Part shown: in pieces, positions 1-42,079 of the stretch
Layout of the letters: each line of letters begins with the position of its first letter
Position numbering within the stretch: the stretch's first letter is position 1
Assembly (NCBI GenBank): GCA_045635705.1
Contig: JAZTWE010000021.1
Location: 1-42,079 of the forward strand
Source: Candidatus Enterousia sp.
GTDB taxonomy: Bacteria; Pseudomonadota; Alphaproteobacteria; Rs-D84
Length of the DNA stretch: 42,079 bases
Direction of reading: 5' to 3'
Made by a program: the position numbers and the translations under genes
Notes under the pieces: generated by a model
What the model saw: the letters and a program-made list of their open reading frames with translations, nothing else
Databases searched by the model: none
What the model was told of the DNA's origin: nothing

Positions 1-1550
1 CCACGAACACGACCAAATGTTTCACCAACGACAAATACATCGCCGATTTTCAATGTACCTTGGCGCATCAGGATTGTTGCAACCGCGCCCAGACCTTTTT
101 CTTGTTTTGCTTCGACAACATAGGCGACGGCCGACATATCTGGATCTGCGGTCAATTCCATCATTTCGGCCTGTAATAAAATCGCTTCTTCCAGTTTATC
201 CAATCCAATCTTTTTAGTTGCTGAAATTTCAACGCACTGAACATCGCCACCAAATTCTTCGACCTGAACCTCGTGTTGCAACAGGTCTGTTTTCACGCGC
301 TGTGCATCTGCTTCGGGCAGGTCAATTTTGTTAATCGCAACGATAAACGGAACATTCGCCGCGCGAATATGGTTAATCGCTTCGACTGTCTGTGGCATAA
401 TTGAATCATTTGCCGCAACAACCAAGACAACGATGTCTGCCATTTGGGCACCGCGTGCACGCATTGCAGTAAATGTTTCATGACCTGGCGTATCCAGGAA
501 AGTAATCACTTCCCCTGATTTTGTTTTCACTTCATACGATGAAACATGCTGGGTGATACCGCCCGCTTCACCTGCGGTCACATTAGTATTACGGAATGCA
601 TCCAACAACGATGTTTTTCCATGGTCAACGTGCCCCACCACCGTCACAACTGGCGCGCGTGGTTTCAAGTTTTCAGGATTTGGTCCGCGTTCCAATTGAT
701 CGGCATATGGCTTTGTATCGACGCGTTTAACTGTTGCACCAAATTCACCTGCAATCAATTCTGCTGTATCGGCATCAATCGACTGATTCACAGATACCAT
801 CATACCCATTTCCATCAGTTTCTTGATAACATTACCGACCTTTTCCGCCATTGCCGCCGCCAAGTCCTTGACCGTAATTGTATCACCCAGTGTGACAACG
901 CGTTCAACCTTTTGTGGGGCAGAAAATACTGCGCGTGCTTTTTCACGGAATCGTTTCAACGACGCTTCGCTGCGACGACGATTTGCCCCACGCAGACCAA
1001 TTTCATCATCGTCATCATCATTTCCGATAACAATATCGTGCAGTGAAATCTTGCCCGACTTTTTGAAATCTTTCTTGGAATTATTATGCTTTGACTGGCG
1101 CGGACTATCGTCTTCGTCATTATTATAGTTCTTGCGACCATTACTTTGCGACGCATTTCCAGATTTCTTTGACGGGGCAACAACCGTCTTGGATTCTGGT
1201 TCTGCGGATTCAGCCTCGGCCGCGCTTTCACGCACCGCCAACTGTTCGCGCACTTGTTCGTATTCGCGTGCTTCGCGTTCAATTTCTGCTTCGCGTGCGG
1301 CGCGTGCGGCCGCTTCTTCTGCTTCGCGTTTACGCTTTTCTTCTTCACGCGCCTTGGCGGCTTCCAGTACTGCACGCAGTTTTTCATCTGCTGCATTTCG
1401 TGGTGTGGCCGATGGCGCCACAGGTTCATCACGCAGTTCCTTGCTGCCAGGTGCAACAACACGACGACGACGTTCAACGAAAACATCATCGCCTTTTTTG
1501 CTGCGAACCGCATCAATTGTCACAGATTTCCCAAGTGTTAGTGTTGCCAT
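1..1550 (-). CDS. infB: Translation initiation factor IF-2 (N-terminal part; runs off the window edge)
   Basis: Manual minus-strand translation from ATG at 1550 (GGAG upstream): MATLTLGKS... with G-domain motifs [54 protein letters not shown]. Not in the ORF track because there is no stop inside the window. Confidence 0.97.
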
Positions 1551-1579
1551 ATAAATTCACTCCGCTAATAATTAACATT

Positions 1580-1629
1580 GTTCAAAGTGCAAAGTTCAAT
1601 TTCGAACTTTGCACTATATGTTTTGAACT
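1580..1629. repeat. Heptamer-based (GTTCAAA/GTGCAAA) inverted repeat between nusA and infB
   Basis: gttcaaa-gtgcaaa-gttcaat followed by the inverted copy; perfect 12-bp stem agtgcaaagttc (1586-1597) / gaactttgcact (1604-1615). Confidence 0.8.
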
Positions 1630-3168
1630 TTATTCTTCGTCCTGTTTGATGTCGTACGCAACTTCGCGGGCCTTCATAATGATGCGCCCTGCCAAGCGGT
1701 TTGACATATTGTCTTCGCCCAAGATTTCAACCAATTCATCCGATGCCAAATCAGCCAAATCTTCCAGCGATTTAATACCGGCCGCCCCAAGTTTCATAAT
1801 GGTTGGGCGTTTGATAAAGTCAAACTTTAACAAGTCATCAGACATACCAATCTTGTGACCTTCGTCCAAATAATCCTGTTCAACCTTTACCAAATAATCC
1901 TTGGCGCGCTTTTGCAGTTCTGATGCCAATTCTGCATTAAATCCTTCGATAGATTCCAGTTCTGATGTTTCAACAAATGCGATTTCTTCGATTGTACGGA
2001 ACCCTTCGGTAATCAGCAATTGTGCAATCATTTCATCAACATCCAATCCACCAATAAACAGTTCTGTTTTTTCCTTGAATTCTTTTGCACGACGTTCTTG
2101 TTCTTCGGCTTCGTTCATAACATCGATATTCCAGCCCGTCAATTGTGATGCCAGGCGAACATTCTGACCGCGGCGACCAATTGCCAATGACTGCTGATCT
2201 TCGTTTACAACAACGGCTGCGGTGCGTGTATCTTCGTCAACGATGATTTTAGCAACTTTTGCTGGCTGCATCGCATTAACGATAAAGACGGCCGGGTCTT
2301 CGGAATACAAGATAACATCAATCTTTTCACCATGACATTCGTTAATAACCGGCTGAATGCGTGTACCCTTGATACCAACAGTCATACCAACCGCATCAAT
2401 TGATGGGTCCTGGGTTTCAACTGCGATTTTCGCATGAGAGCCCGGCGCACGTGCCACAGACTTAATTTTAATAATACCTTCGTAAATTTCAGGTACTTCC
2501 TGAACAAACAGCTTTTCCATAAACATTGGATGTGTGCGTGTCAGGAAAATTTGTGGACCTGAATTAGAACGCGCAACATCCATAATCAACGCACGAACAC
2601 GGTCACCAACATTCAAGCGTTCCCCTGGAATCAATTCAGTACCCTTGATATAACCTTCGGCTTTGCCATTGATATCAACAAAAACATTACCAAATTCAAT
2701 ACGTTTAACAACACCGCTGACAATATCACCAATATTGTCTTTGAATTCTTCGAACTGACGACCTTTTTCTGCATCGCGTACACGTGTTGTCATAATTTGC
2801 TTTGCTGTCTGGAACGCCATACGACCAAATTCAGGTTCTGGCAACGCATCTTCGACCACATCACCAACGACTGGATTCTTTGCATATTTTTTTGCCTGTG
2901 CCACTGTCAGCATAGTATTTGCATCATATTCATCACCCACAGATTCTGGGGATTCAATAACCGTGAACAAACGCTTTACATAAATCGCACCATTTTTGCG
3001 ATCGATATCAGCGGTGATATTAAATTCTTCACCATATTTGTGCTTTGCAATTTTTGCAATTGCAGCCTCTAAAGATTCAATAACAATTTCACGATCAATT
3101 TGTTTTTCAGACGCCAGCGAATCAATCGCAAGCAACAAATCCTGACGCGGCATAGAAACAAAAGACAT
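1630..3168 (-). CDS. nusA: Transcription termination/antitermination factor NusA
   Basis: S1/KH motifs (GDIVSGVVKRIEFG, LFVQEVPEIYEG, SLAIGRRGQNVRLASQLTGW) plus C-terminal acidic repeats; start at MSFVSMPR (ATG 3168) with AGGAG upstream, shorter than the ORF-track call. Confidence 0.97.
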   Translation of the reverse strand: MSFVSMPRQDLLLAIDSLASEKQIDREIVIESLEAAIAKIAKHKYGEEFNITADIDRKNGAIYVKRLFTVIESPESVGDEYDANTMLTVAQAKKYAKNPVVGDVVEDALPEPEFGRMAFQTAKQIMTTRVRDAEKGRQFEEFKDNIGDIVSGVVKRIEFGNVFVDINGKAEGYIKGTELIPGERLNVGDRVRALIMDVARSNSGPQIFLTRTHPMFMEKLFVQEVPEIYEGIIKIKSVARAPGSHAKIAVETQDPSIDAVGMTVGIKGTRIQPVINECHGEKIDVILYSEDPAVFIVNAMQPAKVAKIIVDEDTRTAAVVVNEDQQSLAIGRRGQNVRLASQLTGWNIDVMNEAEEQERRAKEFKEKTELFIGGLDVDEMIAQLLITEGFRTIEEIAFVETSELESIEGFNAELASELQKRAKDYLVKVEQDYLDEGHKIGMSDDLLKFDFIKRPTIMKLGAAGIKSLEDLADLASDELVEILGEDNMSNRLAGRIIMKAREVAYDIKQDEE

Positions 3169-3207
3169 CTGCTTTCTCCTTCGTGTTGTTTTGTATGTCT
3201 TTACTGA

Positions 3208-3235
3208 AAGAGCGGGGTTTTTCAACCCCGCCCTT
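3208..3235 (-). promoter_or_regulatory. GC-rich GAAA-tetraloop hairpin in the nusA leader (possible attenuator)
   Basis: Minus strand aagggcggggtt-gaaa-aaccccgctctt, then a short ttt, about 40 nt before the nusA start. Confidence 0.6.
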
Positions 3236-3303
3236 AAAATTTTATTTAAGAACACCCGTATTATTGACCCCGAATCGTTAAAAATCAAGAAAAAAACCAC
3301 TAT

Positions 3304-3332
3304 TTGACTATTTGCCTTTTCGGCTTTATACT
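3304..3332 (+). promoter_or_regulatory. Sigma70-type promoter of lptF (probably leaderless)
   Basis: TTGACT-17 nt-TATACT, then 7 nt and ATG 3340; no SD. Confidence 0.65.
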
Positions 3333-3339
3333 TTGCAAT

Positions 3340-4398
3340 ATGAAAATACTCAGTAAATATTTTTTGCGTCAACTTGTCGCCATATTTATCATGCTGTTGC
3401 TGGTTTTGACCGGCCTGGCATGGATGATGCAAATTATGTCTATGATGAAATTCCTGTTAAAATACGGTGTTGACCTGGGCAGCTTTATATCCTTGACCGC
3501 ATTGATGATACCATTTATCATGTCGATTATCATACCGTTTGTCACCTTTATCGCGGTAATTTTCGTTTATAATAAAATGATATCTGATAACGAGGTGACC
3601 GTTATGGCGGCATCCAGCCTGTCCCCAAAACAGATTGCCCGCCCCGCTCTGATTTTGGCTGGGATACTGACAGCATTAAATTTAGCATTAAATATATGGG
3701 CGGTCCCACACAGCCAGGAAAAATTCTATGACATGCAATGGAATCTGCAATACGGTATGGCGCACATGAAATTACAAGAAGGCGCATTTACCGAAATATC
3801 AAACGGCCTGGTTGTCTATGTGGACAAGGTTGCGGACCATGACCTCAGTCAGGTTATGTTATCCGACATGCGCGATGCAAAAACAACCAACACAATATTT
3901 GCAGAAAAAGGAAAATTGGTATCAACCGCCCGTGGCCTATCACTGGTTATGACAAATGGTTCTTTACAATCCAGTGGCGGTCAAATGGTCACCGGCACAT
4001 TTGAAACATTTGATATGGACCTGAACATCGTAGACAAGGGCAACAACACATCATTCCGTGTTCGTCGGGTTCCTACGACCGAATTATTACGCGTGGCATT
4101 TGATGCCGAAACCAAAAAGCAGCACAAGATGATTCTGACCGAAATGTGCAATCGCTTTTTAACCCCAATGATGAATTTAATACTGGCCGCACTGTGTGTG
4201 ACGATTTTGTTGCGTTCATCCCTGTTGCGTCGCCGCGCCAGTTTTGCCCCAATCGTTGCGGTTGCATCAATGGCGGCTGTTATGGCATTATATATGTCGC
4301 TATCTAATATGATATCCAGCATGACCGGTTTTGTATTACTGGCACTGGCCGTCATGTTAACATTTGGCATTATATTGATGGTATTGTCCAAGAAATGA
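3340..4398 (+). CDS. lptF: LPS export ABC permease, LptF-like (YjgP/YjgQ family)
   Basis: MKILSKYFLRQL..., 3 N-terminal + 3 C-terminal TM helices, motif YNKMISDNEVTVMAASSLS; directly upstream of lptD. Confidence 0.85.
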   Translation: MKILSKYFLRQLVAIFIMLLLVLTGLAWMMQIMSMMKFLLKYGVDLGSFISLTALMIPFIMSIIIPFVTFIAVIFVYNKMISDNEVTVMAASSLSPKQIARPALILAGILTALNLALNIWAVPHSQEKFYDMQWNLQYGMAHMKLQEGAFTEISNGLVVYVDKVADHDLSQVMLSDMRDAKTTNTIFAEKGKLVSTARGLSLVMTNGSLQSSGGQMVTGTFETFDMDLNIVDKGNNTSFRVRRVPTTELLRVAFDAETKKQHKMILTEMCNRFLTPMMNLILAALCVTILLRSSLLRRRASFAPIVAVASMAAVMALYMSLSNMISSMTGFVLLALAVMLTFGIILMVLSKK

Positions 4399-6407
4399 GA
4401 AAGATTACCCTATTCCTTTTATCATTTATTTATATAACGACCGCGAACGCGGCATCGATGGACATTAACACGCCCAAGACTATTGTCGCAGATAAAATTG
4501 AATACGATGTAAAATCCGAAACGATAAAGACATCTGGTGACACTGAAATCACTAATCAATCGGGCCAACGCATGACCTTGACGGATTCATACATTACCCA
4601 ACAAGGCGCAAATTTGTCGGGCGATAACATTCGCCTGTGGTTGGGCAATCATGTATATGTTGAATCAGACAACATTACCCGTGACGGCGACATTACAATT
4701 GCCCGCAATGCAACATTTACCGCATGCGATGATTGTGATGCATTTGGGAACGCATGGACAATATCTACATACAAGATAATCCATGACATGGAATCCCGAA
4801 TGTTAAAATTTTACAGTCCTGTACTATGGACATACGATATTCCCGTTTTATGGTGGCCATTTTTTGAAATGCCCGACCCTGGCATAAAGCACAAGACAGG
4901 ATTCCTGATGCCCGACTTTGAATCAACGAACAAGATGGGCACACAAATCAATGTACCATTTTATATTGCAATTTCTGACACACATGATATGACGGTCACA
5001 CTGTCATATTTAACCCAGGAAAACCCACTGTTCCAACTGGAACACCGTTTGAACGCCCCGCATTCTGAATTCAGAACCATGGGATCGTTTACACATAACA
5101 AAGAAGGTGAAAGCCGTTGGCACATATTCAACGACGATATAATTGAACTGGGCAACAACGCACGCGCCACGATATTCCTGGAACGCGCATCTGATAAAAC
5201 ATATTTGCAAAAATATGGTTTCTATAATGCGCAACCATACTTGGATTCCGGGGCAAAACTGGAATTATTTGGACAAACTGGCTATGTCGTGGCTGACGCG
5301 CATATATTCCAAGAAATGCGCAGCAGTTATGGCAACGAAAACACCATGTCTGGCAACATACTGCCAAACATTCGTGGTGTTTATCAAACTGCCCCATTAT
5401 TTGGTGAAACATACGCAACATTTTCTGGTGACATCTTGGGTATTTCTGGCGACGGCACTGCGTCCCAGCGTGTAATTGGTGATGCACGCCTGACCACGCC
5501 ATGGACACTGTGGGGTGGCAATCGCCTGACGGCCAGTGTATCTGCACGATACGATGTTTATAACTTTGATAAAACAGAAATGATTGATGGCGAACAGGTT
5601 TCTGGATTCAAGAATCGTTTCCTGCCCAGTGGTTATATCGAATGGTCACTGCCAATGTTTCGACCGTCCACCAACTGGACCCAGGTTATTGAACCACGCG
5701 CGCGCCTGACGATGATGCAGCACACGAACAAAGAAGAATTCGCCCTGGCCAATGATTCTGCGGGTGCAATTTTAACAGATTCTGCCCTATTCTCGGACAA
5801 TCGATTTGCTGGGTTGGATTTATGGGAAAACGGCACCTATGCCGACTATGGTGTGCGTTGGGCAGCATTTAACAAGGATGGTGACACGGTTGAAGTATTC
5901 CTGGGTCAATCATATGATTTCAAAGACAGACCCGCAACCGACCCCAACAGCGGCTTTCACAATGGCGCATCGGATTATGTCGGTCGTATCGGCTATAATA
6001 ATATGGAATGGTTGAACCTGGCATCGCGTTTCAGACTGGACCAAGAAAACCTGGAACTGCGCCATATTGAAACGACCGCGCAAATCGGACGCAATCGCAA
6101 CTTCTTTAACATCGGACACATTTATTCCCAACAGTTTATTGATGCCCTGACCATGGGCGACACAATTCACGAGGCAATTGTTGGTGTCGGCATTGGGTTA
6201 ACAAACCGTTGGTCTTTGCGCTGGGACGGCATATATAATTTTGAATACAATGAATTTCAGCGTCACACCGGCGGCCTATATTACGACCACCCATGCTATT
6301 ACCTGTCGGTTGGGTATCGTCGCGACAACGCTATCAAAGAAGACTATGTTGGTACCACAACATTCCAATTCAGATTTGGTATGGCCATCAACGGTCAACA
6401 GTATTAA
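4395..6407 (+). CDS. lptD: LPS-assembly outer-membrane protein LptD
   Basis: Signal peptide, NATFTAC..C, KTGFLMP, beta-barrel character, YDHPCY near the C terminus. Confidence 0.92.
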   Translation: MRKITLFLLSFIYITTANAASMDINTPKTIVADKIEYDVKSETIKTSGDTEITNQSGQRMTLTDSYITQQGANLSGDNIRLWLGNHVYVESDNITRDGDITIARNATFTACDDCDAFGNAWTISTYKIIHDMESRMLKFYSPVLWTYDIPVLWWPFFEMPDPGIKHKTGFLMPDFESTNKMGTQINVPFYIAISDTHDMTVTLSYLTQENPLFQLEHRLNAPHSEFRTMGSFTHNKEGESRWHIFNDDIIELGNNARATIFLERASDKTYLQKYGFYNAQPYLDSGAKLELFGQTGYVVADAHIFQEMRSSYGNENTMSGNILPNIRGVYQTAPLFGETYATFSGDILGISGDGTASQRVIGDARLTTPWTLWGGNRLTASVSARYDVYNFDKTEMIDGEQVSGFKNRFLPSGYIEWSLPMFRPSTNWTQVIEPRARLTMMQHTNKEEFALANDSAGAILTDSALFSDNRFAGLDLWENGTYADYGVRWAAFNKDGDTVEVFLGQSYDFKDRPATDPNSGFHNGASDYVGRIGYNNMEWLNLASRFRLDQENLELRHIETTAQIGRNRNFFNIGHIYSQQFIDALTMGDTIHEAIVGVGIGLTNRWSLRWDGIYNFEYNEFQRHTGGLYYDHPCYYLSVGYRRDNAIKEDYVGTTTFQFRFGMAINGQQY

Positions 6408-6426
6408 CAGCAAAGGAAGTTAGGAA

Positions 6427-7248
6427 ATGAAAAAGTTAATTATGTTTTGTTTTGCGGCCGTATTCGCACTGCCTGCATTTGGGGCCAGTATTATTGCCAC
6501 AGTTAACGGCACCCCGATTACAGACACCGACATAACAGCCCGCACAACACTGATGACCAAGCAAGGAAAATCATCAACCGATAATCGTCGTGTTGCCTTG
6601 CAAAATATAATTGACGACAATGTAAAGTTAACATACGCATCAAACTTTAATGTTTCCCCAACTGACGAAGATGCCGAACAAGAATTAAAGCGCATGAACC
6701 TGGGGGAATTATCTGCGACCGAACGCGCAATGGCAATCAGTGCGATAAAATCTGACATCGCCTGGCAGGTTATCGTTGCCCGCACAATCGTTCCAACCAT
6801 TGACATCAGCCGCGAAGAAATTGCCAACGAAAAAAGCGCACTGGCCCGCGAACATGGCCTGCCAATTGAAATGACGATTATTCGCCTGATTGATATTCCA
6901 TCTGATGTTGCAAAAAAATTAACCAAACCAAAATCATGCGACGACGCAATAAATATGGCACGCGACCTGGGCGGCGCGCCACAGCAATTTACCGCGGTAC
7001 AATATGAATTAGCACCTGAAATCCGCAACCGTGTTGTTGACCTGCCCAAATTGACATGGTCATCCGTTGACGACAACAGTGTCCTGTTGGTATGCAGCAC
7101 AAAAAAGACATCTGAATACGGAAAACTGGACGATGTTATTGAACAAAACGCCCTGTACAAACAGGCAATGTTTATCGCCGACCAGCAATTAAAACAACTG
7201 CGCCGCAAGGCCGTTATCATCATCAACGACGACAGATATAAATTATAA
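6427..7248 (+). CDS. SurA N-terminal-domain periplasmic chaperone (reduced)
   Basis: Signal peptide, IIATVNGTPITDTDI, C-terminal LKQLRRKAVI; usual position after lptD. Confidence 0.75.
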   Translation: MKKLIMFCFAAVFALPAFGASIIATVNGTPITDTDITARTTLMTKQGKSSTDNRRVALQNIIDDNVKLTYASNFNVSPTDEDAEQELKRMNLGELSATERAMAISAIKSDIAWQVIVARTIVPTIDISREEIANEKSALAREHGLPIEMTIIRLIDIPSDVAKKLTKPKSCDDAINMARDLGGAPQQFTAVQYELAPEIRNRVVDLPKLTWSSVDDNSVLLVCSTKKTSEYGKLDDVIEQNALYKQAMFIADQQLKQLRRKAVIIINDDRYKL

Positions 7249-8348
7249 TGAAACCAATACTTTTTAATTTCACAGACCGCGAACTGGAACAATATATGTT
7301 GGACATGGGCCAGCCAAAGTTTCGTGCAAAACAGATTCGTGATTGGCTAAATCGTGGCGCACCTGACTTTGCGTCAATGAAAAACATCCCTGCCACATTG
7401 CAACGCGATTTGGATGCACGCGCACAAACATTGCCGTGTCGCATTATCAAGAAACTGCAATCATCAGACGGCGAAACAACAAAATTTCTGTTGGAAATGC
7501 ACGACGGTGAACAAATAGAATGTGTATTGATGCGCACCACATACGGCAACAGCGTCTGTGTCAGTTCCCAGGCCGGTTGTGCCATGGGCTGTAAATTTTG
7601 TGCCAGCACCCTATTGGGATTAAAAAGAAACCTGACCGCGAACGAAATATTTGCACAAATTCTGACCGCCCAATGGGAATTACGCACCGACAAATCCAAT
7701 GAAAAATCAATTCGTCCCAATGGCGATGCAAATAATAACGATGTGTCCCATATTGTTATCATGGGAACTGGCGAACCATTACAAAACACTGAAAATGTTA
7801 TCGACTTTATCGAATGCGCAAACCACGACATGGGTATTGGATGGCGTCGCATAACCGTTTCAACATGCGGGGTTGTCCCGGGTATTGACCGCTTGATTGA
7901 ATGGGGTCGCCCGATAAACCTGGCGATATCATTACATGCGCCAACCGACGACCTGCGCAGTCAAATTATGCCAATAAACAACAAATACAAAATCAGCGAA
8001 GTTATGGATGCCGCATGGCGTTTTACCGACCTGCACAATCGTCAATTAATGATTGAATACATTTTGCTGGGCAAGAAAGACGAAAACGGTGACACAGTAT
8101 TGTACAACGCCACCGGTGAATACGCTGATAAATTAGCCACATTATTGGCAGGCAAGAACTGCATGGTAAATCTGATTCCATGGAATGCGGTTGATGAACG
8201 TGACTTTGCCGCCCCATCTGGCAATGCCGTACATCGATTCCAGGACACACTGATACATCACGGTATTCACACACGCATTCGCCGTGAACGCGGTACCGAT
8301 ATTGGTTCTGCATGTGGTCAACTGCGATTAAATAACGCCAAGAAATAA
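7248..8348 (+). CDS. rlmN: 23S rRNA (A2503)/tRNA C2-methyltransferase RlmN (radical SAM)
   Basis: CAMGCKFC (CxxxCxxC), MGTGEPL, AISLHAP, SACGQL. Confidence 0.95.
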   Translation: MKPILFNFTDRELEQYMLDMGQPKFRAKQIRDWLNRGAPDFASMKNIPATLQRDLDARAQTLPCRIIKKLQSSDGETTKFLLEMHDGEQIECVLMRTTYGNSVCVSSQAGCAMGCKFCASTLLGLKRNLTANEIFAQILTAQWELRTDKSNEKSIRPNGDANNNDVSHIVIMGTGEPLQNTENVIDFIECANHDMGIGWRRITVSTCGVVPGIDRLIEWGRPINLAISLHAPTDDLRSQIMPINNKYKISEVMDAAWRFTDLHNRQLMIEYILLGKKDENGDTVLYNATGEYADKLATLLAGKNCMVNLIPWNAVDERDFAAPSGNAVHRFQDTLIHHGIHTRIRRERGTDIGSACGQLRLNNAKK

Positions 8349-8349
8349 G

Positions 8350-10089
<1,740 letters not shown>

Positions 10090-10096
10090 CTGTGCC

Positions 10097-10567
10097 CTAT
10101 TCCTTGAATGTCACTTCCAGTATTTCATATTCTTTTTCGCCACCCGGCAATTTAACAACACATGTATCGCCAACGCATCGTCCAATCATCGCACGCCCAA
10201 CCGGTGATGTACATGAAATAACCGTACGGCCATCAGATTCAATATCCGACAGAATTCGGCACTGCATTTTGTTTCCGTCTTCGTCTTCGGCAACAACGCG
10301 CGCACCAAAGACCACCCTGTCCCCAGTCAAAGAATAAACATCAATAACCTGTGCGTTTTCAATTACGCCTTCGATAAAGCGAATACGTGCATCAATCTGT
10401 CGTTGTTTTTCTTTGGCCGCGCTGTAATCAGCGTTTTCCGACAAATCCCCCAGCGACCGGGCCCACTGCACCGTCTTTAAGATTTCTGGCCGTTGATTTT
10501 CCTGTAAATCCTTTAATTCTTTGATTAGTTTATCAAAGCCTTCCCTTGAAATTGGTCTTTTTTCCAT
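10097..10567 (-). CDS. greA: Transcription elongation factor GreA
   Basis: ARSLGDLSENADYSAAKEKQ, ISCTSPVGRAMIG. Confidence 0.95.
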   Translation of the reverse strand: MEKRPISREGFDKLIKELKDLQENQRPEILKTVQWARSLGDLSENADYSAAKEKQRQIDARIRFIEGVIENAQVIDVYSLTGDRVVFGARVVAEDEDGNKMQCRILSDIESDGRTVISCTSPVGRAMIGRCVGDTCVVKLPGGEKEYEILEVTFKE

Positions 10568-10618
10568 TTTTATCTACCTTGTTTAATCGCAGTAAAATTA
10601 TACGCAATCATTTTAATT

Positions 10619-10647
10619 TTGCAATTGTGAAATGAACAAGGTATAGT
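10619..10647 (+). promoter_or_regulatory. Sigma70-type promoter of lptG (probably leaderless)
   Basis: TTGCAA-17 nt-TATAGT, then 7 nt and ATG 10655; no SD. Confidence 0.65.
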
Positions 10648-10654
10648 TCCTAGT

Positions 10655-11713
10655 ATGTTCAGACCAAATATCTTAAACAGATTCTTAATGCGCCGTTTTT
10701 TCTATGGCGTTGGCTTGGTTATGTTGGTTGTGTGCGGCATTATCTTGGCGGTCACCTTTGTTGAACGTCTGCCATCAAATCCAACGGCATTTGACGCATT
10801 GTATGAATCATGGGTTCGCCTGTTGGAATATGTACCATTATTCTTGCCATTGGCGGTTTTTATGGGAACACTGCTGGCAACATACAACCTGACCAAATCC
10901 AGCGAAAGCATTATTGTATCCAGCGCGGGCCTGTCACCCTATCAATCTGCACGCCCATTCTTGATTGGTGCGGCATTGATTGGTGTATTTGCCACCACCG
11001 TAATCAATCCATATTCGGTAAACATCAATGCCGAACATATTACATCTGATAACCTGCAACTAATTGACGACATGATATGGCTGCGTGAATCATCTGACGA
11101 CGAATACATCACTATGAACGCACATGGTATGAAAAAGTCAGGTGATGTATTACTATTCGAAAACACAACAATATTTTTACAGGACGCAAAATTCAAATTA
11201 ACCCAGCGAATTCAGGCCGAAACCGTCACACTTGATGACACAGGACTGGCGGCAAAAAACGCAACAATTTTTGATTCTGACGGCACAACCCACCATACTG
11301 ATTGGACCAAGGAAACACTACTAAACCCACAGACCGTTTTGGAACGCTATCTGCAACCTGATCAGATTTCATTTTGGAAACTGCCGGAATTTATCCACAA
11401 GATGCAAGAAATCGGCGCACCAATCCGTGGTCACCTGGTTCAATATTGGATGTTGCTGTTTTTGCCCCTAACAATGATTGCAATGGCAACACTTGGCGTC
11501 GCATTTTCCCAGACCAAACAACGCCGTAATTACAGTTTTGGCACAAAATTCAGCCTGGGGATTGTCACATGTTTTGCGGTTTATTTCTTGCTAAACATGT
11601 TCAACGCATTGGGTTCTACGGGCGCATTGCCACCATTATTGGCAATTATTGCACCACCACTTATTATTATCGCGGGTGCCGGAATATTCATCACCAGTTT
11701 TGACACCATATAA
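10655..11713 (+). CDS. lptG: LPS export ABC permease, LptG-like
   Basis: YjgP/Q topology; motifs LTKSSESIIVSSAGLSP, IWLRE, ISFWKLPEFI, ALGSTGALPPLLA. Confidence 0.85.
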   Translation: MFRPNILNRFLMRRFFYGVGLVMLVVCGIILAVTFVERLPSNPTAFDALYESWVRLLEYVPLFLPLAVFMGTLLATYNLTKSSESIIVSSAGLSPYQSARPFLIGAALIGVFATTVINPYSVNINAEHITSDNLQLIDDMIWLRESSDDEYITMNAHGMKKSGDVLLFENTTIFLQDAKFKLTQRIQAETVTLDDTGLAAKNATIFDSDGTTHHTDWTKETLLNPQTVLERYLQPDQISFWKLPEFIHKMQEIGAPIRGHLVQYWMLLFLPLTMIAMATLGVAFSQTKQRRNYSFGTKFSLGIVTCFAVYFLLNMFNALGSTGALPPLLAIIAPPLIIIAGAGIFITSFDTI

Positions 11714-11729
11714 CACCAGGGGAATCGAC

Positions 11730-11861
11730 ATGCCAATCAAACGAAAAAAGACAGGTTTGCGCAAGTTTATTTTATGGACACTGCTGGGCATTCTGCTGGT
11801 GCTGATGGTTATATCTTTTGCACCGGTACAACATTTAACTGAAATCGTGGTATATCCATAA
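11730..11861 (+). CDS. 43-aa single-pass membrane protein upstream of xerD
   Basis: GGGGAA then ATG; MPIKRKKTGLRKFILWTLLGILLVLMVISFAPVQHLTEIVVYP; its stop directly abuts the xerD ATG. Confidence 0.65.
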   Translation: MPIKRKKTGLRKFILWTLLGILLVLMVISFAPVQHLTEIVVYP

Positions 11862-12728
11862 ATGAATTATATTGAAATATTCTTAGAAGCCCTTTCTGCC
11901 GAACGCGGTCGCAGTGAAAAAACACTGGCCGGTTATGAATCAGACCTGCGCCTGGCAAACGACGCCATTCCTGGCGGCTTGATGGCGGCTGACACCACTG
12001 CAATCCAGGGCTATCTATCTACCCTGCCGGACAAGCCTTCATCCATCGCACGCAAGGCATCAGCCCTGCGCGGCTTTTATAAATTTTTAATGCTGGAAAA
12101 AATTATCAGCCACAATCCAATGGCCAACATCGAACTGCCAAAGCGCAACAAGGTCTTGCCTAAATTCCTGTCTATGGATGAAATAGAATTATTGATATCA
12201 TCGGCGGGCGACACAAAAAATTCAACCCGCCTGCGCGCAATGATTGAATTGCTGTACGCATCTGGCCTGCGTGTTTCCGAATTATGCGAATTACCAATGA
12301 CCGCCATCCTGGGCGACCGCCTGTTAATTCATGGCAAGGGCGCCAAGGAACGCATTGTCCCCATGCATACTAGCGCACAAGACGCCTTGCAACGCTGGCT
12401 ACGACTTCGTGACAATGACGAATCCAAATATGTATTTCCAACACACAGCAAAACCGGCCACATAACCCGCGACGGTTTTTTCAAGATTCTGAAAAAATGC
12501 GCTGTTTTGTCGGGTATTGACCCCAATCGTGTCAGCCCGCACGTTTTGCGACATTCATTTGCATCACACCTGTTGGCGGGTGGTGCAAACCTGCGTGCGA
12601 TACAAACAATGTTGGGCCACGAAGACATTTCAACAACACAAATTTATACCCATGTGATGCCTGAACAACTGACCGAAACCGTCAAATTGCATCACCCACT
12701 GGCAAAAACAAAGGCAAGCATAAAATGA
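11862..12728 (+). CDS. xerD: Tyrosine recombinase XerD
   Basis: ELLYASGLRVSEL, GKGAKER, SPHVLRHSFASHLL, LGHEDISTTQIYTHV. Confidence 0.9.
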   Translation: MNYIEIFLEALSAERGRSEKTLAGYESDLRLANDAIPGGLMAADTTAIQGYLSTLPDKPSSIARKASALRGFYKFLMLEKIISHNPMANIELPKRNKVLPKFLSMDEIELLISSAGDTKNSTRLRAMIELLYASGLRVSELCELPMTAILGDRLLIHGKGAKERIVPMHTSAQDALQRWLRLRDNDESKYVFPTHSKTGHITRDGFFKILKKCAVLSGIDPNRVSPHVLRHSFASHLLAGGANLRAIQTMLGHEDISTTQIYTHVMPEQLTETVKLHHPLAKTKASIK

Positions 12729-13228
12729 TAAAGAAATGCGATCATCCGGGTTGTACCAAGGCCGGCACCTGTCGCGCACCAAAAAACCGCGAATTAAAAG
12801 ACTATTGGTTCTTTTGCCAAGAGCATGCCGCCGAATACAACAAAAACTGGAACTTTTATGCCGACATGACCCCCGAAGAGATAGAGGCCGATTGGGAGCG
12901 TCAAACATTTGGCGCGGCACTAAAAGACAAAGATACCGCGAATAAGGATGCAACTGATTACGCAAAATTCATTAACGATTTTATAACTGGTCGTGGCGCA
13001 TTTGATAAAACCCCACCACGCAGCAAAATGCCAACACCTGTGGTTGCCGCGTTAAAGGTTTTCGACCTGGGGATTTCTGCTTCGTGGCGCGATGTGGGTG
13101 TGCGCTATCGCGCATTGGCAAAACAATACCACCCCGACACTGCAAAGAACAAGAAAACAGCCGCTGAAAACTTTGCCCGGATTTCCAGCGCATACGACAC
13201 ATTAAAGAAACACTTTGGCAAAAAATAA
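12725..13228 (+). CDS. Alphaproteobacterial DnaJ-domain protein (N-terminal Cys/His motif, C-terminal J domain)
   Basis: CDHPGC...RAPK...WFFCQEHAAEYNKNWNF and the HPD motif (AKQYHPD). Confidence 0.85.
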   Translation: MIKKCDHPGCTKAGTCRAPKNRELKDYWFFCQEHAAEYNKNWNFYADMTPEEIEADWERQTFGAALKDKDTANKDATDYAKFINDFITGRGAFDKTPPRSKMPTPVVAALKVFDLGISASWRDVGVRYRALAKQYHPDTAKNKKTAAENFARISSAYDTLKKHFGKK

Positions 13229-13252
13229 ACCCCGCTTTCGCGGGATTTTTTT
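13227..13252. terminator. Bidirectional intrinsic terminator
   Basis: cccgc-tttc-gcggg flanked by A and T runs between convergent genes. Confidence 0.75.
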
Positions 13253-14249
13253 ACTGTTGTTGCAATTCGTTAATCAAACCTTGCAATCTTTCCATTGTTT
13301 CCGCGTCATTCAACGCAACCCCAATCGTATATGCCGATTCCAGGTCACTGCGTGCCGCATCAACATTACCCAAATTCAGATTCAACGCCGCAGACTTTTC
13401 AAAGTACGACATTGCATTGCTGGACAACGCTTCGCGTTCTTCCAGTGTTGGCACACCCTGAATCTGTTCTGAAATCACGCGAATTGCAGAACTGTAATCG
13501 TTAATCGCTTCGGCATAATTACCGACCGCTGTGTACGCTTCGGCGCGTTCCGCATAAACACTTGGTTTTACCGAACCTTCTGGGCGCGCCAATGAATTTG
13601 TATAGTCGGCAATTGCCCCTTCCCAGTTCTTTAACCACAAATTCAACTGGCCACGCCTTGCATACAAATCGCGTTCCGCCAACACCGCTGTTGGATTAAC
13701 CGCCTGGGCCGCCAATGCATTGTTAATATCTGTCAATGCTGCGTTATAATCTTCCAATCTGGTATTCAACAGGCCACGATCATAATACGCAACGGCATTT
13801 GCAGGGTCTTTGCTTAACGCGGCATTAAAATCATCCAATGCTGCGCGATAATTACCCGACTGCATAAACGCTTCCCCGCGCAAGATATATGTATCAACCG
13901 ATGCAGCACCTGCATCAATCGCCGCGGTCAAATCAGCAATTGCCTCATCAATATTTCCGGCCAGCAATTTTGTCTTGCCACTTTCATAATAGTCGCCTGC
14001 CTGCAACAAAACTTCTTCGGTAATTTCAACCGGGCTGATTGTTGATGGCATATTATGACTGCGTCCCAAGATATAAAAAGTCGCAGCAATAAAGAACAAA
14101 ATAATGAACCAATATACATACACAGACAACGACCATGGATTAAAGCATGGCTTTGTTTCCTTGGCACGAATTGTTGGCTTTGACGCCACAGGCCGCACTT
14201 TTGCTGTCTTTTTTGGACTAACTTTCTTTTTAGAAACAGTTTTTTTCAT
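13251..14249 (-). CDS. Membrane-anchored TPR-repeat protein
   Basis: Basic N terminus, one TM helix, repeated AxAYxxRG...A..D...A TPR motifs. Confidence 0.85.
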   Translation of the reverse strand: MKKTVSKKKVSPKKTAKVRPVASKPTIRAKETKPCFNPWSLSVYVYWFIILFFIAATFYILGRSHNMPSTISPVEITEEVLLQAGDYYESGKTKLLAGNIDEAIADLTAAIDAGAASVDTYILRGEAFMQSGNYRAALDDFNAALSKDPANAVAYYDRGLLNTRLEDYNAALTDINNALAAQAVNPTAVLAERDLYARRGQLNLWLKNWEGAIADYTNSLARPEGSVKPSVYAERAEAYTAVGNYAEAINDYSSAIRVISEQIQGVPTLEEREALSSNAMSYFEKSAALNLNLGNVDAARSDLESAYTIGVALNDAETMERLQGLINELQQQ

Positions 14250-14278
14250 CTAAAACTCCCTTCCTAGTTGTTTGAATT

Positions 14279-14980
14279 TTAGAGAGATTTTAGCATTTCG
14301 TCAATCGTTTTCTTGTCCACACGACATATTTTCCCCACGGGCAATTTTCCCAAACTAATATTCCCAAACGAAATCCTATGCAATTTTCTGACTGGCGCAC
14401 CACTGGCACGCAGCACGATGCGCACCTCGTTCTTTTTTCCTTCGACAACTGTCACGCGCAGTGTTCCATCCGCCTGTTCCACAACATCCATTGGCCGATA
14501 GCGAATACCATCCACCGTCACCCCCGCACGCGCAATATCCAAATTTGTCTTCGCACTGCGATTTATCGTTGCAATGTATGTACGCGCAATCCCCGAATCC
14601 GGCAGTGTTAACTTCCGTGCCAACGCCCCATCATTGGTCAACAACAACAAACCTGTTGTTTTATAATCCAGTCGCCCAACATATTTCAGATTTTTATATT
14701 CCGCCCCCATACAATCATAAATTGTCTTGCGACCATTGGGGTCACGCGCAGTTGTCATAACATTTAGTGGCTTGTGAAACATATAAACAACTGTATCGTC
14801 CTGGGGACAGACACGCACACCATTAACCGTCACAACATCAGAATCTGATACAAAGTGCACCGGACTATCAATCACCACGCCGTTTATAGCAACCGCACCA
14901 CCGGCAATCAGTTCTTCGGCCCCGCGTCGCGACGCCACACCTGAATTTGCAATAAATTTTGCTATACGAATTTCTGTCAT
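14279..14980 (-). CDS. rRNA pseudouridine synthase (RsuA/RluB family)
   Basis: S4 domain (RIAKFIANSGVASRR), catalytic VGRLD, EGKKNEVR. Confidence 0.9.
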   Translation of the reverse strand: MTEIRIAKFIANSGVASRRGAEELIAGGAVAINGVVIDSPVHFVSDSDVVTVNGVRVCPQDDTVVYMFHKPLNVMTTARDPNGRKTIYDCMGAEYKNLKYVGRLDYKTTGLLLLTNDGALARKLTLPDSGIARTYIATINRSAKTNLDIARAGVTVDGIRYRPMDVVEQADGTLRVTVVEGKKNEVRIVLRASGAPVRKLHRISFGNISLGKLPVGKICRVDKKTIDEMLKSL

Positions 14981-15630
14981 TGCATCACCCGCGATATTGC
15001 AACAACTGCGGCAACTTCGGCCCGCAAGACTGTTTGCCCCAGCGATATTCCCGTTGCCCCTGCCCCATCCAAGGCCGCAAATTCAGATTCCGAAAAACCG
15101 CCTTCGGGTCCAACTAAAATTTTATTTGTTTTCACGCCCCCTGGCCGCTGCGCACCATATGCCGCCCGTTCATCTGCGAACACAACATCTGATAAATCCA
15201 GTTCAGAAAACTTTATCGGCGATAAAATTTCCGGCACACTATTTCTGTTTGATTGTTCGGCGGCCTCTATTGCGATTTTACGCATTCTGTCCCAGTTTAT
15301 ATGTGCGGCCACTGTGCGTTCTGTGACAACAGGCTGCAATTTCGCAACACCCATTTGGGTTGCCATATTTATCAAATCATCTGTGCGTTTAATCGGTGCA
15401 AACATCAATATTATATCATTTGATGGGTCCGTGTGCGCGGTCTGTTCCCCAACGACCAATGCCCGCCCATCATCAGACAATTGTGCACTAAATTCACACC
15501 CGCCACCAAAGCACAAACAATCACTGCGCCGCATCACACGTGCCAAATAATGCGCCACATCCTTGCCCACAGGGATAGTCATCCCCGCGCTAACATCATC
15601 ACCGACAAAGATTCTTGGAATATTTTTCAT
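14977..15630 (-). CDS. rsmE: 16S rRNA m3U1498 methyltransferase RsmE
   Basis: HYLARVMR, EAAEQS, VGPEGGF, SLGQTVLRAEVA. Confidence 0.93.
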   Translation of the reverse strand: MKNIPRIFVGDDVSAGMTIPVGKDVAHYLARVMRRSDCLCFGGGCEFSAQLSDDGRALVVGEQTAHTDPSNDIILMFAPIKRTDDLINMATQMGVAKLQPVVTERTVAAHINWDRMRKIAIEAAEQSNRNSVPEILSPIKFSELDLSDVVFADERAAYGAQRPGGVKTNKILVGPEGGFSESEFAALDGAGATGISLGQTVLRAEVAAVVAISRVMQ

Positions 15631-15685
15631 AAAAACATAATTCCTGATTTATAAAAGTTAATTTTTCTGATATAATATTAGCACA

Positions 15686-17899
15686 ATGGCTTCAAAGTTC
15701 AACTTTTTATCGATTTCCGGCAAAGGCAAAGGGTTGAAAATATTCAACTCGTCCAGCTACAAGGAACATGAACAAACCCCGATGGCCCGTATATTTTGGT
15801 CAATTCGTTGGGCAATTGGCATGTGGCTGGTTGCAGCGTTAATGTTTGCGGCATCATTTATCATTGAACACATTTGGCGATATGGTTGGTCCCCGGCCAG
15901 TCAACACTGGATGAACATATACCTGCAAAATATGTTGGCCACGGGCGGTCTATCTGTTATTGCAGAAATTCCCGCATGGATTGGTCGCTGTATTGCACGC
16001 CCCGACATTCCGTGCATAACCCCACTGTTTCCAATCATTGGTTATTATTTTCTGGCCGACGCCACATTAACCGACGAATTTAACCCACACGGCAAGGATA
16101 AATTTGCTGAAAAATCATCCAACAAGGCCAGCAAAGAAGACATTGAAAAAATGGGTCTGTTCGGCGGTTTTATGATGGTACTGGGATACTTCAAGAAAAA
16201 ACCATTGATGATGAAGGAATGCCTGTCCACCCTGTGCGTTGCCCCCCCAGGAACCGGTAAAACCGAAGGTGTCGTTATCCCAACAATTTTGGAATGCAAC
16301 GATGTTTCCATGATTATCAACGACCCAAAGCCAGAATTGGATTTGAAAACATCTGGCTATCGTGCAACCGTTGGGCCAGTATTCATTATGAACTGGGCAG
16401 GCCAGGACGATCCAGAACGCGGTATATACTACCCATCGTGGAATCCGCTATCCCCGGAACACGTCCCATTCGACCAGGAACAACGCGACCTGTACATTGA
16501 TGCATTGTGCAACACCTTGATTCCCGACAAAGAAGGATCATCTGCTGACCCACACTGGACAATTTCTGGCCGCGCCGGTCTGTCTGGCCTGGTACAATAC
16601 ATGGTGTCCAAGGTTGAACGCGCCAAGGCAAACGACTATTTCTATGCCCGCATATCAAACGGCACCTTTAATGCCGAAGATGCGGCTGTTTTATCTGATT
16701 ACTACCTATCAATGATAAGTGATCCGAACGCCTATGCGGCGCACGCCCTATTACAGCGCGGCGAATTAAACGCGATGAATTATGTTCATGTCGGCACATG
16801 GGCAAACATACCCGATGCATGGCGTGGCAAAGAAGCATCCTTGTCCATGATTCTTGACTGGTTAAACGCCAGCCAAATTGCCATCGCCCAGGACATCGAA
16901 GAACGCCGTCGCCAGGGTGATCAAATGGTTATGATGGCCGACCCAATGAAAGACCTGTTTCAAAAGGCTGTGGACGAAGCACGCCAGTATTCATACGCCC
17001 ACCGCGCGATACTTGAATTAACACAATTGGCAAACACACCCGACAAAGAACGTGGCTCTATCCTGTCAACAATCATGGCGGGGCTGGGCATTTTCCGCAA
17101 CGCCGCTGTTCGCAACCGCACCAGCCATTCTGACTTTCACTTTTCTGATCTGCGCGGTCTGCGCGACCCACGCGATGGCAAGATTAAACCCGTCACCGTC
17201 TATCTGTCCATCAACATGGTTGATGCCCAGGCATTAAATCCAATCACCGCAATATTTATTGAACTGATGACAAACTATCTGTTGGCAAATGCGCCCGAAC
17301 AATATCGCGACGGCAAACGCCTGGGACCATACCCTGTATTATTCGTGTTGGACGAAATGCCAAAAATGCAACGCCTGCAAGCGGTTATCCAGGGTCCCGA
17401 CCTGGGCCGTGGGCAAAAGATTTCATATCTGATTATTGGTCAGGACCTGCACCAAATTCAGGAAAAATACGGTGCCGATGCTGCCGCCACAATTATATCC
17501 ACCACTGCGGCCAAAATTGTTATGCGCCAAAACGACCCCGACACCGCGCAACGCTTTTCCACCATGATGGGCTATAAAATGAAAATGAAAACCGTCAAGG
17601 GGCCCGACGGCAAAGAAAAAGAAGAACCAGGTGAAGAATTATTATTCACCCCAATGGACATCATGAAAATGGCGGACGATAAACAACTGGTCATATTCCA
17701 GGGTTGGTATCATCGCCCGATTGAGGCTGACAAACAAATGGCATTCAAGGATCCAAAACTATCAAAACTGCGTGAAATGCCCAAGGCATCACCACTGCCC
17801 GAATTCTTGATTCCATCACACCATAAAATTATGGGATACAGTGGCGTGCCGAAAATATACGACAACGCCACCAAAGAAACAAAAGTTATAAATTTATAA
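15686..17899 (+). CDS. Type IV secretion coupling protein (VirD4/TraG family ATPase)
   Basis: N-terminal TM segments, Walker A APPGTGKT-x-GVVIPTIL, SMIINDPKPEL, WNPL, Walker B VLFVLDEMP, IIGQDLHQIQEKYG. Confidence 0.9.
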   Translation: MASKFNFLSISGKGKGLKIFNSSSYKEHEQTPMARIFWSIRWAIGMWLVAALMFAASFIIEHIWRYGWSPASQHWMNIYLQNMLATGGLSVIAEIPAWIGRCIARPDIPCITPLFPIIGYYFLADATLTDEFNPHGKDKFAEKSSNKASKEDIEKMGLFGGFMMVLGYFKKKPLMMKECLSTLCVAPPGTGKTEGVVIPTILECNDVSMIINDPKPELDLKTSGYRATVGPVFIMNWAGQDDPERGIYYPSWNPLSPEHVPFDQEQRDLYIDALCNTLIPDKEGSSADPHWTISGRAGLSGLVQYMVSKVERAKANDYFYARISNGTFNAEDAAVLSDYYLSMISDPNAYAAHALLQRGELNAMNYVHVGTWANIPDAWRGKEASLSMILDWLNASQIAIAQDIEERRRQGDQMVMMADPMKDLFQKAVDEARQYSYAHRAILELTQLANTPDKERGSILSTIMAGLGIFRNAAVRNRTSHSDFHFSDLRGLRDPRDGKIKPVTVYLSINMVDAQALNPITAIFIELMTNYLLANAPEQYRDGKRLGPYPVLFVLDEMPKMQRLQAVIQGPDLGRGQKISYLIIGQDLHQIQEKYGADAAATIISTTAAKIVMRQNDPDTAQRFSTMMGYKMKMKTVKGPDGKEKEEPGEELLFTPMDIMKMADDKQLVIFQGWYHRPIEADKQMAFKDPKLSKLREMPKASPLPEFLIPSHHKIMGYSGVPKIYDNATKETKVINL

Positions 17900-18793
17900 T
17901 CTGTTCAAAAACGCGATACAATCCATACCCGCGCTGCACCCTGTGCCAACCGCGGTTGCGATTTGCATCTTTAATTCAGAATGCACATCACCCGCAACGA
18001 ACATACCCGCCGGCAACGCAAATGGTGCCAAACGCCCAATCGCATCGCGTTTAATATCTTCGGACAGATAATCAGTATTCGCCTCGTGCCCAATGGCGAC
18101 AAACACACCATCAACAACCAATTCATCACCAGTATTTGTTGTCACAACCAATTCACCATCATCTGAATCTGGCTTTGGTGCAATTTTTGCCAAATCAGTA
18201 TTGAACAAGCATTCAATATTATCACGCGCCGCTACGCGATCGCGCAAGACCGCTTCGGCCCGGAAAAATTCGGACTTGCGATAAACAATTTTTACCGTCT
18301 TGGCCAAATCTGCCAGATACAGCGCATCATTTAACGCGGAATTCCCACCACCTAAAACAATAACTGTCTTGCCAGTGTAAAAGAACCCATCACATGTTGC
18401 ACAATACGAAACGCCCCGCCCCATCAATTCACGGGCGCCATCAATTTCCAGTTTGCGTGGTGATGCACCGGTCGCAACAATAACAGACCGACCATTATAT
18501 TCTGTGCCATTATCACCAACGACAACAAAACCATTTTCCGCGTCACCCGACACAGATTTTGCCGAAACAAATTCAACAACCGCACCAAACGATTCCGCCT
18601 GTTTTTTCATAAACTCGGCCAACTCCATACCACTGCCGGCCCAACCCGGGTAATTTTCCAATGTTGCAATACCTGCCATTTGACCACCCAAACGATCACC
18701 ACCCAGCACCAGTGTCTTTTTATTTGCGCGTGCTGTGTACAGTGCCGCTGTCAACCCCGCAGGCCCCGAACCTAAAATAATAACATCATACAT
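17894..18793 (-). CDS. trxB: Thioredoxin-disulfide reductase
   Basis: GSGPAGLTAALY, GVSYCATCDG, GGGNSA, GVFVAIG, FVAGDV. Confidence 0.9.
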   Translation of the reverse strand: MYDVIILGSGPAGLTAALYTARANKKTLVLGGDRLGGQMAGIATLENYPGWAGSGMELAEFMKKQAESFGAVVEFVSAKSVSGDAENGFVVVGDNGTEYNGRSVIVATGASPRKLEIDGARELMGRGVSYCATCDGFFYTGKTVIVLGGGNSALNDALYLADLAKTVKIVYRKSEFFRAEAVLRDRVAARDNIECLFNTDLAKIAPKPDSDDGELVVTTNTGDELVVDGVFVAIGHEANTDYLSEDIKRDAIGRLAPFALPAGMFVAGDVHSELKMQIATAVGTGCSAGMDCIAFLNRL

Positions 18794-18867
18794 TACGATA
18801 CCTTTCCTTTTGCATTCGCGGCAATCTTAGCACATCGCAACCACGCACGCAAACAAAATAAAACGCA

Positions 18868-18896
18868 TTGCATTTATGTTAAAAAAGTTCTATAAT
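18868..18896 (+). promoter_or_regulatory. Sigma70 promoter of the serS leader
   Basis: TTGCAT-17 nt-TATAAT. Confidence 0.75.
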
Positions 18897-18906
18897 TTTT
18901 CCTGAT

Positions 18907-18960
18907 ATGAAATTGATTTCTGTATTTTTTAGTCGTTCTTCATCCCCGTTGGGGGAATAA
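18907..18960 (+). CDS. Putative Ser-rich leader peptide of serS (MKLISVFFSRSSSPLGE)
   Basis: ATG AAA TTG ATT TCT GTA TTT TTT AGT CGT TCT TCA TCC CCG TTG GGG GAA TAA; 5 Ser codons; starts 10 nt after TATAAT and ends 86 nt before serS. Confidence 0.6.
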   Translation: MKLISVFFSRSSSPLGE

Positions 18961-19046
18961 TTTATCACACACTTTTTTCATTTATTAATTGCGATTTATA
19001 TCGCGCCATAATAAGATTATAAAAAAATTCAAAAGGAACTATAAAA

Positions 19047-20324
19047 ATGCTAGATATAAAATTTATTCGTGAAAATCCAGATGCTATAAAACGCGCCTGT
19101 GAATTAAAGGGCTTTACAGATTACACCGACCAAATACTGGCACTGGACGCACGCGTACGCGAATTAAAAACAATCACACAATCAAAAACCGCCGAAAAGA
19201 ACAAGATTACACGCGAAATTCCAACCGCCACTGACCGTGCACCATTGATTGCGCGCAGCAAGGAAATCGCCAACGAAATCGCCAACGACATGGCAGAACT
19301 GGCCGATAAAGAAGCAGTCTTGGACGATTTACTTCATCGCGTTCCACAAATTCCATCGCCCGACGCACCAATCGGTCGCGACGACAGTGAAAACATCGAA
19401 CTGCGTCGTGTCGGCACACCGCGCGAATTTGATTTCACACCACGCGCCCAGTGGGATTTGTTGGAAATGAACGGCTGGTGGAAACCTGAAAAAATCGCAT
19501 CAATTTGCGGCACCCGTACATACGCCCTGTTTGGCGAAGCGGCCGAACTGGAACTGGCGATTCAAACATATGTATTACAGAAACTGATGGCCAAAGGTTT
19601 TACATTTGTAAACTGTCCATCAATTACAAAACCACAAACAATCTTTAACGCTGGACACTTTATGGGCAGCGACCAATCAGTTATGGCAAATGATGTATTT
19701 ATGCTGACCGATACTGATCGTTGCCTGGCTGGGACCGCGGAAATCATTTTGAATTCCCTGCACAGCGACGAAGTATTAAACGAAAAAGACCTGCCTATTA
19801 AATACGCTGGCTATTCCCCATGTTTCCGCAAAGAAGCCGGTGCCGCCGGTCGTGACACCCGCGGAATCGTGCGTATACATCAATTTAACAAGGTCGAACA
19901 ATACATCTATTGCACACCTGAACAATCAGACGAAATGCACGAACATTTATTGAACAATCTGTGCGAAGTAATGGCGGATTTGGAATTGCCATATCGCGTC
20001 ATCACGGCATGCACTGGCGACATGGGATTCAACAAGGTAAAAATGAACGATGTCGAAGCCTGGTTCCCCAGCGAAAACGCATATCGCGAATTGGGTTCTT
20101 GTTCATCGATTGGCCAGTTTCAGGCACGTCGCACAAACACCCGCTATCGCGACAAAAACGGCAACATGCAATTCTGTGCAACATTAAACAACACTGGGAT
20201 TGCCCTGCCCCGTGCGATTGTGCCAGTAATTGAAAATCACCAAAACGCCGATGGTTCAGTAAATATTCCAAAATGCCTGCAACCATTAATGGGCGGCCGC
20301 ACCAAAATCGGCGGCAAACACTAA
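19047..20324 (+). CDS. serS: Serine--tRNA ligase
   Basis: MLDIKFIREN, LAGTAEI, CFRKEAGAAGRDTRG, HQFNKVE, YRELGSCS, TLNNTGIA, ENHQNADGSV. Confidence 0.96.
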   Translation: MLDIKFIRENPDAIKRACELKGFTDYTDQILALDARVRELKTITQSKTAEKNKITREIPTATDRAPLIARSKEIANEIANDMAELADKEAVLDDLLHRVPQIPSPDAPIGRDDSENIELRRVGTPREFDFTPRAQWDLLEMNGWWKPEKIASICGTRTYALFGEAAELELAIQTYVLQKLMAKGFTFVNCPSITKPQTIFNAGHFMGSDQSVMANDVFMLTDTDRCLAGTAEIILNSLHSDEVLNEKDLPIKYAGYSPCFRKEAGAAGRDTRGIVRIHQFNKVEQYIYCTPEQSDEMHEHLLNNLCEVMADLELPYRVITACTGDMGFNKVKMNDVEAWFPSENAYRELGSCSSIGQFQARRTNTRYRDKNGNMQFCATLNNTGIALPRAIVPVIENHQNADGSVNIPKCLQPLMGGRTKIGGKH

Positions 20325-20325
20325 T

Positions 20326-20356
20326 AAAAAAATCCCGCAGGTGCGGGATTTTTTTT
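20326..20356. terminator. Bidirectional intrinsic terminator
   Basis: aaaaaaatcccgca-gg-tgcgggattttttt between convergent genes. Confidence 0.85.
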
Positions 20357-20939
20357 ATCGTTGTAAATTGTTCATTAATTGTTTCAACGGGCGCACCAAC
20401 GGATTTGCCTCTTGAATATCGACCAAGGCCTGGGTCTGCTTTGCAATCTTTGTAATTGCATCTGAATACTTATTGGACTGCTTGCGCATATAATCACGCA
20501 TTGATGTACGATCGTATTCCCAGTTCTGAATATGTCCCGCCAGTTTATATAAATCACTATACATTTCTGGCGAATACGTTGCATTTCTGACCCCTTCAAT
20601 AAACACTTCGCGCGGACCATGGACAATATAGAATGCATCTGCAACATTCTTCATACCCTTGGCAGTCATACATTCAACTGCACGATTATTCCATTCGTTT
20701 TGGGTTGCCGTGCGTGAAAAGTGTTTGGCTGGATCTTTCATCACATCTTCCAGATAACGCAATACAACAACTGCATCACGACGATCATTCTTGGACAATG
20801 TATTCCAACGCTTTTTCAAATCTGAACGAATCAAGTAATAATAATTAAACAGTGCGATTTTAATTTGTGCATAAATAAAATCCACCCCATCAACATGATC
20901 ATTTAACACCGGACGACGATTTAATAAAGTTTTCTTCAT
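20355..20939 (-). CDS. Hypothetical 194-aa helical protein
   Basis: Start MKKTLLNRR with AGAGG upstream and a TTGACA...TATATT promoter-like sequence; no family recognised. Confidence 0.7.
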   Translation of the reverse strand: MKKTLLNRRPVLNDHVDGVDFIYAQIKIALFNYYYLIRSDLKKRWNTLSKNDRRDAVVVLRYLEDVMKDPAKHFSRTATQNEWNNRAVECMTAKGMKNVADAFYIVHGPREVFIEGVRNATYSPEMYSDLYKLAGHIQNWEYDRTSMRDYMRKQSNKYSDAITKIAKQTQALVDIQEANPLVRPLKQLMNNLQR

Positions 20940-21068
20940 ATAACACCTCTTGATCCCAACATGTTTAATATAGACAAACCTGCACAAATGTCAAGATTTT
21001 ATACATAAATTCTTGAAATTCATAATTTTTCATATAAAATTATCAGCCGATATAACAAAGGTTAATAC

Positions 21069-22901
21069 ATGAAAATTCGCAACATTGCAATTATTGCGCA
21101 CGTTGACCACGGCAAAACAACCCTGGTTGACAACATGCTGAAACAGGCGGGCACATTCCGCGAAAACGAACGCGTTGATGAACGCGTAATGGACAGCGGT
21201 GACATCGAACGCGAACGCGGGATTACAATTTCTGCCAAGCCAACATCCATTCAATGGGGCGAATACAAGATTAACATTGTGGACACACCGGGCCACGCAG
21301 ACTTTGGCGGCGAAGTAGAACGCATTCTGTCAATGGTTGACGGGGTTGTTTTGCTGGTTGACAGTGCCGAAGGTCCCCTGCCACAAACAAAGTTTGTATT
21401 ATCCAAGGCATTAAAACTGGGGCTGCGCCCAATCGTTTGTATTAACAAGGTTGACCGTGGCGATGCGCGTCCTGACGAAGTATTAACCGAAACATTTGAC
21501 CTGTTTGATAAACTGGGCGCAACTGATTCACAATTGGATTTCCCATATCTATATTCCGTGGGTCGTGATGGTTGGGCGGTACGCGATTTGAACGACGAAC
21601 GCAAGGACCTGACACCACTGTTTCAATTAATTGTTGATCATGTCCCTGCCCCCGATTGCAATGGCAGCCGCTGTCAATTGGATGCGCCATTTAAGATGCT
21701 GGCAACAACACTGGAAGCAGACCCCTATGTTGGTCGTATTCTGACCGGTAAAATTGAATCTGGGACCGTACGCGTTGGCCAGTCTGTCAAGGCCATCAAT
21801 CGCAACGGCGAATTTATCGAAAATGCCAAAATTACAAAAATCATTGAACATCGCGGCATTGAAAAGGTTTCCCGCGACACTGCATCTGCCGGCGACATCG
21901 TCGTCGTTGCTGGTTTTTCCAAGGCAACCGTGGCCGACACCTTGTGCGATCCATCTGTCACTGAACCTATTCCTGCGATGCCAATTGACCCACCAACCTT
22001 AACCATGACTTTCTTTGTTAACACATCCCCTTTGGCGGGCAAAAGCGGTAAAAAATTAACATCCCGTATGATTGGCGAACGCCTGTTCAAAGAAGCGGAA
22101 ACAAATATTGCATTAAAGGTTGAACAAAGCGAAAACAACGAAGCGTTCGAGGTTTCTGGTCGTGGCGAATTGCAATTAGGTATTTTGATTGAAACAATGC
22201 GCCGCGAAGGATTTGAATTAAGCGTCAGCCGCCCACGCGTTGTAATGCAAACAAACGAAAACGGCGAACGCCTTGAACCAATCGAAGATGTTGTAATCGA
22301 TGTTGACGATGAATTCAGCGGTGTCGTTATTGAAAAGATGACCAAGCGCAAGGCAACAATTACAGAAATGAAGGCATCTGGTGCTGGTAAAACCCGCATT
22401 GTGTTTTCTGCCCCATCACGCGGTCTGATTGGTTACCTATCTGAATTCCGCACCGACACACGCGGCACAGGTATTATGAACCGCGTATTTGATAAATACG
22501 ATGTGTACCGTGGCGCGATTCAACAATATCGTCCGGGCGTTTTGGTATCAATGGAAAAAGGCAGCGCCGCAACATACGCATTGTTTAACCTGCAACCACG
22601 CGGTACATTATTTATCGAACCCCAGACCGAGGTTTATTCTGGTATGATTATCGGCGAACACAGCAAAGAAAACGACCTGGAAGTAAATCCGATTAAGGGC
22701 AAAGAATTAACAAATATGCGCTCGGTCACGGCTGATGAAAAATTATTCTTGGCCCCACCACGCCGCATTTCACTGGAAGAAGCCCTGTCCTATATCTTGG
22801 ATGATGAATTGGTAGAGGTCACCCCCACAACAATTCGTCTGCGCAAGAAAGAACTGGACAGCAACACACGCAAGAAGTTAAAGAAACATATCGAAGAATA
22901 A
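21069..22901 (+). CDS. typA: Translational GTPase TypA/BipA
   Basis: IRNIAIIAHVDHGKTTLVD, DTPGHADFGGEVER, VSGRGELQLGILIETMRREGFE, DDELVEVTP. Confidence 0.97.
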   Translation: MKIRNIAIIAHVDHGKTTLVDNMLKQAGTFRENERVDERVMDSGDIERERGITISAKPTSIQWGEYKINIVDTPGHADFGGEVERILSMVDGVVLLVDSAEGPLPQTKFVLSKALKLGLRPIVCINKVDRGDARPDEVLTETFDLFDKLGATDSQLDFPYLYSVGRDGWAVRDLNDERKDLTPLFQLIVDHVPAPDCNGSRCQLDAPFKMLATTLEADPYVGRILTGKIESGTVRVGQSVKAINRNGEFIENAKITKIIEHRGIEKVSRDTASAGDIVVVAGFSKATVADTLCDPSVTEPIPAMPIDPPTLTMTFFVNTSPLAGKSGKKLTSRMIGERLFKEAETNIALKVEQSENNEAFEVSGRGELQLGILIETMRREGFELSVSRPRVVMQTNENGERLEPIEDVVIDVDDEFSGVVIEKMTKRKATITEMKASGAGKTRIVFSAPSRGLIGYLSEFRTDTRGTGIMNRVFDKYDVYRGAIQQYRPGVLVSMEKGSAATYALFNLQPRGTLFIEPQTEVYSGMIIGEHSKENDLEVNPIKGKELTNMRSVTADEKLFLAPPRRISLEEALSYILDDELVEVTPTTIRLRKKELDSNTRKKLKKHIEE

Positions 22902-22932
22902 AAACATCCCCATGAAACATGGGGATTTTTTT
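22902..22932. terminator. Bidirectional intrinsic terminator
   Basis: atccccatg-aaa-catggggat plus T run. Confidence 0.85.
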
Positions 22933-23203
22933 ACAACGCACACGGTTCAGTATATTCGTATGTACCACTGTCATCGGTATATGACATTCCAACCGGGGCA
23001 TACATTATGCAATCACCCGACGGATTTGATACCAGGCACGATTCCGCCGTGCCAACCGACACATAACCACTGGGGCACGATGTCGCAATAGTAATGTTGG
23101 GGGCAGCAATCGCAATGTAACCCGATGGACAACTGGTGCTGGGCGCGGCAGCAAACCCCGGTGATACCAATAGTCCAATCAATAAAATAAATTTATAATT
23201 CAT
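22931..23203 (-). CDS. Small secreted Cys-rich protein with duplicated TSCPSGY motif
   Basis: GAGGG then MNYKFILLIGLLVSPGFA (signal peptide); TSCPSGYIAI and TSCPSGYVSV; 6 Cys. Confidence 0.75.
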   Translation of the reverse strand: MNYKFILLIGLLVSPGFAAAPSTSCPSGYIAIAAPNITIATSCPSGYVSVGTAESCLVSNPSGDCIMYAPVGMSYTDDSGTYEYTEPCAL

Positions 23204-23218
23204 TTTTTCCCTCATTAA

Positions 23219-23701
23219 TTATCCAGGATTATTAAAAAAAACATCAATGGGACGCCCTGAAGTACCATAAATAAAGTTAGAGCACTTATCTGAACAGATA
23301 ATCGCACACGAATCCGCCCTATTTGCATCACCATACTCAGTTACAGCACTCTCATAAACCCACTCAGAAACCATCGGTTTTATCATTTTACACCAACAAT
23401 GATACCTATCTTCAGCCCCTTCCTCAAAGTTACCAGTCGATATCAGTCGAGCAACAGCACCTCGTCCTCCCCCAGCTGTAACAGAACACATACCAATGAA
23501 CGCAACGTCTACCATAGGACCATATGGATCATCTTTTGAATAGTCCACAGTTTGACAGTAGCCTTCGGTAACCGCTTCACCTGGACCATTAAAAGCCGTA
23601 ATGCACTCATAGTCTGCCCCCAACGCCACGCATTTTTGCACAGCGATGGCCGGCGCGGTCAGCAACGCGCCCACCGCAGTAATTGTTAAAAGTTTTTTCA
23701 T
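23219..23701 (-). CDS. Secreted Cys-rich protein (CWC...P..S.WV...C..C..C type)
   Basis: GGAG then MKKLLTITAVGALLTAPAIA (signal peptide), VQKCVALG; later HCWCKMIKPMVSEWV and CAIICSDKC. Confidence 0.8.
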   Translation of the reverse strand: MKKLLTITAVGALLTAPAIAVQKCVALGADYECITAFNGPGEAVTEGYCQTVDYSKDDPYGPMVDVAFIGMCSVTAGGGRGAVARLISTGNFEEGAEDRYHCWCKMIKPMVSEWVYESAVTEYGDANRADSCAIICSDKCSNFIYGTSGRPIDVFFNNPG

Positions 23702-23769
23702 TTGTTTCACTCCCTTTGTTTGTTTATTCGCGAAAAACCACACTTCGCCTGGGGCTTTGTGTGATAAAC

Positions 23770-23975
23770 AAAAAACCACGCGCGTAAACGAGTGGTCAGG
23801 AGGTTAGAAACAATCCGTTGAATTGCGTGCTTATTCGATATATTCGCAACCCTCCTGACACTAATATCAGGAGTCTTTCAACAGAATACACACACCGCGC
23901 CGCACCGCGACACAGGTTTATATTCCATCACAACGGCAGGGTTTCTACGCCCCATCACGACAAAATCATCGTGAC
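23770..23975 (-). ncRNA. Structured leader resembling a phage c4/CI antisense RNA cassette, with terminator
   Basis: Helix gtcaggagg (23795-23803)/cctcctgac (23851-23859) enclosing ttgcg/cgcaa; its bulge caacggattgtttcta is complementary in two blocks to upstream tagaaac-cctg-ccgttg (23931-23947); followed by the hairpin accactcg...cgcgtggt and a U run. Confidence 0.55.
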
Positions 23976-23981
23976 ACAGTC

Positions 23982-24010
23982 ATTATAACGGATTGTTTTT
24001 CAATGTTCAA
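23982..24010 (-). promoter_or_regulatory. Sigma70 promoter driving the c4-like leader and the Cys-rich genes
   Basis: Minus strand TTGAAC-17 nt-TATAAT. Confidence 0.7.
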
Positions 24011-24082
24011 CGCTTTGATAAATAAAAGTTTAGCGGGGTATTTATAAACAGACTTTTTGCAAAAAATTCTGTCTCATGTCTC

Positions 24083-24111
24083 AAAAAAAATCCCCCAAAC
24101 GGGGGATTTTT
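24083..24111 (-). terminator. Intrinsic terminator of ftsK
   Basis: aaaaaaaatccccc-aaac-gggggattttt right after the ftsK stop. Confidence 0.85.
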
Positions 24112-26356
24112 ACAACACCTGTCGCTTGCCACTAGCATCGGGTGCACTAACAATTCCATCTTGTTCCATACGCTCTATCAATCCTGCGGCTTTGTTATAC
24201 CCAATTGCCAACCGTCGTTGCAAATACGATATCGTCGGCTTTTTATCACGCACAACTATTTCCTTGGCCTGTTCATACATATCGGCATCTTTACCTGCTT
24301 TAATCTCTGCCTTGGACGAGGCGGCTGGCGCGGCGGCTTCTTCACTTTCGGTTACACCCGATGCGTATTCTGGTTCACCCTGGGTGCGCAAGAACTTACC
24401 CACACGATTTAATTCATCATCTGCGATAAACGCCCCATGAATACGAACTGGAACGCGCCCTGCCTCGCTAAACAACATATCACCACACGACAGCAAGTTT
24501 TCTGCCCCCTTTTCACCCAATGTTGTCATAGAATCGATATGGCTGCGCGCCTGGAACGAAACACGTGTTGGGAAATTCGCCTTGATAACCCCCGTAATGG
24601 TTGTTGCATCCGGTCGCTGGGTTGCCATCACCAGGTGAATACCCGCCGCACGTGCCTTTTGCGCGATACGCTGAACACAGGCCTCAACCTCTTTACGCGC
24701 CAGCGACATCAGATCAGCCACCTCGTCAATAATAATTACAATATATGGAATGTCTGACAAATCTACTTCTTGGGTTTCAAACAGTAATTCCCCTGTTTCC
24801 TCGTCCGTACCAACCGCAACCTGTTTGGTTATCTTTTCACCTTTGGCACGTTTTTCAGCCGCAATTTCGTTATAACTTTCCACATTGCGCGCATTCAAGA
24901 TTTGCAATTGCTTGTACCGCTCTTCCATTTCGCGTACCGCCCATTTCAGCGCATTCACCGCCGCCGCTGGGTCCAGTTTCACAATTGGTGTAATCAAGTG
25001 CGGAATATCATCCCAGAATCCAAAATCAACACCCTTTGGGTCAATAATCATCAACTTGCACTTGTCCGGCGTAAAGTGATAAACAATTGATGTAATAATT
25101 GATTGTACAAACACCGACTTGCCCGAACCCGTACGCCCAGCAATCAGCATGTGTGGCATCTTGGCCAAATCAAAGTACATTGGATTACCACCAATATCAA
25201 CCCCCAACGCCAACGGAATCTTGTACTTTGAATTAACAAATGTTTCATTCGCAACCAATGTCTGATAGCGCACTGTTTGACGTTTCAGATTAACCATTTC
25301 AACACCGATTAACTGTGTGCTGGGGATATGGGCAATACGAATATTTTCCGTTGCCATCGCACGCGTCATATCACGCACAGTATTATTAACATCGGCCATA
25401 CGCGTACCACTGTCTGGCATAAATTCATACAGTGTAACAATTGGTCCCGGCCGAATTCCAACAACCTTGCCGTTAACACCATATTCTGCAAAATGCACCT
25501 CCATCGCGGCGGCATTGCGTTTCAAATCAGGTGTCACAATATTTTTACCAAACACCGACTTTTCCAACAACTTTGGGTCTGGCAATTCATACGCCCCCGC
25601 CCGTCGCGCACGCGGCGCAATCGCCGCCACAGGTGCAGAAATCGCCTTGGTCGGCGTGGGCTTCTCAGTCTTTTTACGCAGCAATCTGCGCATTGGCTTT
25701 TTGTCTTCTTCTGCTTCTTCTGTTTCTTTGGTTATCTCTTCTTTTTCCATTGGTGGCAATGGCGCCGTCAAATGGAATGCCGCGCCAACCACACGCACCG
25801 CACGCCAACACATCCGCATCAGACTTTGCACATGCACCCACTTTATATGCAACAGCATCCCCGCCATAACAAAGAACACACCCAACAACAAGACACCAAT
25901 TGCAACCGCCGTCTCGCGTCCAACCAACGACACAATATCATTACTGGCGACGGCACCAAACACACCACCAAAACTGGCCGATGGCATAATCAGTCCCAAT
26001 CCAGACGCCCCTGCACATACGGCGATAAACGCGCGCAAGAAATTATATTCCGGACCATTTTGAACCGCCCAGCCACACATCGCGACCAACCCCGCCCGCG
26101 CAACAAACAGTATCACGAACAGTGCCGGCAACACACCAACGCCATAGCGTAAAAATCCAACAATCCAGCCCATTACCGACTGGGCACCAAATGTACTGGC
26201 CACGCCGAACCCGTCCAAATATGGATTAAAAAACATCAATGCGAACACGGCCCACAATGAAAAAAACAACACCACGCCCCCAGCGACACGCAGTGCCAAA
26301 CTCTTTAACGCGCGCGATGCGCGTTCTGGTAAAAACTTTGATTTAGTATTGCTCAT
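24110..26356 (-). CDS. ftsK: DNA translocase FtsK
   Basis: N-terminal TM domain; DLAKMPHMLIAGRTGSGKS, IIIDEVADLM, ATQRP; gamma domain SYLQRRLAIGYNKAAGLIERME. Confidence 0.96.
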   Translation of the reverse strand: MSNTKSKFLPERASRALKSLALRVAGGVVLFFSLWAVFALMFFNPYLDGFGVASTFGAQSVMGWIVGFLRYGVGVLPALFVILFVARAGLVAMCGWAVQNGPEYNFLRAFIAVCAGASGLGLIMPSASFGGVFGAVASNDIVSLVGRETAVAIGVLLLGVFFVMAGMLLHIKWVHVQSLMRMCWRAVRVVGAAFHLTAPLPPMEKEEITKETEEAEEDKKPMRRLLRKKTEKPTPTKAISAPVAAIAPRARRAGAYELPDPKLLEKSVFGKNIVTPDLKRNAAAMEVHFAEYGVNGKVVGIRPGPIVTLYEFMPDSGTRMADVNNTVRDMTRAMATENIRIAHIPSTQLIGVEMVNLKRQTVRYQTLVANETFVNSKYKIPLALGVDIGGNPMYFDLAKMPHMLIAGRTGSGKSVFVQSIITSIVYHFTPDKCKLMIIDPKGVDFGFWDDIPHLITPIVKLDPAAAVNALKWAVREMEERYKQLQILNARNVESYNEIAAEKRAKGEKITKQVAVGTDEETGELLFETQEVDLSDIPYIVIIIDEVADLMSLARKEVEACVQRIAQKARAAGIHLVMATQRPDATTITGVIKANFPTRVSFQARSHIDSMTTLGEKGAENLLSCGDMLFSEAGRVPVRIHGAFIADDELNRVGKFLRTQGEPEYASGVTESEEAAAPAASSKAEIKAGKDADMYEQAKEIVVRDKKPTISYLQRRLAIGYNKAAGLIERMEQDGIVSAPDASGKRQVL

Positions 26357-26409
26357 AACAAATGCATTTTATCACAAAAAAGGTAAAAAAAACAGACCAA
26401 AGTCATTTG

Positions 26410-26438
26410 TTGCAAAACACTATAAAACATTGTACATT
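26410..26438 (+). promoter_or_regulatory. Sigma70-type promoter (probably leaderless)
   Basis: TTGCAA-17 nt-TACATT, then 7 nt and ATG 26446. Confidence 0.55.
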
Positions 26439-26445
26439 ATATGAT

Positions 26446-27309
26446 ATGAAGAAAGCAAAACATAGGACCACACGCCTATTTCTGTTTGCAGGATATGACA
26501 AGAATGGCATTATTGACGATGCGCTGACCTATTATGTGCGCAGCATTTCCCAGTTTGGCGATATTGTTTTATGTATGGATTCACAATGCAGTGACGATGA
26601 ACTATCTAAACTGGCCCCGTATGTAAAGCACGCGATGGCAACGCGCCATGGCGAATACGATTTCGGTTCGTACAAGCGCGCATACATTTGGGCAACGCAA
26701 AACCTGAATCTATCTGATTACGATTTTGTATATATCTTAAACGATTCCGTATTTGGTCCGTTGTATCCAATGGATAAGTATTTTAACGATATGGAATCCG
26801 CCGGTACTGATGTATTTGGCCTGTGTTATAATCCAACGGGTCGTCGCCCACATATTCAATCATGGTTTATCGGTATGCGCCCAACTGTATTTTTATCAAA
26901 ATGGTTTAATGAATTTATGCACGCTGTCACCCACCAATCTGACAAGGGTGCAATCACATACCTGTACGAATACGGATTTACGAAACAGGCAATTGATAAC
27001 GGTTTTACAACATCCCACCTGTTTGAAACCCCGGGACGCAGTGTTTATAACGGCATTCGCAAATTGTATCGTCGCAAAATGCCATTTATGAAAAAGGTTG
27101 CATTCAATCGCAACAACGGCGCACTGGGTCGCCAGATTAAACAAGTTCTATCAAAATTTGACCCAACGCTGCGCGATGCCATACTATCATCGGCCCGCGC
27201 GACATACAGCGATAAACATATTGATTGGCTGTTAACATCAAATCCAATCAAAATCACATACCGCCACATACAACACATTTTACGCAAGATATTTATAGAG
27301 GGAATATGA
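26446..27309 (+). CDS. Rhamnan synthesis F (RgpF)-like polysaccharide protein
   Basis: LFLFAGYD, HGEYDFGSYK, ILNDSVFGP, PHIQSWF, YEYGFT, PFMKK. Confidence 0.8.
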   Translation: MKKAKHRTTRLFLFAGYDKNGIIDDALTYYVRSISQFGDIVLCMDSQCSDDELSKLAPYVKHAMATRHGEYDFGSYKRAYIWATQNLNLSDYDFVYILNDSVFGPLYPMDKYFNDMESAGTDVFGLCYNPTGRRPHIQSWFIGMRPTVFLSKWFNEFMHAVTHQSDKGAITYLYEYGFTKQAIDNGFTTSHLFETPGRSVYNGIRKLYRRKMPFMKKVAFNRNNGALGRQIKQVLSKFDPTLRDAILSSARATYSDKHIDWLLTSNPIKITYRHIQHILRKIFIEGI

Positions 27310-28151
27310 AAAACAAAAAACTAAAACGCATTGCTGCCATAACCATGGCCCGCAACGACGAATTTTTCTTGTCGCGCTGGATTAAATATTACGGCGACGA
27401 AATTGGCACTGAAAATCTGTACATATACCTGGACGGAATGGACCAAACAATTCCTGAAAACGCTGGTGGTGCAACAATAACAAAACTGCCGCACACCGAT
27501 ATGTCGCGCGCAGCAGGCGACAAATACAGAATTGGTAAGATATCCGACCTGGCCCGTGAATTATTTTCACGCGGTTATGACATTGTGATTGGTTGTGACA
27601 CAGACGAATTTTTAATTGTTGATACACGCACTAATAAAACATTGGCAGAATATTTATCAGAATTAGATATCAACACAACCGTATCTGGATTGGGACTGGA
27701 TGTTGGCCAACACATGAGGTGCGAACACCCCCTGGACACATCCAAACCATTTTTGGACCAGCGTGCATACGCCCTGCTATCCACACGATATACAAAGCCT
27801 GTTGTATTAAACAAGCCCGCCACATGGGGCAGTGGCTTTCACCGTGTAAAGAATCATAATTTCCACATTGATAAAAACCTGTATCTGTTGCACTTTGGCG
27901 CAGTTGATATGGATATGTTATTGACCAAGGCTGCCAAACGCGGCGAAGATTGGGTAAACCATCTGAAACGCCGCGGCAACGGCACAATCAATGATGTGTC
28001 CAGCCGTCCGGCCCGCGGCGAAAAATGGATACATATTGCACGCTTTATTCAAACATACATTCGCGCACCATACGCATGGAACAAGCCAAATATGATGGGG
28101 CTAAAAATCGTTGCAAAAATTCCCGACCGCTTTAAGCAGCGTGGAATTTAG
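27306..28151 (+). CDS. Glycosyltransferase, GT2-like (GT-A fold)
   Basis: AAITMARND...WIKYY, DTDEFL (DxD), GFH, LLHFG. Confidence 0.8.
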   Translation: MKNKKLKRIAAITMARNDEFFLSRWIKYYGDEIGTENLYIYLDGMDQTIPENAGGATITKLPHTDMSRAAGDKYRIGKISDLARELFSRGYDIVIGCDTDEFLIVDTRTNKTLAEYLSELDINTTVSGLGLDVGQHMRCEHPLDTSKPFLDQRAYALLSTRYTKPVVLNKPATWGSGFHRVKNHNFHIDKNLYLLHFGAVDMDMLLTKAAKRGEDWVNHLKRRGNGTINDVSSRPARGEKWIHIARFIQTYIRAPYAWNKPNMMGLKIVAKIPDRFKQRGI

Positions 28152-29284
28152 GAATTAAGCAATTTCAAAACATCTTTTGCGACGGCATCTGCACTGAATC
28201 GTGACAGCGACTTGGTCGCGCGTTGTGTCATTTTTTCTATATCAACGCGCTGATTCCACACATCATCCATACGCAGTGCCAATTCTGCAACATCACCTGG
28301 TGCAAACAACAGCCCTGCCCGTCCATCCAGCAAAATTTCACGTGGACCATTTTTACAATCCGATGAAATATTTGGTGTACCAACGGCCATCGCCTCAATC
28401 AAGACCATCCCCAACCCTTCACTATGACTGGACAGAATATGCGCCCGTGCACCGCGCATATATTCAAACGGGTTTGGTGTTGCACCTGTAAAAACAATAT
28501 GTTTTTTCGATGGCAAGGATTCCGCAATCTGACGAAAGTGTTGTTCTGCGTCCCCGCCACCGACAACAACCATTTTCACATTAGGTCGCCCCGCGGCAAT
28601 CCAAAACTTATCAAACGCACGCAGTATTGTTTCAATATCTTTGTCTGGCGACAGTCGCGACACCGCACAGAAATAGTCTTTAATCCTGACCTTGCGTTTC
28701 AGTTTACTGCGAATATGTTCAACATCCACCGGGTTATAGATACGCACCGCACGCCCTGCGTATTTTGGGTACAGGCTATTAAATTCTTCTACAAAACCAT
28801 CTGTCAGCGCGACCAGTGTATTATACCCATCCATAAAATTAATTGAATCACGCTTGATAAACTTGGTAATCGAAGAATGCCACCACGCCATTTTCGGGCA
28901 TTTCAGATTTTTGATTTCCTTGTAAAACCCAAAGTCATAAAAGTCAATAACCGCATCAAAATCCTTGAACACATTTCTATTAACAAACACGCGCCGCCAC
29001 CAGCGATACGCATCGCGCACAAAATGCTTCGCCAACCGCCACACAAAAAAGTGCGGCAACTGTGTTCCCAACCATCGCGACGGATACAAAACCCTGCGCT
29101 GAATTTGCGGATGCGCATCCAACCAATCACGATATATCGGTTCGGTTATATTAACATATGACACAAATGTCACATCCACCCCGCCACGCGCCAACACAGA
29201 TTCCAGCAACCGCACCAGCACTGATTCAACACCACCCAACTGCATATCGCGCAGGCAAAACGCAACCTTTATATTTTGACTCAT
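28148..29284 (-). CDS. Glycosyltransferase family 4 (GT-B)
   Basis: GGVESV, IYNPVD, VSRLSPDK, SHSEGLGMVLIEAMAVGTP, GPREIL. Confidence 0.9.
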   Translation of the reverse strand: MSQNIKVAFCLRDMQLGGVESVLVRLLESVLARGGVDVTFVSYVNITEPIYRDWLDAHPQIQRRVLYPSRWLGTQLPHFFVWRLAKHFVRDAYRWWRRVFVNRNVFKDFDAVIDFYDFGFYKEIKNLKCPKMAWWHSSITKFIKRDSINFMDGYNTLVALTDGFVEEFNSLYPKYAGRAVRIYNPVDVEHIRSKLKRKVRIKDYFCAVSRLSPDKDIETILRAFDKFWIAAGRPNVKMVVVGGGDAEQHFRQIAESLPSKKHIVFTGATPNPFEYMRGARAHILSSHSEGLGMVLIEAMAVGTPNISSDCKNGPREILLDGRAGLLFAPGDVAELALRMDDVWNQRVDIEKMTQRATKSLSRFSADAVAKDVLKLLNS

Positions 29285-30291
29285 TTTATAAACTCACAAA
29301 TCTTGCACCGCAAATCACACCACTTTTTTGGTGCACAATCCAGCGCACCAATTCTGTCCAAATCACGGAATAATTCGCGCGCCACATTTAATTCTTCATC
29401 ACTGTTCAGGTATTTAATCTTGCGGAATGCCCAATTAACAAAATACCACTTAAAGTTCTGCGACCATTGCTTCATCTGATATTCAGTTGCATTTTCTTGG
29501 TATCTGATAAACGCATCTTTGATTCCTGCGCACAGACTTTGCATAATACGCAGTTGTTTTGCCGACAGCACAATCCCACCAAAATTTGGGATATAGAAAT
29601 ACAATGGCAACGGCGCAATTGTCACACGCGGATTTTTCAGCATAACAGCACTCCACCACGGGAAATCTTCAAACAATATTCCTTTGATAAACGGCACATC
29701 TTCAATCAGATCCCGGCGATACATATTCTTCCACACCTGACAATGCTTAATCAGCCATTTTTTCTTGCGCCCTGGAACATTGTGTGTGCGTTCTGTTGCA
29801 TATTCATACACATCATCTGTCACCAGTGTTTTTATCTTGCTGATATCATATCGTTTATGAACGCGTTTTGGCACAACATTATCTGTATCCATTTTCAACA
29901 CATGACGCACCATCAATTGCGGACGATAAATCCGGTCGTATGTAAAAGACACAATATCAGACCCATCACGCACCGCCAATGAATATGCAATTTCCATTGT
30001 TTGTGGATGAATAAAATCATCACTATCCAAATACATAATATAATCGCCGGTGACGTGTTCCATCCCCGCATTACGCGCATCAGACAGTCCCCCATTCTTT
30101 TTTGTCACGACAACAAATCGCGAATCTTTTTTCGCATATTCATCCAATATTGCGGCACTGTTATCGGGGCTGCCGTCATTGACACAAATCGCCTGCCAGT
30201 CTTGGAAAGTTTGATTTAACACACTGTCCAAGCATCTGCGCAGATACTTTTCAACATTATACACAGGAATAATAATTGATATTGCTGGCAT
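29281..30291 (-). CDS. Glycosyltransferase family 2
   Basis: ISIIIPVYNVEKYL, VNDGSPD, NGGLSDARN, YLDSDD, FED. Confidence 0.93.
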   Translation of the reverse strand: MPAISIIIPVYNVEKYLRRCLDSVLNQTFQDWQAICVNDGSPDNSAAILDEYAKKDSRFVVVTKKNGGLSDARNAGMEHVTGDYIMYLDSDDFIHPQTMEIAYSLAVRDGSDIVSFTYDRIYRPQLMVRHVLKMDTDNVVPKRVHKRYDISKIKTLVTDDVYEYATERTHNVPGRKKKWLIKHCQVWKNMYRRDLIEDVPFIKGILFEDFPWWSAVMLKNPRVTIAPLPLYFYIPNFGGIVLSAKQLRIMQSLCAGIKDAFIRYQENATEYQMKQWSQNFKWYFVNWAFRKIKYLNSDEELNVARELFRDLDRIGALDCAPKKWCDLRCKICEFIK

Positions 30292-30300
30292 TGAAAATCC

Positions 30301-31197
30301 TTACATTTTAATCATTTCATCGGCAAAAGAACCTGGTATTGGATTTTTCGCCTGTTGATATGTCGTCTTTTGAAAGAATGCACCACTGGTCACCTGGTCA
30401 AAAGTTTTTTTATCGAACGGTTTGTCATGATACCCCCACCACAATGCATGCGTTGGATCCTGGTCAACATGTGGCATTTTTGCAAAATACTTCTTGGCGC
30501 GTTCATCATTTTCCACCAATGTCTTGAACAGTAACTGGTGCATAAAATAATCAAACGACCCATTTTCATGAATCCAGTAATCCAAAATCATCGCACGCCA
30601 TGCATCCAACAGATACGCCCCCTTGCGCGAACGAATAAAACAATTTTGCATATAACTATACGGACTGCCAACTGTCTGACCCGCCATATAGACAAAGAAA
30701 TCCTGTTCCGCAATCCAGTCTGGAATTGGCGCGGTTGCGAACCCTGTTGAATCCAACCAATACCCACCATGATTATACAGCAATTCCACACGACAAATGT
30801 CAGCAAAGTGCGCATGCCCAATCTTGCCTGCGCGTCGTTTTTCCATAATTATTTCTGGCAATTGAATATAGTCAAACACTGTTTTTTCATCCAGCACAAC
30901 CAGTTCCTGACTGCAATGTTTTCTGATATTACGAAAGCACGCTTTTACCAATGGTGGCGCATTATCTTCACCCTGCAACCACAGTGTAAAAATCTTGTCA
31001 TTTTTATCATTATTTACAACCTTGCGTTCTTTGATTGCCGCCGCCGCAGGCAAATACCGCTTAAAATACCGTGGTATTACCTGGCTGATAACATCACTGC
31101 GCACGGCGCGTCTATGCGCACGGTCGCGCCAAAACCAGTTCAAAATATGTCCACGAATTGCAATATCTGTCATTGCCCACATACGCGAAAAATTCAT
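30301..31197 (-). CDS. Capsular polysaccharide synthesis protein (Caps_synth/GT32-like)
   Basis: IFTLWLQGEDNAP, HFADICRVELLYNHGGYWLDST, DYFMH. Confidence 0.85.
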   Translation of the reverse strand: MNFSRMWAMTDIAIRGHILNWFWRDRAHRRAVRSDVISQVIPRYFKRYLPAAAAIKERKVVNNDKNDKIFTLWLQGEDNAPPLVKACFRNIRKHCSQELVVLDEKTVFDYIQLPEIIMEKRRAGKIGHAHFADICRVELLYNHGGYWLDSTGFATAPIPDWIAEQDFFVYMAGQTVGSPYSYMQNCFIRSRKGAYLLDAWRAMILDYWIHENGSFDYFMHQLLFKTLVENDERAKKYFAKMPHVDQDPTHALWWGYHDKPFDKKTFDQVTSGAFFQKTTYQQAKNPIPGSFADEMIKM

Positions 31198-31233
31198 AAT
31201 AAATCCTTTTTATATTTCCACTATCCGACAAAC

Positions 31234-31266
31234 AATCCCCAGCCACGCAACCGCCAACTGGGGATT
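31234..31266 (-). terminator. Hairpin closing the recA/micro-ORF unit (weak U tract)
   Basis: Minus strand aatccccagt...gctggggatt followed by gtttgt. Confidence 0.6.
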
Positions 31267-31272
31267 AAATCA

Positions 31273-31329
31273 CTACCACTCGTCTGATTCTTTTTTTATT
31301 TTTCGATAAATATATTCTGTTTCACGCAT
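31273..31329 (-). CDS. Micro-ORF 4, MRETEYIYRKIKKESDEW (18 aa)
   Basis: AAAAGGAG + 7 nt + ATG; ends with the tandem stops TAG TGA. Confidence 0.5.
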   Translation of the reverse strand: MRETEYIYRKIKKESDEW

Positions 31330-31346
31330 CAGATTACTCCTTTTGC

Positions 31347-31370
31347 TCAACCTTCGTTATCATTTTTCAT
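31347..31370 (-). CDS. Micro-ORF 3, MKNDNEG (7 aa)
   Basis: AAAAGGT + 7 nt + ATG AAA AAT GAT AAC GAA GGT TGA. Confidence 0.45.
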   Translation of the reverse strand: MKNDNEG

Positions 31371-31386
31371 TGATTTAACCTTTTGC

Positions 31387-31410
31387 TCAGCCATCCATAT
31401 CGTTTTTCAT
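31387..31410 (-). CDS. Micro-ORF 2, MKNDMDG (7 aa)
   Basis: TAAGGAG + 6 nt + ATG AAA AAC GAT ATG GAT GGC TGA. Confidence 0.5.
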   Translation of the reverse strand: MKNDMDG

Positions 31411-31426
31411 GGGCCACTCCTTATTA

Positions 31427-31462
31427 CTAGCCAATAAAATCATCTGAATAAATATTTTTCAT
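31427..31462 (-). CDS. Micro-ORF 1, MKNIYSDDFIG (11 aa)
   Basis: AAAGGAG + 6 nt + ATG, 17 nt after the recA stop; ends TAG TAA TAA. Confidence 0.5.
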   Translation of the reverse strand: MKNIYSDDFIG

Positions 31463-31479
31463 TGTGCTCTCCTTTGGGT

Positions 31480-32559
31480 TTATTCTTCTAAACTCTTCAT
31501 ATCATCCTCATCATCGATTGGGCCGGTTGTCATTTCTTCGGCAATTCCCGATGCGCGCGCCATAATTTTATCCAGCAACGCCTGTTGCGCTTCTGGATGG
31601 TCTTTTAACCACTGACGCGCATTGGCTTCACCCTGGCCCATGCGTTCACTGTTATACGAATAGAAACTGCCCGCCTTTTCAATCAAATCGTACTTCACAC
31701 CCATATCCAAAATTTCACTGATGCGTGAAATACCTTCGCCATACATAATTTTGAAATCAACTGTACGGAACGGTGGGGCAACCTTGTTCTTTACAACCTT
31801 GACCCGGGTTTCATTACCAACAATATTTTCTTTATCTTTAATTTGGCCTGTACGACGAATATCCAGGCGCACCGACGCATAGAATTTCAGCGCATTACCA
31901 CCCGATGTCGTTTCCGGATTACCAAACATAACCCCAATCTTCATACGAATTTGGTTAATAAAGATAAGCAATGTATTACTGCGCGATACTGACCCTGCCA
32001 ATTTCTTTAATGATTGCGACATCAAACGTGCGGTTGTACCAACGAATGAATCACCGATATTACCTTCCAGTTCTGCCTTAGGTACTAATGCCGCGACACT
32101 GTCGATAACAACAACATCAACCGCACCCGATTTGATTAAGGTGTCGGCAATTTCCAATGCCTGTTCCCCAGAATCCGGCTGTGAAATAATCAGATTTGCA
32201 ACATCCACACCCAACTTTTTCGCATAACTTGGGTCCAGCGCATTTTCCGCATCGATATAGGCACATGTGCCACCCTTTTTCTGTGATTCTGCAACCGCGT
32301 GCAACGCCAGCGTTGTTTTACCCGAACTTTCCGGACCATAGATTTCAACGATGCGTCCCTTTGGATAACCACCGATACCCAGTGCAATATCCAGCCCCAA
32401 TGAACCTGATGAAATCGCTTCGATATTTTGCTGGGAACCGTCACCCATTTTCATAATTGCTTCTTTACCGAATTGTTTTTGAATTTGTGCCAGCGCAGAT
32501 TCCAATGCCGGATTTTTTGCCGGTGCGTTTGTATCTTTGGCTGCTTCTTTCTTTGCCAT
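31480..32559 (-). CDS. recA: Recombinase RecA
   Basis: [57 protein letters not shown]. Confidence 0.99.
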
Positions 32560-32585
32560 AATTTTCCCCTTTATTTCTTACCAAA

Positions 32586-32614
32586 ATCATACAAACAAAA
32601 ACCCTAGAAATCAA
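32586..32614 (-). promoter_or_regulatory. Sigma70-type promoter of recA
   Basis: Minus strand TTGATT-17 nt-TATGAT; no GTTC-N7-GTTC alphaproteobacterial LexA box seen. Confidence 0.55.
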
Positions 32615-32617
32615 GTC

Positions 32618-33805
32618 TTAGTGTTTTTTTACACCCAAAATCAGAACTGCCATAAATCCAACGACTGCGGTAATTCCCCACACTGCGGTTGTTGTACCAA
32701 ATATTGTAATTACCGCCGCCGCCAATATAGGCATCAACACACTTGGTAAATTCGCACTTGTTCTGAACACACCATAAAATCGTGTCTGCTGCGCCCTGTT
32801 AGCGTTATCAAAGAACAACAAATCATGAACAGATTCCATCAATGCCCCTGACACCTGCCACAAGACAAACAACGCCAACAAACCATACCCACCAACAAAG
32901 GTTGCCAACACTGAAAACATTGCAAACGATGCAAACCCCAGGCGCAACCACACACTTTTTCCCATATATCGCACTGCACCCGCCATAAATTCACTTAAAA
33001 CCAAATATGGAATAATCCCCAATGTCAATACCCACCCCAAAACATCCTTGGTAAATCCGGCCTCTATAACCATAATTGGAACATACAGCACACGCAACGA
33101 CCGCAAAGAATAATAAGCAAAATTTATCAGATACGCGCGCCACATCCCTGGGGCATTGAAAAAAGCACGGGTGTTTTTCCACAACGCCCGAAATGTTCGT
33201 CGTGGATTTATCGCCTTGGCTCGCTTGGTTTCCTGCACAACCCGATAGTACTTAAACACCGCCCATCCAATCAGATAAATAAATGCCGAACCAAAAAACG
33301 CCGCCCTGTTATCAAAACGACTTGCAATTGCAACCGCAACCATTGGCGCAAACAACGCCCCAACATTTGCCCACAGATGATATCGCGAATTTAATCGCGC
33401 CATACCAATCCCGCGCGAAAAGTCAGACATAAACAACGGTATCAACACCGCCACCAATGTTATTGCAATTCCTGTGGTATAATCCAATATAATAAATGTT
33501 CGCGGCAGTATTGAAAACCCCATCATTGCATAGCACACCGCCAGCACCAACATCGACGCATAAAAAACCCGTGTCTTGGAAAAGTTGCGAAACAATTCAT
33601 TTGCGAACAACCCAACCAACATACAGAACGCGGCATAAATCGCAACATACACACCAACAATCGCAGACGACCGAAATATTTCCAAAATCACCAATGAATA
33701 TACTGCATTATAAATACCGTCGGCAAACCCTGTGAACAACCCCAGGTTTGCAAACGAAAACCCATTTACGCGTTTATTAACAGAAATATATCTATCCCCC
33801 GCCAT
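32618..33805 (-). CDS. MFS-type transporter
   Basis: About 12 hydrophobic segments in two halves; start MAGDRY, 8 nt after TG-A-TATAAT. Confidence 0.75.
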   Translation of the reverse strand: MAGDRYISVNKRVNGFSFANLGLFTGFADGIYNAVYSLVILEIFRSSAIVGVYVAIYAAFCMLVGLFANELFRNFSKTRVFYASMLVLAVCYAMMGFSILPRTFIILDYTTGIAITLVAVLIPLFMSDFSRGIGMARLNSRYHLWANVGALFAPMVAVAIASRFDNRAAFFGSAFIYLIGWAVFKYYRVVQETKRAKAINPRRTFRALWKNTRAFFNAPGMWRAYLINFAYYSLRSLRVLYVPIMVIEAGFTKDVLGWVLTLGIIPYLVLSEFMAGAVRYMGKSVWLRLGFASFAMFSVLATFVGGYGLLALFVLWQVSGALMESVHDLLFFDNANRAQQTRFYGVFRTSANLPSVLMPILAAAVITIFGTTTAVWGITAVVGFMAVLILGVKKH

Positions 33806-33854
33806 AGTAATCAATTATATCACAAAAAAATATTACTTTCCACGAATTGTACTT

Positions 33855-36800
33855 TCATGTCTCATAAAAAATCCCGCCATTGGCGGGATTATTGTTAATC
33901 ACACTATACGCTTTTATCGACAGTCCAGGCAACATCAACCCATCGCTATTCGGACTGCTGTAATACTTAATCAGACTGGCCGGCAATTGTTTATTCAACA
34001 AATCACGAATTGCGCCAATTTCCTGTGGTAATTTAGAATAATCACCCGATGTCAGTTCAACAAATTCATCTTTGCTGATATCTATGCTCTTAAACGCACG
34101 CCATCCATCTGTATCACCCATCATAAATGGAATTGTCATACCATTCCATTTTACCACAACAACTGCACGGCCCGCCACCAGTGCAACTGGGGAATTATTT
34201 CCATAAACTGTTTCCAGCGACACCAACGACACTGCATTACCCGCAATCGCGCCCAGCGTTCCCGCCGCCACAGCCATCAGATTATTATAATTCATCGCCG
34301 CCTGTTGATTGTTTGTCGCCGACTTATCATCATCTTTGTCCATCGCATTACCAATCAACAACGCACCACCGACAACCGCACCTGCACCAGCAACACCAAT
34401 CGCCGCCGCCGCCAGTCCTGACAACCCTTTCTTTTTTTCTGGCACTGGCAATGCCGTATTGCTTTTACCATATTCTATATTCGTCGTCACAGGAACAGGC
34501 GCAGCACCCTGATTTTTGTCACCACTGGTATCCTCTCGTTTACCCGCGCCATCGTCACCCGGCGGCGTTCCAGCATTATTATCATCATTACCACCACCCG
34601 GCCCTGGGACAACCCCACCACCTGGCGTTGAACCAGGTGTTGCGCCGGTCGTCTGTGCCTGCAACGGAACATCCGCAAGATTTTTAGCACCTGCGCCACC
34701 ACCCATAACTAATCCACCCGCACCTGCGCCCAACCAATTCGGATTCCAAACAGTTGATGTAACTGTTCTCGTGACATTTCTAACAATATTATTTTGTCTA
34801 ATATAATCTTCTATATTACCAATAAACTTTGAACCACTGCTTCTGCCCAGGCCTGTACCTCTATTCGTATACCAGCGTCCACCACCGCGCAAATTAGCAC
34901 TTGGATTCCAACCAATTTCACCCGCCGGCAATTTATCAGCATACTGTTGTGTACTTTGGTTGTACCAACGATTTCCTTGTCGTATCCAACCATTAGTTTT
35001 CAAATCATCCACAACCTGTGCAACATCGTCAATTCTTTCTGTCACAGTTTGGGTACTGCGTACAAACTGTGTCAAACTTGCAACAATTGCAACCAGTCCT
35101 GCAACAAACGCAACCGTATCCGCAGAATTCTTAAATGTCTGCCAACCATTCTTTCCATTTTTTGGGTTCAATGAACATGTTGACAATGTTTTATCTATCG
35201 AACCAACCTCCACACATTCGACCTGATCGCCATTATCATCACACTGACCAACATCCTGAACTGTACAATTATCTACAATTTCTGCAAAGTACGAATCCGG
35301 TGCATTCTGTAATACGCGTGCAATCATTTCATCCAAGCCCGCACGACTTTCAACATCCAAAGAATCCATACCTATCATTTTTTCCAGGTTTTCACGCAAG
35401 AACTTTTCTATTTCTTCTGGCGTACCGGATGCCACAAGCCTGTTCATTTCCAACATATACTTATCTTGATCGTATTCCATTTTAATGTCAGCACCTTCGG
35501 CCAACAAAGTCGCAGTTGCCCCAACTGTTGTTGCCCAAAACACAACAGAACTTCCACCTGATGGCACCGCCAAAACAATCGCAACAGTCGCCCCAGCAAC
35601 AGTTGCCGTAACGCGGGTTGCAGTATTCATACCCTTTGCAAACGCGGCTGCAGGCAATTCACATATTTTTTTATCACTGTTCCATTTTGCCTGTTTACAC
35701 TGTGGACAGTTTGTTATATTAAGCGCGGCAACATCTGAACACTGCTGTTCCGTCAACATACCACAAACTTCACCATCATAAACCCCACCCATTAACTTGC
35801 AATCAATTGCCTGATACCCCGCATTTGATTCATACTTAAAAAGTTCTGATAAATCATCAAACACAAAGTCATGCGCCACACCGTCAATATAGCATGTCAT
35901 AATATCATCACGACTATCGTGACAACCACTGCCCGCATAACGCTTTGGCGTACCATCACACGAAAAACTGTTAACTTTTTTACCCAGTGTTCTTTCAACA
36001 TAAGCCAACACTTGCCTATCCAGCGTATTATTTGCATTTACCTGCTCACCGCTACAGAACGCAAAATTATCCAAACCACTGACTTTATTCAGTTCATTTG
36101 GTCTATAAACAGCCCCAACATCAATTGCACATATTGTTGCCCCACCACTTGGTTGCAAACTAGAACTAAAACCAAAGAACTTTAAAGATTCATTAACCTG
36201 GCTACACTTTGTCGCATCAGCTGTTTTGCAATAATCCGGCCAAGAAAACACATACCCACCACCGGCCGAATGCCCTGATTTTTGAAAATCCAACCCATGA
36301 ATATTTTTACATACCGCCTCTAACAAGTTATTACGAACCTTGCTATCACCCGTTGATGTCACACTATCAAATTTAAATTCATAGAACGCTTTTTTATCAC
36401 CCGACACGCATTGCAAATAATCATCAGATGCAACCAGCATCTTTCGCTGATTTCGTTGAACATCAGAACAAACTATATTTTTATCTTTTGACACATTATA
36501 AACAAACGCCTGGGCCAGTTTTTCGGCTTCACGCTTGCCAACCGATACATTCTTGAAAGTATCTTTATAGCAATATGTTTGAACATCATTGCCATATTTT
36601 TGTTTCAGTTTATTAACCTCGTCCGTATCACACACGGCCCATCCCTGGACACTGGCGCGCGACAACAGGTCCGATACAAACGCCTGGCATTTTGATTTAC
36701 CTGCACTTTGTCGAATATTCCAACCGGCCTTTTCGCAAATCAGCCACATATCCGACCCAATCAGTCCACCACCATTTTGTTCAGCCAGCGCAACCCACGC

Positions 36801-36938
36801 CGTCAAAACATTTGTGCGATGCGCCGCATCAACACGCGATTCAACCACGTTGCGCACTGCGCCTTCGTTAATTTTAATCAGTGCAAAACTGGGGCTAAAC
36901 AAAAACAAAGATAAAATTGCAATCAGGAATTTTTTCAT
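33855..36938 (-). CDS. Large (about 1027 aa) secreted or membrane Cys-rich hypothetical protein
   Basis: Signal peptide MKKFLIAILSLFLFSPSFA; many Cys; internal hydrophobic hairpin; Gly/Pro linker; C-proximal TM helix; ATGA overlap with the upstream gene. Confidence 0.85.
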   Translation of the reverse strand: MKKFLIAILSLFLFSPSFALIKINEGAVRNVVESRVDAAHRTNVLTAWVALAEQNGGGLIGSDMWLICEKAGWNIRQSAGKSKCQAFVSDLLSRASVQGWAVCDTDEVNKLKQKYGNDVQTYCYKDTFKNVSVGKREAEKLAQAFVYNVSKDKNIVCSDVQRNQRKMLVASDDYLQCVSGDKKAFYEFKFDSVTSTGDSKVRNNLLEAVCKNIHGLDFQKSGHSAGGGYVFSWPDYCKTADATKCSQVNESLKFFGFSSSLQPSGGATICAIDVGAVYRPNELNKVSGLDNFAFCSGEQVNANNTLDRQVLAYVERTLGKKVNSFSCDGTPKRYAGSGCHDSRDDIMTCYIDGVAHDFVFDDLSELFKYESNAGYQAIDCKLMGGVYDGEVCGMLTEQQCSDVAALNITNCPQCKQAKWNSDKKICELPAAAFAKGMNTATRVTATVAGATVAIVLAVPSGGSSVVFWATTVGATATLLAEGADIKMEYDQDKYMLEMNRLVASGTPEEIEKFLRENLEKMIGMDSLDVESRAGLDEMIARVLQNAPDSYFAEIVDNCTVQDVGQCDDNGDQVECVEVGSIDKTLSTCSLNPKNGKNGWQTFKNSADTVAFVAGLVAIVASLTQFVRSTQTVTERIDDVAQVVDDLKTNGWIRQGNRWYNQSTQQYADKLPAGEIGWNPSANLRGGGRWYTNRGTGLGRSSGSKFIGNIEDYIRQNNIVRNVTRTVTSTVWNPNWLGAGAGGLVMGGGAGAKNLADVPLQAQTTGATPGSTPGGGVVPGPGGGNDDNNAGTPPGDDGAGKREDTSGDKNQGAAPVPVTTNIEYGKSNTALPVPEKKKGLSGLAAAAIGVAGAGAVVGGALLIGNAMDKDDDKSATNNQQAAMNYNNLMAVAAGTLGAIAGNAVSLVSLETVYGNNSPVALVAGRAVVVVKWNGMTIPFMMGDTDGWRAFKSIDISKDEFVELTSGDYSKLPQEIGAIRDLLNKQLPASLIKYYSSPNSDGLMLPGLSIKAYSVINNNPANGGIFYET
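33866..33890 (-). terminator. Intrinsic terminator-like hairpin inside the last codons of the large ORF
   Basis: aatcccgcc-aat-ggcgggatt followed by tttt on the minus strand, upstream of the in-frame TGA at 33855-33857. Confidence 0.7.
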
Positions 36939-37870
36939 TTTGCCAACTCCTTCTCGCAATTATCTGCAACGGTTGCCGCTTTCTTAATCGCACTAATTTG
37001 TGTCGCATTAAATATTGTGGCCGTCGCCGATGCCGCCGTGGTTCCAATCGACAGAACATTCGCCGCCGTATTCAGGTTCTTTTCCTTTTTCTTGCCCGCA
37101 TCAGTATTATCATCACGGGTCGCATCTGTATTTGCCATTGCACTGGTCACAGTACCGGCCGCCCCCGTCGCAGCACCAACCATTGCCGACACCTGGGCAC
37201 CCTTGGCCCGTTTATCAATCTTGGACAAATCAACAAATTCCCATTCGCCACATGCATCAACAATACGCTGTGCCTGGGACACATCTGTGCCTTCTATGCG
37301 CGCCTGGCCGATTGCATTACGCAATACATTTATTGAATTCTTACACGCATTTATACGCGCATCCAAATCCATATCGATTTTGTTTCCGCCAGCAATAACG
37401 GCACCCGCAACATTGGTCACCGTACTGCCCGCCAGCAACCCCGTACGCCAATTTCCCAATGCCTTAGACTGCTTTTCCAGTTTATCTAGTTCTGTCTTTT
37501 TTGTTTCCAAACTTGAAATCGCATCGTTATACGAAGTATTAAATTCCGCCTGAAACTGTTCCAAATCATCTTCCGTGGGTTCAGTAGTTTTTTCTTGAAT
37601 TTGGCGCAGTTTTTCTAATAATTCTTCCAGTTCTTCGGCTTGTTTATCTTTATCAGTCTTTACAAAACCGGTCACCGTTGCACCGACACCCGCCGCGGTA
37701 CCCACCCCGGTAATTGCAGTATTTATGCCGGCCATTTTCTTTAATTCCGACATACTGTCGCCAATACCACTGCATGCCGAAATCGCGCCAGACATCGCAC
37801 CATAAAAATCAGACGATGCCATTGCACCCCCTGATATCAGCAACGATAAAATAATCAGAATCCCCCGCAT
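36935..37870 (-). CDS. Secreted helical protein with Gly/Ala-zipper segments and a coiled coil
   Basis: Signal peptide; GVGTAAGVGA and GAATGAAG segments; E/K-rich coiled coil; two-fold internal repeat. Confidence 0.85.
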   Translation of the reverse strand: MRGILIILSLLISGGAMASSDFYGAMSGAISACSGIGDSMSELKKMAGINTAITGVGTAAGVGATVTGFVKTDKDKQAEELEELLEKLRQIQEKTTEPTEDDLEQFQAEFNTSYNDAISSLETKKTELDKLEKQSKALGNWRTGLLAGSTVTNVAGAVIAGGNKIDMDLDARINACKNSINVLRNAIGQARIEGTDVSQAQRIVDACGEWEFVDLSKIDKRAKGAQVSAMVGAATGAAGTVTSAMANTDATRDDNTDAGKKKEKNLNTAANVLSIGTTAASATATIFNATQISAIKKAATVADNCEKELAK

Positions 37871-38090
37871 ATCAGCCCTTATTATATCATAAATTTGACA
37901 TCAAAAACAGCACTAAATCCTGACACCAAACCGACGATTGGATTCGGCATAAAACGGGGGAATAAAAAATGCAGATTTCAGGGATTTTTTCAAAAAAAAT
38001 AATGCCGCGGAAAATCGTCCCATTTTTTTCGGCATTGTTTTTTGTTCTCTATACCTTTAATTTTAACACATTGCGCATATTTTTACAATA

Positions 38091-38564
38091 CTAAATTCTG
38101 AACATATTACTATGCGCCAATGCGATGGCAATTGCATCGGCTTCGTCCGCTGTTTTTGGCCGCGCCATCGGCAATAACAATTGCACCATTTTATCCACCG
38201 CCGCTTTGTCTGCATGCCCTGCGCCAGTCAATGCCTTTTTAATAACATTTGGTTCATATTCAAATATTGGAATATCGTGGTTCGCAACCGCAACAATTGC
38301 AGCACTGCGCGCCTGGCCCAAAATCAGTGTTGTTTTCGGATTCTTATTAACAAATATAATTTCAATACTGCATTCATCCGGGCAATAAACATCACACAAT
38401 TCAGACACCCCACGAAATATCGTCACCAAACGCTGTGACATCGGCAGTGTTGTTTTTGGCAAAATCACACCACTGGCGATATATTTGCGCGACTGCCCAA
38501 CGGTATCAATGACCGCCCAACCTGTATGCAAAAGCCCCGGGTCAATACCCAAAATTCGTGTCAT
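38091..38564 (-). CDS. ruvC: Holliday junction resolvase RuvC
   Basis: RILGIDPGL, LILGQARS, IKKALTGAGHADK, DEADAIAIALAH. Confidence 0.95.
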   Translation of the reverse strand: MTRILGIDPGLLHTGWAVIDTVGQSRKYIASGVILPKTTLPMSQRLVTIFRGVSELCDVYCPDECSIEIIFVNKNPKTTLILGQARSAAIVAVANHDIPIFEYEPNVIKKALTGAGHADKAAVDKMVQLLLPMARPKTADEADAIAIALAHSNMFRI

Positions 38565-38890
38565 TTTCTAAAACTTATTTTTCCAACCGCATCATACCCA
38601 AAGTATTTGTTAATACGCCCTGTGATTTCCACCACTTGATAAGATAACTGCAATGTATACGCCGGATTTGTTGGTCGAATAACAATATTAAACCTGTTAT
38701 CGCGCATTTTTTTAACTGCACAAACATTTGCAACCATTGCGATATCTGGCCCCACAATTTCGCGCCACCGCGCAACCAAATCAGAATCAGACGCGCGCAC
38801 CCCAAACATACGCATCAGCCCCCCCATTGCACCAGCCAGTGCCTGGGGGCGTTTTGCGCGTTCAACAAACTTGCTATTGTGGTTTGACAT
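38561..38890 (-). CDS. DUF721/DciA-family protein
   Basis: LVARWREIVG, LQLSY...ITGRINKYFGYDAVGKISF. Confidence 0.8.
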   Translation of the reverse strand: MSNHNSKFVERAKRPQALAGAMGGLMRMFGVRASDSDLVARWREIVGPDIAMVANVCAVKKMRDNRFNIVIRPTNPAYTLQLSYQVVEITGRINKYFGYDAVGKISFRK

Positions 38891-39974
38891 ACGAATATTC
38901 TTTTGGCATCAGTATAAACATTTCACCCTGTGAATGCTGTCCCTGGGCCCATTTATACGCTTCGTCCCCTTTGCCAAAGAAAATATCGGCACGAATCCAT
39001 CCCTTAATCGCACTACCTGTATCCTGGGCAATCATCAGGCGACGAAACGCGCGCCCATCTGACAGATTGGTACTGATATAAACAGGCATACCAACAGTAT
39101 AGATATCATCATCAACCGCGATACTGCGAATCTTGGACAACGGCGTTCCAATCTTGCCGATTACATCTGGTGGTGTTGATTCATAGAAATACACATACCG
39201 TGGATTCTTGTAAATAACATCCTTGGCCAATGTTGGGTTTTGTTTCAGGTGTGCCCACACCGCTTCTGATGAAAATCCACCGGCCGGACGAATCCCACGA
39301 TTACGCAATTCTTCACCAATTGATTTGAACGGCATATCATTGACCGCGGCAAAGTTCAATTTTACATCTGTGCCATCTTCCAGTCTCAGGTTTCCAGACC
39401 CCTGGATTTGAATATTTTGCACATCGACAATATTTGCCCAATATAACACCCGCCCTATTTTCTTTTCAACAATGTCCTTTTTTGAAACACCTTTATAGTT
39501 TCGACCATCTGTCGGCACACCCATCAGCGGTTCATTACACTGTGCCGTTTGGGTCCGACACGCTGGGATAATTGGCGAATAATACCCAGTATATGTCCCC
39601 CGTGTTCCCCCATTATCATTATAGACCTTGTACGGCTGAAAGTTTGATTCAAACCACGCGCGCACTGTTGCCACATCTGCCGATGCCGATGGCAACATAC
39701 TGCATTTTTCTGCGACCAATTGTCTATCCGGGACCACGCGTCCAACATATTGCAACTTTGCCTTGCAAGTATTACGAAACGCCTGCAACGCATACCGCAC
39801 ATCATCATCACGCCACCCTGGCAGTTCAGAATAAGAAACCTTGCGCAAATTCGACGGAATAACAGAATTATCCCCCTGGTGTGTTGGTGTTGAAACATCG
39901 CACGACGCCAAAACGAACGCCGCCACCACCGTACAAATCCCACGAATTATGAATTTTTTATCAATAAAAGACAT
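38874..39974 (-). CDS. mltA: Membrane-bound lytic murein transglycosylase A (lipoprotein)
   Basis: Lipobox LASC, YTGYYSP, IQIQGSG, NPRYVYF, IAQDTGSAIKG, RADIFFG. Confidence 0.92.
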   Translation of the reverse strand: MSFIDKKFIIRGICTVVAAFVLASCDVSTPTHQGDNSVIPSNLRKVSYSELPGWRDDDVRYALQAFRNTCKAKLQYVGRVVPDRQLVAEKCSMLPSASADVATVRAWFESNFQPYKVYNDNGGTRGTYTGYYSPIIPACRTQTAQCNEPLMGVPTDGRNYKGVSKKDIVEKKIGRVLYWANIVDVQNIQIQGSGNLRLEDGTDVKLNFAAVNDMPFKSIGEELRNRGIRPAGGFSSEAVWAHLKQNPTLAKDVIYKNPRYVYFYESTPPDVIGKIGTPLSKIRSIAVDDDIYTVGMPVYISTNLSDGRAFRRLMIAQDTGSAIKGWIRADIFFGKGDEAYKWAQGQHSQGEMFILMPKEYSYVKPQ

Positions 39975-40057
39975 TTTTCCCGCGTCCCCCACTTGTAAAA
40001 TTATTTTATAATGTTATATTAGCATAAAACGATGCGTAAAAAAAAGGAGAAAACGCA

Positions 40058-40483
40058 ATGGCAAAATTTAATATTATTTCCCAGTTTTTAAAAGACATCT
40101 CTTTCGAAAGCCCAAATGTTCCAGAATTATTCTTCAAACAGGACAACGGCCAGGCTAAACTGGAAATCAACATTGACATTCAGATAAAGGGTGCCGAAAA
40201 CAACCTGTTCATGGTTGACCTGATTACCAAGGTACATTCAAAACTGGAAGCCGGCGAAAAATCTATCTTTTTAATTGAATCAACATATTCCGGCCTGGTT
40301 CAAATGGAAGAAGAAAAAGATGAAGAAGTCAAAAAGCGCACATTGCTGATTGATGTTCCAACATTATTGTTCCCAGCTGTTCGTGCATTGATTACCCGTC
40401 TGACATCTGAATCAGGATTTCCAACCTTTGCGATGCAGCCGGTTGATTTCGCACAATTGTACGAACAGAAACAGGCAAAATAA
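40058..40483 (+). CDS. secB: Protein-export chaperone SecB
   Basis: QFLKDISFESP, VPTLLFPAVR, SGFP, PVDFAQLY; AGGAG SD. Confidence 0.93.
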   Translation: MAKFNIISQFLKDISFESPNVPELFFKQDNGQAKLEINIDIQIKGAENNLFMVDLITKVHSKLEAGEKSIFLIESTYSGLVQMEEEKDEEVKKRTLLIDVPTLLFPAVRALITRLTSESGFPTFAMQPVDFAQLYEQKQAK

Positions 40484-40498
40484 AAATTGCAACCCAAC

Positions 40499-40527
40499 AA
40501 AAAAACGCCCAAACGGGCGTCTTTTTA
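40499..40527. terminator. Bidirectional intrinsic terminator
   Basis: aaaaaaacgccc-aaac-gggcgtcttttt between secB and mnmE. Confidence 0.8.
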
Positions 40528-41832
40528 TTTTCCCAAACACAATTGCCCAAATGTTTTATCCAACACTTCGGCGGCGGTAATTGTGCCTAAAATTTTACCA
40601 ATGGCATCTGCGGCACATCTGACATGTTCTGCAAAAATATCATAATTGTCGCCGGCCGCAATTGCCAAACCTAAATCTTTATGCGCAGATTCCAGCAACA
40701 CCTTGGTTCGTGCATTTACAACCAACGCATCTTCGCCCCCATCCATCAGACTATGAATCCTTTCCCGAATTGCATTCATCAGACTATCCATACCCGCCCC
40801 TGTTTTCGCCGATGTATAGATAACACCATCTGTCACCTGATTTTTCACCAAATCAGATTTATTAATCACAATAATTTCATTATTTGCACTTTGAACTTTG
40901 AACTTTGAACACTGTTGTTCGTGTGTAAACACGCGAACAACAATATCCGCGTTTTCAATTTCATCATGTGTACGCTGAATACCGATAGATTCAATTACAT
41001 CTGTCGTTTCACGAATTCCCGCCGTATCAGACAGGTTTACCATATACCCATCGACATCAATCGTAGCCGACACAACATCACGCGTTGTACCTGCGATATC
41101 CGACACAATTGCACGATTTGCACCAACCATATAATTAAAGATTGACGATTTGCCAACATTGGTTTCACCAACCAGTACCACATTTACCCCGCCACGAATT
41201 GCACGCGCCATGCGATACCCACGCAACGCCACGCCAATTTCATCATACAATCCCTGTGCATGCTGCTTAATCGTATCACCAATATTCGCCGGCAGGTCAT
41301 CGGGACTGTAATCCAACATGGCCGCCGCATAGGCCGACACCTCTATCATTTTATCGCGCCACGCATTGTATATTTCACTATCGCGCCCCAGCATTGATTT
41401 CAACGCATACTTGCGTTGTTTATCTGTCTGTGCATCCAGCAATGCCGCCAACCCATCAACATCCGCCAAATCCATTTTATTATTGTAAAATGCGCGTCGT
41501 GAAAATTCACCAGGTTCCGCCATACGCATGCCCAATCCCCCCAGGTATTCAAATACCGCACTTATCACCGCCGGCGCACCGTGTGTATGCAACTCAATAA
41601 CATCCTGGCCGGTAAAAGAATTCGGTGCCGGGAAATAAATTGCCAAACATTGATCAATTAAATCCCCCGCCCCATCGCGCAGATTACAAAAATATGCAAA
41701 CCGACTTTTCACATCAGACTTGTTTACAAACCCAGCAAACACATTCCCCAGCGCATCACCCGATATGCGAATAACCGCAACACCGGATTTACCGTGCCCG
41801 CTTGATAAAGCAAAGATTGTATCATTATTCAT
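40525..41832 (-). CDS. mnmE: tRNA modification GTPase MnmE
   Basis: DTIFALSSG, PNSFTGQD, GETNVGKSS, AGTTRD, DTAGIR, NKSD, C-terminal LCLGK. Confidence 0.96.
   Translation of the reverse strand: MNNDTIFALSSGHGKSGVAVIRISGDALGNVFAGFVNKSDVKSRFAYFCNLRDGAGDLIDQCLAIYFPAPNSFTGQDVIELHTHGAPAVISAVFEYLGGLGMRMAEPGEFSRRAFYNNKMDLADVDGLAALLDAQTDKQRKYALKSMLGRDSEIYNAWRDKMIEVSAYAAAMLDYSPDDLPANIGDTIKQHAQGLYDEIGVALRGYRMARAIRGGVNVVLVGETNVGKSSIFNYMVGANRAIVSDIAGTTRDVVSATIDVDGYMVNLSDTAGIRETTDVIESIGIQRTHDEIENADIVVRVFTHEQQCSKFKVQSANNEIIVINKSDLVKNQVTDGVIYTSAKTGAGMDSLMNAIRERIHSLMDGGEDALVVNARTKVLLESAHKDLGLAIAAGDNYDIFAEHVRCAADAIGKILGTITAAEVLDKTFGQLCLGK
40883..40910. repeat. Four tandem 7-mers (tttgcac, then tttgaac x3) inside mnmE
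   Basis: On the coding strand gttcaaa x3 + gtgcaaa, translated within CSKFKVQSAN; same units as the 1580-1629 palindrome. Confidence 0.8.
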
Positions 41833-41833
41833 T

Positions 41834-42079
41834 TTACTTATTTCCACTTATCTCTTTTAACGCCATCGGTACCAGTGCGGCAACATCCGCACCCGGATTT
41901 GCATTAACTAATTTTTGGGCCATTTCCAAGATATCCAAACGACGATAGCCTAATGCCTCTAACGCCATCAGCAAATCAGGCAAAGCAGAGCCCGCCCCCA
42001 TTGTCGCACCCGCATCTGGTGCAAACAACGACGCCGACACACCGCCCACTTTATTCTTTAATTCAACAATGATTTTTTC
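41834..42079 (-). CDS. ruvA: Holliday junction branch-migration protein RuvA (C-terminal part)
   Basis: Frame open to the window edge: EKIIVELKNK...DLLMALEALGYRR...ALKEI, matching the RuvA domain II end and domain III. Confidence 0.85.
   Translation of the reverse strand, partial: EKIIVELKNKVGGVSASLFAPDAGATMGAGSALPDLLMALEALGYRRLDILEMAQKLVNANPGADVAALVPMALKEISGNK

Follow-up and report, generated by a model that had tools for sequence, protein, structure and literature searches.

The stretch of DNA analysed here (the window, 42,079 nucleotides in all) carries, shortly upstream of the seryl-tRNA synthetase gene serS, a short reading frame rich in serine codons. This arrangement raises the question of whether the frame regulates serS, and by what means. 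The near relatives, Candidatus Enterousia, are gut Alphaproteobacteria with genomes of less than 1 Mb, a lineage described in the available part of one study as lacking amino-acid biosynthesis (PMC12306168). We conclude that the element is very probably a leader peptide that senses Ser-tRNA and acts on serS. The complete account preferred here, in which a ribosome-mediated sensor of tRNA(Ser) charging sets serS expression and an open hairpin raises output, likely by transcription attenuation, has about an even chance of being correct.

The leader locus upstream of serS

The elements described in an earlier, sequence-only reading are real, although the coordinates that it implied are one base too high (Table 1). 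The TTGCAT-17-TATAAT pair (P1), the gap of 10 nt between TATAAT and the ATG, and the 17-codon frame (uORF) with five Ser codons can all be read directly, and the hairpin that overlaps the Ser run (hairpin 1), the G-free stretch, the small GCGAT/ATCGC hairpin and the Shine–Dalgarno (SD) sequence of serS were all located. The uORF ends 86 nt before the start of serS, whose identity is supported by NCBIfam TIGR00414 (418.9 bits, cut-off 301.65) and by Pfam PF00587 and PF02403.

Table 1. Positions of the leader elements and of serS within the window.
Feature	Position	Strand	Description and basis
P1 promoter (predicted)	18868–18896	+	TTGCAT 18868–18873, 17-nt spacer, TATAAT 18891–18896; read from sequence
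Leader ORF (uORF)	18907–18960	+	17 codons and stop; ATG 18907–18909, TAA 18958–18960; peptide MKLISVFFSRSSSPLGE; Ser codons TCT 18919, AGT 18931, TCT 18937, TCA 18940, TCC 18943
Regulatory Ser codons (proposed)	18931–18945	+	AGT, (CGT), TCT, TCA, TCC; hairpin 1 starts with the last of these codons
Hairpin 1	18943–18956	+	TCCCC 18943–18947 / GGGGA 18952–18956, loop GTTG; 5 bp, GC-rich; hairpin scan and folding
G-free, U-rich spacer	18956–18990	+	contains the stop codon (AAUAAUUUAUCACACACUUUUUUCAUUUAUUAAUU); sequence
P2 promoter (candidate, uncertain)	18989–19017	+	TTGCGA-17-TAAGAT; encloses the inverted repeat GCGAT/ATCGC (18991–19004)
Small hairpin		+	GCGAT 18991–18995 / ATCGC 19000–19004
SD and serS	19033–20324	+	AAGGAA 19033–19038, serS 19047–20324; sequence and profile matches

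The uORF has no SD, and this feature, together with an ATG only 10 nt past the -10 element, suggests that the P1 mRNA is probably leaderless or nearly so. P1 is absent from the list returned by a generic promoter scan of the window because TTGCAT agrees with TTGACA at only three of six positions.

Hairpin 1 is a terminator-like entry in the window's scan, with the tail AAUAAUUUAU, and its stem-loop closely matches the standard terminator of the genome, AAAAATCCCCCGTTTGGGGGATTTTTT, which is seen in dozens of the rows listed. The sequence-only reading had held that no classical intrinsic terminator is visible. This stands for the U-tract, which is interrupted by the uORF stop codon, but not for the stem-loop. 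In this window, the interval from the uORF to serS yielded no working intrinsic terminator, and the second hairpin (GCGAT/ATCGC) has no U-run here and is missing from many serS leaders. An Rfam cmscan of positions 18000 to 20000 (E up to 10) returned chance-level matches only, for example to snoRNA and miRNA families, and a known Rfam family was rejected as an explanation of the region since none matches. In a scan of 13 aminoacyl-tRNA synthetase (aaRS) upstream regions (E up to 1), the matches were tRNAs and one partial T-box, with no Thr, His, Trp, Leu or Phe leader family; the serS leader itself had no T-box match, the single partial one lying elsewhere in the genome.

Given the local base composition, the probability of at least five Ser in 16 codons is about 0.014, so a lone uORF of this kind is only mildly unusual, and the fold of the whole leader is unexceptional (z of -1.6 and -0.6). 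The serS leader of this genome is thus not compelling by itself; it is its conservation, together with sister leaders that carry cognate codons, that lifts the case above chance.

Conservation of the leader and its sisters before other aaRS genes

Conservation of a Ser-rich uORF ahead of serS, put up for checking with the earlier sensor proposal, is borne out: uORF and hairpin are present upstream of serS in 60 of 80 related species genomes (58 by pattern, 2 by eye) and in two of six loci from other families of the order (L026 and L028). An earlier set of same-genus loci had given 11 of 24. The leader is missing from 20 of the 80 genomes and 13 of the 24 loci, and is therefore dispensable. In two of the genomes that lack it (L056 and L062), a P1-like promoter lies directly 5' of the serS SD, which indicates that P1 serves serS. 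A short ORF in L025 (family f2), MKQISKISKVSH, with a hairpin over its stop, was judged doubtful and left uncounted. With the covariance model R1, scores reached only 15.6 bits for L026 and 13.4 bits for L028, and the model was for this reason rejected as a means of surveying the order; in the genome of the window, its matches downstream of the serS and thrS leaders and of both hisS leaders were dismissed as ordinary terminators or noise.

Counts of frame, codons and stem are based on 63 distinct orthologous serS leader sequences. In all of them, a TTGnnn-17-TATAAT-like pair stands at the matching place, the -10 element and the uORF ATG are a constant distance apart, and the reading frame is kept, even through indels. 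The leader lies 88–117 nt ahead of serS in all 14 loci measured. The N-terminal part of the uORF diverges freely while the frame is kept, and the peptide is not conserved outside the Ser codons. Serine accounts for 276 of 1049 residues (26%), compared with 6.3% in the genome's long ORFs; the final two Ser are kept in 62 and in all 63 leaders, and a Ser follows FF in 53 (AGT 41, TCT 7, TCA 3, AGC 1, TCG 1). Both Ser codon families are thus in use at one position, and the comparison points to selection acting on serine and not on the RNA alone. The near-invariant TCA TCC could be due in part to an RNA-level constraint beside the stem. A second ORF, 3' of the hairpin and starting with AUC, was rejected, since its start position reads GUC, UUC or CAG in other leaders.

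A relative's contig, about 91% identical, shows 3 differences from the window in the leader region (18842–19084) but 24 over the following 124 nt of serS. Two RNA runs (shares 0.15 and 0.13) are represented by contigs only and are uninformative on starts, ends and levels; one contig, from a relative, spans 18717–19252, and another, of 172 nt, falls within serS.

The same genome carries leaders with cognate codons before thrS, hisS, trpS and ileS, the codons standing at the same place as Ser in the serS leader. The thrS leader (MILFESFFTTTTTTPLGV) has six Thr and the same CCCCGTTGGGGG hairpin and is conserved in 25 of 28 loci. The hisS leader exists in two copies (..FHHA plus hairpin) and was found in 19 of 21 genus loci by script and in one more by eye, and the trpS leader (..KCWRIAA plus hairpin) in 10 of 23. 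Before ileS, the peptide MKQATIIIIR, with four Ile, precedes a GC hairpin (GGGCGC-AUAC-GCGCCC) and a U5 terminator; 23 of 24 genus loci carry it by script, and one more has a GTG start. The sister genes were identified with NCBIfam, the ileS-like gene by a Pfam PF00133 match and a frame of 1008 aa. A genome-wide scan for a promoter-like site followed by a run of at least three identical residues gave 33 rows, and all three of those before aaRS genes were cognate. The survey covered the aaRS genes of PF00133, PF00587, PF00152 and PF00579, with other families, such as those for Glu, Arg, Cys, Phe and Ala, outside it, so that the list of leaders may be incomplete. A uORF (MKNLLKRFN) with a terminator-like hairpin, but no clear cognate run, also lies before a PF00152 gene on contig C5.

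Cognate codons before five aaRS genes are what a ribosome-mediated sensor of charged tRNA predicts, and the four further genes, with the same design, thus support the mode of sensing that the sequence-only reading had proposed. With their shared F-rich stretch, hairpin type and promoter spacing, the five leaders resemble copies of one module and probably form one homologous family in this lineage.

Their hairpins vary in sequence and retain their pairing. The UCCCC/GGGGA stem is present in 55 of the 63 serS leaders, and L028 shows one double compensatory change (UCCGC/GCGGA); the U-A pair of serS becomes A-U in thrS, and hisS has several stems. Over the serS, thrS and hisS leaders, in rows that were pre-selected, 85 of 85 cells pair and two of the five pairs covary. 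A AAUAAUUUAU-like sequence follows the hairpin in most of the 63 serS leaders. The stem begins with the last Ser codon, as it does with the corresponding codon in the Thr and Trp leaders, and the His codons end 0–2 nt 5' of it. The codons of the serS, thrS, trpS and hisS leaders therefore appear to be sited where a stalled ribosome would disrupt the hairpin.

How tRNA charging may be coupled to serS output

In the proposed mechanism, the P1 mRNA would begin at the first uORF codon, or within about 3 nt of it, and a ribosome would translate the 17-codon frame. When charged tRNA(Ser) is scarce, it would stall with Ser codons 11–13 in the A site. The leading edge of a ribosome reaches about 12–13 nt ahead and would here cover the 5' arm of hairpin 1, which would remain open. 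With good charging, the ribosome would reach the stop codon, 2 nt beyond the hairpin, and depart, and hairpin 1 would close. An open hairpin would lead to more, and a closed one to fewer, P1 transcripts that yield SerRS. The likeliest route would be transcription attenuation, in which hairpin 1 and its U-rich tail would serve as a pause or terminator element. How the state of the hairpin would bear on serS output is the least certain part of this account, and the placing of the output in termination or pausing at hairpin 1 is tentative, a little more apt to be wrong than right.

The difficulty is one of geometry. Any ribosome between about codon 10 and the stop masks hairpin 1, and by the spacing in expressome structures, a ribosome at the stop forces RNA polymerase about 25 nt or more beyond the hairpin. 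It follows that hairpin 1, by itself, cannot work as an intrinsic terminator whose stem opens when the ribosome stalls and closes when translation is fast, and that a second output element is needed; a comparison of leaders by eye and constrained folds yielded none. When the ribosome footprint was forced to be single-stranded, folds of the serS, thrS, hisS, trpS and ileS leaders gave no alternative helix, and a classical trp-type antiterminator (segment 2 with segment 3) was rejected on these grounds. Likewise, no downstream complement to the freed 3' arm of hairpin 1 was seen by eye in the serS, thrS and hisS leaders, even though the arms vary.

The same sensor might instead act through Rho, the route suggested in the sequence-only reading, in a tna-like manner. 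Once a fast ribosome had left at the stop, Rho would load on the naked G-poor, pyrimidine-rich leader RNA and halt the polymerase ahead of serS or in its first part. If the ribosome were held at the C-rich Ser codons, part of the loading site would be hidden, and hairpin 1 would be a pause giving the ribosome time to catch up. Genome G000 (contig C39) and 30 of the 31 genomes searched have a Rho gene, the G-free spacer runs for 35 nt, the stretches of Ser and Thr codons contain many C and few G, and the lack of a working intrinsic terminator between uORF and serS in this window also fits. However, a parked ribosome leaves the G-free stretch past the stop uncovered, and a closed hairpin 1 would hide the C-run from Rho and not expose it. 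Moreover, C-rich codons are lacking from the leaders for Ile (AUA/AUU) and Trp (UGG), and the ileS leader contains an ordinary intrinsic terminator, so that the idea does not generalise, and we consider it unlikely. A translational output, of the type of the mycobacterial polycysteine sORFs or of ermC, is in our view quite improbable. Here the U/C-rich middle of the uORF would pair with the SD and start of serS, and a stalled ribosome would free the SD. In the full-leader fold of this window, 18919–18939 is indeed predicted to pair with 19033–19053 (SD and start codon), and when masking by a stalled ribosome is modelled, the probability that the ribosome-binding site is unpaired rises from 0.27 to 0.84, with similar predicted effects for L004 and the trpS leader; for Cys sORFs the mechanism has been demonstrated, according to the part of the report available (10.1101/834739). 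Yet a gain of at least 0.2 at one or more stall positions is limited to 7 of 17 leaders, and the ten leaders that show none include thrS, hisS_C41, ileS and six serS orthologues. The pairing is also A/U-rich, in a fold with a z of only -1.6, and hairpin 1 is left without a role. Masking of the ribosome-binding site was accordingly rejected as the general output.

The P1–uORF–hairpin unit could also act on the downstream P2 instead of contributing serS mRNA, charging altering either the traffic of P1 polymerases over P2 (promoter interference) or the stability of read-through mRNA under a parked ribosome. Such an arrangement would remove the logical difficulty of attenuation at hairpin 1, and promoter-like pairs do lie directly 3' of the hairpin: besides the TTGCGA-17-TAAGAT of the serS leader, clearer ones are found, by eye, in nearly all thrS leaders (TTGCGN-17-TATAAT) and in hisS leaders (TGATATAAT). 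L062 combines a -35 of the P1 type with a -10 of the P2 type, as though the module had been deleted from between two promoters. P2 of this window, on the other hand, does not exceed chance (score 8.5, p 0.58), and p is 0.05 or lower in only 11 of 61 serS tails, a mononucleotide shuffle being a weak null. Since the codons touch the stem in hisS and trpS, stalling must open the hairpin there, and interference alone gives the wrong sign; we give this reading little chance. Finally, the element might have no part in regulating serS: the ORF could have arisen by chance across the remains of a terminator, or the locus could be a small gene that acts on other targets through its peptide or a short RNA. 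The weak single-sequence statistics and the loss of the leader in many relatives are in line with this, as is the trp leader of Sinorhizobium, whose RNA and peptide, in the portion of the literature available, function in trans. The cognate-codon rule in five aaRS genes, the constant linkage to serS across families, the two Ser codon families at one position and the free drift of the peptide beyond its Ser codons speak against it and make it very improbable.

Relation to known leaders and biological meaning

In Firmicutes, serS is regulated by T-boxes, which contain no ORF, bind tRNA directly and raise aaRS expression when the cognate tRNA is uncharged. The leader described here would perform the same task through an ORF, and shows no T-box match. 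In the pheST leader (pheM) of Escherichia coli and in the classical attenuators (trp, his, thr, leu and ilv), the first hairpin takes up cognate codons of a short ORF in its 5' arm, and a stop is nearby. The serS leader likewise has a short ORF rich in cognate codons, which extend into that same arm, and a stop close to the hairpin. It differs in that no antiterminator/terminator pair was found, in its predicted leaderless and not SD-led start, in its small size of 17 codons and one 5-bp hairpin, and in its amino acid, serine, for which no precedent was found.

The premise of the sequence-only reading that leader peptides control pheST, which is named in the part of PMC1262725 available, and amino-acid operons proved too narrow: leader ORFs before trpS, ileS, leuS, alaS and thrS are reported in the accessible portions of three papers (PMC1262725, PMC4117421, PMC8079986). 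Its remark that it knew of no characterised serS leader peptide agrees with our search of the full-text literature, which found none; supplementary tables and Vitreschak et al. (2004), outside the scope of that search, could hold earlier predictions for alphaproteobacterial aaRS genes.

Leaderless leader peptides have been described before alaS, thrS, trpS and leuS in Streptomyces lividans TK24 (PMC8079986), and trpS and leuS attenuators have been predicted in Streptomyces (PMC1262725). As far as the sections seen of these papers go, the likeness is close: the ORFs are leaderless, of 12–22 codons with few cognate ones, and are followed by a hairpin, often with no clear U-run, and the trpS peptide ends in ..LWRAA there and in ..CWRIAA here. 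In contrast, the Streptomyces leaders belong to Actinobacteria and not to Alphaproteobacteria, include no serS or hisS case in those sections, and the five leaders here look like one copied module. Among Alphaproteobacteria, leader CDSs are reported on the trpS and ileS mRNAs of Caulobacter crescentus (PMC4117421) and a leaderless trpL in Sinorhizobium meliloti (PMC10117765). These resemble the present case in the translated small ORFs before aaRS genes and in the leaderless leader ORF within an attenuator, respectively; the parts of the two reports available mention no serS case, and the comparison is made at this level, apart from their sequences and mechanisms.

The ilvB leaders of Corynebacterium, Mycobacterium and Streptomyces are similar in that the regulatory codons of their short ORFs run into a candidate terminator hairpin for which an antiterminator is not obvious, and the authors, in the text available, call the mode of regulation unclear (PMC1262725). 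Those leaders precede biosynthetic operons and have poly-U after the hairpin, whereas here an aaRS gene is concerned and the stop interrupts the U-tract. The minimal one-hairpin layout thus exposes a gap in textbook attenuation, the same gap that was noted for these actinobacterial leaders. Mycobacterial polycysteine sORFs, in the part of the report available, offer another parallel: they too are leaderless sensory ORFs in which a stalled ribosome blocks an RNA structure, and at several loci they respond to one amino-acid signal, forming a 'ribulon' (10.1101/834739). Unlike the leaders here, where this feature is inconsistent, their structure hides a downstream ribosome-binding site, and it is a different amino acid at each locus that would be read in the present family.

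A bolder view, which we regard as rather unlikely, is that, in a gut symbiont with a reduced genome, a single cassette was copied before at least five aaRS genes and re-aimed by codon change. Its parts would be a strong promoter, an F-rich leaderless ORF, the cognate codons and a hairpin of the standard terminator type whose U-tract contains the stop; re-aiming would be exemplified by UCA UCC becoming ACA ACC, with the closing pair changing from U-A to A-U. The parked ribosome would decide whether polymerases from the sensor promoter cross the gene's own promoter, a few bases further downstream, or stop short of it. If this is true, the output would differ from the classical choice between two hairpins, a mechanism undescribed for amino-acid sensing, and a ribosome-read 'aaRS ribulon' would stand in for T-boxes in an organism unable to make amino acids.

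Returning to the sensor of tRNA(Ser) charging, the serS leader would, if this reading is correct, be the first leader peptide to read serine. The five sister leaders constitute a natural swap experiment, with the same frame and hairpin and different codons, which makes the rule linking codon to specificity directly testable. That a lineage with a genome of less than 1 Mb keeps such sensors at at least five synthetase genes suggests that the balance of tRNA charging is among its few indispensable regulatory tasks.

The serS leader and its orthologues

The promoter, uORF, Ser codons and hairpin described in the sequence-only reading were confirmed, with some of its implied positions one base too high. 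The Ser codons of the uORF are TCT, AGT, TCT, TCA, and TCC. Taken as a single sequence, the leader is hardly above chance: finding at least five Ser among 16 codons has a probability of 0.014 under the local base composition, the leader folds no better than its shuffles (z -1.6 and -0.6), and no Rfam family matched the region. Since there is no space for an SD 5' of the uORF, the mRNA would be leaderless or nearly so, provided that P1, the motif pair upstream of the uORF, is its promoter.

Features of the serS region (window positions) and related elements on other contigs (C-numbers) of the same genome
Feature	Position	Strand	Remarks
VirD4/TraG-like type IV secretion coupling protein	15686-17899	+	PF02534, PF12696, PF10412; upstream
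Thioredoxin-reductase-like flavoprotein gene	17894-18793	-	divergent neighbour of serS
P1 -35 TTGCAT	18868-18873	+	sequence reading
P1 -10 TATAAT	18891-18896	+	sequence reading; 17 nt after -35
Leader ORF MKLISVFFSRSSSPLGE	ATG 18907, stop TAA 18958-18960	+	start 10 nt past -10
Hairpin 1, TCCCC-GTTG-GGGGA, 5 bp	18943-18956	+	begins with last Ser codon TCC, 18943-18945
G-free stretch	18956-18990	+	sequence reading
Promoter-like pair after hairpin 1	18989-19017		
Small inverted repeat GCGAT/ATCGC	18991-19004	+	directly 3' of G-free stretch
SD AAGGAA of serS	starts 19033	+	sequence reading
serS	19047-20324	+	TIGR00414, 419 bits; Pfam
210-aa ORF	20355-20987	-	no Pfam match
TypA/BipA GTPase	21069-22901	+	downstream
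Terminator AAAAATCCCCCGTTTGGGGGATTTTTT, examples	near 24083-24105	-	
	C4:9372-9399		
	C34 around 18886-18929		
thrS leader	C7:22283-22465		L132, outside the window; TTGATT-17-TATGAT, 7 nt, ATG, uORF MILFESFFTTTTTTPLGV
hisS leaders	C41:7216-7352		..FHHA + hairpin
	C32 about 353-450	-	..FHHA + hairpin
trpS leader	C42:4557-4679		..KCWRIAA + hairpin; uORF MLRNVIFSVAKCWRIAA, Trp codon inside stem; TIGR00233
ileS leader	C6:16415-16526		MKQATIIIIR, GC hairpin, GGGCGC-AUAC-GCGCCC-U5 terminator; before 1008-aa ileS-like gene
PF00152 gene (lysS- or asnS-like)	C5:3462-4487	-	preceded by ORF MKNLLKRFN, then terminator-like hairpin with U7
Partial T-box match	C11:16423-16459	-	upstream of PF00152 aspS-like gene; contains AGGGUGGCACCGCG

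Two overlapping sets of serS loci jointly gave 63 distinct leader sequences. The first covered 41 genomes surrounding that of the window, 24 from the same genus and 16 from five other families of the order; on reading the upstream regions, a homologous uORF ending in the same hairpin was found at 11 of the 24 same-genus loci and at two loci from other families, L026 (MMEINLSLFVVSRMSSPVLG) and L028 (MIHVKKRFIVSFSSSAMRG), with the doubtful locus L025 left out of the count. The stem of L028 is UCCGC/GCGGA, a double compensatory change. In most of the 13 same-genus loci without the leader, serS directly follows the reductase gene on the same strand. The second set comprised 80 species genomes (83-96% SerRS identity), animal-gut MAGs titled Candidatus Enterousia or "Alphaproteobacteria bacterium." Candidatus Enterousia is reported to belong to the order Rs-D84 and to have genomes below 1 Mb that lack amino-acid biosynthesis (PMC12306168). 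The Ser-rich uORF, whose conservation in relatives the sequence-only reading had proposed to check, was present in 60 of these 80 genomes (58 by pattern, two by eye).

Across the 63 leaders, the promoter pair is kept, as is, by eye, the distance of about 7-10 nt between the -10 and the ATG; the N-terminal half varies freely with the frame maintained, and an F-rich stretch leading into ..S-x-x-S-S-P-[LF]-G-E-stop is retained. Ser accounts for 276 of 1049 residues (26%), compared with 6.3% in the genome's long ORFs. The last two Ser 5' of the stem are found in 62 and 63 of the 63 leaders, and a Ser follows FF in 53 (AGT in 41, TCN in 11, AGC in one). The AGY and TCN codon families are not interchangeable by one silent step, and the use of both after FF argues for selection on decoding rather than on RNA letters. 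In an RNA-library contig from a relative, about 91% identical, 3 differences fall across the leader (18842-19084), against 24 in the adjoining 124 nt of serS, and 14 plus 3 insertions in 93 nt on the opposite flank; this one comparison points the same way.

Two leader-free genomes (loci L056 and L062) carry a P1-like promoter directly 5' of the serS SD and, from this arrangement, P1 can be said to serve serS. Both loci resemble clean deletions, with the P1-like -35 joined to the region before the SD, which suggests that the leader has been lost repeatedly by recombination between two similar promoters.

Cognate leaders before other synthetase genes

A covariance model built from 11 serS leaders was used to search the window's own genome. 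The serS leader scored highest (57.5 bits), followed at 22.6 bits by a site before a class II synthetase gene, thrS (TIGR00418, 570 bits), where six Thr codons lead into ACCCC-GTTG-GGGGT, 89 nt 5' of the gene. The next matches precede two copies of hisS (TIGR00442), whose uORFs, MTDKNIIFAVFHHARVGEY and MIKKLNIFSVFHHAQLGGY, place His-His against a GC hairpin. Over 94 residues the two copies share 91% identity, and one of them sits on a 3-kb contig; instead of a true duplication, they may stem from mixed strains in the assembly. The trpS leader was detected by a scan for a promoter, short ORF and hairpin, and further aaRS genes were located with four Pfam models, which brought the ileS leader to light. 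In total, a leader matching the gene's own amino acid precedes five of the 13 aaRS genes located; none was seen before the other eight, among them a C5 gene with a short ORF of unclear nature. This ORF, which lacks a clear cognate run, may represent another type of leader. When the whole genome was scanned for a promoter-like site with a run of three identical residues, 33 rows were returned, and the three before aaRS genes were all cognate.

The thrS leader was found in 25 of 28 loci (22/22 in the genus, 3/6 in other families), after one contig-start locus and one partial match were dropped. For hisS, with two partial matches dropped, the script recovered 19 of 21 genus loci, plus one by eye with a GTG start, and 0/7 in other families; for ileS, 23 of 24 genus loci, plus one with a GTG start, and 0/6 elsewhere. 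For trpS, 10 of 23 genus loci have the leader, and another three rows from the script were deemed spurious. We regard these sister leaders with cognate codons as the decisive comparative evidence for the reading of the serS leader. Upstream of the aspS-like gene on C11, the T-box match covers RF00230 positions 183-216, and its 25.3 bits fall far short of the gathering score of 93; if real, it would place a T-box-like element before one aaRS gene and leader peptides before others in one alphaproteobacterium.

The hairpin sequence differs between leader families while the predicted pairing stays. The serS stem is UCCCC/GGGGA in 55 of 63 leaders, while one leader shows a double compensatory change and another a broken stem; its closing U-A pair is A-U in thrS, paralleling the codon change from UCC to ACC, and the hisS stems include GCCC/GGGC, GCCAC/GUGGC, and CACGCUG/CAGCGUG. 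In 17 rows from three families, 85/85 cells pair and 2/5 pairs covary, and pairing falls to 33-64% when the partner is slid; the rows were pre-picked with a hairpin finder whose stem and loop lengths were fixed, which biases the count towards pairing. The stem-loop is also the genome's ordinary terminator, AAAAATCCCCCGTTTGGGGGATTTTTT and close variants occurring in dozens of rows. It seems to have given rise to the leader hairpins, in which a stop codon and a U-rich tail replace the U-run (serS AAUAAUUUAU, thrS GUGUAAUUUCU, trpS UAAGUCUUUUUU). The terminator itself is bidirectional and recurs dozens of times genome-wide in nearly identical copies, as if one module had spread through the genome.

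From proposed ribosome stalling to serS output

In toeprint and footprint data, a stalled ribosome covers about 12-13 nt ahead of the A site. A ribosome awaiting Ser-tRNA on codons 11-13 would therefore reach the 5' arm of hairpin 1, as would ribosomes stalled on the Thr, His, and Trp leaders; an unhindered ribosome would meet the stop 2 nt past the stem and depart, allowing the hairpin to close. Because of this anatomy, the leader is very probably a Ser-tRNA sensor acting on serS, and the ribosome-mediated sensor proposed in the sequence-only reading is well supported by the orthologues and sister leaders. Homeostasis, together with all known aaRS leaders and T-boxes, suggests that stalling would give more serS.

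The link from hairpin 1 to serS output is not established, and the simple picture is flawed. Between about codon 10 and the stop, a translating ribosome would mask the hairpin, and expressome structures place the polymerase at least about 25 nt past the stem once the ribosome is at the stop; hairpin 1 could thus not on its own be an intrinsic terminator "closed after fast translation" while the polymerase is over the U-tail, and any model that has the oncoming ribosome simply block termination gives the opposite sign. In classical attenuators, a second pair of segments resolves the masking problem. Constrained folds of the leaders gave no alternative helix, no downstream complement of the freed 3' arm was seen by eye, even in hisS with its variable arm, and no U-run goes with the second inverted repeat in the window, a repeat that many serS leaders lack. 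As the likeliest route, we tentatively propose transcription attenuation centered on hairpin 1, which would act as a pause or terminator element that the stalled ribosome holds open.

The same sensor could act through Rho, as the sequence-only reading suggested; its gene is present and the tail is G-free, but this route is rather unlikely: the stalled ribosome would leave that tail uncovered, and the Ile and Trp leaders lack C-rich codons. Still less probable is release of the serS ribosome-binding site, as reported downstream of mycobacterial Cys sORFs (10.1101/834739); such release is predicted for the window's leader, where the unpaired probability of the site rises from 0.27 to 0.84, but for only 7 of 17 leaders. 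We give equally little credence to control of traffic across a second promoter, P2; promoter-like pairs do lie 3' of the hairpin (TTGCGA-17-TAAGAT in serS, clearer in thrS and hisS), but the serS candidate is not above chance. These pairs, in the window and in the thrS and hisS leaders of loci L132-L154 and L193-L213, have an inverted repeat in or beside the spacer, such as GCGG-UGCG-CCGC within TTGCGG-17-TATAAT in thrS. The arms of the repeat change together from one genome to another (GCGG/CCGC, GCGC/GCGC, GCAC/GUGC, GACAU/AUGUC), suggesting that it is an RNA hairpin and not a protein operator.

Relation to known leader peptides

An established case of a leader peptide before an aaRS gene is pheST of E. 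coli. Others have been reported in several bacteria: predicted attenuators of trpS and leuS in Streptomyces (PMC1262725), leaderless leader peptides of alaS, thrS, trpS, and leuS in S. lividans (PMC8079986), and, in Caulobacter, leader CDSs that are translated from the mRNAs of trpS and ileS (PMC4117421); a leaderless trpL is described in Sinorhizobium (PMC10117765). In actinobacterial ilvB, regulatory codons likewise lie over a terminator hairpin with no antiterminator, a mechanism that its authors call unclear (PMC1262725). Full-text literature searches found no serS leader peptide, although an earlier prediction is possible. The serS leader is one of five aaRS-gene leaders that look like re-aimed copies of one another in a genome-reduced gut symbiont, and its added interest lies in this five-gene family and in a minimal layout outside the textbook attenuation mechanism.

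Follow-up and report, generated by a model that had tools for sequence, protein, structure and literature searches.

A candidate attenuator RNA of c4-like architecture with locus-specific pairing boxes, present in many copies in Candidatus Enterousia

Introduction

The window analyzed here, a stretch of 42,079 nucleotides from a Candidatus Enterousia genome, carries on its minus strand a leader that on balance we take to be a structured RNA of about 205 nt, extending from a start near 23976 to a U-run at 23770, provided with its own promoter and preceding a unit of two genes that encode secreted Cys-rich proteins. The reading that we favor, by a somewhat better than even judgment, is that this leader is a chromosomal, amplified and locus-specific variant of the c4/IsrK/CI kind of RNA and that it acts as an attenuator. 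In phages and prophages, RNAs of the c4, CI and IsrK type are known as one-off switches for immunity or induction; here a c4-type architecture is met as a chromosomal family spread over a whole lineage, which is a new setting for a phage-type module. Candidatus Enterousia, with genomes of less than about 1 Mb from the guts of farm animals, has been placed in Rs-D84, an uncultured order of the Alphaproteobacteria (PMC12306168).

Results

Organization of the leader in the window

An original prediction made from the letters of this DNA had listed a promoter, hairpins, complementary boxes, a terminator and the succession SD-GAAACAA-ATG, and every one of these elements was located on the minus strand between 23702 and 24010 (Table 1). 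Reading along that strand, the ftsK stop codon is followed by the ftsK terminator (24106-24092) and then by the leader promoter, the spacer of which contains the conserved AAACAATCCGTT; across the family, a -10 element with at most one mismatch lies 5' of the P0 hairpin in 91 of 99 copies. The string GGGGCG-TAGAAAC-CCTG-CCGTTG occupies 23953-23931, and further downstream the closing helix GTCAGGAGG (23859-23851) : CCTCCTGAC (23803-23795), which corresponds to inverted repeat I11, encloses TTGCG..CGCAA and CAACGG-ATT-GTTTCTA (23820-23805). When folded as a 291-nt sequence the leader reaches -98.4 kcal/mol (z = -4.09), a stability attained by none of 200 shuffles.

Table 1. Features of the leader and of the genes that it precedes, with positions in the window.
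Feature	Position	Strand	Sequence or description
Strong sigma-70-type promoter	24010-23982	-	TTGAAC (24010-24005), 17-nt spacer, TATAAT (23987-23982); 10/12 matches
P0, 5' hairpin	23975-23954	-	GUCACGAU / GUCGUGAU, loop of 6 nt
H2, small hairpin	23953-23938	-	GGGG-CGUAGAAA-CCCU; box A in loop
Box A	23947-23941	-	UAGAAAC, within H2 loop
Box B	23936-23931	-	CCGUUG, 4 nt 3' of box A (4-6 nt in the Enterousia leader)
H3, variable long hairpin	23876..23930	-	not terminator-like in window copy
Element 1	23873-23867	-	CUCCUGA; pairs with element 2 (anti-antiterminator)
Element 2, SD-like	23859-23851	-	GUCAGGAGG; 5' strand of closing stem; partner is element 1 or element 3
H4, first inner hairpin	23823..23849	-	short stem capping conserved loop GAAUAUAUCGAAUAAG
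H5, hairpin	23811..23825	-	CAAU/AUUG; box B' in loop
Box B'	23820-23815	-	CAACGG, in H5 loop
Box A'	23811-23805	-	GUUUCUA, linker joining H5 to closing strand
Element 3, anti-SD-like	23803-23795	-	CCUCCUGAC; 3' strand of closing stem; overlaps T2 base
T2, intrinsic terminator	23770..23797	-	(GA)CCAC..GUGG(UU); stem 23795-23776, U6 23775-23770
Extra hairpin	23733..23763	-	CACAC..GUGUG + U5, flanked by inverted repeat I5
SD	23716-23710	-	AAGGGAG
A-like box	23708-23702	-	GAAACAA
Start codon	23701-23699	-	ATG
First gene	23219..23701	-	160-aa secreted Cys-rich protein with signal peptide; no Pfam match
Second gene of the unit	22931..23215	-	94-aa secreted Cys-rich protein; no Pfam match
Bidirectional terminator after second gene	22906-22926		

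Some parts of the leader are more constant than others. The H2 stem is mostly a 3-bp GGG/CCC helix across the family, with weak covariation and thus modest support, and H3 ranges from 23 to 91 nt in length and resembles a terminator in 48 of 103 copies, the window copy not being one of them; the extra hairpin that follows T2 is present in the window copy and in the copy on contig C2 and absent from the copy on contig C6. Element 1 constitutes a third copy of the anti-SD-like segment, an element missing from the original prediction; the 3' end of the 16S rRNA, sought for comparison with the anti-SD-like elements, is not contained in this assembly. When the rest of the genome was searched for sequence that could pair with the H4 loop, only scattered matches with three mismatches came up, and a small open reading frame considered behind the SD-like element 2 was discarded, its UUG not being conserved (the window copy has a C).

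With regard to its surroundings, the locus agrees with what had been anticipated: the two downstream genes do encode secreted Cys-rich proteins, no phage genes occur within about 10 kb, and the locus is variable, differing between strains in the contigs of four public runs. Its neighbors are housekeeping genes.

Size and distribution of the family

The leader is far from unique in its own genome (811 kb, 80% complete), where BLAST and nhmmer retrieved 20 copies and where a 21st, divergent copy was found on contig C13, so that the total is at least 21. A covariance model, R1, built on the 113-nt core of the leader matches 69 of 101 related genomes. Within the genus Candidatus Enterousia 54 of the 60 sampled genomes match, with at least 37 matches in the richest genome, and four further families of the same order contribute matches in 3 of 4, 9 of 19, 1 of 2 and 1 of 3 genomes, respectively; 12 additional families, represented by one genome each, gave no R1 match. 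When the survey was widened to 150 genomes from the whole class, seven genomes outside the genus displayed one or two weaker matches (36-56 bits). Three of these seven were inspected and keep the layout of A:A' and B:B'; among the inspected copies one lies 5' of a lipoprotein gene and another 5' of a prepilin-like gene. An Rfam scan of the weak class-level matches returned tRNAs only.

Covariation and the RNA nature of the helices

Base-pairing is maintained in the face of considerable sequence change. In 18 own-genome copies, P0, A:A' and 1:2 (the alternative helix between elements 1 and 2) are jointly 96.7% paired and 15 of 21 pairs have changed on both sides; partners slid out of register pair to only 36-54%, and no shuffle reaches the observed score, a statistic that overstates independence because the copies are relatives and the counts do not represent independent events. 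Taken separately in the same 18 copies, P0 is 92.4% paired with changes on both sides in 7 of 7 pairs, and A:A' is 97.6% paired with such changes in 5 of 7. An alignment of 101 distinct rows, fitted to the structure of the covariance model and hence leaning toward it, gives 99.8% pairing for the 2:3 closing stem, 96.5% for the alternative helix 1:2, 97.7% for H4 (3 of 3 pairs changed on both sides) and 97.4% for H5 (5 of 5 pairs); RNAalifold likewise supports the closing stem, H4 and H5. Altogether, covariation supports P0, A:A', 1:2, 2:3, H4, H5 and T2, the last of which is found in the covariance-model matches with a median of -10.2 kcal/mol across copies.

A further pattern is the three-way covariation of the segments that in the window read CUCCUGA, UCAGGAGG and CCUCCUGAC. 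Elements 1, 2 and 3 vary jointly, as in CUCCAAC / GUUGGAGG / CCUCCAAC or CCUUCAGUC / GGCUGGAGG / CCUCCAGCC, and since all three change together, selection keeps both pairings of element 2. Moreover, in 84 of 86 copies 3-6 nt of the closing stem's 3' strand belong also to the 5' arm of T2, whereby elements 1, 2 and 3 and the 3' arm of T2 compose the classical 1:2 / 2:3 / 3:4 arrangement of mutually exclusive pairings that characterizes three-helix attenuators, placed here 5' of a gene.

These data also bear on whether the boxes, instead of forming RNA helices, might be inverted repeats in the DNA of an element that inverts or recombines, a notion that inverted repeats abundant in the region and a gene for a XerC/D-like recombinase at 11862-12728 could be taken to favor. 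We regard it as scarcely credible. The core helices contain 104 G.U as opposed to 29 A.C oppositions, a strand-specific wobble that points to RNA of the minus strand and not to a DNA inverted repeat; the joint variation of three segments is likewise at odds with inversion, and the boxes differ at every locus, unlike the sites of a single recombinase. Copies on contigs C21 and C6 differ by insertion or deletion without any flip. Finally, no joint that changes strand occurs in the contigs of the four public runs, a weak argument given that contigs can miss rare forms; these runs were used as assembled contigs of fragmentary cover, in which paralogous leaders inflate depth in DNA and RNA libraries alike.

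A private code of pairing boxes

The original prediction had noted that the bulge within the closing helix is complementary in two blocks to the upstream site, and this complementarity goes beyond chance, for it recurs with different letters in paralogous cassettes whose bulge and target vary together. Our own parsing retained 104 of 110 located copies, six being dropped for want of a CCTCC anchor or for an upstream flank of less than 150 nt. Box A pairs with A' over 7 of 7 positions in 102 of the 104 copies; of all the oppositions counted, 723 are Watson-Crick, 2 are G.U and 3 are mismatched. For box B one further copy, with two mismatches in A:A', was dropped, and pairing was counted by a custom script instead of the pair-counting tool because MAFFT misaligned this box; in 102 of these 103 copies B and B' form a cognate helix of 6 bp or more, as compared with a non-cognate mean of 4.72. 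A GGGG:CCUC extension of the long-range helix was considered and rejected, since changes in its 5' side are not compensated in the 3' side. A search of T2, the 40 nt after T2, H3, P0 and H4 for further cognate partners of any of the four boxes found none.

The diversity of the boxes is considerable, the 103 copies using 24 different A' boxes and 72 different B' boxes in 92 A'/B' combinations. In each genome with at least four parsed copies all combinations are distinct (19/19, 16/16, 15/15, 8/8, 6/6, 5/5 and 4/4), and combinations are shared between genomes only, where they presumably mark orthologous loci. The suggestion that the leader could act in trans on paralogous loci thus becomes unlikely. 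The same tendency is visible at close range: among 42 close within-genome pairs of paralogues, with P0 and core identical on average at 86% and 89%, respectively, five pairs share the variable part of A and none shares its B box.

The leader might instead be a purely cis-acting attenuator, riboswitch-like or protein-binding, in which A:A' and B:B' would merely form the variable outer helix of a sensor, with the conserved H4 loop and the junctions as the site for a ligand or protein; the likeness to c4 would then be convergent, and no RNA would act in trans. This possible, if doubtful, alternative draws on several observations. The H4 loop and the junctions are conserved yet unpaired, the terminator comes after a domain of several helices and has alternative pairings that overlap, and c4-clan covariance models do not match; freely varying helices are, besides, normal in structural RNAs, and P0 and T2 covary too. 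Such a sensor nevertheless leaves unexplained why no B box is shared by paralogues so similar in their P0 and core, and it must account for the part-for-part match to phage P1 described below, down to the a1 box in the 8-nt loop of a 4-bp hairpin and the a' linker. Nor do the regulated genes, a mixed set for secreted proteins, display the common metabolic theme that would suit it.

The box at the ribosome binding site

In the window copy the GAAACAA between SD and ATG is complementary to the UUGUUUC of A', in keeping with the downstream target box that had been proposed by analogy with c4-type systems; the match is real in the window copy, but family-wide it dwindles to a slight tendency. In 74 de-duplicated copies, the complementarity of the region from -22 to +6 to the leader's own AUUG+A' averages 4.78 nt, as against 4.42 nt for the AUUG+A' of other copies, a gap of 0.36 nt, and although no permutation reaches the cognate mean, matches of at least 7 nt number only five where 2.5 are expected. 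The same 74 copies yield no signal in the RBS region for B or B', none in the coding region (first 60 nt) and none in the identity control, so that box B lacks a downstream partner. The downstream RBS box is, then, a weak tendency in a subset of copies and not a defining part of the leader.

Genes reached through the terminator

A strict search found an SD and an ATG within 130 nt of T2 in 82 of 103 copies, and most of the remaining 21 have SDs of the GGGGG type or truncated flanks; 74 of the 82 downstream open reading frames begin with signal-peptide-like N-termini. The distance from the end of T2 to the start codon has a median of 34.5 nt, which leaves no space for a second promoter, and a polymerase therefore has to pass T2 in order to arrive at the gene. 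This arrangement speaks against the idea that the leader is a stand-alone gene for a trans-acting small RNA of the sRNA-Xcc1 kind, ending at T2 and adjacent only by accident to an independent downstream gene. The leader's own promoter and own terminator, together with sub-threshold matches to the sRNA-Xcc1 model, would fit that idea; the recurrent proximity of a start codon, the signal-peptide-like character of what follows and the presence of the partners of A and B within the same transcript render it very unlikely.

Discussion

Proposed mode of action

Our preferred reading, in which the leader is an amplified and locus-specific attenuator of the c4/IsrK/CI kind, can be phrased as a choice between two folds. 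If A and B were paired in cis with A' and B', the 1:2 hairpin would be kept, T2 would form and transcription would end; if, conversely, A' and B' were free of A and B, H5 and the closing stem could form, the base of T2 would be taken up and transcription would proceed into the gene. Release of A' and B' might come about by box A staying within H2 or through competition by a cognate RNA from the same locus. Element 1, for its part, can draw element 2 away from element 3. By analogy with IsrK (PMC4825925), short or processed RNAs of the locus could shift the balance between the folds, and the private A/B code would then confine any effect in trans to the locus that makes the RNA. A bolder version of this scheme, which we hold to be unlikely, would treat each pair of A and B boxes as an RNA address, with short or processed RNAs acting in trans on nascent transcripts of their own locus only; each of the 20-40 secreted-protein loci would in that case maintain a self-reinforcing ON or OFF state, amounting to an RNA-based phase variation of the surface or secreted repertoire without any change in DNA that was derived from a domesticated phage-immunity module.

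Implications and novelty

Dozens of copies in genomes smaller than 1 Mb, each preceding a variable gene for a secreted Cys-rich protein, represent much sequence devoted to one regulatory RNA, and the leader is probably the main control of the secreted repertoire in these uncultured gut bacteria. The 92 codes found among 103 copies are candidate orthogonal RNA pairs, which may provide a test bed for cis as opposed to trans regulation and possibly a source of RNA parts.

Rfam 15 contains no family that the leader matches at threshold. Searches of titles and abstracts for Enterousia, and of Rs-D84 in combination with RNA motif, gave no description of it among the papers listed. What this analysis adds is the correspondence, part by part, between the leader and the annotated c4 cassette, a box code that is unique within each genome and a measure of how weak the RBS box is.

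Comparison with known systems

The check proposed along with the original prediction, a scan with the c4-family models of Rfam, did not turn out in its favor: C4 and c4-a1b1 returned no match, and only sRNA-Xcc1 approached the leader, below its threshold, in 4 of 19 other own-genome copies. The cut-offs that apply are 45 bits for C4 (RF01695), 46.7 for c4-a1b1 (RF03163), 53 for sRNA-Xcc1 (RF02221) and 50 for isrK (RF01394), the c4 clan being CL00128, and the positive control, P1, scores 68.8 bits with C4 and 51 bits with c4-a1b1. A scan of the whole window at the gathering thresholds retrieved no family, and a scan of the window region by E-value yielded terminator-type noise only. C4 gave no match at E<=10 on window positions 23600-24150 and none at E<=1 genome-wide or on 19 own and 20 other-species copies; c4-a1b1 likewise found nothing in the window region or in these two sets of copies; and at E<=1 none of the 20 other-species copies matched the c4-clan, sRNA-Xcc1 or isrK models. 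Searches with blastn against phage and plasmid collections, and for the core pattern in viral contigs, were without a match.

Classical three-helix attenuators and terminator-type riboswitches share with the Enterousia leader the mutually exclusive 1:2, 2:3 and 3:terminator pairings 5' of a gene. The leader differs from them in adding a layer of locus-specific long-range boxes and in that a sensor, whether leader peptide or ligand, is not among the parts recognised.

The best-scoring Rfam family is sRNA-Xcc1, whose carriers are integron cassettes, plasmids and phages. Its model reaches 43.9 bits on the C34 copy and 32.9, 32.4 and 29.0 bits on the three others among the 19 that match at E<=1; genome-wide it gives three matches, all below the cut-off, and on the window copy none at E<=10. 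The resemblance consists of a full-length alignment to the 3' module, in which a closing stem of 9 bp round two hairpins and a linker of 6 nt give way to an ACC-type tail with U's, whereas the Enterousia leader lacks an integron or plasmid context and has this module embedded together with cognate upstream boxes.

On P1 the isrK model scores 35 bits over the a1/b1 part, and in the present genome a single copy gives a match, in its 5' module, with 21.3 bits (E = 0.25), far below the cut-off. IsrK of Gifsy-1 (IsrK / STnc1160) is described as a short form that in trans flips its own read-through transcript between two folds (PMC4825925). The points of likeness are a 5' module that may either end at its own terminator or read through, complementary RNA further down on that transcript, and two alternative folds, the central part of the 5' module being engaged either locally or with the downstream stretch (PMC4825925). 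The Enterousia leader departs from IsrK in that the internal terminator is optional, being furnished by H3 in fewer than half of the copies and absent from the window copy, and in that its targets are genes for secreted proteins and not an antirepressor. The CI RNA of P4, with its seqA and seqC, can be likened by description (PMC4825925): it is an antisense RNA inside a leader, with complementary boxes upstream on the same transcript and with transcription termination as the outcome, as is proposed for the Enterousia leader, whereas the Enterousia context is not that of a phage and a clear downstream box is missing.

The closest architectural counterpart is the c4 cassette of phages P1 and P7. 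The GenBank annotation of P1 places a1 (7 nt) from 32 nt after the promoter -10 and b1 (8 nt) 7 nt further on, followed by a C4 RNA of 77 nt and by a2 and b2 just 5' of icd, with a hairpin and U-run between b1 and C4. In the Rfam alignments, the c4-a1b1 part of P1 consists of a 7-bp 5' hairpin and, directly after it, a 4-bp hairpin that holds a1 in an 8-nt loop; in C4 a stem closes round two hairpins, the second of which carries b' in its loop, and a' is the 7-nt single-stranded linker ahead of the closing strand. All these parts recur in the Enterousia leader, in unchanged order and at similar sizes (P0, H2, B, H3, closing stem, H4, H5, A'): H2 with box A in its 8-nt loop is the counterpart of the a1 hairpin and box B that of b1, H5 corresponds to the b' hairpin and the A' linker to a', and the hairpin with U-run between the modules is found in the 48 copies whose H3 is terminator-like. 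The geometry of c4-a1b1 is thereby reproduced (P0, then H2 presenting A in the loop, then B 4 nt on, with pairing to A'/B'), as is that of C4 (B' in the H5 loop, the A' linker and a closing stem round two hairpins). The phage context of C4 is not reproduced, the neighbors being housekeeping genes and the downstream proteins having no Pfam match.

Differences in detail are equally plain. The closing stem measures 9 bp as opposed to 17 bp in P1; the Enterousia leader has in addition element 1 and, immediately 3' of the domain, an intrinsic terminator; downstream targets of the a2/b2 type at the RBS are weak or absent; and the leader is chromosomal, with at least 20 copies per genome, and precedes genes other than icd/ant. 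The R1 core model does not match P1 c4 (best score 3.6 bits), hence common descent with c4 is unproven and convergence is possible. The idea of a domesticated c4-like switch accordingly stands as regards anatomy, which follows P1 immI part for part, but without any c4-family Rfam model reaching threshold. In parts, order and sizes the leader nonetheless agrees with the P1 cassette, so that the comparison with c4 is apt as one of architecture.

Variation in and behind the leader

In a contig of one gut metagenome run, the 678 nucleotides within positions 23008-23687 of the window are replaced by 1065 others, while the flanks on either side (22900-23008 and 23687-23774) are both retained; strains therefore differ in the gene cassette that lies behind the leader. 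Many of the leader-associated proteins end in a common Cys-containing tail, CY.P.G....D.SG.[FY].[FY]T..C.[YF], and none of the proteins sharing this tail matched a Pfam family.

The segment between the intrinsic terminator of the leader (T2) and the Shine-Dalgarno sequence holds an additional hairpin followed by a U-run, with the inverted repeat TTGTTTGTTTAT / ATAAACAAAAAA on both sides of it. This hairpin is present in the window copy (contig C21) and in the C2 copy of the source genome but is missing from its C6 copy, and the two forms differ by a simple indel between GTGGTTTTT repeats. Contigs from four runs showed no strand-changing joint.

Upstream, the promoter spacer carries the motif AAACAATCCGTT, which in the window copy is complementary at 12 of 12 positions to B' plus AUU plus the start of A'. 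The motif is kept in many leader copies independently of the B box that each copy carries; it may represent an operator, for which it is a candidate, and its complementarity to B' in the window copy may be a coincidence.

Features in and around the leader and its relatives
Feature	Location	Strand	Remark
Shared-tail proteins	window 22931-23215	(-)	also behind leader copies on contigs C1, C2, C5, C22 and C35
Additional hairpin and U-run between T2 and SD	window 23716-23775		inverted repeat I5
Promoter spacer motif	window 23987-23998		complement of 23808-23819; inverted repeat I3
Divergent 21st leader copy	source genome G000, C13:1840-2160		sRNA-Xcc1 model match
L200, weaker relative in another alphaproteobacterial family	G196:C6:80801-80923	minus	prepilin-like gene next
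L199, weaker relative in another alphaproteobacterial family	G127:C45:709-830		lipoprotein gene next
L202	G107:C41:18093-18156		inner-domain match only

Elsewhere in the window, genes for a XerC/D-type tyrosine recombinase (11862-12728, plus strand) and a VirD4/TraG-type coupling protein (15686-17899, plus strand) lie among housekeeping genes. Two minus-strand open reading frames, of 210 (20355-20987) and 1034 (33855-36959) amino acids, had no Pfam family at E<=1e-5.

Divergent copies and relatives outside the genus

The C13 copy, whose closing stem is GC-rich, was detected by the sRNA-Xcc1 model (Rfam RF02221) only, at 32.9 bits, and its boxes are cognate to one another (A:A', TAAGAC/GTCTTA; B:B', TACAAA/TTTGTA). 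Beyond the genus, the layout of A:A' plus B:B' is retained in both L199 and L200. L202, which has a closing stem of nine G/C base pairs and lies upstream of a gene for a small non-secreted protein, is nearer in look to a classical small RNA of the Xcc1/c4 type but matched no Rfam family at E<=0.01.

What the first reader, a model, noticed from the sequence alone, without database searches (positions are those of the whole stretch)
31273..31475. Array of four SD-led micro-ORFs directly downstream of recA
Seen on the minus strand, filling the space after the recA stop: AAAGGAG-6-MKNIYSDDFIG*, TAAGGAG-6-MKNDMDG*, AAAAGGT-7-MKNDNEG* and AAAAGGAG-7-MRETEYIYRKIKKESDEW*, then a GC-rich hairpin. Each has a well-spaced SD. 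Three begin MKN and end in Gly with acidic residues between; ORFs 1 and 4 share IY...SD[D/E]; two end in stacked stop codons. Four such units in about 200 nt are unlikely by chance, and all are below gene-caller limits. Inference: a recA-cotranscribed micropeptide cassette. Possible roles: acidic peptides mimicking RecA or SSB tails, signalling or modified-peptide precursors, or minigenes that load ribosomes to stabilise recA mRNA or control read-through into the capsule genes. I know of no described equivalent.
Basis: partly seen in the sequence, partly recalled or inferred. Interest (0 to 1): 0.9.

Follow-up and report, generated by a model that had tools for sequence, protein, structure and literature searches.

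The report
Conserved micro-genes trailing recA
Right after the DNA-repair gene recA, this small-genome gut bacterium carries four tiny genes of 7 to 18 codons that are kept by natural selection in related species and seem to have grown out of copies of recA's own tail end, so they are probably real, undescribed micropeptides whose job is still unknown.

Summary
On the minus strand, between the recA stop (31480) and a stable hairpin (31234-31266), lie four Shine-Dalgarno-led ORFs: MKNIYSDDFIG, MKNDMDG, MKNDNEG and MRETEYIYRKIKKESDEW.

- **Not chance.** It is the only chain of 4 such ORFs in the 811-kb assembly, and 0 of 20,000 shuffles reproduce it.
- **Conserved.** The genome is an uncultured alphaproteobacterial MAG (~0.9 Mb). 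Its relatives occur in animal-gut metagenomes. Of 257 species of the genus, 15 carry the 18-codon ORF, all intact. pN/pS is 0.07 in frame, against 0.84 and 2.8 out of frame.
- **A wider family.** Shorter ORFs ending in DEW (MHRIKKDIDEW, MKPEIDEW, MLPDIDEW, MRDIDEW) and 6-7-codon acidic ORFs (MTDLSEG, MKNDMDG, MRDIEE) recur in the same slot. 30 of 151 surveyed species have one.
- **Likely origin.** The peptides resemble the genus's RecA C-terminus (M-x-x-V-E-E*) and look like duplicated recA 3' ends.
- **Restricted range.** None was seen in 13 genomes of sister families.

The function is not shown. My best reading is a set of mini-cistrons co-expressed with recA that yield RecA-tail-like peptides acting in trans. 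The main rival is a cis effect of ribosomes or nascent peptides on the adjacent terminator. The ORFs fail the tests for mccA-type genes and classical leader peptides. No report of recA-linked micro-ORFs turned up in my literature searches.

The parts
31480..32559 (-). recA (359 aa), tail ...[13 protein letters not shown], stop TAA
   Evidence: Pfam RecA 7e-140 and RecA_C 5e-20. Sequence.
32586..32614 (-). Promoter-like site TTGATT-17-TATGAT upstream of recA. This is a consensus match only.
   Evidence: No promoter-like match on the minus strand between recA and the hairpin.
31427..31475 (-). Micro-ORF 1 with its SD: AAAGGAG, 6 nt, ATG (31462), MKNIYSDDFIG, TAG then TAA
   Evidence: The same peptide, or a variant (MTNIYSDDFIG, MKNIYSDDFTG), occurs in the same slot in 5 other species, and a truncated relative MNMDDFIG in a sixth.
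31387..31423 (-). Micro-ORF 2 with its SD: TAAGGAG, 6 nt, ATG (31410), MKNDMDG, TGA
   Evidence: MKNDMDG, MKNDMNG or MKNDIDG occurs in 7 other species, and the terminal Gly uses GGC, GGT and GGG.
31347..31384 (-). Micro-ORF 3 with its SD: AAAAGGT, 7 nt, ATG (31370), MKNDNEG, TGA. It is a second, diverged copy of the ORF-2 unit, differing at 5 of 24 bases.
   Evidence: The extra copy was seen only in this genome among those surveyed. Tandem Repeats Finder reports nothing because the copies are too diverged.
31273..31344 (-). Micro-ORF 4 with its SD: AAAAGGAG, 7 nt, ATG (31329), MRETEYIYRKIKKESDEW, TAG then TGA
   Evidence: Found and intact in 15 of 257 species of the genus. pN/pS is 0.07 in frame, against 0.84 and 2.84 in the other frames, for 13 of the 15.
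31228..31266 (-). Hairpin AATCCCCAGTTGGCGGTTGCGTGGCTGGGGATT plus GTTTGT tail. It looks like a terminator, but the U-tract is weak and it failed the simple terminator scan.
   Evidence: about -20 kcal/mol. A hairpin of -8 kcal/mol or better lies in the recA-to-next-gene gap of 79 of 151 species, with different stem sequences.
30301..31197 (-). Downstream gene: Caps_synth-family glycosyltransferase with its own SD, first of three glycosyltransferase genes
   Evidence: Pfam PF05704 at 2.7e-62. The next genes are GT2 and GT1. The same gene follows recA across the genus.

Best explanation
The region is a cassette of four separate mini-cistrons at the 3' end of the recA transcription unit.

Shown or directly seen:
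- Each ORF has a well-spaced Shine-Dalgarno site.
- The stop-to-start gaps are 16-17 nt.
- The array ends 9 nt before a stable hairpin.
- The ORFs belong to a fast-evolving, genus-restricted family of 6-18-codon genes. Copy number runs from 0 to 4 per species, and the peptide sequences are under purifying selection.

Inferred:
- The family arose by duplication of the last roughly six codons of recA. Its members resemble the RecA C-terminus of the genus (M-x-x-[VIL]-[DE]-E*). They then diverged into three types: G-ended acidic heptapeptides, the ..DDFIG peptide, and ..[IS]DEW peptides.
- The ORFs are transcribed with recA, and ribosomes that terminate on one cistron start again on the next. The peptides would therefore be made in step with recA mRNA.
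- The peptides then act in trans as free acidic, RecA-tail-like ligands on RecA itself or on a protein that reads its tail.
- The DEW type has the pattern of a short amphipathic helix. It carries i/i+4 salt-bridge pairs E5-R9, K10-E14, K12-D16 and K13-E17, and a hydrophobic stripe I7-I11-(S/L15)-W18.
- The lineage shows no LexA or RecX, so such peptides could be its own means of tuning RecA.
For: - **Anatomy:**
- **Uniqueness and non-randomness:**
- **ORF4 conservation:** a DNA search of all 257 genus genomes found ORF4 plus hairpin in 15. All 15 keep an intact 18-codon frame.
- **ORF4 selection:** across 13 of the 15, pS = 0.41 and pN = 0.03 in frame (ratio 0.07), against 0.84 and 2.84 out of frame. 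12 of 19 variable columns are at codon position 3. The codons show synonymous turnover, including CGA to AGA for Arg and all four GAY-GAR combinations before TGG.
- **Other recurrent ORFs in the same slot:** MHRIKK[DE]IDEW in 5 species, MKPEIDEW, MLPDIDEW, MLHDLDEW and MRDIDEW in one each, MTDLSEG in 6, MKND..G in 8 and ..DDF[IT]G in 6. In all, 23 of 151 species have a DEW ORF and 30 of 151 have any recurrent class.
- **MTDLSEG:** its copies differ only at synonymous sites, while the flanks are too diverged to align.
- **MRDIEE:** it is encoded with AGA or CGT for Arg and with different stop codons.
- **RecA-tail resemblance:** 146 of 151 RecA proteins end in E, 94 end in EE, and Met lies at -5 to -8 in 57. 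Micro-ORFs MTEVDE, MTDVEE, MKDIEE and MRDIEE compare with RecA tails MTEVDE and MTEVEE. In L008 the recA end ATGACAGAAGTTGAAGAATAA is followed by ATGACAGATTTATCAGAAGGATAA.
- **Co-transcription:** there is no promoter-like site inside the array. A contig from an RNA library joins the recA end to ORF4 in a relative (weak).
- **Missing regulators:** the LexA_DNA_bind and RecX families were found in 0 of 1 (own genome) and 0 of 5 near-complete genomes of the clade.
Against: - There is no direct evidence of translation, of a transcript end, or of any binding. The contigs from RNA libraries cannot show a transcript and may contain DNA.
- The class-wise pN/pS values are partly circular, because the rows were picked by peptide pattern. 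Only the ORF4 test is unbiased.
- The distribution is patchy. A tree of 330 nt of the downstream gene needs at least 8 gains or losses of the DEW ORF. Most species have no such ORF: 121 of 151 show none of the recurrent classes. The function is therefore dispensable.
- Some copies have the Trp codon turned into a stop: MKPDADE-TAG, and ..KKDADE-TGA.
- Descent from the recA tail does not prove that the peptides mimic it. Peptides of 6-7 residues would be weak ligands.
- A ribosome at the last stop codon would reach the base of the hairpin. The cis model below explains that position equally well.
- RecA tails in the species that have the ORFs show no obvious matching change (labels).
Confidence: 0.45

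Rival explanations
1. Cis-acting translation. What matters is ribosome traffic, or a nascent-peptide pause at the stop codons, rather than the released peptides.
- A ribosome terminating 7-10 nt before the hairpin would decide whether the hairpin forms. That would set the ratio of recA-only transcripts to read-through into the glycosyltransferase genes, or stabilise the recA mRNA end.
- Peptide conservation would then reflect sequence-specific slow termination, as in known arrest peptides.
For: - The last stop codon lies 7-10 nt before the hairpin in the DEW species. The recA stop itself lies 6-9 nt before the hairpin in species without micro-ORFs.
- 55 of 151 species have recA and the next gene less than 30 nt apart, which suggests an operon. 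79 of 151 have a hairpin between them.
- What is most conserved is the C-terminal residue plus the stop..DEW*, and ..G* with TGA in 8 of 9 MKND..G ORFs.
- Precedents: ribosome binding to the 7-codon mccA ORF controls the terminator behind it and stabilises the RNA (PMC4231749, abstract read). 7-codon ORFs are translated reiteratively (PMC6495379, abstract and discussion read). The 14-aa PepNL peptide arrests at a UGA stop (PMC11890864, abstract read).
Against: - Ribosome loading alone needs no particular peptide, yet whole peptides are conserved: the 18-mer throughout and MTDLSEG.
- No alternative antiterminator pairing appears in the predicted fold.
- The hairpin exists in many species without any micro-ORF, and three DEW species have no clear hairpin (L005, L252, L187).
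- Up to four different ORFs in series are hard to explain by a single terminator switch.
Confidence: 0.27
2. Precursors of exported or modified peptides, such as a microcin-C-like or other ribosomal natural product or a signal. The neighbouring MFS transporter would act as exporter.
For: - The heptapeptide length and strong SD followed by a hairpin recall mccA (PMC4231749, PMC6495379).
- An MFS_1 transporter gene lies directly upstream of recA.
- A patchy, fast-evolving distribution is typical of such traits.
Against: - No peptide ends in Asn.
- None of the six neighbouring gene products shows a modifying-enzyme family in Pfam.
- The only ThiF-family match lies on another contig.
- The peptides have no leader or signal sequence.
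- The genome is about 0.9 Mb, and recA, the MFS gene and the glycosyltransferases are ordinary neighbours across the genus whether or not the ORFs are present.
Confidence: 0.08
3. Neutral by-products of slippage or duplication at the purine-rich recA 3' end. They look like genes because acidic codons resemble SD sites. They have no function.
For: - Copy number varies from 0 to 4.
- Decayed copies exist, in which the Trp codon has become a stop.
- 121 of 151 surveyed species show none of the recurrent classes.
- Duplication of ORF plus hairpin is seen in L008 and L165.
Against: - pN/pS is 0.07 with pS 0.41 for ORF4, and the other two frames are unconstrained.
- 15 of 15 homologues are intact.
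- The SD sites are stronger than those of most genes in the genome: 3 of the 11 strong-SD micro-ORFs in the genome are here.
- In genomes this small (median gap 55 nt), 200 nt of useless sequence would be unlikely to persist.
Confidence: 0.08

Closest known systems
mccA, the 7-codon microcin C precursor gene with its ribosome-controlled terminator (PMC4231749; PMC6495379)
   Same: A strongly SD-led ORF of exactly 7 codons followed by an intrinsic-terminator-like hairpin inside an operon. Among the smallest conserved genes. A short ORF of this length permits repeated translation.
   Different: The peptides end in Gly, Trp or Glu, not Asn. There is no MccB-type enzyme nearby. The ORFs follow a large housekeeping gene, come in series, and resemble the tail of that gene.
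Leader and arrest peptides: trpL and pheL attenuators, TnaC, PepNL (PMC11890864, abstract), and the erm, cat and cmlA leaders. All except PepNL are recalled, not checked in a call.
   Same: Short SD-led ORFs next to a terminator hairpin and upstream of other genes. The conserved C-terminal residues next to the stop codon fit arrest at termination.
   Different: They lie in the 3' region of recA, not in a 5' leader. No run of regulatory codons and no predicted antiterminator. The hairpin is present in many species that lack the ORFs.
Protein regulators of RecA: RecX (encoded just downstream of recA in E. coli), and DinI and PsiB (recalled)
   Same: They occupy the position directly behind recA in its transcription unit. 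The hypothetical target is RecA. DinI acts through an acidic C-terminal helix (recalled).
   Different: They are 6-18 aa against 81-166 aa, with no detectable homology. Action on RecA was not tested. The RecX family was not found in these genomes.
Small C-terminal products made separately from a larger protein, such as RpnS/RpnL 'genes within genes' (PMC10327210; search listing and abstract start only)
   Same: The concept is the same: a small product that repeats the C-terminal end of a larger protein and may modulate it.
   Different: Here they are separate downstream cistrons made by duplication, not internal starts. They are far shorter, and no inhibition has been shown.
Phage lambda bar minigenes and peptidyl-tRNA drop-off (recalled, not checked)
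   Same: Very short, strongly translated ORFs whose expression can tie up particular tRNAs.
   Different: The bar ORFs are 2-3 codons long and not conserved as peptides. Here the peptide sequences are under selection.

Membership tests
mccA-type microcin C precursor | SD-led ORF of about 7 codons | tested here: met
   ORF2 and ORF3 have 7 codons with SD at 6-7 nt. ORF1 (11 codons) and ORF4 (18) do not.
mccA-type microcin C precursor | C-terminal Asn, the site of adenylation | tested here: not met
   The peptides end in G, G, G and W. No recurrent class in 151 species ends in N.
mccA-type microcin C precursor | Adjacent MccB (ThiF-like) enzyme gene | tested here: not met
   The six neighbours are RecA, Caps_synth, GT2, GT1, MFS and one with no family. 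The only ThiF match in the assembly is on contig C5.
Transcription-attenuation leader peptide (trpL type) | Short ORF just upstream of a terminator hairpin | tested here: met
   The ORF4 stop lies 9 nt before a hairpin of about -20 kcal/mol.
Transcription-attenuation leader peptide (trpL type) | Alternative antiterminator pairing that overlaps the ORF | tested here: inconclusive
   The MFE and centroid folds of 286 nt show the hairpin forming on its own, with no competing helix. No covariation test was done on this point.
Transcription-attenuation leader peptide (trpL type) | Run of codons for the sensed amino acid, and a position in the 5' leader of the regulated operon | tested here: not met
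   No repeated regulatory codons. The ORFs lie behind recA. 79 of 151 species have a hairpin in this gap, against 30 of 151 with any recurrent micro-ORF class.
Ribosome arrest peptide acting at a stop codon (TnaC, PepNL) | Sequence-dependent stalling of the terminating ribosome | not testable with these tools
   Only the precondition is seen: conserved residues next to the stop (..DEW*..G*-TGA).
RecX / DinI-type RecA modulators | Homology to the family | tested here: not met
   No RecX_HTH2 match in the own genome or in 5 genomes of the clade. DinI was not searched.
RecX / DinI-type RecA modulators | Binds and modulates RecA | not testable with these tools
   Complex prediction asks for chains of 30 residues or more, and the peptides have 7-18, so no job was sent.
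Separately expressed C-terminal piece of a larger protein (RpnS type) | The small product repeats the C-terminus of the large protein | tested here: inconclusive
   There is resemblance: MTEVDE, MTDVEE and M[RK]DIEE against RecA tails MTEVDE and MTEVEE, plus the L008 nucleotide similarity. The sequences are too short for a statistical test of homology.

The most novel reading that the evidence does not exclude
A bacterial lineage that has no LexA or RecX has turned duplicated copies of recA's last codons into a family of free peptides of 6-18 residues.
- These would be among the smallest genes known to be under selection.
- They would be made together with RecA and bind RecA, or a reader of its acidic tail, to tune recombination.
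- Regulation would thus work by a 'tail in trans'.
- New members would be born and lost repeatedly, as in a conflict with phages or other mobile DNA.
Probability: 0.22. Interest if true: 0.9.

Novelty: new variant of a known kind. Interest (0 to 1): 0.72.

Why it matters
- **Gene size.** Genes of 6-18 codons are invisible to gene callers, and very few are known to be conserved. The 7-codon mccA is the textbook case. Here several such ORFs show codon-level signs of selection in an uncultured gut lineage.
- **Gene birth.** The series from the RecA tail through MTEVDE and MRDIEE to MRDIDEW and longer DEW peptides gives an unusually clear picture of new micro-genes arising from the 3' end of a housekeeping gene.
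- **RecA control.** If the peptides act on RecA, this would be a new kind of RecA control in organisms without the SOS repressor or RecX. It would also be a natural example of regulation by a free copy of a protein's disordered tail.
- **Alternative payoff.** If they act in cis, they would add a compact case of translation-gated termination behind a major gene.
- **Testability.** Either way the locus can be tested with synthetic peptides and simple reporters, without culturing the organism.

Tried and rejected
- **Known RNA families.** The Rfam scan of 30500-32500 at E up to 10 gave five matches, all far below their gathering scores (best 21.9 bits against 55). I reject a known RNA family.
- **Other genetic code (TGA as a sense codon).** Long ORFs end in TAA 501, TGA 102 and TAG 82 times, and they stay open under table 11. 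Rejected.
- **Decayed larger gene.** The four ORFs are in different frames, each with its own SD, and ORF4 is constrained in one frame only. Rejected.
- **Plus-strand ORFs 30769-31287 and 30995-31309.** They are antisense to the Caps_synth gene, which has a strong Pfam match. I treat them as shadow ORFs.
- **DNA-level search in 40 relatives.** It matched only the recA end, which at first suggested no conservation. Reading the loci showed conservation at the peptide level instead.
- **Tandem Repeats Finder.** It found nothing. The ORF2 and ORF3 units are too diverged.
- **Degenerate ORF4 pattern in metagenome contigs.** 0 matches. This says little, since that collection may hold few animal-gut samples.
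- **Expression.** The public runs hold relatives only (word shares of 0.36 or less). Parts of the array had no cover in three of the four runs laid. This is no evidence for or against.
- **SSB-tail mimicry.** The SSB-like ORF of this genome ends in ..GDDIPF. The DEW peptides share only the pattern 'acidic plus a terminal aromatic'. I keep this as a minor variant of the trans model.
- **An EDF-type RecA end that this RecA lacks.** E. coli K-12 RecA ends in ..NEDF. However, 0 of 80 other proteobacterial RecA tails end in F or W, so this is not a general RecA feature.
- **An internal start inside recA making the tail hexapeptide.** Met lies at -5 to -8 in 57 of 151 species, but only 15 of those 57 have an SD-like core upstream. 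Left as speculation.
- **Literature.**
  - (recA, small ORF, downstream of recA, micropeptide) returned unrelated eukaryotic papers, because 'reca' matched 'recapping'.
  - (RecA, C-terminal tail, small protein, sORF, SOS response) listed 5 of the 8 papers that held the terms. None of those listed describes recA-linked micro-ORFs.
  - Searches gave the mccA and PepNL papers.
  - My statement that nothing equivalent is in print rests on these four searches only. Supplementary files were not consulted.
- **Tree.** It uses only 330 nt of the neighbouring gene, built with FastTree. 150 of the 151 surveyed loci entered, and one was dropped because the downstream ORF was shorter than 90 aa.
- **Loci left out of the survey.** L125, L182, L207, L209 and L223 gave no readable recA end and were left out of all counts. 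L001, L108, L109 and L119 duplicate other loci and were also left out.
Full report
**What is there.** Read on the minus strand, recA (32559-31480; Pfam RecA 7e-140) ends in ...[16 protein letters not shown]. Four short ORFs follow it:
- ORF1, 31462-31427: MKNIYSDDFIG, stops TAG TAA.
- ORF2, 31410-31387: MKNDMDG, stop TGA.
- ORF3, 31370-31347: MKNDNEG, stop TGA.
- ORF4, 31329-31273: MRETEYIYRKIKKESDEW, stops TAG TGA.

Each ORF is preceded by AAGGAG or AAGGT at 6-7 nt, and each is separated from the previous stop by 16-17 nt. Nine bases after ORF4 comes a hairpin of about -20 kcal/mol (31266-31234) with a weak U-tract. It did not pass the simple terminator scan. About 36 nt further on, a Caps_synth-family glycosyltransferase gene starts (31197-30301; 2.7e-62). 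GT2 and GT1 genes follow it, and an MFS transporter gene lies upstream of recA.

**Is it more than chance?** Yes.
- Across both strands of the 811,571-base assembly there are 126 SD-led ATG ORFs of 5-25 aa. There is exactly one chain of four within 220 nt, which is this locus. The only chain of three is a subset of it, and elsewhere the longest chains hold two. Three of the genome's 11 strong-SD micro-ORFs are here.
- None of 20,000 dinucleotide-preserving shuffles of the 210-nt stretch gives four, and 11 give three.
- Only 3 of 685 long ORFs are followed within 45 nt by such an ORF.
- SD is a meaningful signal in this genome. An SD core lies before 38% of the first ATGs of long ORFs, against 4% of random ATGs.
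- The code is standard: stops are TAA 501, TGA 102, TAG 82.
- No Rfam family fits.

**Whose genome is it?** The best named RecA relative is an 'uncultured Alphaproteobacteria bacterium' MAG at 93% identity. The window's genus has 257 species representatives of about 0.9 Mb, and RecA was found in 256 of the 257. Sequencing runs that hold related sequence come from bovine and other animal gut or faeces. They hold relatives rather than this strain.

**Conservation.** A plain DNA search at first suggested that only the recA end is shared. Reading the loci showed otherwise.
- A DNA query of ORF4 plus the hairpin finds 15 of the 257 genus genomes. All 15 keep an intact 18-codon ORF.
- For 13 of the 15, Nei-Gojobori counts give pS 0.41 and pN 0.03 in frame (ratio 0.07), against ratios of 0.84 and 2.84 in the other two frames. 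12 of 19 variable columns are third positions. There are 11 distinct DNA sequences but only 6 distinct peptides. The pairs are not independent, but the contrast between frames is clear.
- I surveyed 151 species with a readable recA end. They were drawn mostly from the 150 best RecA matches, so the sample is biased towards closer kin. 23 have an ORF ending in DEW:
  - the 18-mer and its variants;
  - MHRIKK[DE]IDEW;
  - MKPEIDEW, MLPDIDEW, MLHDLDEW and MRDIDEW.
- 30 of the 151 have at least one recurrent class. The other classes are MTDLSEG, MKND..G..DDF[IT]G, M[RK]DI[ED]E, MKNDSED and MKNDSDS.
- MTDLSEG copies differ only at synonymous sites, while their flanks cannot be aligned. MRDIEE is written with AGA or CGT for Arg and with different stops. 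The terminal Gly of MKND..G uses GGC, GGT and GGG.
- The class-wise pN/pS values are partly circular, since the rows were chosen by peptide pattern. I therefore rest the selection claim on ORF4.
- In 13 genomes from five sister families of the order, recA is followed by a plain terminator or by the next gene, with no micro-ORFs.
- The own genome has the longest recA-to-next-gene gap of all surveyed species: 285 nt against a median of 55. It is also the only one with two MKND..G units.

**Origin.** The evidence points to repeated duplication of the recA 3' end, followed by divergence.
- RecA of this genus nearly always ends in Glu: 146 of 151 end in E and 94 in EE. Met lies at -5 to -8 in 57. 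A typical tail is M-x-x-[VIL]-[DE]-E*.
- Several micro-ORFs are close to such a tail. MTEVDE (L017, L156), MTDVEE (L131), MKDIEE (L167), MRDIEE (L184, L193, L179) and MKDIDE (L147) compare with RecA tails MTEVDE, MTEVEE and MAEVEE.
- In L008 the recA end ATGACAGAAGTTGAAGAATAA is followed by ATGACAGATTTATCAGAAGGATAA.
- MRDIEE differs from MRDIDEW essentially by the final Trp codon. Elsewhere the Trp codon has become a stop: MKPDADE-TAG in L138, and ..KKDADE-TGA in L008 and L165.
- In L008 and L165 the ORF and its hairpin are duplicated together.
- The sequences are too short for a formal test of homology.
- On a tree of 330 nt of the neighbouring gene, the DEW trait needs at least 8 changes on well-supported branches. 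Loss, gain or exchange is therefore frequent.

**How it probably works.** Four things are shown: the anatomy, the uniqueness, the conservation and the frame-specific constraint.
- Inferred, co-expression: the array is part of the recA mRNA. There is no promoter-like site between recA and the hairpin, and a promoter-like site lies upstream of recA. A contig from an RNA library joins the recA end to ORF4 in a relative that has only ORF4, and another shows a three-ORF form. This is weak, because contigs cannot show a transcript.
- Inferred, translation: the ORFs are translated by reinitiation at strong SD sites.
- For the function I favour free peptides acting in trans, for three reasons:
  - Whole peptide sequences are conserved, not only their length or their ends.
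  - At birth, each new ORF would encode a free copy of RecA's own tail. That gives selection something to act on at once.
  - The DEW peptides have the pattern of a short amphipathic helix. This follows directly from the sequence: opposite charges at i/i+4 (E5-R9, K10-E14, K12-D16, K13-E17), and I7, I11, S/L15 and W18 on one face. The same pattern holds in MHRIKKDIDEW.
- The LexA and RecX families were not found in the own genome or in five near-complete genomes of the clade. A lineage-specific RecA modulator is therefore plausible, but nothing shows binding.

**The main rival** is a cis effect.
- The last stop sits 7-10 nt before the hairpin. The recA stop sits at about the same distance in species without micro-ORFs. 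A terminating ribosome would therefore reach the base of the stem.
- recA and the glycosyltransferase gene look like one operon. The gap is under 30 nt in 55 of 151 species, and a hairpin is present in 79 of 151.
- There are precedents. Ribosome binding to mccA controls the terminator behind it and stabilises the RNA (PMC4231749, abstract). Seven-codon ORFs are translated reiteratively (PMC6495379, abstract and discussion). A 14-aa peptide arrests at a UGA stop (PMC11890864, abstract).
- Against it: ribosome gating alone needs no particular peptide; no antiterminator is predicted; and most hairpins in the genus have no micro-ORF in front of them.

**Two further readings score low.**
- Natural-product precursors: no peptide ends in Asn, no modifying enzyme lies nearby, and the only ThiF match is on another contig.
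- Neutral duplication debris: contradicted by the constraint on ORF4.

**Comparison with what is known.** The ORFs work most like mccA-type or leader-type mini-cistrons in form, and perhaps like RecX or DinI in role. They fail the defining tests for each family (see the membership table). My four literature searches found no description of micro-ORFs linked to recA or derived from its tail.

**Verdict.**
- The cassette is real, conserved and very likely coding.
- Its derivation from the recA tail is likely.
- Its function is open: about 45% trans-acting RecA-tail-like peptides, 27% cis control of the terminator, and the rest minor alternatives.
- I rate it a new variant of a known kind (bacterial micro-ORFs), with interest 0.72.

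Noticed in passing
window 33855-36959 (-): A 1034-aa ORF upstream of the MFS gene and recA has no Pfam match at E <= 0.001. It is a large uncharacterised protein in a genome of about 0.9 Mb.
   Followed up: no
G000 and G075, G057, G123, G095, G076 (whole genomes): No LexA_DNA_bind and no RecX family match in the own assembly (80% complete) or in five genomes of the clade that are 96-98% complete. The lineage seems to lack the classical SOS repressor.
   Followed up: partly
L008 and L165, downstream of recA: The unit SD + MHRIKKD.. ORF + hairpin is duplicated in tandem. The second copy has Ile changed to Ala and the Trp codon turned into TGA (..KKDADE*). The same ..DADE* ending arose in a different ORF in L138 (MKPDADE-TAG).
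   Followed up: partly
L220, gap after recA: A more distant species has two SD-led 10-codon ORFs, MKIVKNDLEG and MKILNGDMEV, in the same slot. They may be further members of the family.
   Followed up: no
RecA C-termini of 151 species of the genus: The RecA tail is unusually uniform at its very end: 146 of 151 end in Glu and 94 in Glu-Glu. By contrast, 80 other proteobacterial RecA proteins end in E, A, D, G and other residues.
   Followed up: partly
G000 contig C5:13181-13846 (-): The only ThiF-family match in the assembly contains an in-frame TAA. It may be a broken gene or two adjacent ORFs.
   Followed up: no
window 31329-31497, as seen in runs X2 (DNA) and X20 (RNA library): Contigs of a relative replace ORF1-3 with 37 other bases, so recA is followed directly by the SD and ORF4. 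Another contig in X20 lacks one MKND unit. Natural variants with 1, 3 and 4 ORFs therefore co-exist in animal-gut samples.
   Followed up: partly
window 30769-31287 (+) and 30995-31309 (+): Long plus-strand ORFs of 172 and 104 aa run antisense to the Caps_synth gene and reach into the hairpin and the ORF4 end. They are most likely shadow ORFs that could mislead a gene caller.
   Followed up: partly
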